The notes beneath the pieces were generated by a model, which worked only from the letters and a program-made list of their open reading frames with translations, ran no database searches and was not told the origin of the DNA. A stretch of DNA of 63,551 bases, the filler included, from Bigelowiella natans CCMP2755 (taxonomy: Eukaryota > Protista > Cercozoa), in the NCBI GenBank assembly GCA_000320545.1. It is 5 parts of 5 records of this genome, joined end to end, with 100 filler letters (N's around TTAATTAATTAA, not from the genome) between each part and the next. Parts side by side here need not be neighbours in the genome. Positions count along the whole stretch, not along the records: positions 1 to 15,519 come from ADNK01003489.1; 4 more parts are not named here. One strand, written 5' to 3'. Below are positions 1 to 63,551 of this stretch, in pieces. A program made the translations under genes and the position numbers. Each line of letters starts with the position of its first letter. The first letter of the stretch is position 1.

Positions 1-174
1 CATCCTTGTTCCAGTATTTTCCTTCTTCTTTCTGCGGTTATAATTTTACCCCCCACATAACCGACCTTCCGTAAGAAAGAAAGAAACATATGTTGTAAGA
101 GAAACAACAAGGAGAAATATGTGTGTGTGTGTGTGTGTGTGAGTAGCAGAAGTAACAGTGCTTTATGTGTGTAT

Positions 175-213
<39 letters not shown>

Positions 214-251
214 ATATAAGCTAGATCTACGCTCTAAACTTCTATACTACA

Positions 252-283
<32 letters not shown>

Positions 284-891
284 ATTTAAATGGTGATGAT
301 GGTTTTAGCAGGGGGGGAGGGAGAAGGGATAATCCAACAACCATTGAGAATCGTTGCGATCGGTAAACAAGCAAATGCATCCGAGTAAAGCTCATATCTG
401 TCAATGTATGTTGTCATCATAATATCACAATAATAACTATGTTACACATAATAGCTTATTATGGTGAGGAAGCAATGTTACATCATCCCCCCCCTCCCCC
501 CTCATCCTGCTCCTCCTCCTCCAGCAGCAGGACCGGCTGATGATACTCATGTTGTTGTTGTTGTTGTTGTTGCTGTTATTGTGCATTTAAGTTGGATATG
601 TTATTACACATCAGAGTTTGGATATTTCTCCAAGCATTCAGCCTTAAATCCATGGTCCTCCGTCATATCAGTAGCCTGAAAGTAGTAGTATCAAGTATTG
701 CTCATTCAAATATCAACCATTGCAACGTTATTTATAGTAGATGTAGAGTATGAATTCCTCAATAGTGCTGGGATTATGATGTAGAGTATAAATTCCTCAA
801 CAGTGCTGGGATTATCATGTATAATCGCCATTATTACTCGTCGTTCTTATTAAAACAAAGACTATTATTATTAACAGTTATTATATACTAC

Positions 892-929
<38 letters not shown>

Positions 930-1091
930 TCATGATTCCCACGATTCAGATAAACCGAGGTTGGAAATAATATCTTGAAAGCAAAGAGGATAAGAACAAC
1001 CTTTATGTTGTTGGGACATTTGGTGGAGAAGGAGCAGGAGGAGAATAAGCAATAAGCGCGCAACGGTTATCTCTCTCCCTTTCCTTCTCTA

Positions 1092-1135
<44 letters not shown>

Positions 1136-1460
1136 GTACTCAAGAAGAATGAGAAAGAGAGAGAGAACGAGAGAGAGGGGGGGGGGGGGATGGGAGAGAC
1201 GAGCGTGTAGATAGAATGTGGGTAGTATGCAGGTTGTTGTTGTTGTTTTCCGATTAGGGTTCCACTATTTAGGGTTTGAATGTAGGGTTAGACGACTATG
1301 CAGGCTGCTTTCCGATTAAGAGGGGTTAGATGAAATAATTAGAGTGTTTATTCTTCTCTGATAATATCATGATCATCATCATTCTACCTCACAAGATTGA
1401 TCTCCTCTGTCAACGAAATCGCCATTGAATAAGTACCTGTAGAGGTTGCTATTAGAATAC

Positions 1461-1507
<47 letters not shown>

Positions 1508-1603
1508 TTTAATGAATTAACATACTCACAACAACAAAAATCATTAAAACAGTAATCGTTACTGCTGGTGTTCCGAGAATTATACGTAGGAGTATTAATA
1601 GTG

Positions 1604-1636
<33 letters not shown>

Positions 1637-2088
1637 ACAATATCTTGATAATTAGATATAATATATCATATTTCTATTGCAGCATCTACTACTACGTTAT
1701 CTCGTAACATGGTAGTAGTAGTAGTGGTAGTGGTAGTAGCAGCAATAGTACATATTGTTTGTGGAAGGAATTCCTTTAAGAGTAAATATGTGCAGAAGAT
1801 CCTCTAATTGGCCTTGGAGTATATTAACATTATCATGATGATGATTATAACGACGATAATGATTTTGATAAGAATACTATTTAAAGATAGTACATATATC
1901 TCGGGATAGGAATAACAAGTAAAAATAATAACAATAACTGATTGAGAGACTAAAGAGGATGAGGAGGATGAGGAGGATGAGGAGGAGGAGGAGGAGGGAC
2001 TTCGTCTTTCTTCTCTTCTTCTTCTTCTTCTTCTTCTTCTTGCTGTTACTGTTGTTCCTTATAACCCGCATCGCAATACTCTTCTTTT

Positions 2089-2142
<54 letters not shown>

Positions 2143-2210
2143 TGTGTGTGTACCATGAAGATCGCCGACAACAACCTTTACAAACATAGCAGCAGCAACA
2201 ACAAATGCAA

Positions 2211-2245
<35 letters not shown>

Positions 2246-2279
2246 ACGAATACACATACATACCTGTCAGCAAAACATG

Positions 2280-2324
<45 letters not shown>

Positions 2325-4229
2325 GCGTACAAAGAAAAAACAGTTGCTTGAAATCATCAATAGGCAAATACAACAGTGATAGCACGCTGCTTCTTCAATG
2401 TTATAAAAAGGAGGTGAAGGAGGTGAAGGAGGAGGAGGAGGAGGAGGAGGAGGAAGATCATCCACACTCTTGCTTCTCCTCACGACGAATATTCTCATAC
2501 AACTGATTTATTGATAGTTGTTGGTGTTGGTACTACTGGTACTACAAGTTGTTAACAAATACAACCATTGTCTTCTTCGACGATATGGTAATACGATTCA
2601 CATTTGGTTCCTCCTCCAGGATCTACGGTATTATTATCACAAATTATCATTAGTAGTAGATGGTGGGGGTGTTGACCTACTACTACTACTACTACCTGTT
2701 TTGCCTCTGTGATAATCCGGTAAAGCAAAGCTTCACTAATGACTTGATACTCACGGCACCTTAAGTAATAATAATACTAACATCAAACGATGTATATCAG
2801 TTCTATGACCGGAGTTGTTGTCCTTCCTTCCTTCCTCAATATCGTTTATTATTTTCTTCTTTCATATCCTCCCCCTCATCATCATCACACTACTACCTAT
2901 CCATCATTGCTGTAACGTCATCTAAAGTAAGTTTATCGTCTCCTTTAACGTGTAGTCCGGGGAAGGAGTTTTGACGAACCAACGGTGGTGGTGCTAGTGC
3001 TGCTGCTGGTGATGGCTGATGATGAAAGTAGTCCTCCTTATTAGTATGATTATTATTATCACTACCATCATCCTGCTTGTCGTCGTCACATTCTTTCGCA
3101 TCATGTACCACTCCTCCTCCTCCTCCTTTATTTTCTCTCTCCCCTTTCGAGGCTGCTGCTGCTACTGCTGTTTTTGTTGTTGTTTTTGTTGTTGTTGTTG
3201 TTGTTGTAGTAGTAGTAGTGGTAGCATCTGCAACAATAACTGGAAATGATGATGATGATGTTGTTGTTGTTGTCGTAGTAGTAGTGGTAGCATCTGCAAC
3301 AATAACTGGAAATGATGATGATGTAGCATATGATTGGGAGGATGCTGTTGCTTTGTTGTCATCATCGTAGTACTCATCGTTGTTTTTGTCCTGGCTGCTG
3401 TAGTTGGCAGATGATGTTGTTCTTGATGATGATGATGATGATGATGATGATACTTTGGATTGGGTGCTCACGAGTCTGCTTCCTCTTCTCATACTTAACG
3501 ACGAAACCTCCCTACTATCTCCAAGTGTAGCACTTTCAGTAGTAGCTGCTGCTGCTACTGCTGCTGCTGCTGTGTACGATGTCGCCCCCCCCCCCATTAT
3601 CGTCGTCCTCATCATCATCATCATCCTCGAACGTTTCCTTCCAGAAACCATCGATGACGATGACGATGACGACATGTTAGTACCAGCGCCATCCTCACGA
3701 ATATCCATATCATTATTATCATTATTGTTATTATTGTTATCTTTACGAATCTTCTTTCTTCCAACCGGTGCAGCACTACTTCTACTACTTTTATTTCTTC
3801 CAGTAGATGAGTTGGTAGTGCTACATTCATTCCGACTATTACTAGTATTGCTGCTACTACTACTACTACTTTTCCCAAGTGCTGCTGCTGCTAATGATGA
3901 TGATGATGATTTCGCAGATCTTGGTGATTGTAGCCGAGGAAGTATACGAGCAGCACGGGCACGCACAAGACTTGCTCTGGATGATGATGATGATGATGAT
4001 GAAATTATTATCATTATTGACACATGAGGATTGTAGTATATCCATCCGTGGAACAACAATGATGATGATGGCGACGACGAAGCAACACATTAACAATAGT
4101 AGTATATTTATTCTATACCAAACTCTAGTTTTATCATCCCACCGCTGCTGCTGCTACTTCATGTGTGTGTATGTGTGAAACTGATTAGTGATCAAGTGGG
4201 AGATTACATGTTCTACAGGCAGATATACA

Positions 4230-4269
<40 letters not shown>

Positions 4270-4360
4270 TTTAACAACAGCTTCTTCTTACTACCTTTGC
4301 ATCTCCGCCTCCAGTTTGTCTTCCAACAGTTTTAAGGTATAGTTGAGCAACTTTCGTCTG
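1..4360 (-). CDS. PPP-family Ser/Thr protein phosphatase (PPEF/PP5/PP7-like), multi-exon, runs off the window start; 5' end uncertain
   Basis: Minus-strand GT-AG exons give ILEEEPNVNRITIS (~2640-2600), VVVGDLHG (~2175-2154), QLEDLLHIFTLKGIPS (~1812-1755), YLFNGDFVDRGDQSCE (~1437-1388), VVLILFAFKILFPTSVYLNRGNHE (~1000-928) and YSDAFACLPIATIL (~397-345). These are the GDxHG, GDxVDRG and GNHE metallophosphatase motifs. A long low-complexity exon lies at ~2897-3977. Confidence 0.88.
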
Positions 4361-5342
4361 CATACCACCAGCAGTAGTGGTAGTAGAGGGAGGAGAAAGA
4401 GTGGTGAATTTAAAGGCATAGTATGTACAGAAACTTTGTCTTTTTTTCCTTCTTCTTCTTCTTCCTCTTCTTCTTCTTCTTACCTCTTTTCGTCGTTGAC
4501 CAAATCATTAGTATTATTATTGGGCTTCTCCTCCTCCTAAAGTAGTAACACATGTTGTTATGACGACGGGTGTGAAAGAATGGACACATTGCACCACCAC
4601 CACCACCACGACGAGGACACATATGCAGTATGAACAGAAAAATGTCAGTGATGAGGAATTTATGTGTGTTGTAGTAGCGGGACCTTCTGGTCAACTTCTG
4701 AGTCGTCCGAAGAACTGTCAAAGCGTGATCATTATATCATCGTCAGCATAATTTCCTTGTGAATACATTCTTGCACGACACGATGCCAAAAAAGATAATA
4801 TTGGTTGATAGTAGCAGGAGCAGGGGCAGTAGCAAGAGTTGCAGTAGTAGTGGTGTTTTAGGTTAAACCAAAATTGATTATAATGGTGATAATAAGGCTG
4901 TGAGGAGGGGAAAGAGGGGAAAGAGAAATCAGAAGGACTAGAATCTTACGAGGATATTGACACTTCATCGTTCGTTGTCGTCAGCATCATCATTACAGAG
5001 TAGTTAGTAGTTATGTCCTGCTATTGGGAGGTTAGTAGCCAAGTTTAAGAAGTGATGATAATGATGATGATGCTTTAGTCTTACCGCTGACAGCTCGTTC
5101 TCTTCCTCCTTCTCCTTCATCCAGCTCCTCACTCTTCGTGTGCGCTCATATTCAAGACGATGATGAGCAGTATGCTCGTACTCTGTCCTTCACAATGATG
5201 TGCAAATGTGCATATGATCGATAGATTGGATCATCATGTTGTCGCATCTATGATTCCCCCTCAATTTATCTTAAATGATTTTTAGATCGATTTCATGTTG
5301 TCGCATCTGTAATTCCCCCTCAATTTATCGTTGCTCGGTATT

Positions 5343-8095
5343 ATGGTGCCCGGAGAAGAATGCTCCTCCCCCTCGACTACCGAATACAACGGTTCTTTGC
5401 ACCGGGCTAAAATGACAGCTAGCGAAAGCGAGAGAGGAGAAAAAGGAAAATTCTACAATAAGTACAATGAGAAACACCGTAAGATTGAGGTGGACAAAAA
5501 GCAGCAGCAGCCCCTCAAGAAGCGTTCTAGCCGCATACCTATCACGCTTAGCCAAAGTAGCAGCAGCGACGGTGGCAGCATTCTATCTGAGACCCGAGAC
5601 TCCAAACGGGTCACGCAAAAAACTGTTTTCTTCGGTCAGTGTTGTTCCTTATTCGTCGATTACATAGAGTAACGAAAATGATGAGTGGCCATTGCATAAC
5701 TGTGACTGCTCATCATCATATTTTGTAAATGATGACGGCTCATTCCATCACTGTTCATCACCATGTTTTGTACGCAAAACTATTACAGTTCGACATGCCG
5801 AAAGTTTGGAGAATGTGCATATAAGGTGATGATGGTGCCAGAGCCATAGCTATTAAATAATTAACGTACATTCTAAGGAGGAGGAGGCATAGTTGGAATT
5901 GTCGTCGTGTGATTGCTGTGGAGGAGGCATAGTTGGATTTTTCGTCGTGTGATTGCTGTGATCTTTGTGTGATACTGCTACCGCTAAAGATGACTGTAAT
6001 ATCTTCCCTTTATATCATTTTCTTCAAGATCTGCAGTAAATTGTTGGCGCAGAATCAAAAATTTCGCCATGCCAAAGGCTTCTGAAGTACGTACTCCGTA
6101 ATAAACACTACATTTTTCTAGCAACTTTTGATTGAGGAGTCAGTGTGTGAGGGGGGGAGAAGAGGTGAGGGGAAGGAGAGGGTATGGGGAGGAGGGTTGA
6201 GGGTTTCAGGAAAGAATAACGATATTATGTAGACAACCATCAAGTATTTGGTTCTATGTTCATATGAAAGAATAATACCCTATTTATCATCCTCTCTGTT
6301 ACACTCTCTGTCGTATTATTATTATGATCACGCATACACTCACACACACTCTCACACTCTCACACACGTAAAAACATGACATACACATGCACTCGATCAA
6401 CCAGTACTAAACATTGTTGTATGAATATTTTTGTGGATCATCAATTAGTTGTGAGCATCCTCTTCGGTATATTAGATATGTAGTGCCTCTCTCTCTCTCT
6501 CACTATCACTCTAAATAATCTGTTGCCTGCAAGTACCTTCCTTACGTTCCATTGCATCAGTTGTGTGCTTTGGTTAGGTTTGGGACGCGATAAAGCTGCT
6601 AAGCTTCAATAGTGATGCAGATTTGAGTGAGAATGGCCACGGTTACGCAGTTTTTTTTAGCATTTTGAGAAAAACTAATTGTGGTAACGACAACGTGCTA
6701 ATTTAGAGATGACTGCCGACATGTGTCCTATATCTTGAATATAATATAATGATGGACACCACCTTAATTCATTTTCACTATCATCAACACTGTCAATTAT
6801 AGGAACTAACATTTTGTTTTGCATCAGCAATGATAAAAGAGATGGTCGCCAAGCTAGAGAAGGATGATGCTGGTTGTACATCACCATCCAAAGAACAACA
6901 TATATGCTGTGTGATGGTGGTGCTATAACTTTGCTGCTGCTGCTGATAAATTACTTATAATAATGATGATAATAATAATAATAATAATAATAATACCTAA
7001 TATTGTAACGTTGCTGCTGCTCAGTATACTAATGCTGCTACTCTACAACAGCATCAATGTTTCTACGAGGGAAAAATGCAAAAAGAATGGAATGCACCCG
7101 CTCTAACTTTTGTTCTACAGAACAACGCTCCTCTTCCAAAACAAATACACAACCATCCCTCCTAATAGTTCATTCACCGCTCCTTCGCGCCGTGAAAACG
7201 TATCAACTTATGATAAAACCAGTTGTGCTACAATACAGAACTACAAATACTACCTACTCGGTATTAACTCATAATGGATGGGCATTGTGATGCATATGGC
7301 TTTTGATAGTAATGATAACAATAATAATAATAACAACAATAATGATAATAATAATAATATACGCAAGCTTGAGAGTAACTATTATCAGGATAATACAGAT
7401 GATAACGATGATTAAGGCGTAGTTGATAATGATGATAGTGCTGATACTAGGAGTATTTTTCTTTTTTGTTGAAAGGAGGGGAAAGATGCGAACATCATGT
7501 CGGCAATCACTCTCTCTAGTCGACGACCTGGTGCTGAGCATTTGCCCAACACGAGCACTACTCTACACGTCATATGTTCACCTCTGCTTTCCGAGCGCAC
7601 ATTTAAAGAGCACTTGATGCCAAAACCCTTCGAGTACGTTTCAAATGTAACGATGATTGCAATAGTAGCCAACGCAGTAGCGAGGATAGAAGTAAGATTA
7701 TATCCTTCCTTAGCGTTTTGATTATACAAATTATATTAACGAATTATCATTAGAAAGCGAGTATTCGAATTCGAAAAATGGCTAGATTCTCGTCACGAAG
7801 CAAATATCGTGCTCATCGGACACAGTAAATTCTTCAGACGCTTGCTCGGTAAATATCTGCCAAGAACTCTTCTTCTCTCTATTACTTTATGTTTACATCA
7901 TTGTGTTGGTGGTTTGTATATTTTAAATCTGGCAACCTTCTTGGCTATGAAGGTAATGCCTGCTCCTCACCCAAATTTGGAAATTGCGACATTTGGGAAT
8001 TCACCCGCATATATGGCATTGGAGAGCGTGCTATGTGGAAAGAAGTGGGACGCAGGTCATTATCATTCATCTTGATGGTTGCATGTATCACATAG
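5343..8095 (+). CDS. Histidine phosphatase (phosphoglycerate mutase-like) superfamily protein, multi-exon; ends approximate
   Basis: Spliced KTVFF|VRHAES (5621-5634 joined to 5789) is the RHG/RHA motif. Also DADLSENG (~6615), LIVHSPLLRAVKT (~7160-7199), IVLIGHSKFFRRLL (~7806-7847) and FGNCDIWE (~7976). Confidence 0.78.
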
Positions 8096-8711
8096 TTCTG
8101 CATCAGAGATGCAAATTACGATGGCAAATCTCCTTGCACGTATCATTTTCAGGTATTTCTCTGGTCTCTCTATTCCATAAGGAGTCTCATTATTTGAGTC
8201 TGAATGTAATGACGGAGTAACCGGAGCTTTTGTGAAAATTGCGGCGTTTCCGTTCTCTTGCGACAAATATGTTATGGAGGTAATTCAGAGCTTTGTTCTG
8301 TCTCCATCAATGACCAAATTAATGAATATTTTGATCTTGAGGTGTTGTGTGTTGCTGTACTGCAACAATTTTAATACGGAAAAGAATTCCCAAGGTGTGC
8401 GCAATGGGCGGCTTATCATGTAAGAACAACTGCATGTGATGTTACAAAGTTACGTGAGCATGAATTCATTCGATCTGTCTAGCGATGCGTCTTCTAGGGG
8501 CATCTGCTGCTGCGCTAGTTTGTAGCCTACCAGGGCTATGTAGCGTACGCACGTACGAACATGTGTAGTTTCTAATCTATTATTATTTTTACCAACACAT
8601 GCTAGCATGTTCTATTCTAATGACATGCATTGTCAAAGCACACGTGTTGCAAAGCACATTGGCATGTGTCCCAGAGAACATGTGTTTTAAACCGCGGATG
8701 CGCTTCATAGC

Positions 8712-9773
8712 CCATGCACTAGTGCTGACGCGCTAGCACACAGCAACGTGATTGACGACGACATTCAATTCGTGGCAAGACATCTGTCTAGCCATGCCTG
8801 CAGTGCAACACATTGCATGGCATCCAGACAACAGACATTGCAATGCAATGCATCTTGCATGCATTGTGTCGCTTTGTGCATGATGCATCTTGCACGTGTT
8901 GCATTGCTTTGTCCACGATTCAGCACGAGCTAGCGAGAATGCGTGCATTGCTGCGTGCATTGCCATGCGACATGCATTGCACGCATGGCAGACTGGCAGA
9001 GCTGTGTGCGCGTGCGAGCGCGCGCAAATCATGGAGATGTGTGGATGGTTCACAAAGACACATCTGGACATGCTGGACTTGCACAACGCACGCATGTGAT
9101 GCTGCTGGCGCCAACGTGGGCCATCGTTGTCTGTCTAGCTGTGTTCTAGCTGCAATCTGTCTCTGACATTGCAGACACACACACACACCCAGACATGCAC
9201 TCCTACGTTCCTGGTTTCATTGTCTTTGGTGCCTGATCTTTGCCAACTTTGGGATTGTGACTTCTCTGGTTCTCTTTGCTTTCTTCACCCCGAACTAGCG
9301 AAGTCCTCCCATCATGGCTTTGCCATTCTTGGAGTTTGCCAAGCAAGAACGCCGTGCCTTCAAACCCCAAGCGAACAATCCCATGGACCACACCTTCATG
9401 GTCCACTTGGACACTCGAGCTTCACGCCAACCACAACATCCCTGGCTTTTGCGGAGACATTGCCCCTGCTGGATGGCACAAAGTTGGAGGAGGACACGCT
9501 CATCCTGACGGGATTCATCCGGGATGAGTCTTGGACACAGTTCCGAACATCCTTCGTGAACAATGAACAACGGACAATGATGAAAAACCACGTTTCCAAA
9601 GTGTGGAAACTGACAAGACACTTGCAATGTGCGAAATGCAGTGCCTTGAACTGGCTTCAGTGAGGAGGACTGACAGCGTTGATTTCAGCCCTGAACTGAT
9701 GACTCATTTGGAGCCGGGCCGACAAAAAAAGTGCAGAAATTGGCTGCATCTGTTCATTTTTTTGTCGTCGTGG
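8712..9773. repeat. Degenerate dispersed repeat/relic, TpA-depleted patch 1
   Basis: No TA dinucleotide between 9297 and 9774. A ~50-nt segment (9556-9606) is similar to the reverse complement of 23281-23332. Confidence 0.6.
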
Positions 9774-9847
9774 TAAATTTGCCTCAATTTTGGCAAAAAA
9801 GGAACCATCTCATCATGTCACTGGGAAGAATCGGCTATAAACTAAAA

Positions 9848-11303
9848 ATGGCTACCGGCTCTGCAGTTCCAACCACTAGATCAGACAGCGAGAAAAATCA
9901 AGGATCCGCAGAATCTAAATCTAATTCACCAGAATCTAGGGCGCTTACTCTTGCTAAGAAAGATGGGTCAGTAACTAGGGTTTTTGCAGACGAAAGTTAA
10001 AATTATGCGCGACATCACTGCGCTCAACTACGTATCCATCTAACTTGCAGGTTCAAGTGTGCTATATGCATGGAACCGTATGTAAGTGCAGTATCTACAA
10101 GTTGCGGACACACATTTTGCAGGTAAAATTTAAGTTTTTTAATACGGTGAAAGTTGATGTTGGTTCTGATGATCCTCTTTGTTTGGTCGTTCGTCGTCGT
10201 ACATTACCATTAAAGGTACTGCATCGCAATTGTCGTTCAACAAGAGGCTACACGAAAATCTCTATCAACTGAGAAGCCCCTGGAGACTCAGTTCCCAAGA
10301 TGCCCAATGTGCCGAAAAGAAATACAAGGCAATATATGCGGAAATCCAGAAATTGACAATGCAATGGTACGCATGCACTATATCATTGCGATTGTGAATG
10401 TGCATTCTTAGTTACCTGTATGCTACTCTACTGCTATTGATCACAAAGAAAACTGGTCAAATATGGGGTACTAAGGCAAAGATTTACTGTGGTGTCTGCT
10501 CCGTTGTTTTCGACAACGACAGCGAGAAGGATCTGGTGTGTAATGCAAGAGGAAATCTAACCTTATCCTGAAAGATTTAATCATAAAAAAATGACGGCCG
10601 GCTTGTTTGTTATCAAATTATTCCGACAAAGCAGACAGAATCAGAAAAGTTCCAGATGGTAGTAAATGAAGATGGGTCCTTTGTGAGTGACATTTCTTGG
10701 AAAGAAAATTCAACAGTGACGAGGTAGCAAATCGAGTTTAGTTTGAGCACTATCCATTTTTGTTATGATCTAATCTCTTCTTGTCTACTTTCTTGTGCAG
10801 GATTAACGGTACATGGGATGAGAAGACCGAGAACATACAGGCAAAAGCGTTCACAACCACTTGGTACCGAGATACTATGTGCGAGCGTCATCCATTGTAA
10901 CTCGAGACTACTACTATTTGATACCACTATAACAGGCATTCAGATGTCAATTCTCAATGGGCACGATATAGGTACTACTATGCTGCTGCTGGAATAGTAA
11001 AAGAATGATGGTTAGCGTCAAGATCCTCGATTCGAATAAATATAATCTACCTAAACCAATTTTACTCAAATGCGATTGGAAATCTTAGGCCACAGCACGT
11101 GAAAGGGATATTTCCATCTATGAAAATACGGTAGTAGGATAGGATAATGATTACTATTTGATTATCCATATTAAATGGGATCACAGAAGAACCTAGAATT
11201 TGATAAATTTCATGATTTCAGTGAAACAGAAAGCAAGATTGTGCCTTACGAAGTTTGGACAGGTGATACCTTTAAAATAACGTAGCAATGGTTTTAACTT
11301 CGG

Positions 11304-11340
<37 letters not shown>

Positions 11341-11526
11341 GCATCATAGGCTCTTTGAATTCAAAATCCCAAGGAAGGTTTGAAGTAGGTCAAGGTAGGT
11401 TTGAACCCAAGGATTCTTCTACAGGACGGGAAAGTGGAGGTGTATTATTGATGCAACTCCAAGAAAGCTCAAACTTCATCGAAGGCACGTTTGATGAGGA
11501 TTTCAGAAAGTACCTATCGATAAGTT

Positions 11527-11563
<37 letters not shown>

Positions 11564-11820
11564 TTGATTTATTCTGACAAAACTTCCAGGTATGTAGCTG
11601 AAAATAAACCAGAAAAGGAGGAGGCGTCATTCTTATCATCGTTTTTAGCACCTCCCAAACCAAAACAAAATATGAGAAACGGCAAGCAGGGCGGTACGTG
11701 AATCAAGAAACTTCCTCTGTGTTTTCATGAGAATACATTTTTTCCAAAGGGTTGGCATTTGCAAAGCTATGGGCACATTCAAGCCCAGATGTTACTGCCT
11801 TCAAAGGCGAAACTGTATAG
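9848..11820 (+). CDS. RING-HC (C3HC4) zinc-finger protein, putative E3 ligase, multi-exon; 3' end approximate
   Basis: Exons 10051-10122 (FKCAICMEPYVSAVSTSCGHTFC) and 10216-10366 (YCIAIV...RCPMCRKEI) splice GT-AG into a complete C-x2-C...CGH-x2-C-x2-C...C-P-x-C RING. Confidence 0.8.
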
Positions 11821-12879
11821 AATCGTCCACACGTTTACGGTTTGTTTTCATGGCATCTATTCGATTACAGCTCTCTTGTTTTGTATCATAGAGCTCAGGC
11901 TCAAGATGTGTAAATTTGGGTTTTAACTTTTCGTGACAATTATACGCATGGTTACAGCATATTGTTAGCGAATAAAGGAGAGCTCTCTCTCTCTCCAAAT
12001 GATGACATACTCTCGACCGCATCCAAGCGAATTAAATTCTCGTGATAATTATATATTTTCAGTCCTGACTATTCGTGGCCTCCATGCGTTGCATTGTGCA
12101 TAGTTCATGCTCTGCTGTTAAAATAAATGTGATTAGTACACAGCATTTCTTCCATTTAATTCGTCTCATGTGTAGTCTATTACAGTTATTACGGCATGTG
12201 CGCACGCTGTGTTCTTTCCGAAATCTTTTCAAGTTGCTTTAAAATTCTAAACTAGCTAGCTAGCAATCGAAATAACATCGATATCTGGACCATCACCGAC
12301 AAAGCATGTGTTGTAGCTGCGTAGTCGTACGAAATAAAATCCGTCACCTGCTTGCGGCCAGATGCTCTGCTATCGTCTCAAGATCATTATCTGCACGTGC
12401 TGCCTAATTGCCATCATGCTGCTAGGTTTGATCGATGTGATTTCCTAAGTTTCAGCGATTACAACATGGATCGATGACATGCTATGGTGCTTACTGCCTG
12501 CCCGCGCGTTGTAGCGTCGATCATATACGGTGCGATCTAGCCCGCACGTTGCAATGTAGCATGAAGTATACGTGGTACGCTCTACTTGTGAAGTCGTATG
12601 CATGTGCGTCCGGCATGCACTACTCTATGTGAGCATGCCATTTTCTACCAAAGTGTTTTGCTCTCTCAAGTATCTACGGCACGTACATGTCTGCATGGCA
12701 ATACATGCGCCTGTTGTGCCTTGTTCGATCCTGGTGCTTTTTTCACAACTTTGAGTATGCGAAGATGTTGTTCGGAGCGGGTGGCATTGTCACGACTGCA
12801 TCAATTTCAATTACATATTGGCTGATTATCCTTCTGCAAAATGAAGCCGGGGCAGCACAGAGGCACATCATCTATGTGC

Positions 12880-13760
12880 TCGACAGCGAACCAGATGCTA
12901 CAGCAAGTCACGTTCGTACAATTAGGCCTTTTGTAATTTTGGCTGGTATTTTGTTACATCAATAGCTCATTGCTTTGCACATCTGGTGCCATTTGCATGT
13001 TTTTTTAATTTAGATTTTAGTAGCGTTTTCTCCCTCTTCTTTGCCTCTCTTTGTACGCGTTTCAATTGTTTCTCCGCCTACAAAATATTGCTTTTAAATC
13101 AAAAACATGATGATCCACCCTACCTGCATGTAGTGATTAACCTCTTTTGCTCGTTTTGTCTGTTCTCTCCTAGCTCGTCTAGCTGCCTCAACTCTTTCCT
13201 ATGAAATATACTCTTATGCCGATTTCAAACATATTACTTCAGACATACCTTTCTCTCTTGCTTTATTCTTTCTTTCTCAGCTTCTTGGCGCTTTTTTTTT
13301 TCCTCTGCTTCTTTCTCGTATTTCTTTGAATATTCCATGGCTCGCTTGAAAAGATCCTTTTTCTCTTCCTGTTGATGTGATTATCGTTCGTCACTGTATT
13401 GTTGCTGTATTTGCTGTTTTTCGCATTCTCTACTCAACCTCCGTCATATCCTCAATAGGCTTTGTGTTGCCCTCATCATCTTCCAACACTGAAGAAAGAC
13501 TTCCAACCCTAACAGTAAAACGCCGACAGTAGCAAGTGACGATTGTAAGTTGGTGGCCGAGTATTCTTGTCGTTCACCACAACATATTGTTCAAGTAAAC
13601 CAAACTGAATCATCCTACTTTCGTTTCTTCAACATCTGTTTTACTTTGGTTGAGTTAAATTCATCCAAGAATTTTACGCTAAAATAATATTATATTTTAT
13701 AACAACACGCAGAAATTAAAAATAAGTAAATTAATCAGGGACGCTTGGACTCAAAGAAAG

Positions 13761-13800
<40 letters not shown>

Positions 13801-13879
13801 CGACGGGAGGAAAATCTGAAATGAAACCAAAAAGTGAGCAAACCGATACATGAAGAAATATCTTTTGTGTTATGCTGCA

Positions 13880-13925
<46 letters not shown>

Positions 13926-14236
13926 AAAATATATAAAAACATATAAAGAATGTTTATGACCAATACTGATCCAGCTTTATCTGTTTTGCTGCTTCGATTG
14001 CTATCGGATCCGTAATTGCGGATTTGTCAGCATCTTCACGTATTTTCTGAGGAAAATGAGTTTAATAACATGCCAAGTTGATGTGTAAGGCTTATCACAT
14101 TGCATTTCTTTAAAAGAGCTCGAATAAGAGTTCCGCCCATACTCTGTACAGCATCCTTGAAGGACTTGGAAAGCTCATAATCTGCAAGGGGGGGGATGTT
14201 AAAGTTAGAGATCTGAAAGTCTCCACTGACTGGCAT
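12880..14236 (-). CDS. Hypothetical Lys/Glu/Arg-rich coiled-coil protein, multi-exon
   Basis: ATG at 14236, then short GT-AG-bounded segments (EDADKSAITDPIAIEAAKQ; EEKRIFFKRAMEYSKKYEKEAEEKKKRQEAEKERIK; ERVEAARRARREQ; AEKQLKRVQREAKKRE). No family recognised. Confidence 0.45.
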
Positions 14237-14334
14237 GAAGGGTTGTTATAATTATCTTAAACCACCACCAATCGATATAAAGGGCTGTGATATTATTACT
14301 TGGTAAGTAGCTGTCGAAATATGCATCGAGTGTT

Positions 14335-14720
14335 GAGGACATGATGGTCTGAGGGATAGATCATATAATAAACACAGAGTCATGATGTATGAGGACATGA
14401 TGGTCTGAGGGATAGATCATATAATAAACACAAAGTCATGATGTATGAGGACATGATGGTCTGAGGAATAGATCATATAATAACACAGAGTCATGATGTA
14501 TGAGGACATGATGGTCTGAGGGATAGATCATATAATAAACACAAAGTCATGATGTATGAGGACATGATGGTCTGAGGGATAGATCATATAATAACACAGA
14601 GTCATGATGTATGAGGACATGATGGTCTGAGGAATAGATCATATAATAAACACAAAGTCATGATGTATGAGGACATGATGGTCTGAGGGATGGATCATAT
14701 AATAAACACAAAGTCATGAT
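14335..14720. repeat. Minisatellite, 7 copies of a 55-56 bp unit
   Basis: Unit GAGGACATGATGGTCTGAGGGATAGATCATATAATAAACACA(G/A)AGTCATGATGTAT repeated head-to-tail with no spacers. Confidence 0.95.
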
Positions 14721-15220
14721 CCTCAGCTGCTACTGAGTTACTACCGAGTCACCACCCCTAAGACAATGGATAGATGCTTTTCGGACGTAGTAACGGTCGT
14801 CTTCCTTCGGTCCGCCGTTCATCGAACCTAATTTGATTGATTGATTTATTCATTCATTCATTCATTCACACAGTGTGCTGCTGTGATTCTACTCCGTACT
14901 TGAGTATTACAATGGTCTTCTATACCAAGGTGTTGTCGCTCAGAAGGAATGGATGTGTGGAGGAGGAGAAAGAGGAGGAGGAGGAGAGCATGGGCGCTGA
15001 TAAGTAGCAGAGCAACACCGCGCTGCATGTGATGGTGCTGCCCGTAGCTACAAAGCATTCCTTCGTTTCAAGGCTCAGTTTCTCCGCCCCAATTTATCAA
15101 GCAACGACGATTTTAGTAAGAGGTTCATCGCAGTCACGTGCAAAGAGAGCTTTATGCTCGCAGCTTGTTTGGCACGACGGCGGTGATGGTGAAAAGAGGG
15201 GGGGCAAGTAGGTGTCCCAG

Positions 15221-15259
<39 letters not shown>

Positions 15260-15261
15260 AG

Positions 15262-15316
<55 letters not shown>

Positions 15317-15352
15317 AGTGTTGTTGTTAGTGTTGTTGTTAGTGTTGTTGTC

Positions 15353-15481
15353 GTTAGTTAGTTAGTTGTTCTGTTCGCGTCCTTGACTTCCCAGCTGTGT
15401 TGTTACACCGAAGTGATTTTCACAGGTGCAACAACATAGCTGGGAAGTCAAGGGCGCGAACAGAATGACTAACTAACTAAC
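15353..15481 (+). repeat. Inverted repeat: 57-bp arms, 15-nt loop
   Basis: 15353-15409 is the reverse complement of 15425-15481 with 5 transition differences. Confidence 0.9.
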
Positions 15482-15519
15482 TAACAACATAGCTGGGAAG
15501 TCAAGGGCGCGAAAAGAAC

Positions 15520-15619
15520 NNNNNNNNNNNNNNNNNNNNNNNNNNNNNNNNNNNNNNNNNNNNTTAATTAATTAANNNNNNNNNNNNNNNNNNNNNNNNN
15601 NNNNNNNNNNNNNNNNNNN
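15520..15619. other. Assembly gap with TTAATTAATTAA linker
   Basis: 44 N + TTAATTAATTAA + 44 N; the same structure occurs at four places. Confidence 0.97.
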
Positions 15620-15764
15620 CTGCATATATCTTCTCATCACGGTGGCGAGCAAACACCTGCACACATCTACCCCCCCCCCCCCCCCTGGGTTCGTACAGCG
15701 AGCCGGTGCCTAAACACGCATCTTCTAAACAAATGATACAGCAGCAGCAGCAGCAGCAGCAGCA

Positions 15765-16396
15765 AGGAAAAATTGCAGAATCCCAGTGGAAGGAGCTGAA
15801 GACTCTGATCATTAAGAGCCATGAAGAACTAGGTCGTACGATGGCTGCTGGCCTCTTATTCACTAGAGTCCTCATTTGAATGCCTTAAGCCTTTCTTCAT
15901 GCTACGTGCATCGATGCCATTGCTTTGCTCAACCCATTAAGAAGATGGGTAACATCTCACACCGTCTTCTTTTTCCTCCTCCCCCCACCCTCCTCCTCCC
16001 ATCCTCGCCCCGCTCATACTCAGGAAAGACCGTGAAGACCGTGAATGATAAGATATCGGAGAGCTTTCGGAACATCTCCGGCCAGCTCTCTAGCAGCTTT
16101 GGAAGCGTACGTGACACCCGCAGCAGAGATGGATGATGACACGATTAACGACGACGACAATGATGATGAAGGAGAAGATAACGATAAGGAAATTGGTGTT
16201 TGTGATATTCCGTGCTGAGGAAGAAATTCACCTATTATTTATTGCACGTTGCACCACAGCAGGACACGAACAATAGCCCAGGGAGGAGTATATATGACTG
16301 GAGAATATCTGTCGGTAATACTTCGGCTACCCCTTACAGCAGCTTCCCCCTACCACCCATTAATGTTGGGGTAAATTATGTCAAATATAATTTATA

Positions 16397-16466
<70 letters not shown>

Positions 16467-16468
16467 AT

Positions 16469-16507
<39 letters not shown>

Positions 16508-16626
16508 TGTACTATTCCTTGCCCGAGTGTAGATGACCGGATTTTCATCAAAACTATCCCGCCACAATCTGATGCTGCTAGCCTGCTGGGTGTCGTTCAA
16601 ACGCCTTGCTAATTTGATCGATATAT

Positions 16627-16680
<54 letters not shown>

Positions 16681-16809
16681 TCTCTCCCTCTCTTCCTCTC
16701 TCTCTCCCCCCCCCTTCTCTAGGATTCTAGAGGGACCAGTCGTACCGTAAGCAGAACAGGGAGCGGTAAAACATTGAAATTTAAGCGAGTTGAGGAAGAG
16801 AAACAAGAA

Positions 16810-16854
<45 letters not shown>

Positions 16855-17311
16855 AGAAGAAGAAGCTGGATCGAGCGTCCTAGCTTTCCCATTGATATTG
16901 TCATCATCACCATCATCATCGTTATCATCGTGCCGATTTTTAGCGTGTTACCATCTGTTCGCAGTCGCATCAACCCCCGTCTCCTCGAGGAAAATTAAGA
17001 AGACTAAGAAGAATGTACGCTACTAATAATTACGACTGCTCAACTACTACCACTACTATTACTACTGCTGCCCTCCTTCCCCTGCTGCTGCTATTGTGCG
17101 GCACTGAAATATTCACTTGGTCGATGATGAGCGAGCTCTTTCCTGAATCATGATCTCATTGTCATCGTAATAATAATAATTATGCAGCAGCACTCCAAGT
17201 CACCGAAGACAGACGCAAAGCTCGCCAATGTAAGAGGAGGAGGAGGAGGAGGAGGAGGAGGAGGAGGAGGACGCCCATTCACCAATAATTTTAGTCTATT
17301 GTGTTTTATAG

Positions 17312-17386
<75 letters not shown>

Positions 17387-18437
17387 TATATATGTACATA
17401 TGAATATATTATTTCTTGACGTGAGATCTCACAAAATTCGTCGCATCAATCTTGGAAATATTGGGGGCATTGCATTTCTGTTTTACCACCACACTGAGTA
17501 CTCTCCGGAGAGGCATTTTCCCACATTTTTTACACGATACCCCACGCCACGAGAGGCAGACCAAAGCCCTGAAGTGCATCATTGGCAGCATGTCGTAGAT
17601 GAAAAATCACCGCGTTATTTCGTTGCGTTGTGGGAAAGCATCCTCCTGAGCCGCAGCAGCCCTTACCTACACCCCTTTATGTAACAAATCAATGTTTAAC
17701 GTGCTGACAGGCAAAGAGGAATAGGGAGATATATGCCAAGAAGAAGAAAGAAGAAAAAAAAGAGCAAGAAGAGCGACGAAAAGCCAAAATAAAAGCGTAT
17801 GACCAACGACGAGTAGTAGTGATTCTTGATAAAACTATGGTTGTGCCTTGGGAGATGGATGATGATGATGATGACGATGACGATGATACTAGTCGTGGTG
17901 CCGCTGCTGATGGTCATGGTGGGAGTGGCTATTTTCTCTCTTATTATCACTGATCGATCATATATTCTTGTCGTTTCTATCAGAAGATCCTTCGACTTCG
18001 ATAAAAACCCACCGCAAACGCCGACGGCGAAGAAGGTGGTGCCTTACCGAGTTGTAGCAGTAGAGGAAGTTGAAGTAGTAGTAGTAGTAGTAGGAGGAGG
18101 AGGAGGAGGAGGAGGAGGAGGAAGAGTGTGCGGTAGCAGCAGTAGTGGGGAGGAGCGACAGAAGTAAAAGGGTTAGGAGGAATGTCGTTGCTGTACGTTT
18201 CAGTCAGTCAGTCAGCAGCGGTCAATACAAGTAGTATTGCCAATAATCGAGTAGAAGACGTGACTGGCTCTCCCCTCCCCCCCTCTCCCCTTCTCCGCCC
18301 CCCCTCCCCCCCTCCCCCTCAAATGTGAAATTAAGAAAAAGAAACAGCAGCAAGCAAAGAAGACATCTGTATCATCCACCATGGGCGAAGAAGGAGGTCT
18401 TATATTATTAATATATTTTATGCATACCTGTGTGTCA

Positions 18438-18506
<69 letters not shown>

Positions 18507-18885
18507 CAGAGAAAGTTAAAGAGCCTGTTCCAACAAGTACACCAGATCAGAAGCACATGCGAAATGTGTCATCACCTGCACGCATTTCCGTCCCCCCCCC
18601 GATAGAAGATAAACTCCCCCCGATAGAAGATAAACTCGAAGGTGACTACTCTCATCTCTGAAACCACTACCTTCTCCTCATGATCCCCCCTCACTCCCCC
18701 CTTCCCTCACTCTTCAGATGGAGAAACAATGGATGGATTAGACACGACAGTGACGACCCCAATATGCACGCCCAACAATCGATCTACAAGAAATAATATG
18801 GATGAATCTAGGGAGGAGGTTGCAAAGGTGCTGTCTGCTTTGGAGAAGAAAACAACATTAGAGAGAAAGGGGATGGGGGGATGCA

Positions 18886-18925
<40 letters not shown>

Positions 18926-19335
18926 CTGTGTGTGTGTGTGTTTTTCTATGTATGTGTGAGAGTTGTATCCTATGTGGATCTTCTTCGTGGCGGTTGAGAA
19001 GTTGCACCATCACAACCCTCCTCATCATCATCATTATCATCATCATCATCATCTCCGTCATCGTCATCATTACAGACAGCTATCCACGACGTGACGGAAA
19101 GCATTAAGAAGCACATCAAGAAAATGGTCGCTGCATTACTTTTCTTTTTTCGTAGCTTTTGCGAAGAACAATACCGTTGCTTCCCAGTGAACAACGGATA
19201 AGTAGAGAGGGGGGAGGGGGGGGGGAGAGGAGAGGTAGCCGATAATTTGAATGATATTGATACGGGGAGTATAGCCGGAGCTCAAGAAGGAACTCTTCGA
19301 TGTAGCTTTTAGCATTTAGAGAAACTTATCCGAAC

Positions 19336-19376
<41 letters not shown>

Positions 19377-19545
19377 TGCGTGTGTGTGTGTGTGTGCGTA
19401 CACAAACTTCTTAGAGTGACGAAGCATTGTCGAGGATAAGGCAATCTGGAGGCAGCGAAGGTCCCCCTCATCTCCCCCACCCCCTCTCTCCTCTACGTTC
19501 CTTCTTTCTCGCTTTAGCTCCTCCTTCCCGTGCTAGGAGTCATAA

Positions 19546-19585
<40 letters not shown>

Positions 19586-20536
19586 CACATATGTATATTA
19601 TGCGTATGAATATGTGTTAATATATATATATTGACACCCATGTATTTACTCTTCAAGATGAGATGAAGCAAATAAAGTCGGAGCTCCAAAAGGAAACCAA
19701 AGATGTGCAAAAGGTAAGAAAAGAAGACGGAGAAGAAGATCCTCTCCCCCGAGGATCTAGGGGCGAGTCCTCGGTTGCTACTAGATGATGTGCCTCCTTT
19801 GCTTATGATATAATGTTATGTTATATGATACGATGTCGGACGTTACGATTTCAGATATTAGAGATTATGAAGACCGTAAAGAAAGACGTGAAGGACGTTG
19901 CAGACAGAAAGGTCACACTCGTGCAAGTAGTGCAAGAAGGAGAAGGGGGAGACGATAATGGGTGTTCTCTTCTCGTGAGCCTCTTGTGTAACTGCTTTGC
20001 AATCAGGATGCCAACACGAAGGCCCTTGCCCCCCCCCAGACAAACTCACTCGTCAAAATTCAAAAAGAGATCAAATCGGAGTTGAAAAACAGCTTACAGG
20101 TTTGTGACTCGAGTCGCTGAAAATGATGCTGGGAGAACAATATATTCAATGAATATAGCAGATGATATACATTATGTGTGTGTGTGTGTGTGTGTGCGCG
20201 CGCGCGCGCATGTATGTCCTGGACCGTGTAAGGAAACTATTCCAATTTTATTATTCTCAACTGATTTGCGATACCTAACACTTCTTGCAGGTGATAACGG
20301 ACACGATAAAGACTAGCGGCAAGCGGGAAGAATACCCTGCGGTACCTACGTAGACTGAAGGATAAGCATATGATGGTGATGATGATGATTCGCTATTGTG
20401 TATGTGGCGCGTTGCAACTTATTTGGCTAATTTTCTCTGCATTGTGTGTTGTCAGGTTCTTGTTCTGGTTTGGATCGCTGTGGTGATAGCAGCATTCTGT
20501 TGGCGATCTGACGATTTAGATATACAATACACCTAA
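15765..20536 (+). CDS. Hypothetical coiled-coil protein with C-terminal transmembrane segment, many small exons; 5' end unknown
   Basis: GT-AG-bounded segments KIAESQWKELKTLIIKSHEEL, EMKQIKSELQKETKDVQK, ILEIMKTVKKDVKDVADRK and terminal VLVLVWIAVVIAAFCWRSDDLDIQYT* (20456-20536). Confidence 0.4.
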
Positions 20537-21308
20537 TGACGAGGCATCGAAGCAGCGTCGCGCATTACTGTCACAGTCACCAATTGATCATGATAATGAT
20601 GTAACAGACTCCGTGCATACATCTAGACATGCTAGTACATCTATTATCTACGTTCATAAAGCGACGCGGTGCATGATGGAGATGTCGCAGTCAGATGTAT
20701 CGGCATGCCTAGCTAGCAGCTAGCTAGCTAGCTAATACAGTCTAGACATCCGCACAGCGATGCGCTAGATGCGTGTATCTAGGCACATGCATATATAGCA
20801 CATTTATGTATGAACCCAGCTAGCCAGGAATCACAGTGTAATAACTAGATGACCCTAGTACCCTCTACTACCTAGCTAGTCTAGCCCTCTGCCCTACCAT
20901 CTAGCTAGCCTACGTGATCGTGTTCCGATCCGTCTAGCCGTGCTCGCTATTTCTCTGGTTCTCTCTGTCTAGCTAGGTAGCTAGCTTTGTGATTTGAAAG
21001 CGTATTTGGACAGACCTAGAGACTCTAGAGACGGTCTAGCTATGCATGAGACGGATGTAATTAATCAATGAATAAATTTGCTCAACAGTCATCCTTATAT
21101 ATAATATGCAACTGTCTACGCTAGATGAGCAATCTAGCAATGCAGCGGCTACATCAGCGCTAATTGTCAAATCTGTTGGTCCATCATGCAGCTACATGTT
21201 GTGTTTCATGCTAGCATAGCATGCAACGTACTGAATGCTTGCTGCATGCATGCTAGCATTTAGAGCATGTATACATGCAAATATAAAATATGTGTATACA
21301 TGTATAAT

Positions 21309-21357
<49 letters not shown>

Positions 21358-21598
21358 ATATATCTAGATATCACTGTAGCTTACTAACTCCTAGTTACGT
21401 AAGCGATACAATACTATGTTCTAGGCTAGTACTTGAGTAGGTAGTAGCGTGTCGCATATCATACTGTCGATCCGACACAAGATTTGGTAAGCTCTAGAGC
21501 TACGTAGCATATCATGCGCAGGTAATAATGTCGACCGTATTGCATGTTCACGTTGTATGTTAGTTAGCATGTTATGCTGTAATTTGCGAGTTCTCACT

Positions 21599-22847
21599 TC
21601 ACTTCTTGCTCTGTTTCAGAGCATCTTTCAAGCTTGCTGCAATTTTGTCCATTTGTCTATTGCGTGCACCACTTGTCAAACGCATTCCGTCGACAATTTG
21701 CCTGGTTTTCGAGAAATAAATTTCCATAATAATAGCTCTAATTCTATCGTCCATCTTCTCAATCATTGTGCCCATGTTGACAAGATGATTGGTTCCTTTT
21801 GTCTTGCTAAGTGTAAGTGTTTCGCTCTTTTGCTTGTTCATGCTTCCCGATAAGTCGCAGCTACCAAGTTTGGAATCCTCCATTACCATAGAAATCTAAA
21901 TAGAAAATCTTTCTTAGCGACGTAGAAGAGTAGGATGGAAAAAGGCGCATCATGTCCCGACGTGAGTGATAAACTACCATAACGGTTGATGTGAGTTTGT
22001 ACTCGTAGGTTTCCCCCTTCACATGAGATACTTGGAACACATGCGTTGAATCCCACCAACCCTTTTTAAGGTCCTCCTCAGTAGAGTCCACGTCTGTCGT
22101 TTATGCGGAACCGTACGAGTGAATGAATGCACTAACATTATGGGGGGGGGGGGGGGGAACAATGCGGCGACCTTTGTGAATAAGCCAACAGGGCCCAAAG
22201 CCCTTCTTCTCGTCAGACGACCCCTCGATGCTGAAAAAATATACCGACGAATAGCTCCCCCCTTCGAAATACCTACGTGATACCAAGTCAAACATGTGTT
22301 ATCGCGGCATAAAGCTGGTAGTTTGGATATGAGACATACAGTTTTCGGTAGACGTCAAAGATGGCATTCGCATCCACTTCCAGCTGGCGAAGATACTTCG
22401 AGGGATACAGAGCTTCGCTATCAGCTTCTGGGAAGTATTTATTCGACCAAGGAGACCTAAGGGAGACAATCTTAGGGATGTAGTAAATTCCAAGTGCACT
22501 CAGATTGTACCTGAACGAATCTCCATCACGATTGTAGTCGCACGTGATAAATTTCTTTTGTGCTGCTTCGTCCATTTCGACTTTAAGAGGTTGATCCACA
22601 TTGTTCAGGAGATCGTCTGTAAGCTGAGTGAGATTACAGTCAGAAAAATTGGTTCATGCTTGCGTTTGTCAGCGTCTTACGTTTGGCGTAAGCTCACACA
22701 ATCCAGCCAAGCTGTTCTCAATGGTAGATGGAGCCATCCTTCTCATCACATTGAGAGCAGCTGTTAGCTTCTTGGATTCCTGAAGGACACAAAATTTTCA
22801 TTCTCTATAGGCATAAATTGCGCACATAAGATTACCTCGTCAGCCAT
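21599..22847 (-). CDS. CAPZB: F-actin capping protein subunit beta
   Basis: Seven GT-AG exons give MADE-ESKKLTAALNVMRRMAP...DDLLNNVDQPLKV...[20 protein letters not shown]...YFEGGSYSSVY...WDSTHV...YKLTSTVM...LSGSMNKQ...HLVNMGTMIEKM...EIYFSKTRQIV, the CP-beta signature. Confidence 0.96.
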
Positions 22848-23199
22848 TTTGGGAGGGGGGACAGCTCTATAGTTTTTAATATTTTTGTTGCGAGGTAAAA
22901 ATATGATAATTATTGATTTATTGCCTCTATTTCTGAAATATTTGCATAATCAAGTACAATTTCTTACAACTATAAAGCGGTATCACGCGCTGCAAAGACA
23001 ACGGAAGGAGTTCTAAGATCTGATATTCCAGATATCTCGACGATTTTTTATTTGTTACGCGATTCGCTTATTTGTCGGCCTTTTGGCGATTCACACAGGA
23101 TGAAAGCTGTGCCATCAAAAACCGGCATTGCCCTCATCACCTCTCGAGACTTCTCGAGACATCTCAAATGCAAGGGAAATAATCATTGTGCGACTCAAT

Positions 23200-23980
23200 T
23201 AAATGGGAAAAAAATTGCTTCAAACGGCGTCGTTTTGACGCGGACTCCGTGTGCGAGCATGCCTGCTTCTCGAATGTCTTGCAACATTTTGGAAATGTAG
23301 TTCGTCATCATTGTTCATTGTTCATTGTTCTCCAATTGTGGCAGTTGGCAGCCCCTTCTAGCCTTGTTCAATTGGCCTTGTTCGGTTGTGAAGTCGTTGG
23401 CGGTTTGATCAGTGGAAGTGGCACCTGCTCCCATCGCCTTCGTGTTGGCTTCTCCACTCCGATGAGGACAAGAAGTTGAGTCAAGAAAACAAGAAATGGC
23501 AATTGAGAACTTGCAAAATGGAGCACGAGCTGTTGCAAAATGCCAGGATGCTGAAATGACCTCACAAGCCAGAAAGCAACAACTTGCAACAATTTTGTTG
23601 ACACGTTGCGCTGGGAGTGCACGAGCAACCTGCACGTGTGCAAGGACGGCAAATGATCACAGTGGTCTTGCACAGAAGTTCGATCGTGCTCCAAATCTGC
23701 AGTGCATGCATGCAAGCCAGCAAGCCAGCAAGCCAGCAAGCTAGCAAGCTGGCAAGCTTGATGATCATCTGAAGGTCAAACCAATGAAACCCAGCTGGCC
23801 AGAAACGTGCATGCGCAATGAGAGGGTGTTTGAACACTCACTCTAGCCCTGAGCCTGTCTGCTCCAGTGTCAGCTGACGACACGCAACGACACAGCTGTG
23901 TGCCAAGCTAGCAAGCTCCAGAGCTGTCAAGTGCAACGCTTGTTCGCGATTCCACCACTGCTGCACGCTTTGACTAGTTT
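23200..23980. repeat. Degenerate dispersed repeat/relic, TpA-depleted patch 2
   Basis: No TA between 23360 and 23742. The five TAs in 23301-23980 are all in CTAG. Shares a segment with patch 1. Confidence 0.6.
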
Positions 23981-24518
23981 GAGTACAGTGTGTTGTCCGT
24001 ACATCCGCATTTTCACAAGCATCACTCGTGCCAACACTGTAGACACAGTATATATAATATATATAATATAATATATATCATATATACGTATGTCTATTGT
24101 CAACCGCAATCGATGTAGTGCCGTGCTGCTGCGTGCACATCTAGACATCAAGACATGCTGGCATGCATCGCTGATGTCAAAGTCAATCTCTAAAGACTTG
24201 TTCAGAACATTCAGGTTTGGAAGGGTGCTAGGATGACATGTCTGCAATGCAGCACGCACAAGGAAATATTATATAGAAAACATGCTTTTCATCGTTAGTG
24301 GTTAACTCCTTAATTTCAGGTCAACGTCACGCGAGTGAGAACTCTGCGCTGAAGAGGGTAATACTCCTTACATGCTGATATGCACATACATATGCACATG
24401 TACGTGTGCACATGTACACAGACATGTACATAAAATATGCATATTATCTAGCACTTAACTGTTCCCATCATCGCATACTAAATTATATTTTAACTCACCG
24501 AACGACGTCCTGGGTCTC

Positions 24519-27532
<3,014 letters not shown>

Positions 27533-27852
27533 TGTGCGTGCGAGAGAGATTCGTGGGGAGGGGGGTGGCTGGCTGACGCGTCTCGTCACAGGGAATTGTG
27601 CGCTACGTGCCGATCGCCTAGTTCCCCAGAATGCAGGCGAATTCCCCCAAAAACATGCGACATCAAAGCGAAAACCAGAATTTTCAATGCGACAGAGTGC
27701 GGGGAACGTTCACCTTAAATTAGTCTGCGCGTCAAGGTGGAACCTCCAGGAAATCTCCGGTGGTAAATCCCGTTGTTCTTGTTGTAAATAACGGCTGAGT
27801 ATCCGTCAATGCCTGGGGGTGGGAATGACTTGCGACCTGAGGCGACAGGGAG

Positions 27853-29890
27853 ATGAATCTTCGAATGGGGGGGCTCTTCCAGCCTTGCGCCCGTTGCCTT
27901 CTGCCAAAGGCAGGGGTATCGGTGGTTCTCTTCATTTTACTTCTGGCTTCTTCCTGTTGCTTCGCGGCAACTCCCATTGGTCGGCCCTTCGACGGCCCCG
28001 CTAAGGTGTAGACGGCTAGCTCAATTTCCCATCTTGCAGAATAAAAAAGATAAATGACTCTAGGTGATTGAGAATGCTATCAAATCTGGAGCATTTCCTG
28101 GTGCGGCAGCTGCTATTGGTGACGCAAATGGACTTCTCTTTGCAAGGGCTTTCGGCCGGTACATGCCATTACCTAAATGATCTCAATCTCCAACTCATTC
28201 CTTTCTCCTTGTTGTAAGGTACACCAACGATGGAGTTCCTCCCCTTCTCAACAATGAATCAAACCCTGAAGTAGATTTGGAAACAACCCTCTTCGACCTC
28301 GCCAGTTTGACCAAAGTAATAAGCACATGTATCGATTTACAAAGAGTGTGCGGGTGTAATCAGTGACATTTACAAATCAGATCGTTGCAACGACCACCTC
28401 CGTTGCCCTACTTTATCAAGGGAAATACCTCAATCAATCCACGCTTGTGACCGACATTCTTGGCAAGGAATTCGGGCAAAATGGGAAGCAGGGAATCACA
28501 GTGACCCATCTTCTTACTCACACGGCAGGGTACTTACGACTTTGAACGCAACACTTTTATTTATCTTCTAATATCGCTTTATTATCACCAACGAATTCGG
28601 TTTTTCTTCTCTAGATTTCCACCTGATCCTGAACCAAACTATTGGGACCCCAAGTTCAGCCCAGAGGCGTGTCCTGGTAACCCAGTGAGAACGGTCGAGA
28701 TTCAAGGCCTTGCCTGCGCCAACGCCACCTTCAAATCACTGATGGCACAGGTTTGCTTCTAAGAAACTTTCAAGGGAATTCCTACCCCCCTTAAATCTGA
28801 CCCACTGATTGCTCTCCGCTTTCGCTCAGCGCCTTAATACCCCCCCTGGACAAAAATACGTGTATTCGGACCTTTCCTTCATTACCCTTGGTAAGTCCGA
28901 GGAAGTTGTATCGAGTAGAGAAAATTGTGACTAGTTGGGAGCCCGGCTGGAAACTGCCGCTGTATGTGTGCGTGGGTGCAAAGAAGCGTTTTTTATCGTT
29001 TGCTCTTATCACACAAAAAATATATTCTTCTAATCCTGTGCAATTCTCTTGGTTATTGTATGACATTACAGGATATATCGTGGGGTCGCTTGCTGAAACC
29101 CTTCGTGACTCTCCCCCCATCACTCCATTTGATTGGAGCGACGATTGCGTCCAAGCTGATCGAGACACTCCCGGAGGTCTTTCTCATGCTCCAAGACTAC
29201 TATGCAATTTTGCTGCCTTCGTTGCCAGGAACGTCACCTCGAAGCTACTTTCTGAGAGGGACCACGTAGACAGCACCAGCCCTCGGCATAGGAGCGGCTT
29301 CTTTGCAGCCGGATTCCAACCCCCCCAGAGATCTCGAAAACGTGCTATGCCTACCACAGTGAGTTCATTTGCGTTTATCTGCCATTTCTTTGTGTTGTGC
29401 AGCACCGCTAAAAACCCACCACTTTTTACTCGAGGCAAGCATAATGATGGGTACTGTCACTTATTTTGTTTGTTGCCGTCTTAAAAAGGTTCCCCGTCTT
29501 GAGAACATCGGCAAATACACGCTGCAAGGCCAGGTATGGACACAAACCATAAAATTTTGCCCCCGTTGTTCTGGATCAGGGCTAACAATCTATGATACCT
29601 ACCTACCAGGTCAACGACGGCAACAGCTACGCAATGGGAGGCATCGCAGGCCACGCAGGGGTATTTGCCACGCTGCCGTCTCTCGTGTCATTTGCACGGG
29701 CCTGGCTGTTTGGGGGAGCACCCCTCTACCTGAACGAGGAGACACGGCATGTCTTCACGACAGTCGTAAACGGGAGCTTTTCCTCTAGGGCTCTGGGTTG
29801 GAACACGAATGGAGAGGCTTTCGACCAAGGGTCCGTAACTCTCTCTCTCTCTCTCTCTATCTCTATCTATCTATGCGCGCGCGCGCGCGC

Positions 29891-29922
<32 letters not shown>

Positions 29923-31175
29923 GTTTGCTTCCCCAACACAGAGCGTGACGTTGCCTTGACATCCCTTGTCGTCCTATTTTACAGTTGGAACCACTCGTGC
30001 GGCAACTTGTCTTCCCAGACCTTCATGCACATAGGGTAATAATAACAACAAGAACATCATCAGCAGCAGCAGCAACAACAAAAAGAAGGACAAATAATAC
30101 AAAGAAAGCGAAAGATACTTATTTCCAACACAATACTTGAGACATACACCGAGAGGCCAAGCGGAATAGTGGCAGTATGCAGCAGCGTGGCTCTTGAGCG
30201 CCTCTCGATATTGATTCGATGATCATCATTAACTTACTTTGATTCTCGATTATCAGATACACCGGCACCCAGATATGCTGCGATCCCTCCACCGGCATCT
30301 TCACGATACTCCTCACCAACCGGGTCTACCCCACAGACCAAAACCATATGATCAGTGCGGTGAGGCAGGAATGGAACGACGCTGTAATGCAAGCCGTGTC
30401 GCCGGTGGAGACGAGAGACGAAAATGGTGGTCACGATGCCCCCCATGGGACCGGTCATCACGACAGCGATGATGGTGACGACAGAGGAGGTGGTCGTGTG
30501 AGAATTGGGCTGGAGGTTCTCAGGGACGAGGGCTTTTCCGAGCTATTGAAGAAGGGGAGGCGCATTGCGGCACTTGTAGACCCAACCAGCGTCTTCCCCG
30601 ACAGCCTGGAGCACGTGGTCGATGCACTCGCGAAGATGAATGTTACAAGAAGGGAGCGGCAGGCACGCGGGAAAGGAGCTATAGCCTCTTCCTCTGTTCC
30701 TTATTCTCACTCCTCCTCTCCCATCGTGGGGGTGTTGGCTCCAGAGCACGGTTTCAGGGGCGACCGACAGGCGGAGCACGGCGATCCCGCTCATTACGTC
30801 GACAATGCAACCGGCCTTGACGTGTTCTCCATCTATCGTAAAAGCGCAAAGGAGATACGGGAGATAGTCCAAGGACAGCTCGGGGCGACCACTGTTCTTG
30901 TAGATCTGCAGGATGTAGGCGTGCGTCTGTACACGTTCATATGGACATTCTACGACTTGCTCGAGGCACTCGCACCTTTGTCTCAGAGTGCTGCTGCTGA
31001 CGACAAGGAGAATGTCGCAGTCTCTGTTATTGTGTGTGACCGCCCAAACCCACTCGGTGGCCAGGTTGTTGAAGGCCCAGTATTGGACTTATCTGATCCT
31101 TCTTTTAAGTCTCGTTACGGCAAGTTGGCAGGCATACCACACCGCCACGGTTGTAGCCTAAGAGTTACACACACA

Positions 31176-31231
<56 letters not shown>

Positions 31232-32159
31232 CATAATATGTATTCTAAATATTAATATCACTCGGTCTTGCTTGAGGATCATCATAAGGGCGATTCTGGG
31301 TTGATTCTGGATTGGTGCTTCCAAAATTTGCAACTCCAACATTAATCATCGAGATGACCTTGTGCGCTTTAGCAACCCTACCATTTGCTGCTCGCCTTTC
31401 TTCTTATTGGTTCTCCCTCTCCCCCTTATTTTTGTTTCTCCGATAGGAATGACGTTTGGTGAGATGGCGCTGATGTTCGCGCAGCATGTCCAATTCAACC
31501 CAAAGCACCTTAAGGTAATTGCGATGCAAGGAGGATATCGACGCAGTATGGGTTGGCGTGACACGAAACTCCCATGGGTTCCGCCATCTCCAAACCTCCC
31601 CACACCCGCTTCGGTCGCAGCCTACACGGCAACTGTCTTTCTCGAGGCGACGACGGCCTGGGAGGGTCGGGGGACGACAGCTCCCTTCCAGACTTTCGGG
31701 GCCCCGTTCCTTACCTCTTCACAGAGGCTTGCCGGCCTTTTGAACTCCAGTCCTATCACGTGCTCAGAGGGTGTACAACAAGGAGAGATGAAGAAGAAGT
31801 GCTTTCGTGCTGCGGCTTATAATCCAACCTTTTTCAAGTATAACGGTACCATAGTTCCGGGAGTGCAGTGGGTGCAAAGGCCGGGGGAAGGCGATAAGAT
31901 ACTTGGACCAAGCTTTGCGATGGCGATTGAGATCTTAAAGTCTATGCAGCGTCTCGATGTCAAGGGCGGATTTGAGTTTGATGGAAGTTGGTTCGGAACT
32001 CCTGGACCAAGACTATTTGATTTGTATGCTGGGACATCTCGTCTTCGAGAGTTTCTGGAAGATGAGAAAGATATTCCAACGTCCGAGATCGTTCATAAAT
32101 TCGAATTTGAAGCGAAACAGTTTGAGCAGTTTAGGCAAGCTTATCTACTCTATCCATAG
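27853..32159 (+). CDS. Secreted fusion: beta-lactamase-fold serine hydrolase (AmiE/esterase-like) + exo-beta-N-acetylmuramidase NamZ (DUF1343)
   Basis: Hydrophobic N-terminus (VSVVLFILLLASSCCFA), then FPGA, FDLASLTK (SxxK), LLTHTAG, YVYSD, GIAGHAGVF, HIGYTGT and LLTNRVYP. One exon continues in frame into VRIGLEVL, APEHGFRG, DLQDVGVRLYTF, DRPNPLGG, RHG|MTFGE, WVPPSPNLP, EGRGTTAPF and F...RQAYLLYP*. Confidence 0.9.
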
Positions 32160-33047
32160 TTTTTGCGTCACTGCGATTGGATAGTTCCACATGCAGACAA
32201 CATGGGGTAAAATCAATGTGTATGAACAGATTGGTGAGAGCAAAAGATGACTGGTTTCTAGTACGTTCAATCCAAGTCGAGAAGTTGTGTATTTAAGCTA
32301 ATGAGCCTTCCAACAAATAACATTGTGTGTTGACCTGGACACCTTAATACGACTATCCTCATCTAGACATACGTGATGTGCACATTGTGTGTGTATGCGA
32401 TGCATGTTGCAACTTGCTCATGACAACACTGTCAGCACTGAATAACATGTGCGAGCAGTAGCATGCTAGCACGCGCAATGCAACAGTCTATACATAGACG
32501 GTAGTACACATAGTTACGATATGAATGCTTACACGCGCGCGTGAGCATGTGTGTGTGTGTGTGTTTATGAGACTGTGTGATGCCGTCCACTCAGCTGAAT
32601 ATTAGATATGACACATGCTATGTTAGGTTGGTTATAGATGGGGTGGAGTGAAAGAGGAACGTATACGTGGCCATAAATTTAGATATAAATCGAATGCGAA
32701 CAAAAATACATGCGGCAGTACGTATCATAATCTCAACTACAACTCTATCTTGATGAAATTTCAATATTGCAATGTACATATACAAGCATTAGTCGTACGT
32801 GCGTTGGCACTTTCTGTACAAAATTAATCCCATGATGGCCACGGTACATGACCATGTTTATAATCAGGAGGCCTTTATCTGAGTTTTTCGCATGAGAGCT
32901 TTTTCGACAATAAACTTTCCCTCTTTGTACTTTTGACTCTCCTCGTAAGCCTGAGAATCCACGAAAATATCAAGTAATCGAAGAAGAAGACGGTAAATTT
33001 TGAGTACCTCCTTGTAGTACCAACCGACATGTGAATTGCAAGAAATA

Positions 33048-35505
33048 CAGTAAATATCATTGACGGAATGAAGCCCAGTTGTGAAGATTCGCTCCTCCAG
33101 CGGGCCGTAAGTTAAATTTACAACTATAATAGAATCATAGTGAATTACACAGTTTTTTTGCTATACATGGTACTTTGTTCTTATGTTATGCTTTTTGTTG
33201 TACTTCTTGAATGATATCACACCTTTATCGAAGAGATAAGCTCTTCCAGTTCTACCATGGAAGGACGTAGAGATGAGGTGATCCTGGAGAGAGAGGTGCG
33301 TCGAGCATTGCGAGCAAGTGTACAGGCAATTTCCCTATTATTTATTGAGCCCGGAAGAATTTATTCATGTACCAGATCAATTTCAATGCAGATAGCTTTA
33401 GTACCTCTAAGTAGGTCTTATAGATGCGTCCCATGTAGCCTTTCTCACTTATCTCTCTTCCGCACTTCGCTCCTTACTAACGTTGCCTCTTTTCCTTCCT
33501 TCTCGAGATGTACGAAATGGGGGTGACTGTCGAAGCAAGTTCGGGTGCAAAAAATCTCCTCCAATTATCTCAGTTATCTTCTCAATTTGCACAATTTTGT
33601 TGTCGCAGAACAAAAAACCAACTCTGACATCGTTCGATACTCTCACGAATTATTTCCAGAAAATGATAGACGTAGTACTAAAATAGCAAGGATTTCATAG
33701 GATTTCTGACCATTTCTCTGGCTCTGTTGCTCTCCCGTAAAATATGACACGTGCGTGCTGTACAAGCTGCATATAAGACCAGGTGCGAGTCAAATAGTGA
33801 TCTGTTCCTTGCGGATTTTGATGAGTTTTGGAAAGTATTCGTGTCGCAGAATATGGAAGGATGCTGTTTTACCCCTTTTTTTAAAAAGTCAGCTTCGTTT
33901 GGCGTGCAGCGTGCCGAACAGTCAATTCCCGTCCCCCGCGTATCCACGAAGCCGCAAAAACTGTCACTGCTTCGATCAACGCACTGTGCTGTTCAAGTAC
34001 GCTGTCATCTGTTAAATTTGTTTGATTTTGACCAGTGCAGACCCCCCTGTTTATATCGCAAAAGATGCAAAACCGATCGAGCATAGGCGATATTGAGCAA
34101 TCGACCCCGAACATGGCAAATGAAGCAGACGATACCATGCCAGTTCTCCGGTTGGGCTCAGATGTGAAGATTAGTTCCCAAGATAGCATACACCAACCTG
34201 ATATAAGTAACAATCATGGACCACCAGAGATCGAAACTGCAGACGAAGTACCTCCATGCCTATCCCGCTACTTGTCAAACACAGCTGAGGAAAAGGAGAT
34301 TCGGCGACTCGGGTGCCTAAATGACCTCTTCCAAATTGTCTCATACAATGGCGAAAAGAAGAAGCAGCGACCTGGGAATCGAATAGAAAATACTCTACGA
34401 GTGAACGATGAGGGCGAGCATATTGCGAAGGTTGAGACCGATCAGCAGCATAAGAAGAGAATCGTAAAATTGACAAAATATCCACATTATCATCATTAGA
34501 CTGGAAAGCACCTCGATTTGGTTCTTAAGTCATCTACACCTGTATATCTTACCCATTTGGGAATATCAGCATCAGGGTACGACGACTAGCAAAGAAGAAA
34601 TTTGATCGCACATGCGCGCTGATAATTACTTACGCAGAGAACAAGATGGCGACTTCGGGAAGAACCTCATCATATTGGCATTCACTTCCGAGAGAGAAAG
34701 GCCCGAGTAAGGAAATCGGCGTTTCTTTGTATAGCTTCACGTTGCGTTATCTCATGAGCATTTTCACTATTCAGTATAAAGGAATATGTCAGTGCGTATA
34801 AGAAGCTGAAGGAATTCAAGCAATTTTGGAAGATGAAGAAAAGGTCTCACCACCACCACCACCACCACCACCACCACCGCCTTATACAATATTAGCACTA
34901 ATTGATAGCAAAAGAAACGATCTACGAATCTGTTATTTCCACATACAGGCCTGGAAACCCTGTTGGATGCTTTCAAACCGACCCGAGAACCTATGAAGGC
35001 GCTCTCGAGGTGCCACTCGTCTCGCGCATCGATGTTGGTGCATTCACTGCTTCTCTTCATAATGGTAACAATTGTACAGGTGCCGAGGAAAAGAAGGAGC
35101 ACACCGATCCAATACCTACACATTCGGATCTGCAACCGCTGGTAGGCACGAGAGCATTCGTAAGCTGCCTGGTTCCATGTAAGATGCTGTGCAAGTGCTT
35201 TGGGGTTGTGATTTTCTGTATTATATCATGGTCATCAGGGACCGAGTTAAGATCAAAAAGGTCGTAAGCACCACGAAGAGAAAGCGACACCCTCGTCTCG
35301 ATTTGGATCTTCTTGAATCAATCACGATGCGGGGGTGTGCATATGTGATGATTCGCCGAATCACTCAGCCCTTTCCTTGATTTTCTTAGTTGGTTCTTGT
35401 TGGCCTGGAGGAAGAGGAGCTTTCGGCAGAGGACGTGGAACTGTGCTTGAAGTACGAGAAGTTTCCTCTGGTGAATATTAGTAGGCAGTCGTTCTCAGCC
35501 TTTTT

Positions 35506-35543
<38 letters not shown>

Positions 35544-35838
35544 TTATCCTTCATACTGTTTAACTTTTTAACTTATCACGAACGAACGAACGATCAAAAA
35601 AATTCGCTAGAAATCACAAGATTGCAGCTAGAAGTGCAATGTCATGTTGGTAGTGGCTGTGGGTGTTATTCTCTTCCTTTCAAAAGCAGCAGCTCTCTCC
35701 CTCTCTCAATCTCTCTCTCTCTCTTTCTATTTCTGTTTTCCTCTTTTGACAGATCAAGACGGATATCCACAAGGCCTACAGCCTGCCTACCCTTCCAGGC
35801 CACCAGATCGTAAGGAACTCATGGAAGGACAGATTTGA
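33048..35838 (+). CDS. Hypothetical multi-exon protein
   Basis: Several GT-AG-flanked open segments (e.g. 34035-34480, 34500-34576, 35752-35838). No recognisable family; boundaries uncertain. Confidence 0.3.
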
Positions 35839-36147
35839 ACAGATCTTTACGGAGGTCGTTGCTCTCCAGCTTCACGTTGATGGCACGATAGACAACAGGA
35901 AATTTGTCTTCGGTTAGCCCTTCCTGACTATGAGCTCGCTGTAACGACTGTCTTCTTATCTTCGCTTGATTCTGCCATTCCAGGAGAGTTACTACTGAAC
36001 GATGCCAATAACAAGCGCGTGGCTCATCGGTGAGAGAATGTACAAGGGAGCAAAACTGTGAATGGGGGCTTTTCCTGCTCGACCTCCCACAAGACCAAGA
36101 TGCCAATGAGATTTTGTCATTTACTGTGATTTATATCCAGCCCTTGA

Positions 36148-36189
<42 letters not shown>

Positions 36190-37616
36190 GTACATGTCCT
36201 TATATTTTCATGCTGCTTGATAACTTTCTGCGAGCAGTAGATAAACACGTAACTTGAAGTCTTGCTTTGTTTCCCCACCTTTCCCAAAGTGCTGATCTCT
36301 TTACCACACCGCTGCGGGCCTGTATTCTCTCAGGACTCTGCAAAACATACTAGAAACGAAGAAGACGAGAACATTGCACGAGGATGATGATCTCGTCAGG
36401 CTGCATCGCCCAGGAATGCGGTACATCCTCAAATGCGGGTGAGTCTTCGCAGCTTGCTCGGCGGTGCTTAGGCGCCGAAGTTAGTAGTGGTGATCATCGA
36501 TGATAATTACGATTGAAAGAGACCTGATGACAGAAAACAACAGATGTTTCCCGCTGATGAATCTCCAAAAGTCAATCATGACTTTTTCTGGAAAAACACT
36601 GACCCCTACACATTTACCGCGCGCGTTATTCTGTACATCCTGCTGTAGTGGGGCTGGGCGGAAGCAGAGAGCGGCCCAGGTGCCGTTGGAAGTCCACGTG
36701 AGCATTCTGACTGGAGACCCCCAGGCAGCGGTCGCTACCACACAAAATAATAACAAGAAGAAGATAAAGAAGAAGAGCACAGATAATAATGATAATCATA
36801 ATAATAATAATAATAATGAATGACGAAAATAATTGATGGTAAACATCCAGGGTAAAATTGGGCCATCATTAATGTTTGCCAGGACCCCCCCCCCCCCCCC
36901 CCCCTACCCTCCTCTATCTCCTGCTGCCATTTCACTTTGACTCGCTTTTAACGCCCTCCTCCTCTTTCGAAGGTGGATGCCGTGGTTGAGAGGACTGTGA
37001 AGGTGTTCGAGCTGTCGCTCTTTGATGATCCTGGAGAGGTGAGTATGTAGAATAGTATTGGCTGTATTAGTAGCAGCAGTAGCAGCAGTAAGTAACAGCA
37101 GGGAAAAAGTGCCTTCACTATTAGAAATTCTCTTTGTCCCTTTCATTCCTGTTATAGAGTATGCTGCTGATGTGAGGTGGCCATCGAAAAAATGCACAAT
37201 ACCTAACAATACTACTACCCCCATCCTCTGTCATATCTTGAGGGAAAAGCGAAGTGAGGAGGAGGAGGAGGAGGAAAACGAAGAAGAAGAAGAAGAAGAA
37301 GAAGAAGAAGAAGAAGAAGAAATGGGGGAAGAAGAATATTTCGAAGCATTACTCAGTTTTATGTGTTGATAGCCCTATCATGAGAGGAAACTAGCCAAAA
37401 AACAAATTTTTAGAGTGAGTGGTCTTTGTAGTGATCTGAAACGGTTTTCCTTGTTCTCAACTCCCCCCCTCCCTCCTCCTCTTCCTCTCTCCATAGGCTG
37501 CCGCTGTGCTCTTCATACGAGATAAGGATGATTATAAACAAGTCGAAGCAGCAATCAATTCCTTCAAGGTGCGTAATAGCGCGCATATTGGCAGAGATAT
37601 GTATGCGTGTGTGTGA

Positions 37617-37672
<56 letters not shown>

Positions 37673-38148
37673 TTGTGTATGTGTTTATGTGTGTTTGTGT
37701 GTCGGCGTTCGTGTATTTGTGTGTGAGCGCACGCACACCAGAAATAGGCAAAATAGTCAACGGCGTTCGCAGACCATAATCTTCGGCATCGCTGCGAATT
37801 GTCACCGCGGCCATATTCTTCGCAACTTGTATTTCTCTCGTCGACATCATCACGCACCGCCATGGGATGATCATCATCGTAGTATAACCCGACTAACCCC
37901 CATCAATCAGAGGGCCTCCACGAGGGGTCCCGACGGGCTGGCCTACTGCATTGCATACAAGCGCAAGCTAGATCGCGACGAGCTGGTTCGTGAGCGGCAG
38001 AAAAACACAGCCGACACAATGAGCATAGCCAGAGATGAGAGCAGTACAAATAACAGCGCTAGAACGGCAAAGAACACACTTGAATGAATAGGGATTGACC
38101 CCTTCTCACTCACCGCACGATCTCCTTCGCGTGCGGAAAGTAATCGTT

Positions 38149-38181
<33 letters not shown>

Positions 38182-38562
38182 GTCAGATATCTGTAGAGAG
38201 ATTCCTTCGGTCAGAAGAGTTGGCTTCAAAGCGTGTTGTCGTTGGGATCATCCAGGTTAATATACACATATGTTCACAGTTAGACATGATTATATTCAAA
38301 ACAGCACCGGAATCGAGCCAGCTGTGTTGTTTGATTCAGTTTTTTCACCTTGCTCCGCATCCACCTCCTATTAACCTAATAACACCATTTTGAATGGGAG
38401 AGAAAATTCGAGTACACTGCAACCTTCCCTTTTTTATAGGCCAAGCAAGATCGGGAGGGGAACGCGTACGAAGAACATTTCATCTATCAAGACGACTCCG
38501 GTAGTAGCTTTAGTCTGGTGATGTGGATTATCTGCACTTTTCCATTCTCCCCTCTTTTCTCT

Positions 38563-38656
<94 letters not shown>

Positions 38657-40095
38657 GTATAAAATACAGAAATATTACAAACGTGCATATTAATTGTGTT
38701 GTGTCCTTGTTTTTCCGCTGTAGCGCATTTTGTGAATAGAACGCACCACACGCCAGTTGAGTTGCCCCCAGAGTTGGATATCACCTCTGCAGAGATGTTC
38801 ACGGGCTGTGCAATAATCAGGCACAAGGGAGGGGGGGGGCGGAGAAAGGGGTATTTGGCTTTACTGCATAGCACGACAATGATGATGACGATCATGATGA
38901 TGGTTGATTATTGATAATGAGGATGATGAGGACGTTTAAAGAGATGCTGCTACTAGCAGTTCTCTGAAGAAAGGAGGTTTCTTTGTGATGATGGCGGGGA
39001 AAGGAACAAGACCTTTCTCGTGTTGACAACCCCAAGAAAAGGCGATATATCGAATCTATACGGTGGAATGTCAAAAGACCTGTCATAGTAGAGAGAAGAC
39101 ATAGAGAGAGGGGGGGGGGGGGAGGAAAAGAGAAGGATTTACACACAAAAATGAAGTAAGTGCATGTGTGCGTGTTTGAGACTTTCAGCACTGTTGATTC
39201 CCTCCTGCAACCCGACTCGTGACGGTCGTTGTATCGGTATATGACAAGACGTAACCATCATTCGCATCGATGACGCTGATGCGCGTCTCATGGAGCAGCC
39301 ATTGTTTAGGTGCGGCACACAACCACCACGCAAATAAACAAGTGGATACTAATAGATAAATGAGCAAAAATGACAAGACGGCATAAAATTGGATGTTTCT
39401 TCCGGCAGCGACTCAGCGGGTATTCGAATCCGATTTTGAGATAACTCTTCTACGCTGTACCAACGGCTGTTGTGTGTATGGTGAAGTGCGCGATGGGTGT
39501 GATATGCGCGTTACATTATGCCTGTGAGGGGCCTCCAGAGCAACGGGTTGACCCCCCCTGCAGACAGACAGCAGAAGGAAGAAACAATCGCACAAAAAGG
39601 AAGGGATCCGACGATTATGACCGTTCAGTCCACACTATCACCCAGCCCCATACCGTCCTGCTTACAGTAACGCAGTGCTCTTACCCGTGTAGATGACAGG
39701 AAATGGCGACGCAATGCCAGCAACTTGGCCATTGATGCGTATCTTGAAAGAGGAGGAGGGGGAGGAGGAGGGGGGGGAAGATCAATGCGTCGTTCGTCGC
39801 ACGAACTTGAATTCGGGTTCTTCGCGATATATTGTAGTTATTTATTGAAAGTATCAGGTCGTGAGTCGCAATGACTAGCACCATCTTTGCCATTTTAACG
39901 ACAACAATAACAACAAGATATAAGCAAACTACTTGCAGCTGCCGATGCGAGCCTGCTCCGCAAACTCCGCCAGTGCCTTTTGTTTTGGTGTTATTACGCG
40001 TATGAGATAGAGAGGTGTATCGGCGTAAGTGCTGCAAAGTTTATTTTTTTAATACTCGCATTACAACAAATTTTACCATCGAGGCTATTGATAAA

Positions 40096-40149
<54 letters not shown>

Positions 40150-40380
40150 ATAATAATATATATATATATACTATAAAGNNNNNNNNNNNNNNNNNNNNNN
40201 NNNNNNNNNNNNNNNNNNNNNNTTAATTAATTAANNNNNNNNNNNNNNNNNNNNNNNNNNNNNNNNNNNNNNNNNNNNCTTCCCAGAATATGTGATAGGT
40301 AAGTACGGATGGTGATAGCGATTACAGGCAGCTCGCGTATGTGCTCCTAACCTGGGAAAATCATCGTGAGAGAGCAGCTA

Positions 40381-40425
<45 letters not shown>

Positions 40426-40850
40426 TTATACGATTGATATTTCTCATATTGTAATTTTTTTCACATCGTTTCCTTCCGCCCCCACCCCCCCTCTCAACCT
40501 CCCTTCCTCCTCCCCCTTTACACACAAACTCACACACACATAAACACACACACACACACACCTCCTCGCAGTCCTGCAGCTTCTTTGCCATCTCCGGAAA
40601 CACATAATCTGTGAAGAGCCTGGGAGAGCCCAGAGAGGAGGAGGAGGAGGAAGAGGACCCTGCACAACACAACCCAACACAACACAACACAACACAACAA
40701 GAGAGGAGATGTCAGTAGGCCAAATAGACTTTGCAAGGCAAAGCAGTTTCTGTGTTCTTCAGATTCAACGATCCACTCACGTTTGGAAAGGAAACGAAGG
40801 GCCTCCAGCAGCCGCGTTGTAGCTCGAATTGCTGCACACCTGAGTGTGCG

Positions 40851-40893
<43 letters not shown>

Positions 40894-41825
40894 GTGCGTG
40901 TGTGCGTGTGTGTGTTGTAAGAAAGAGAAAGAGAAAGAGAGAGAGAGAGAGAACAGCGTTGAAGCAACCAACAATTGTAAGCTTTTAATATGAAGAAAGA
41001 TATGCAGAGATCATAAGCAGGGCGGAAAGAGAGATCTTTCAACCCACTCACTGTTGCTTTCAGACAGTTATCGAGCGGTCTTCTCGTTGTATGATAACAA
41101 TCATTATTTAATACCTCACAGAAGGATCAGCGTCCTTCGTTAGCGTAATGAGCACTGGTAGACCGACCTACTCGACGTACACCGTATCGCTGTTAATGCA
41201 TCGTCTCTCTTCTTTCTTTTGTGGGAATGATGATGACAACGATGATGATGATGGTGGTGGTGTTGATGATGATGATGTGTCGTCTCTCTCCTCCTTGTAC
41301 TCATCATTCTTTTTTCCCCATTCCTTTTCGTCTCCTTCCCCCTTCTTCACACAAGTCACCTCGACGATGAGGTTAGCCGGCAGGTGCGGGGAGAGGGCCA
41401 TCAGCAGTCGCAGACCCACACACTGATGGTTGATGATGATGATGATGATGACGACGACGATGATGATACGGTGTATGTGCATATATATGTATGTGTATGT
41501 ATTGATATGTATATGTATTCATACGTTCATCCATCAATCATGCCAAATTGCTACAAGTCACAATCATCAGGCTGATGTTCCAAAGAAGCCCAACTCTATG
41601 CATACAAATGAGAGGGCTGTCATTCTGTAATACTCACCCTTGATTTGGGCCAAACTGTGAGAGGCAATGTCGCAAATACAACTGTAGCTATAATCCCAAT
41701 GGCCGAGGCCGCCTCGCGCCCCCCCCCCTTCTTTCCCTCCGGAATGGTGGATGGGAGCTTTGAGAGCAGCCGCATTCGTCGAGATGGTAGATCCGCCACC
41801 GCCCCGCTGCTAAGGTCTCTGTAGT

Positions 41826-41876
<51 letters not shown>

Positions 41877-41891
41877 TATCCACGCATTAGT

Positions 41892-41941
<50 letters not shown>

Positions 41942-42366
41942 GTGAAATAGGGATAATACAGTATCTAACTCTCCCCCTTCTTCTTCTTCTTCTTCTTCTT
42001 CTTCTTCTTCTTCTCGTTGAGTCAATACAACTTACAGTCCGGTGATGTATGCAATGGTGCTCTCCAGAAGGCCTAACGATTCCCCTGTTTGATAGGTATT
42101 TCAAAGCACAACGACACACAACACACACGCACACATGTTCTTGCATTATATTGACTCGCTCAAGTGCTGCTGCTTCTGCTGCTGCTGATGATGATGATGA
42201 TGAGGATGATACGATGTTCATAATGTGTTGTTGTTTGAGAAACACACCAAGGGATGTGGTAGCGACATCATCTCCAATTGCCAGCTCTTTGAGGATTGTC
42301 CTCGACTGCATACGTAATATATAGATTGTAATCGATACAACAAGTGATACTCACATATAAAATACA

Positions 42367-42402
<36 letters not shown>

Positions 42403-42524
42403 GAGAGAGAGAAAGAGAGAGGGGGAGAGAAAAAACACGCACGCGCGCACGCCAACTCAATTCACCTGAGCAGCGAAGTAGAGCAGCCTTGCATCACCAT
42501 CGCCGAGGCCAGGTAGCAATAGGC

Positions 42525-42578
<54 letters not shown>

Positions 42579-43542
42579 AATTAAATATGTAAGTGAGAGT
42601 GAGAGTGAGAGTGTGAGAGAGAGAGAGGTAGTAGACAAATCATCTTTGGAGAACACCAACACGATAGTACTTATAAGGACTGCTACTGATAAAAAGCAAA
42701 CACGACGGTTTCTTGGACAGAAAGATTCATCTCCTCGAATAACCCCCCTCACCCCATGCCCCCCCCCCCCCCCCCGTCCTCCTCGTCACTCATATACCCT
42801 GACATAAGAGCGAAGAGAAACTGAAAGGAGCGGGGGAAGAGCTTCCCGCACTCTTGCTGGAGGTGGGATTTAGCAGATCCTCTTTGCCCAGGGACGCTCT
42901 TTTATGATGTTCGCAAGCACAACAGCAGCGGCAGCCAGAGTTAACGATGGCGGCGCATCGCATGCAGGTTTAAAGAAGAAGAAGAAGAAGAAGAAGAAGA
43001 AAAAGAAAAAGAAGAAAAAGGAAAAGAAGGATAATCTGATAATTCCCTCCAGAAGTAAGCTTCTCAAGAGGCAGAGAAATGGCTGCTATCTGCAGACGTG
43101 CGCTTGCTGTCATGCAGCTCGAAATTGCTTCTTCTGGGAGAAGTAATGTACATTGAGCATCTGCCGAATCATGCTCTGCACACGTATGTTTGCGACTCGT
43201 TCCAGTTTTTTCCCGGGGTTATAACGTCCCTGTGTACAACGACGAATGGTGGTGATGACGGTGATAGTGATTGTAGTAACAGCTAGGAGAAATACTCATT
43301 TTAAACATGCATATCAGGCTTTGATTTCGTATCCCCTGACTTTCAAGTATTGGAGCATCTGTTCCCGTGTGAATATCACCTCCCCATCCAGATTCAGCTG
43401 ATGTTGTCGCGACGCGCGCACGCCCATTGTGGGAAGGGGGGGGGGGGGGACCAAGTTGAAAGAAAGAAAACAGTGAAGATGACGATAGGAAATGTGGTGA
43501 TGATTATGATGATAATGATGATGTTGATGACAGGATGATGAC

Positions 43543-43577
<35 letters not shown>

Positions 43578-43730
43578 AATGATGATGATGACAAAGGTGT
43601 AGGTAAAAACACTCCTCCTAAACTTTTTAATCAAGCGAAATGGCGTTTCGAAAGACATACACGATACCAACAAGCCAGAGGAAAGGAGGAGGAGGAGGAG
43701 GAGGTGGAGGAGGAGGAGGGAACACACACA

Positions 43731-43781
<51 letters not shown>

Positions 43782-44698
43782 GAGGGAGAGAGTATCACGA
43801 GTGAATCGTACCTCGGCCAGCACACAACCAACAGAGAATATATCAGCCATTTGTCTTTTAATCATCTGCTGCGCTCTGCTGCTAGTGCCTGTGTGCGCCG
43901 AGGAAGTGCGTTTGCCTCCTAGTAGTGTTTGTGCTTATATGCTTTTAGAGTATCACATGTGCCGTCAAATGCGACGGAGAGGAAACGAATGTAACTAGCA
44001 TCTTTCACGCAAAATCCCGACAGTTTTTGCCAGAGAAAAGGGGCAATGGCCGCCGCGAGAGACGCCAATGACGCAGCAGCAGCGGCGCAAAGAAATAGTA
44101 GAGTGGAAAAGCTGTTTCAGCAGTGGAAAGCACGCCGATCATACACGACCGAGAGATGTGTGTGATGGAAGTCTACCGTTACATCTCCTTATTACTTCAC
44201 GCTGACATCAATAAATGCTATATACGCTAGCGAGTCACTTACGATCTTTGCGGCGAGAGCGGAACCGTTCTGGGGCTATGTAGCAGCTATGGAGGGAAGG
44301 AAGAGGGAGGGGAGGGGGGGGATAAGATGATGAAGTACCCAAACCGCACGCACCACGCAATACATAGAGCATTCCTATATCACCGATTGCGCTCCTTTGT
44401 CAGAAACCACGAGTCGTATTCGGCAGGATCATTGGCTGTCAGGAGGTGTGGAAGTGGAGGAGAGATGGGGAGACGATAAGTAATGATAGCGATGTTAAAG
44501 ATTGCAATGGCGAGGATAATTGCAATGGCGAGGCCGCTGAGAATGACGATGATGATGGTGATGATGGTGGTGGTGGTGGTGAATATAATTGCAATGGCGT
44601 CACCGTTGAGAGTAAATGGCTTGTGAGAGGCGAAGTCGCATATCACGACCTGTGCATGGGTTGTAGACCGAAAATACACTCACACACACTCACACATT

Positions 44699-44735
<37 letters not shown>

Positions 44736-45892
44736 TGCATATACAATACTTCGTGCGTATATTCAATTGCATCGTTTTCCTTCACCTGACCCCTCCTCCG
44801 TAATCCCCCACCCCCCCCCTCTCTCTCCTGCAGAAAAATGACATAGAATATTGCAAAAGCAAAGCGTGCGAACGTACCCATCCCCACGACGTAACCATGA
44901 TGTTTTCGCAAGAAATATCTCCATGAAAAGCACCTAGACCGTGCAGCCGATCCACAGCTCTCTGTTAGCAAGCACATCAGCCATATTTATCGACACAATT
45001 GTCTTCGCTGGGTTTGTGCTTCCACCCGTAACGTTGAGAAGGGAGGGGGTGGCAGGTCAGTAGGTGATTGGAATGGTATATTTATTTAATAGCTTCGTGG
45101 GAGATCAACCAATATTTGAAAGCTGAAGAATAGTTTCTCCTCGGGGATGAGGCGCGGCAAAGATAAAATCCTATCAAATACAAGCCATTCGTGAGCTTCA
45201 CAGTCATTCTGCAGAATAACGCGATTCCAACCCCCCCCCACACCCCTTCTCACTCCCATCATTGTCTTCGGTTTGATGTTTACCGGTCATATAGGCTTCT
45301 CCGGAAAAACTGGCGGGTGAGGTATATTGCATTGGGAGAGTTCCCCACCGGGATCATAGGACATAAGCAAGGCTGCGAATCATTGATGGAAGTATCAAGA
45401 TTTCAGATATATCAGGTCATCATAAGATTTACGGGTGGGGCAGGGTCCGCCATATCGTGGCGTGAAACTTTGTTTGGGATATCAGGTTTTTATGTTTTTG
45501 GGAAGAAGGAGAAATATGCAACGACCTCGTTCCGAAGAAGCTTACTGAGGTGGTCCAACTCTCGCAGCTGTTCTTTTGGGTCAAACAGGGTTGCTCCCCT
45601 TTTGGGCTGTTCCTTCGCCTCTCCCTTAGGAAATATCTAAGAATTGTGATCGAAAGACGTTAGTGAGGCACAAGCGAGCAGGAGGGGGGGAAACGGAGCA
45701 AGTTACTTTAAGGACAACAGGCCTTCCTCTGTCGGATCGGCATAAAAAGGACCGGAGAAGTCTTGAACCGTCTCCGAGTGACCGAATTCGGAAGTACCCT
45801 TCAAGTTCCAAGATGGACCCCGTCTTTGATATCATCTTTTCTTCATAATCCTCCCAGTTCGTCATAACAGGAAGGTGCCCCGCAATTCCCAT
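35819..45892 (-). CDS. VPS15: VPS15/PIK3R4 phosphoinositide-3-kinase regulatory (pseudo)kinase; 3' portion and end uncertain, spans a gap
   Basis: Starts MG (possible myristoylation site). Exons give RSLGDGSRLLRSFLC...VVLKV, IYLTRQFFRRSLYDR, EEKLFFSFQIL, HGDISCENIMVTSWGW, VVICDFASHKP, NDPAEYDSWF, CYIAPERF and ADIFSVGCVLAE, matching the VPS15 kinase-domain motif series. Confidence 0.85.
40179..40278. other. Assembly gap with linker
   Basis: N44-TTAATTAATTAA-N44. Confidence 0.97.
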
Positions 45893-46644
45893 CGGAAAGT
45901 GTGGTAAATATGTAGATTAGGAAGAGGGAAATTGGTGGGAGGGCGGGGCAGAGAACTAGAAGGATCGAAGGAACACGTTTGGTTGGATATCCGAAAGACT
46001 CTCCTCCCTCCCCTACGTCAAGAACGTTCCGGAACGAAGAAGCTTGCCTCACCAGGGATAAGAGCAGGTGATCAGATGATACCTGTAAAATCGATATCGA
46101 AATTCAGCACCCACTTGTACCCTCGTAGATGAACGAACGTTTATAAGAAAGATCGAAGCTCCCACTGTGGGGATTTACCAGGGTGAAGAGAGCACTTGGG
46201 GGTGGGCGTCGCCGGCGTCAGATCATTAATTCTTGTCGCGATTTTGAAATCCAATGCATTTTATTCAAAAATAATACGTCGGCTGGGCTATTTGAAATGA
46301 ATTAGGAGATACGAAAATATATCGACTTAGTTTTATCCCAGAGTGTAATATTGCAAATGGCGAATCCGACATCTACTGATGTCTCTAATCTTAATATTTT
46401 TGTAATTTATAATTTACGTAAAATCACTATCTAAATTGAATTTAACAATCATATACTCTTCTCCAAAGAACTCACCCGCTTGCTGATGATTGTACACAGT
46501 TTATGATTAAAAAATACATCTCTAGTCACCAAATTCAATTAACGCAAGGCTTTTTATAAAATAATCTTTAGTATTTCCGACTATTAAAGCTGCATTTGAT
46601 CTTAAATTTGTACCTTCGCTCCTGCCAGTGTCCTCAAGTAGCGT

Positions 46645-47238
46645 ATGCGACGGTGGCTTACCACCACCATGGCTCAAGCAACTCCTGTGAAGGTTCGATA
46701 TCTGTCTCGCCATACATTGCATGAGATTCGAATGTGAATGAGATTGTAGAGGAATGTACCCCTCTAAGCTTTAGAATGAAGCGTTGATCAATTCCTAGGC
46801 GGCAATTGAGAAAAAACTGGGAGATTTCTTCAAGCCCTCGCATCTCCAAGTCATCAATGAGAGCCATATGCATAATGTCAGTGCTTATTTCATTCAGCTT
46901 CAGCAATAATTGGTAACAATATTTGCATTAACACAAGGATTTCATTGGTTCAGGTTCCGAAGAATTCTGAAACACACTTTAAGGTGAGGAGTTTACCATA
47001 CCCAGCACTTTGCTGCCTCCAATCATAGTTGCTTTTTTTTATTAAGGTTGTGGTGGTCTCCACGAAATTCAACGACGTAAAACATATAGAAAGGCATCGC
47101 ATGGTTAACAAAGTATTGACAGAAGAGCTCGATGGCCCCGTGCACGCTCTTTCGGTGAAAGCTAAGACACCTGCGCAATGGGATAAGAGTCAGAAGATCG
47201 AACCAAGCCCATCGTGCCGGGGTGGAAGTAAGGCCTGA
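46645..47238 (+). CDS. bolA: BolA-family protein (BOLA1-like), 4 exons
   Basis: AIEKKLGDFFKPSHLQVINESHMHN|VPKNSETHFK|VVVVSTKF...RHRMVNKVL...VHALSVKAKTPAQW...SPSCRGG*. Confidence 0.92.
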
Positions 47239-48051
47239 TCAGCTCCAATTCTGAGTCCTAACTTGTGCGATTAGCCTGCTTGCAAGCGTTTGTATATCTA
47301 GAGATACATGGACTGCAGCATACACTCTGCATCGCATCAAGAAGACATCTAGATATGTCTGGCGGAAGCAATATATAAACGTACTGCAATATTGTACACT
47401 GTTGTACCACATCAATCCCTGCGAAGTGTATGTTTTAGCTTCTTTCGTCGTATATTCGGGCTAGCTAGCTAGCGGGAGGTGTCGTAGCGACTTTTTCGAT
47501 GTGTGTGGCAGGATTTTTATGCTTTATTCCGCCACACTCGATAGCCTACAATATAGCCTAGCTAGCGCGATGCGATACGTGTATGCATACGTAGATAGTC
47601 TACACAAGCAAGGTACATGTATTCGTACAGCGCTTCTAATGTCTAGATATATGCTTGTGGCGGTGACATTGCTAGCTAGATTGGCGCAAGAATCGCTCGC
47701 ATGTTCATCACACCATTGATTGATGACACCGTGTGCAATCAAGCACATCTAGACATGTTGCTTGCACATGTTTCTTGCATCCATGAGCAGTATGCCGTAG
47801 ACTGCACAACTTGCACGCCAACAATGTAATGAGATTCAATAAAACACTTCTAAATTGCGTTCTATCTGAAGTAAACGATCATCGCTCGATGGCAAGCGCC
47901 CATTAAACACAGGGAGCCGCAACAAACATCACCATACCAAGCTTTCATCGCAACTAACTAGACAAAGCAGAGTTGGAAGGTCGCGCATTAATTCATTGCC
48001 CGCCCTCGTCGCGTTCTGTCTTTGCTGCTTAGATGTATTCTCTAGTTCTTC

Positions 48052-48467
48052 TTAGCAGTGGTAGATCTTTTGGTTCTTCTCGTCGTACATGAGCTTGTTG
48101 TCCTTGTGGAGCTGTTTGAACAGCGCTCGCGTCTCGGCCTCGGAGAACTTCTCGATCACATTTATTGCATCTGACACCTGAGGGGTCATCATTTGTGTTG
48201 TTAACATTGGCAGCGGGGCAGACAGAGCAATTCACACTGCGGCAGATCTCTTATTGTGGTGATATATGATGCACATAGCCTGCTAATACGTTCTCACGCA
48301 CTGACCTCCTGGCAAGAGAATTCAGAGCCCCGTGTTTGTGCGAAGTAGCTAGAAACCGCTTTCGTGAAAACCTTGAATCTGCAGTAGGCGGAGTGGAGGA
48401 GAGGGGGGAGAAGGAGATTAGACATTCGCAATTCGATCAAGAATGTGATATTGTTTTGCGAGAGTGA

Positions 48468-48505
<38 letters not shown>

Positions 48506-51500
48506 TGCTCTACGAACGTAAAGATCCTTAAGAGGGAAAATCGAATCTCGCTCTAGGAGGGAGAAAGATCGAGGAGGAGGAGGAGGGTGGCGGTGGTATA
48601 TCACACTTTTGCTACTGGGCAGGTCACCTTACATATATGCGTACAGATGTATAATTACCTTTCCTCCGATACACCAGCAGCTGCAAGTGCGGCAGCTAAT
48701 CTCCTCTTCTTTGACGACGTAGCGCCGGATGATGATGATGACGAGGAGGCAGTTGCTTCTTGCTGTCTTGTTCTTTTTGAACGGCGTCGAGTGCTTCGCG
48801 CAGTCTTTGCATCTGCTGCTGCTGCAGCGGTTCCTTTTGCCTCCTCTCCCTTCTCATTTCCGACACTTGATACTTTCTCGTCTGCACCTTCTTCAACGGG
48901 TGTTTTCCGACCTTCTTCCTCTTCTTCCTCCTCCTCCTCCTCCTCCTCCTCCTCCTCCTCTTCTTCCATATCATTTCCATCCTCATCCTCGTCATCGTCA
49001 TCGTCCTCATCATCGTCATTCTCCTCCCTGTCTTCGTCCTCGTCCTCCTCATCGGCCGCCTTTCCGTCATCATGATTAATGGAGAAATTCAGCAGCTCTT
49101 GGGCAACGAGGCAGTCGTTGCGAGTTATCTTCTGTCGCAAGTGGAGCTTGGCGTGCGCGGAGGCGAGACGAATGAGCGTCTCGAGAGATCTCGCCGTCAC
49201 CGGTGCGGTCATCTTGTTATTGGCCTCGTTGAGGCGCAGCTCCGAGTATGCCTTGATCACGAAGTCCTGCGCTTGTTTGGTGAGAACAGGTTGAAAGCGA
49301 GCTTTGGCGAATTGAATGTACTTTTTGAGGAAGGATACGGTGAAGACAGGTTGATCGGCCCTCCCGTCATTCCTCGAAGGCATGTAGACCGAGGATGAGG
49401 AGTCACCTTGCTGGCCGTCCTCCTGCTGCTCGTCGTGCTCCCCAGCACCTGCCTTGTGTCGGTAGCGGTGGTTTTGGAGAACCTTCTCGGCGATGCGCGA
49501 GTCCTCGGAGGGAGAGCACTTGTCCAGCACGATGAAGAGGAGATCGAAACGGGAGATCAGCGAATCGGGGAGGTTCACGTTGTCCTGCGGGGACATGTTG
49601 CGCTGGTACTGGCCGTACTGTGGGTTGGCAGCGGCCAGGACGCTGCAGCGGGCATTGAGCGACATGTGAATGCCAGCCTTGGCGATCGTCACGGTCTGCT
49701 GCTCCATCACTTCGTGGATGGCGACGCGATCCGCCACGCTCATCTTATCGAATTCATCGATGCACACGACGCCCCGGTCGCCGAGCACCATCGCACCGGC
49801 CTCGAGCCTTCGCTCCCCGCTATCTTTGTCCTGCACGACGGCAGCAGTCAAACCGACGCCGGAAGATCCTCGCCCGGTTGTGTTGATGGCCAGCGGCGCG
49901 ATGTTCAGGATGAAGCGCAGCAGCTGGGACTTGGCGGTGGAGGGGTCTCCAACCATCAGAATGTTGATGTCACCGCGAATGTGCGTTCCGTTGGGGAGGT
50001 TCTTTTCCACGCCGCCGAGCAGCTGCAGAAGGAGGGCTTTCTTGATGTAAGCGTGGCCGTAGATCGATGGCGCGACAGATCGAGAGAGCAGCTCGAAGAT
50101 CTCGCTCTTGCGCGCAACGCGGCGGATGTTCTTGATATCATCCTCGTTGAGCTGTGTACCCACACCCGCCTGCTTCCCGACACCTCTGACGTTGTTGGCG
50201 ATGATCAACGACTTGAAGAACCCAGAGTGGCTCTTCGCGGTGTTGGCCATGGCTCGATATACTCCGATAACCTGTACGCGGTCCCCAGGCTTGCAGCGAT
50301 CGACGAGATCGCCCTCAAGGACAACGGTTACAGAGCGAGGCAGTTGGCCTGCGGGCGCCAGCTCCGGCATCTCCTGAATGGTCACGGATTGACTGTCTGT
50401 GTAGTCGGAGAGGCCAAACTCTGTGCGGAGAGGATTTCCCATGTTGTCCTATTGGTCAATTATTTTCGTCGTCATAATGATGATCATCATTGTTATCAAT
50501 ATCATCAATTTCATCACCATCATCATGGCACTTTGTTGTATTGGTGCTATATCACTGCAAAGTGAGTTCCAGAGGTGGAGACAGCACACGCAGTGTGATC
50601 GGAGGCTTTGTCTCTATATCTACATCAAACCGAGCCCTCCCCCTCCCAAACGACCAAGTGGCTTCTCCTCTGTATGTTATCCCCTGACACCCATTACCTG
50701 GTTGGGGTAGATGCTGCTAGTAGGAAAGTTGAAGAGGGAGGTGGGGTCGTGGTAGACCATCGTTTGGAACTCGTTTGTGGCCTCGCAAAAGTGGACTGTT
50801 CGCGACACTTTTGGCCGCACCGACGTGCCTGATAACACCAAATCGTATCACGCATGCAAAACTAAACCGATCACCATCAAAATCGTGTGCGTGGCCCTCT
50901 CCTCCCGCAGTGTAGTAAACACGTGTAATGAGGAGGGGAGTATCACACGGTGTGGATCGTACAGCAGGCACATGTGTCGTAATAATTACATCGTGTTACA
51001 ATGCCCTTGACGCTGACAATGCCGCCTAGATGGCGCGACATTAGCTGCCTGGGAGAAATGCTGCGTCCTCCGAAGCTCCCCTCGAGACCCACGTGCAGTC
51101 TCTGTTTAAAAATATACGTAAAAGATGAATGGTGTGGCGAGAAGTGGCAGGAAAGGTGAAGAAAACGAGCAATGAGAGCCTCATATATCTGCACGTAAAT
51201 ACTGTTCATCATCTCTTTATCCCTGCCTCTCTCCTCCCTTCCACCGACTGACCCTTGGATCAACTTTAGCACTTCCCATTGAACCGACAAATTCGCGGGC
51301 GGCGCGACGCAGAGGTGCGATGTGCTCCATTGGAAACTGCAGAAGACTGTGTTGTTGAGCAAAGAAAAACCAAAAAAATGTGAGTGACGGAATCGATGCT
51401 TCTCTACCATCTGGATAATACTATTTGTTGGAAATTAGTAGTGGACGAGTGCATGTCTAAGATGTTTTCCCCTCTCAGAATCATATTGGTCCCTTGTTTC

Positions 51501-51825
51501 GACGTTATTCATTTCATGTGTAGAGGGAAGCGAATTTGGAGGAATACTTTCGGCACATCTTCTGGTCAAAGTCACGCAGATCGTTGACATTGATAACGAG
51601 GCGGGAAAGGTCGCCCTCTGGAAGCGATTCGACTTTGCCCTTTATTTCAGCGCTCTGAAAATCAGAATGACAGTGATTAGCCAGAATGTCAAATTTGAAT
51701 GCGAGCATGAGCGTGACAGGGCAGATGGTAACCTGCTCGAGATAACGTGTGAAGTCCTCCTTCCGGTCCAAGAAGGACTGGCTCTTCTCGTCAAAGTATG
51801 TAACATCGAATTGATTGTCATCCAT
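48052..51825 (-). CDS. MCM3: DNA replication licensing factor MCM3
   Basis: RLVINVNDLR, VGLEGSFG, GNPLRTEFGLS, IQEMPELAPAGQLPRS, MCM3-type Walker A GDPSTAKSQ, IDEFDKM, SRFDL, TARSLETLIRL, acidic tract, terminal exons ending ...KIYHC*. Confidence 0.96.
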
Positions 51826-51962
51826 CTTGATCGGTGGTCCCCTAAGCTAGAATCAGTTGAGGGAAATGATGGCGGGGGCTGGGAGGGTAGCTGTGTGTTA
51901 TCCGGTCAAGCTCCAAAATGATGAGATTGCTATCTGGTTCAGACGGAATGAAGCTTAGTAAA

Positions 51963-52343
51963 TGGCGGGAAAATTACGAAACTATGTGCATTTATTAGTA
52001 AATTGGAACTCATTATTTGTCGTAATATATTAAACAACTTCGTTTTAATTATGCACGCTCCTTGTTTTCCTCAACAAACAGCTGAGAATTTATGAAAGGT
52101 TTCCTGATTTAGGTGAAGAATGTATGGAAATCTCCCAATACGTCATACAGATTTTATGGAAATATCAATAATTGCCATCGAACATGTTTTTGGCGGGAAG
52201 TGCTCCGGTCGAATGAACGAAAGCAAACGTAGGAGATTCTAGATCGATTTCCAGGTGTGACAAGTGATATCACACAAAAATAGAAAATCTTTTTGGCGCG
52301 AGGACACTCTCAGATTCGCGCGGGAAGTGATGCCCCGCCAAAA
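51963..52343. promoter_or_regulatory. Cluster of E2F-like sites in the MCM3/MRG15 divergent promoter
   Basis: TGGCGGGAAAA (51963), TTTTTGGCGGGAA (52187), TTTTGGCGCG (52291), CGCGGGAA (~52319) and CCCGCCAAAA (~52334) match or approximate the TTTSSCGC-type consensus. Confidence 0.65.
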
Positions 52344-52508
52344 GATCCACGCTGTTCTTGTCGCGCGAGAGTAATTCGATCACATTTGCGAAAGCTGCAT
52401 TCCAGGAGCTCCTCTTATTCCACCGATGAAAATCCTCGTAATTTTTTATCTGCGACAGAGTTTTTTGTGATGCCCCGAAAAGGTGCTGGTGATCAGGAGT
52501 AGACCGCG

Positions 52509-54185
52509 ATGGCAGCTCCACAAGCTGCGGTGTACAAAAAAAACGAGAAGATACTCGCTCTCCATGGCCCTTTACTCTACGAAGCAAAAGTAGCCTTTGA
52601 ACTAAACTTAATTCCAGCTTGAAAAGGGAGCGCAGCAATTTGAAACGGTTTCAAATATCGCTGGCCTGAGCGAAGACACTTCCGAGACTGACTGCTAACC
52701 TCCGTTTAGGTTTTGAAAGTCAGAAATTCTTCTGATGGACCCCAATATTTCGTACACTATAATGGATGGAAGAAGAGGTAAATGAAGAATCCATAACTTC
52801 TGGAAATAAATGAGTCTTTTGGGGTGTACTAATCATGCTCCATGCTCAGATGGGATGAATGGATTCAAAGCGATAGGATGAGACCGTATAACGCGGAGAA
52901 TCTTAAGTTCCAAGAAGAACTCAAAAAGAAAGGTACAATTGCATGAGACTTGAATTGCACGTTGTACATGGAATTTCTACTTTCTGGAGAGCTAAGTTCA
53001 CGATTTGCTTGGTGGATGATCAGCTTCTTCAGAGGAGGTTGCTTCATCTGCCAAAGGTTTTCTGACATGCCACAGCTAACGTCTTAACATTCCGGTCTTA
53101 CCGAATTATTGATGTTTTTCTCCTTGACGAATGTATAAGGACAAAAAGGGACTAAACGAAAACGGGATAATGAGGAAGAAGAAAGTTATCCTGCCGTTGG
53201 AATGAAAGTGAACTTGCCTGGAGAATTGAAGAAGCGCCTGATTGACGACTGGGAAAATGTCAACCGACATAATAGGGTCTTTACTTTACATTAAATTGTA
53301 ACATTTGATAGCTCTTAGGCTTACATTCTGTACGATGACGTAGGTTATGCAAATTCCAGTAAAGCCCTCGGTAAAAGAGATTCTTGAGTATTACAAAGAC
53401 GCCCAGGAAAGCAAGGAAAAGGATTTGACATTGTACGTAAGTTAGTTGCCAATTATCAATTTTCAAATTCTGAACAGCGACATTGAATATCGATGCCTTA
53501 GTTTTGTTAGTCTTCTGCCATGTCGGTAGCGTAAATGACATTTTTTTCGTAAGTGCTGCTAGACAATTGTAGTCGCGTGTATAATCACCCCGCGGTTGGC
53601 TTTATCAGAGCCAAGCTAACGGAAAACATAGTGGATGCGCTCAAGATTTACTTCGAGCATTCTCTGGGAACTCTGCTACTTTATCGTGTGGAGAGGGACG
53701 GATACTTGCAGGAGGTGAAGGAAAAGGGAATAAACCCTATTGAAGTCTATGGTGTCTACCACTTGCTCCGACTTTTCGGTAAGATGAAATCCTCCGGAAA
53801 AATTCTCTTTCTTTCATGGATACGCAACAGTGATGATGATGTATTTCTGGATTGAAATTTGTCTTCCTTTCCCCAAAGTCAGAAGTAACATCGTGCTATG
53901 TCATTATACATCTAGGTCAATATAAATCTAATACGTTCGACATGTGATCTCTTTTTCATTTGTAGTCAAGTTGCCATCTTTAGTGGACAATACAGGGCTG
54001 AGCGAAGAGCAGAAAACCGCCATAGGAAAAGAGATCAGCGGTTTATGTGGGTAAGTTGCTTTCTATCGGATATGATCTGCGTAATCTGTTTTCAGCTTTG
54101 ATTTCATTCATCCAGGTACATCGTGAAGCATAAAACACATCTATTTCGCGGCGAGTATAAGGTTACATCGCGCAAGAATGTTTAA
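52509..54185 (+). CDS. EAF3: MRG15/EAF3 chromo-barrel + MRG domain protein
   Basis: KILALHGPLLYEAK|VL...YFVHYNGWKKR|WDEWI (chromo barrel); LPGELKKRLIDDWE, YFEHSLGTLLLYRVER and VYGVYHLLRLF|VKLP (MRG domain). Confidence 0.93.
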
Positions 54186-54603
54186 CATTGTGAGATGCGC
54201 TTCGATTACATGTACAGTGCATGCGATAGTATATGAGAAAAAGATCAAAAAATTGGCGACACGCATGTCTAATGACGCGACAGCAACATGGCGCAGGTGG
54301 AGGACCAATGACGGTGCATTGCTAGCCACGAGAGATGTGATGCTAAGAGTGACGACCGCTATGTTATGATGTGATGAAGCTCGTGCAAAGTGGAGATGTG
54401 GTTTTGGTGACACAACCGGCAAACGGCAAGCTGTGCTATGCTGCATGTTGAACGCTCACAAGCAAGCAACAAGCACACTCGTGGCTCAGCCAGCAATGCA
54501 TCGACACGCTTCCGTGGTTCATTGTATTTGTTCGTCACATGGCTGACATCCATCAGTGACACTGATCACGATGAACGACACTGTCATGCTTGCTAGCAAT
54601 TCA

Positions 54604-54928
54604 TGTAGCGCGTACTACTACGCGAGCACAAGTCACGTGCGACAACAAAGGGGTTGTCGCGGATATAGAATATAGATAACGTAGATATTAATACAGTATA
54701 GGCACGTGGGTTCCGGCGGGACTCATGGCAGCACACCGGAAGTGTGCTGCCCCACGTGCGGCGGCATTCGCGAAAGCTTCGCGAATGATTACGCAGTGCA
54801 CGATTTAATAAAAATATAATCTTTAATAAAAATGAACATAACTCTTCAAAAGGAAGCAAACGTGCCTTCCCCCCCCCTGCCTACTTGTGCACGTAGCGCC
54901 TCGGCCTGTGAACACCTTACGCGCAACA
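54604..54928 (+). repeat. 5' LTR
   Basis: TGTAG...GCAACA. Matches 58175-58499 at all but 4 positions (54609, 54809, 54834, 54839). Confidence 0.95.
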
Positions 54929-54933
54929 ACCTT

Positions 54934-54956
54934 TGGCTTCCACACACGGGAAACGA
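54934..54956 (+). promoter_or_regulatory. Putative primer-binding site
   Basis: TGGCTTCCACACACGGGAAACGA 5 nt after the 5' LTR. Its reverse complement resembles a tRNA 3' end (TCG...CCC...CCA); the tRNA is not assignable. Confidence 0.55.
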
Positions 54957-54967
54957 TTTGACTAACA

Positions 54968-55593
54968 ATGTTACAGCAGCTAGAAGAACAGCAGGACTTT
55001 GGCTCGCAGGCCGTGCAAGGGCACGAGCAGAAACAGGAAAGGAAGGGCGATACGGACGCTAAGGAAGGAGGAGGAACACCTCCACAGGCACCGCCGGGAC
55101 CAGCACCCGGGATTAAGAAAGCAGATGCAGCAGCAGAGGCACTGGAGAACTTCTACGAGGCGGACGACGAGGACGTGGCCGCCGAAAGCAAGAAGGTCGT
55201 AATGGCATTACGAGCCTTGCGACCCAGGGCGAGCAACTACGCCAAACTGAAAGTATCGATAGAATACAAGTATCAGACACATGATGTTTGGGCAGCTATC
55301 ATGCAGGACATCATGGATTACGAAGCAGACTTACCTCCAGAGTGGGCAGCTTTGTTTAGGAACGACGGGGGTCTGGGCGCCTCGCGGGGGACGACCCAGA
55401 GCACCGTCAAGCAGCAGCAGCCGGTACAGCGGAACACCCAGTTCATGTCTGTTAAAACAGCACCGGTTATGATAACGAAATACAACGGGAAAAGAGGTGA
55501 GGCAAGGAGGTGGTGGAAGAACGCTAGGAGTATACTCTGCGACTTTACCCCTAACCCCACCGAAAACGACAAGCTCAAATGGCTAGCTATAAT
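54968..55593 (+). CDS. gag: Retrotransposon gag (cut by gap)
   Basis: ORF directly after the PBS; ITKYNGKRGEARRWW resembles the gag capsid start motif. Confidence 0.7.
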
Positions 55594-55693
55594 NNNNNNN
55601 NNNNNNNNNNNNNNNNNNNNNNNNNNNNNNNNNNNNNTTAATTAATTAANNNNNNNNNNNNNNNNNNNNNNNNNNNNNNNNNNNNNNNNNNNN
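55594..55693. other. Assembly gap with linker
   Basis: N44-TTAATTAATTAA-N44. Confidence 0.97.
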
Positions 55694-58123
55694 TGGCACT
55701 TCGTCGTATTCCCTTACGGCCTAAGCATATCAGGGGATGCGTTCAGTAGTCAGAACTACAGGGCATACACACATGATGGGATGGCGTCTGTGTTGTGGGT
55801 GTTTGTGTTTGTGTATGTGGATGATGACATAATATGTACCAACACAGTCGTCGCTCAGATCTTCCTCCTGGAAAATATATTTATTAGGTTTGCACACTTC
55901 GGTTTTACTATTAGACTGCAGAAGTGTACATTCCTAGCTACAAGAATCAAGTGGTGTGGATATTACCTGGAGCAAGGCCGCATCACCCCAAACCCCGAGA
56001 AAGTAGCAGCACTACAGCAAGCCCCTAAACCTAAGAATGCAAAGGAGTTAAAGTCATTCTTGCAGACTGCAGCTTGGATACTACGTAGGTTCTCCCCTAC
56101 CTACGCTAGGACTGCAGCTGCTTTTACTACTGCTTACCGGAAGGAGAACTCTGTAGGCCTCAGCTTCGCTAAGGTGTGGGCCAAGGCTGGCCTTGATGCC
56201 CACTTCGATAACCTAATAAAGTTATGCAGCAACACCCTATTGAATGCTAAGCTAGACACTACTAGACCAGCTACCCTATGGACAGACTGGTCTAAGCTAG
56301 GTATGGCTGCTGTACTTACCCAAGACCAGCAGATCATACGGGTGTGGGGCAGGGCCTGCACAGCAGCTGAGGCCAAGTACAGCCCTACAAAAGGAGAGTA
56401 TAAAGCCATGACTGAGGCGCAGAGGAAACTAAGATACTACCTGCTGTCGGTGCCCAGCTTCACCTTAATGACTGACCACAAGCCCCTCCTAGGCATCAAC
56501 CGCAAGCTCGAAGCGCCTAACGATGAGTATGCAGCTATGAGGGCGGACACGGAAGAGTTTAGGAACAAGAGGACAGTGGTCTACGCACCAGGAGACAAGC
56601 AGCTTGCTGACTATTTCAGCAGGCTGTTCGAAAAGAAAGTCCCTACCCAGGTCACCCCTATGGTTAACGCGATTACCTTCGAGGACGGCGACTTCCTGCC
56701 TGAGCCAGAGGAGCTCCAGCACCTTCAAGAACACCTGGATAAATACAAACACAAGCATGAGGTACTTAGTGATAGGATATATGTATACACTAATAATGTT
56801 AGGCGTACCTACGTGCCACGGCGGACCAGGGGAGCCCTTCTCTTTACCGCCCATGGACCTGCACACGTAGGAGAAAACCATATCACTGCTCTACTCTACC
56901 ATTACTACTGGCCCTACAAGCTAAAAGAGATAAGGACATACCTGCGTGGCTGCAGGTGCTCCAGCTTGAAGGCGGCAGGTGTCGCCACCAAGGAGTCCAG
57001 CAAGAGCCGTGCATCTAAGAAAATCAAAGCAAGGAACTTCTTAGATATCGTGCAAATTGATGTTTATAAGTACGATGGCTATCACTACCTTACCTTCGTT
57101 GATGTGGCCACTGGAAAGTGCTGGGTTAAAAAGATTATCAAGGTCAACGTTGCTAAGAAGAACAAAGGCTTATATAAGCAGAGGCTTACTAACTGCTACC
57201 GTACCTGGGAGTCTGAGCTCCAGGCTATCCCTGATGAAGTTAGCATAAACAAGATACCAAAGAAATTACATGTGGATAATGAGACCTCTCTTCTACAGCT
57301 ACCACACCCTAATATTGATGCCTCACCTGTATACTATGCCCAGTCCAACTCCAAGGTAGAGCGACTCCACCGCACCTTGGCCAACCTAAGCAGGATAAAT
57401 AGCACCACACCAGACAAGATACAAGGGTTAGTAAACGACACCTTCACGTCTGGGGGAGGTATCAAGGATAAGGAGAGGGAAGAAGGCGACGACAACGACG
57501 ACGATACCGAGAGCGAAGACGAGAAGGTCCCGTACGATGGCCGAGTTCTAAAGGAAGGACAGTATGTTAGGGCCAAGGTAAATCTGAGATCGAGAAATAA
57601 ACAAGACCCCTTCTGGGGTGGCGTTGCAAAGGTTACCGAGAGGAAGGGGAGGAAGCAGTACTACATCTATGATGGGAACAGGGTCACCTTGCGCCACATC
57701 AGTCACCTAAAGAATTATGATATCGGTGAGAAGCTCCTAGAGGATGTTAAAGTAAACCCTACTGTGTGGGAGCGAGCCATGCCTTGTTTAGGACCCCGAC
57801 CTAAGTTCGATGTGGAATATGGAAATAATAAGGTCAGGGTGAACGACGATTGGCGCATGAAGATTGTCTATCTAGGCTACCCTGGATTACGAAATATGGA
57901 GAGGGTAGCTATGAAAATAAAGGACGGAAAATATCAGCTACTCTACCTAGCTGTTCCCGACTTACCCTTTGAGCACTGGTATAAGGTCCTGGGGGACCTT
58001 GATGCAGAGGGCTGGGATGGACACGAACCTAAGGACGAAGGTGAGTTCTGGGTAAGCGACAAAGGAGATAAGGTTAGAGAGGAATCTATTACCTGGTGGT
58101 TGGTGAAGTTCCGAAAGCGATAA
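55694..58123 (+). CDS. pol: Gypsy pol (RT, RNase H, integrase, C-terminal MTase-like extension), 5' part in gap
   Basis: FPYGL and YVDD (RT); TDWS, TDHKPL and ADYFSR (RNase H); H-H-C-C zinc site, QID, VDNE and SNSKVER (integrase). Confidence 0.93.
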   Translation, partial: WHFVVFPYGLSISGDAFSSQNYRAYTHDGMASVLWVFVFVYVDDDIICTNTVVAQIFLLENIFIRFAHFGFTIRLQKCTFLATRIKWCGYYLEQGRITPNPEKVAALQQAPKPKNAKELKSFLQTAAWILRRFSPTYARTAAAFTTAYRKENSVGLSFAKVWAKAGLDAHFDNLIKLCSNTLLNAKLDTTRPATLWTDWSKLGMAAVLTQDQQIIRVWGRACTAAEAKYSPTKGEYKAMTEAQRKLRYYLLSVPSFTLMTDHKPLLGINRKLEAPNDEYAAMRADTEEFRNKRTVVYAPGDKQLADYFSRLFEKKVPTQVTPMVNAITFEDGDFLPEPEELQHLQEHLDKYKHKHEVLSDRIYVYTNNVRRTYVPRRTRGALLFTAHGPAHVGENHITALLYHYYWPYKLKEIRTYLRGCRCSSLKAAGVATKESSKSRASKKIKARNFLDIVQIDVYKYDGYHYLTFVDVATGKCWVKKIIKVNVAKKNKGLYKQRLTNCYRTWESELQAIPDEVSINKIPKKLHVDNETSLLQLPHPNIDASPVYYAQSNSKVERLHRTLANLSRINSTTPDKIQGLVNDTFTSGGGIKDKEREEGDDNDDDTESEDEKVPYDGRVLKEGQYVRAKVNLRSRNKQDPFWGGVAKVTERKGRKQYYIYDGNRVTLRHISHLKNYDIGEKLLEDVKVNPTVWERAMPCLGPRPKFDVEYGNNKVRVNDDWRMKIVYLGYPGLRNMERVAMKIKDGKYQLLYLAVPDLPFEHWYKVLGDLDAEGWDGHEPKDEGEFWVSDKGDKVREESITWWLVKFRKR

Positions 58124-58166
58124 AGGTCTAAGGGAATAAGGAAGGAAGGAAGGAGCAACGTGACTT

Positions 58167-58174
58167 GGGGGAGG
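58167..58174 (+). promoter_or_regulatory. Polypurine tract
   Basis: GGGGGAGG abutting the 3' LTR, with a purine-rich stretch at 58130-58154. Confidence 0.7.
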
Positions 58175-58499
58175 TGTAGTGCGTACTACTACGCGAGCAC
58201 AAGTCACGTGCGACAACAAAGGGGTTGTCGCGGATATAGAATATAGATAACGTAGATATTAATACAGTATAGGCACGTGGGTTCCGGCGGGACTCATGGC
58301 AGCACACCGGAAGTGTGCTGCCCCACGTGCGGCGGCATTCGCGAAAGCTTCGCGAATGATTACGCAGTGCACGATTTAACAAAAATATAATCTTTAATAA
58401 AAATAAACAAAACTCTTCAAAAGGAAGCAAACGTGCCTTCCCCCCCCCTGCCTACTTGTGCACGTAGCGCCTCGGCCTGTGAACACCTTACGCGCAACA
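58175..58499 (+). repeat. 3' LTR
   Basis: Direct repeat of 54604-54928. Confidence 0.95.
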
Positions 58500-61400
58500 C
58501 GTGGCATCTTCCTCTGTGCATTGTCCACGTGACAGCATGAATTTGCCAAGATTGCCGACACCACAGATGGCGCGCATCCATGATGTAGCAACACTTGGAA
58601 GTTTCAGTTTGATGCCGGTGATCGAAGATGACGGGAGGAAACCAAGATTCTTGAGATGCACAGCGCGCAATGAATCATTGGACCATTCCTCTTCGAATTC
58701 GTTGAAAGCACAAGATTTCATCACCTTGTGATGTTTTTTCAGTTCTTTTTTCAGCGCCTCTGTTGTCGCCAAAACGGTGGGCAATTCGTCACCTAACAAG
58801 TCGTCAGTGATCGATTTGAGCCGTCGAAACAAGGATGCTTTGTTCCACGTGTGTGTGGCCACATCAATCCACGATGTGCCATCCAACATTTTTCGATTTT
58901 CAATGATGAAGCCATGACTGCTCCAATCATTTATTCCCTCATGGATTTGAGGACCGCTGCCTGTGTCGATCCATGCGTTAGTGCGTAACCATGATTTAGC
59001 ACACTGCACTTTAGTTTGATATCGGGGTGGCAACGTGCCAGTGAGGACGTGGGGGACGTCGTTGGAGATGGATCCAGGTAATCCCAATATACGTTTCAGG
59101 GTTTGGGATTCCATGGAATCCATCTGTTTTATTCGTATGTTTCTTCGTGATCTCCATATTGGAGCAGCGTATCTGCTGGATGCAAGGAACCATGATTTGT
59201 AAAATTTCAGTCTGACGTTTAGCGGTACAAGGTGTCTGGAATAACACAACCTTAACAAAAACCTTCGCTTCTTTTGCAATCTCAGGTGAGAAGCAAGAGC
59301 ATGTTTTTCAAAGGTTAATTTGTTGTCGAAGATTAGTCCGAGACATCTGCCGCTGTCGACTCTTTTTATTTTTCCTTGGAGATTGAGAGAGATGTTCCAG
59401 GAGGTTTGGTGTCGGTGGGCTTTATTTCTTTTGTCAATTATAAGGTACCCGCTCTTGTCCCCATTGAATCGCATCCGCCATTTCATGCACCAGTCCGTCA
59501 TTTGGTTTAGGTCGGCCTGGATATCATCTTGCATTTTCCCCCATCGGTTTGGCGAAAACAATTTGTAGGGGGTAACGTCGTCACAGTATATTTGGAAATC
59601 TGTGTTGGTAATATGTTCGTAAATGTCGTAATAGGTTATGAAAAGGAAACAGCTGAGAGATGATCCTTCGGGGACGCCGCTCCCAAGGTTCATGTGCTCA
59701 GAGAGAGTATTGCCAAATCTGAATCTGGCGGTACGATCTCTGAGCCAGTCGTCGATCCACAGCAATAGCGAGCCTCGTATTCCGTATTTGTCATGTAACT
59801 TGCGTATCATGCCGGAATGCCAGGCTTTTGGATAAGCTTTAGAGGCATCTGTAAACAACAGGATGGCTGCAAGCTTTTTGTTATATACTCCATCCTCGAT
59901 TGACTGCGTCATCTTTGTGAGTGCAGTTTCGCAGGATCGATTTTTCATGAATGCATACTGATGTATGCTAATGTTTTTGGGGGGTATAGCTTCGCGGAGC
60001 CGTTGTTCTATTAGTTTGTCTTCTATTTTTGAAGCTATTTGTAGGAGAGAAATCGTTCTCCCGTTGAGAGGGGTGTTAAGTTCTTTGTTGGCCTTAGGGA
60101 TGAGACAAAAAATGGCCGCCTTACGTGAGCCATCTCGGGTACCCCATCTATATGACGTGTTGAATGTAGCTAACCACAGTTGATGGAGTTTCTTGCTTTT
60201 TTTCAACATGTTTAGGTGAACACCATCATCGCCAGGAGACTTGTACGGTGATGCTTTGTTGATCACGTTTCTTAGTTCATGCATAGAAAAATCTCTGTTG
60301 TATGAATTAACACTGTGGATCTTTTTGTCTTCATTTTTCCTGAAGGTATTTCTCCAGGCCTCAGTTTCAGCGTGAAAGGTTCGATTTTTCTTGTCTGACG
60401 GGTGTGGTTTGTAGATATGTTTCCATTTGGCAACACACACTTCACATTTTTTTTCTTCAGAGGTTTCGCCATCGAGTCCTCCGAATTTATCCCGCCCTCT
60501 GGATTTTTGGAATAATTTGTACAGCATTCTGGTATGATTCCCATTGTTGTATTTTTCGAAGCGAGACAAGAATAATTGCCATGCTTCGTACTGAAGGGTT
60601 TCGGTGGTTCGTTCAAGTTCGGCGTTGATTTCTTGGATCTTGGTTTCTAATAATTTTCTCTTCCGAAATTTCCTTTCGTGTTTCAAGGATCTAAATAATT
60701 TTTCTTGTTGATCTTTGATGGATTTATATTTTTTGTCGTTTTGGTATGGCTTGATTGGACTCCAACGTTGTCGTTTTTTTGGTGTGCAGCTATTAAAAGC
60801 TTTTCCGGTAAAGTCCCAGAACCAGCGTTCAAGCTTTTTTGCATCAGCCTCCGATTGAACGTTTAGTATGCGCTGGTGCAAGCGTTCGGTAATATTATTC
60901 AATTTTTCGTCAAATCGTTTTACATCGAATTTGTCGATGTCATATATCATTGGTGAAGTCTGTTGATGGATTGCCACAGGTTTTCCAAAGTGGATACCGA
61001 AATGGTCACTTGTCGTGGTGTTGGCCATCTGATATTCTATTTGGTGTGCGAAGTTTGAGGAGCACAGCACATGATCAAGTGTGCTTGTGTTTCCTTTTCT
61101 GAAATATGTGGCTTCCCCAGGGTTGACCATCATGATGTTGTTATCCGACAACCACTGGTGTAGGTATCTGCCACGTCTATCTTCTTGGTTTCGGACATCG
61201 TAGGTGGAGTGTTTAGCATTAGTGTCCCCCACGATGATGTATTTTTTCCATTTCTGTTTCCGAATGATGTTCATTATGAAATCTAATCTCTCTTTCAGAT
61301 GTGAGATGTTTTGGTGTGGCTGGAGGTACACCATTATGACAGCATATTTTTCAATGCTGTGTATGAAAAAACTAATATCGTAATTGTTATCATCTATAGG

Positions 61401-62083
61401 TATATGAATTATATCTGTGTTCTTTTTTCTTAATCCAAAGCTCCCAGAGGAGCCGCTCGTCCGAATCACTTCGTATCCCGCTGGAGGATGCAGCCTCTCC
61501 GATTCTTTGAGGCGGCCTTCCCCAAACCAGGCGAGTTCGATGTTGTTGGTGGTTATCATTTCTTTTAACATATTATATCTTCTATTTATTCTTTGCCTGC
61601 CTTGTTCAGTTCCGTTTTTACTGCGTATGTTTTGGTAGTAGTAGGGGAGATTCAAATGATTAACCATATTTACGTGTCCTTCATATGCCCTGAATCGTAG
61701 GTAGCTGCCCTGATATGTGATTTGTGAATTCAGCAGTTTGGTGGCCTCTTCATGCTTCATGCGAGTGCACAAACAGCTGAAGTAGAGGGCCCTTGCCGAG
61801 AGGTTCTATTGCTGCGACTTTTACATCGATGTTGGTTTCGATTATCTGCTTGATGATTCCAATTCGTGTTGATTTTTCCTGCTCGTTAGGTCCCAGCCTT
61901 GGGCCTCTCAGAACTACAGAGTGTTTACTTGGCCTTGACTTAGCTGCTCTGACTGTGGTCACTAATCCAAGGAGTGAGGGAAGGAATGATCCTTGTCCTA
62001 ACTGATGTTCGGTGTTAAGCAGATCCAGGTAAGCTTAGATTCTCTGGAGCCTTGAGACACTTTTAGTGGGTTTTATTTCTAGA
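58500..62083 (-). mobile_element. Non-LTR retrotransposon (LINE, APE endonuclease + RT), 3' end cut at the LTR, decaying
   Basis: GDTNAKH, TY...STLDH and SDH (APE); KSPGDDG, RTISLL, QYAF, DASKA, GVPEGSSLS, YCDD and LGLIFD (RT). The ORF reads ...EEDAT straight into the LTR end. Confidence 0.93.
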
Positions 62084-62183
62084 NNNNNNNNNNNNNNNNN
62101 NNNNNNNNNNNNNNNNNNNNNNNNNNNTTAATTAATTAANNNNNNNNNNNNNNNNNNNNNNNNNNNNNNNNNNNNNNNNNNNN
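62084..62183. other. Assembly gap with linker
   Basis: N44-TTAATTAATTAA-N44. Confidence 0.97.
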
Positions 62184-62206
62184 TCTTAAGATGTATGTAT
62201 GTGCCT

Positions 62207-62420
<214 letters not shown>

Positions 62421-62657
62421 TGACAATAAACAACTCACGCACAAAACAAGCAAGACACGTCCCAGGGAGACACTTACATATGCGCCTAACGTAAATGTAA
62501 CGATGAGAGAACTCCAGAGATCCACCACACAGAAGCTAAAATATTACCCCCCCCCCCCCCCTCTGATTGCACTTGTATTATTAGGGTGTACGTGCTGTTC
62601 AATCTGCTGCTTCAGCACGAGTGAGTGCAGAACATATATGATATGGATATATTATAT

Positions 62658-62691
<34 letters not shown>

Positions 62692-62719
62692 ATTTCTGTC
62701 TCATCGTCTGCAATGATAA

Positions 62720-62996
62720 CACGACCTCATGGCAAATTGCCTCGATTTTTCCGCATGTTTCCTCGCGCTCTCCCCTAGGTATATATGGCCAAAGCACGGC
62801 TTTGATTCGGCCAAAAGCAAAGGTCCTGGAGATCGATCATCACCCGCGCATTCATAGCTGATGGCGGCGATAGAAAACACTCTTTTCCTTAATCTCGTCG
62901 AGAGGATTCACGATGGAGAGTTGACGCTGACTGCTTTCCCCCCCCTCACTCTCCTTCCCCCCTCCCGCATGAGCGGGAATGTGTGTGAGAGAGAGA

Positions 62997-63036
<40 letters not shown>

Positions 63037-63210
63037 TTTGATCGTGTTGTGTGTGTTGTATGTGCGTGGCCGCAATGTGTAGGAAATCCGATGGTGATCG
63101 GGTTTGACCCGTTGGTAAAGTATAGATTCACCTCTCTCACTAAAGCCAAGTAAGCATGCCACTTCTTTGTGTACAGAGCACGTATATATCACCACCACCA
63201 TCATCATCAC

Positions 63211-63241
<31 letters not shown>

Positions 63242-63536
63242 GTCATCATCATCGTCGTCGGCGTTTTGACGTCGAGATAATCATCACAAGAACCATCCAT
63301 CTTCACAAATGGATATAAAGAAGTTAGAAGTATTGTTCTTTCACATAACGCGCGCTCGCACACACACACACGCACACACGCACACACGCACACACGCATG
63401 TATCCACCTTGGAGCACGATTTGCTGTTTAACTCGCGCGCACAAACACCGCACCTCAGCCTCGCCCACCGCCAATCCCGCGGCATGTTCTCCATGTTCGG
63501 CTCTGCATCGAGATCCAACTCAGTACACGGGGTAAG
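62720..63536 (-). CDS. Partial hypothetical gene, possibly an extended-PHD-like zinc finger
   Basis: Exon [32 protein letters not shown] weakly resembles the EP..IP..RW.L.C..C segment of ePHD domains; the remaining ligands were not found. Confidence 0.25.
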
Positions 63537-63551
63537 CTAGCCACGTATAGA

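What the first reader, a model, noticed from the sequence alone, without database searches (positions are those of the whole stretch)
8712..9773. Candidate TpA-specific hypermutation system (TA>TG/CA, a 'reverse RIP'): patch 1
Seen: about 477 nt (9297-9774) contain no TA at all, in DNA of mixed composition where roughly 1 dinucleotide in 16 would be TA, and flanks are TA-rich. TG and CA are abundant (TGCA/CATG runs) and CpG persists. Motifs seen elsewhere as CATCTAGACATGCTAG (~20620) appear here as CATCTGGACATGCTGG (9061). Known: 5mC deamination removes CG, and fungal RIP creates TA from CA; neither removes TA. TadA-family deaminases prefer a 5' T/U. Inference: a regional process converts the A of TpA to G on either strand (DNA adenine deamination or a mutagenic adenine modification), probably aimed at repeats as genome defence.
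Basis: partly seen in the sequence, partly recalled or inferred. Interest (0 to 1): 0.92.

Follow-up and report, generated by a model that had tools for sequence, protein, structure and literature searches.

The report
Known TpA hypermutation scar in Bigelowiella
This stretch of the alga Bigelowiella natans genome has lost nearly every TA pair because a recently described defence-like process mutates TA to TG or CA in repeats and foreign DNA; the process is already reported, but this locus adds clues about which TA sites it spares.

Summary
The TA-free patch is real: 8 TA in 8712-9773 against 63 expected, and none in 9297-9774. The genome is Bigelowiella natans (91.4 Mb, 3,736 contigs). The patch covers a 470-nt piece of an unclassified dispersed repeat, and all 26 loci examined lie in TA-poor domains (median 1.7 kb). 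Direction is TA>TG/CA: 393 of 627 double differences between copies are CA/TG. A TA-free copia element keeps 0 of 110 outgroup TA and 0 of 19 conserved tyrosines, while arginines and CpG persist. Not in that text, and found here: (1) CTAG resists (7 of 8 surviving TA here; 43% in depleted domains against 2-6% elsewhere), and TAG is the least-hit context in their own mutation table; (2) a weaker ApT target (28/90 against 20/238 sites), matched by four ApT mutations in their table; (3) small non-coding repeats and adjoining DNA are edited to completion while young copia families and rDNA escape. The enzyme is unknown, and the lesion could sit on A or T.

The parts
8712..9773 (.). TA-poor domain (end state of TpA hypermutation); surviving TA at 8720, 8734, 8789, 8931, 9136, 9147, 9296 (all CTAG) and 9204 (CTAC)
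9198..9667 (.). Partial, rearranged copy of an unclassified non-coding dispersed repeat (145 matches on about 40 contigs scored, 486 first-look candidates; 70-90% identity); no Pfam, tRNA or credible Rfam match
9297..9774 (.). 478-nt stretch with no TA at all
8712..9197 (.). TG/CA-rich left part of the domain with no match among the scored genome hits: either edited flank or a different old repeat
9668..9773 (.). TA-free right flank beyond the shared repeat, ending about 75 nt before the next gene's start codon
8400..8711 (.). Transition zone: TA present but shifted to resistant contexts (7 CTAG among 27 TA in 8401-8800)
9848..10120 (+). Start of a neighbouring host gene (ATG 9848; RING-finger motif 10058-10120) with ordinary TA content; marks the right edge of the domain
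   Evidence: motif read by pattern, not by family search

Best explanation
The patch is an old, nearly saturated product of the B. natans TpA hypermutation system. A repeat inserted between two genes (shown: dispersed copies). The region was marked as foreign or silent, probably by chromatin or small RNA rather than by copy number (inferred). A mutator then converted TpA to TpG or CpA on either strand, independently in each copy, until almost none was left (shown), across the repeat and some hundreds of bases beside it (shown as a pattern; spreading is inferred). Sites reading TAG on both strands (CTAG) are poor substrates and survive longest, and ApT is a weaker second substrate (shown statistically). 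The most likely chemistry is adenine deamination to hypoxanthine in DNA by a TadA/ADAT-type enzyme, read as G at replication (inferred; not shown here or in the preprint). Probability that the patch is a product of this published process: about 0.96; that the chemistry is adenine deamination: about 0.6.
For: All repeat loci lie in TA-poor domains. CA/TG make up 393 of 627 adjacent double differences, TA/CG only 3; 17 alignment columns hold TA, TG and CA together. TA-free copia L035: 0 Tyr in 985 aa, YVDD motif reads CVDD, no TAA on either strand, Arg kept; 0 of 19 conserved Tyr kept, 10 replaced by His or Cys codons; 0 of 110 outgroup TA kept, 47 now TG or CA. De novo proof in the species: 230 of 231 mutations in two viral regions are AT>GC. 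CTAG retention 0.58 against 0.003-0.15 for other contexts; TA kept in 46 of 217 cells with C before or G after, 1 of 232 otherwise. Two mutations 2 nt apart in one line on one strand suggest a processive enzyme.
Against: No TA-rich intact copy of this repeat was found, so its ancestral state is inferred from three-state columns. No enzyme was identified: exon-by-exon searches found six deaminase-fold hits, none seen fused to a DNA- or chromatin-binding domain, and missed even the published ADAT2 candidate. The second substrate is ApT rather than CpA, which is what I would expect from TadA-derived DNA editors (own knowledge).
Confidence: 0.6

Rival explanations
1. Same regional process, but the damaged base is the T: oxidation or other modification of thymine next to A (5-hydroxymethyl- or 5-formyluracil type) mispairs with G and gives T>C. 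Because TpA is palindromic, A>G after T and T>C before A are the same event.
For: Sequence data cannot tell the strands apart; the rule reads equally well as 'T flanked by A, best in ATA, worst in CTA'. Oxidised thymines are mutagenic and mark repeats in some protists (own knowledge).
Against: Only one weak, stop-containing Tet/JBP hit below the family cut-off, though this search is insensitive in an intron-rich genome. Near-exclusive TpA specificity resembles deaminase context rules.
Confidence: 0.17
2. An error-prone polymerase (eta- or iota-like, inserting G opposite template T) resynthesises DNA in silenced regions and leaves A>G at TpA.
For: Polymerase eta errors favour TA among WA sites and can be clustered on one strand (own knowledge); clustered same-strand pair.
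Against: The WA rule predicts AA>AG too: AA is not depleted in the domains (o/e 1.0-1.4), AAA/AAC/AAG sites rarely vary (6 of 73), and no such event is among 210 de novo mutations. No indels in the hypermutable regions.
Confidence: 0.15
3. TG/CA excess comes from ordinary 5mCpG decay and the repeat was always TA-poor.
For: C5-methyltransferase genes exist; some columns hold CG, TG and CA (10-12 per alignment).
Against: CpG o/e in the domains (0.6-0.8) equals the background and the value simulated from TA loss alone; Arg codons persist while Tyr codons vanish; unrelated elements (copia, LINE pieces, this repeat) are all TA-free; majority-G to A change at CpG is modest (8 of 49 sites).
Confidence: 0.03
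4. Artefact or coding constraint (assembly error, low-complexity sequence, stop-codon avoidance).
For: The piece is rich in microsatellites.
Against: The gap is mixed sequence with no tandem array, no coding match, and recurs at 26 independent loci; TA is absent in all frames and both strands.
Confidence: 0.01

Closest known systems
TpA hypermutation of integrated viral and foreign DNA in Bigelowiella natans (Mettrop et al., bioRxiv 10.64898/2026.01.13.699255)
   Same: Same genome, same TpA>TpG/CpA spectrum on both strands, same TpA-poor and CpA+TpG-rich signature, transposon sequences among targets, same proposed adenine-deaminase chemistry.
   Different: Their direct evidence is two large viral regions that are only partly depleted, plus coding sequences and clusters of at least 3 kb. 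This locus is a 1-kb saturated patch on a small non-coding repeat, below their cluster size. Their main text does not mention flanking context, CTAG survival, ApT or spreading.
Fungal repeat-induced point mutation (RIP)
   Same: Regional, dinucleotide-specific transition mutagenesis that destroys transposon genes and can extend beyond the repeat.
   Different: RIP is C>T at CpA, creates TpA and lowers GC; this removes TpA and raises GC. RIP is triggered by duplication; here recent multi-copy elements and rDNA are untouched and the main published target is single-copy.
TadA/ADAT2-ADAT3 adenosine deaminases able to act on DNA (amphioxus BjADAT2, cited in the preprint)
   Same: A>G outcome with a 5' T preference would follow from A-to-I deamination.
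   Different: No such activity has been shown for a B. natans protein; the weaker second context seen here is ApT.
APOBEC3/AID and ADAR hypermutation
   Same: Context-specific, clustered deamination used against viruses and retroelements.
   Different: APOBEC acts on C in single-stranded DNA and ADAR on A in double-stranded RNA; here chromosomal DNA is changed at A:T pairs on both strands.

Membership tests
B. natans TpA hypermutation (Mettrop et al. 2026) | Genome is Bigelowiella natans | tested here: met
   91,405,885 bases in 3,736 contigs equals 91.4 Mb and 3,736 contigs (PMC12730881); one NCLDV capsid gene, TA o/e 0.50
B. natans TpA hypermutation (Mettrop et al. 2026) | TpA depleted (Rho at most 0.43) with CpA and TpG enriched (at least 1.52) | tested here: met
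   8712-9773: TA 0.13, TG 1.87, CA 1.72
B. natans TpA hypermutation (Mettrop et al. 2026) | Direction TpA to TpG or CpA, on both strands | tested here: met
   Three-state columns and CA/TG double differences in this repeat; outgroup polarity in a copia element of the same genome
B. natans TpA hypermutation (Mettrop et al. 2026) | Target is foreign or mobile DNA | tested here: inconclusive
   Dispersed repeat, often beside LINE 3' ends, but its class was not established and about half of the patch matched no other copy
B. natans TpA hypermutation (Mettrop et al. 2026) | Raised de novo mutation rate, in some lines only; transcriptional silence | not testable with these tools
Fungal RIP | C>T at CpA, gain of TpA, loss of GC | tested here: not met
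   TA lost, CA gained, GC 0.51 against about 0.40 in flanks
Fungal RIP | Triggered by sequence duplication as such | tested here: not met
   At least 24 near-identical copia copies (TA o/e 0.9-1.0) and rDNA units (0.77) keep TA; no TpA-biased differences among young copies
5mCpG decay | CpG selectively lost, TG/CA derived from CG | tested here: not met
   CpG o/e at background; Arg kept, Tyr lost
TadA/ADAT DNA adenine deamination | A deaminase with shown DNA activity or a DNA/chromatin-binding fusion | tested here: inconclusive
   Six deaminase-fold exons resembling guanine, dCMP, TadA and ADAT3 enzymes, no fusion seen; search is exon by exon and missed the published ADAT2
TadA/ADAT DNA adenine deamination | Hypoxanthine intermediate in DNA | not testable with these tools
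   Needs modified-base data
Polymerase eta WA signature | AA mutated as well as TA | tested here: not met
   AA not depleted and rarely variable; none among 210 de novo events

The most novel reading that the evidence does not exclude
The B. natans mutator has a definable sequence rule (A beside T: 5' T strongly, 3' T weakly, 3' G or a C two bases upstream inhibitory), works processively, is aimed by silent chromatin rather than by foreign origin or copy number, spreads past the edges of even small non-coding repeats, and uses an enzyme or base modification that is not the tRNA-editing ADAT2.
Probability: 0.35. Interest if true: 0.75.

Novelty: already known. Interest (0 to 1): 0.45.

Why it matters
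A natural, region-targeted A:T to G:C mutator in a eukaryotic chromosome is unusual and its enzyme is an open question; it would be a natural analogue of adenine base editors. The process itself is already in a 2026 preprint, so this locus is an independent confirmation. What it adds is testable: a substrate ranking (CTAG resistant, ATAT most sensitive, ApT secondary) against which candidate enzymes can be assayed, evidence that small repeats throughout the genome are edited to saturation up to the edge of host genes, and evidence that copy number is not the trigger. It also warns annotators: loss of TAA and TAG leaves dead elements with long open frames and no tyrosine.

Tried and rejected
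Pfam on ORFs of the patch: nothing. Rfam and tRNA scans of other repeat copies: only sub-threshold hairpin matches, no tRNA head. Looking for TpA-biased differences among young copia copies: none. Deciding whether the 3' G or the upstream C protects CTAG from strand asymmetry in the alignments: unresolved. Looking for tyrosine-free copia proteins from other organisms among 120 homologues: none, lowest 2.1%; this small set says little about other lineages. Searches for MT-A70, MPG/AAG glycosylase, endonuclease V and Tet/JBP: no or weak hits, uninformative in an intron-rich genome. Curtis 2012 and Blanc 2015 were not held.

Full report
Observation. The gap is real. TA occurs at 9296 and next at 9774, the longest TA-free run in the piece. 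In 8712-9773 there are 8 TA where shuffles give 63.5 (sd 6.1, never under 42). Ratios there are TA 0.13, TG 1.87, CA 1.72, CG 0.69 at 51% GC, against TA 0.84 and CG 0.75 for the whole piece. The gap is not a tandem array and its open frames match no Pfam family.

Organism. The assembly has 91,405,885 bases in 3,736 contigs, the figures given for Bigelowiella natans in PMC12730881 Table 1. The 18S gene looked chlorarachniophyte to me (from memory). The genome holds one NCLDV capsid gene whose surroundings have TA o/e 0.50.

Anatomy. Window 9198-9667 is a partial copy of a dispersed repeat: 145 matches among 40 scored of 486 candidates. It has internal sub-repeats and tandem duplications, no tRNA head and no credible Rfam match, and in three loci it abuts the 3' ends of different LINE-like elements. 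I could not classify it. Every one of the 26 distinct loci lies in a TA-poor domain, median 1.7 kb, of which about 1.0 kb is not shared with the other loci. TA density rises from 6 per kb inside shared sequence to 26 within 150 nt, about 34 at 150-600 nt and 54-62 beyond 1 kb. This is compatible with spreading, but also with nested old repeats that I could not annotate. In the window the domain ends about 75 nt before the ATG of a RING-finger gene (9848; motif 10058-10120).

Direction. Among repeat copies, 393 of 627 adjacent double differences are CA against TG and only 3 are TA against CG (pairs are not independent). On the L027 reference 17 columns hold TA, TG and CA together and 29 hold TG and CA with neither intermediate, against 1 for the control pair GT/AC. 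Where another copy keeps TA, the window copy most often has TG or CA (small numbers). Polarity independent of these copies comes from a TA-free copia element, L035 (TA o/e 0.01 over 3.7 kb): no tyrosine in 985 residues, CVDD at the catalytic YVDD motif, no TAA and two TAG on both strands, arginine codons intact. Of 19 positions where homologues conserve Tyr none is kept and 10 are His or Cys codons, while 14 of 24 conserved Arg are kept. Against its closest relative from another assembly, 0 of 110 TA are kept and 47 read TG or CA. CpG decay therefore does not explain the pattern; CpG o/e in the domains matches what TA loss alone produces in simulation.

What is known. Mettrop et al. (bioRxiv 10.64898/2026.01.13.699255) ran mutation-accumulation lines of B. 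natans and found about 1000-fold hypermutation in an integrated NCLDV and a virophage region, almost all TpA>TpG/CpA, in some lines only. They also report TpA-poor coding sequences enriched for transposon domains, 124 clusters of at least 3 kb, the comparison with RIP, and an ADAT2 candidate. It is the only held paper on the subject.

What this locus adds. First, CTAG survives: 7 of 8 TA in the patch, 108 of 251 (43%) in the depleted domains against 6% in their flanks and 1-6% in other DNA; per-base retention is 0.58 for CTAG, 0.05-0.15 for other contexts with G or C neighbours, and 0.003-0.04 for ATAT, ATAA and the like. At inferred ancestral TA columns, TA is kept in 46 of 217 cells with a C before or a G after and in 1 of 232 otherwise. 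My hand tally of the preprint's Table S2 for scaffold 10 gives edited-A contexts TAA 67, TAT 67, TAC 52, TAG 20; against counts from only 3.5 kb of that region, TAG is hit at 0.44 of the average rate (p 0.0005). The TAG count is lopsided between strands (3 and 17), which I cannot explain. Second, ApT is a weaker target: majority-A sites with a minority G are 28 of 90 when A is followed by T and 20 of 238 otherwise (p 1e-6), and 14 of 51 when CAT sites are left out (p 0.0005). Young TA-rich copia pairs show no such excess. The same Table S2 lists four T>C events in ATG or ATT, all ApT, although its text says all fall on TpA; two events 2 nt apart are in one line on one strand. These could be listing errors or sites already changed in the ancestor. 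Third, copy number is not sufficient: two young copia families and the rDNA units keep their TA. The preprint's main text does not discuss these points.

Mechanism. Shown: regional, two-stranded, context-dependent TpA loss in repeats. Inferred: targeting by silent chromatin or RNA, spreading, processivity. Not shown: the chemistry. Adenine deamination is the most economical (about 0.6), but since TpA is palindromic a thymine lesion gives the same record (0.17), and an error-prone polymerase is disfavoured because AA is untouched (0.15). Family searches found six deaminase-fold exons with no visible fusion, several C5-methyltransferases, and nothing firm for MT-A70, MPG, endonuclease V or Tet/JBP; these searches work exon by exon and missed the published ADAT2, so the blanks mean little.

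Limits. Copies were found with a TA-poor query, so unedited copies may exist unseen.

Verdict. Observation confirmed, interpretation supported, phenomenon already described for this genome. The context rules are modest but real additions that bear on an unidentified enzyme. Interest 0.45.

Noticed in passing
L035 (G000:C2995:13325-17053): Copia element with an open frame of over 1,100 codons and no tyrosine; dead elements here look intact because TAA and TAG are erased. Its LTR-like part (99-497) is 85-89% identical to sequence near the TA-rich L031 family, a good pair for direct polarisation that I could not fetch.
   Followed up: partly
L037:400-1000: A copia element caught midway: TA o/e 0.63 overall with a 600-nt stretch nearly TA-free.
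   Followed up: no
L036, L038-L060 and L031-L034: Two young copia families with intact frames and 96-100% identical copies, not TA-depleted; one may be the 150-copy LTR element named in the preprint's Fig. S5.
   Followed up: partly
L023/L029:1770-3215 (-), L027:439-1305 (+), L030:966-1535 (-): TA-free 3' parts of different LINE-like elements directly beside the repeat; the usual tyrosine-containing motif after the RT domain reads with histidines.
   Followed up: partly
L073 (NCLDV capsid locus): In the capsid frame, TA at codon positions 2-3 is almost gone (4 codons) while 20 tyrosine codons remain, suggesting selection kept the protein while synonymous TA was lost, or that the free virus was already edited.
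   Followed up: no
L020:511-635, 956-1084, 2423-2507: Inverted copies of a 70-125 nt sequence (up to 97% identical) around the repeat; possible terminal inverted repeats of another element.
   Followed up: no
window 15353-15481: 57-nt inverted repeat, 91% complementary, 15-nt loop, next to a long TTG run near the contig end.
   Followed up: no
window 14334-14720: 56-nt tandem repeat, about 7 copies, 95% matches, TA retained.
   Followed up: no
window 7480-8075 (+): Probable exons of a host gene left of the patch, resembling a histidine-phosphatase family protein by eye; not tested.
   Followed up: no
L067:1-600: Another TA-poor patch close to a guanine-deaminase-like gene.
   Followed up: no
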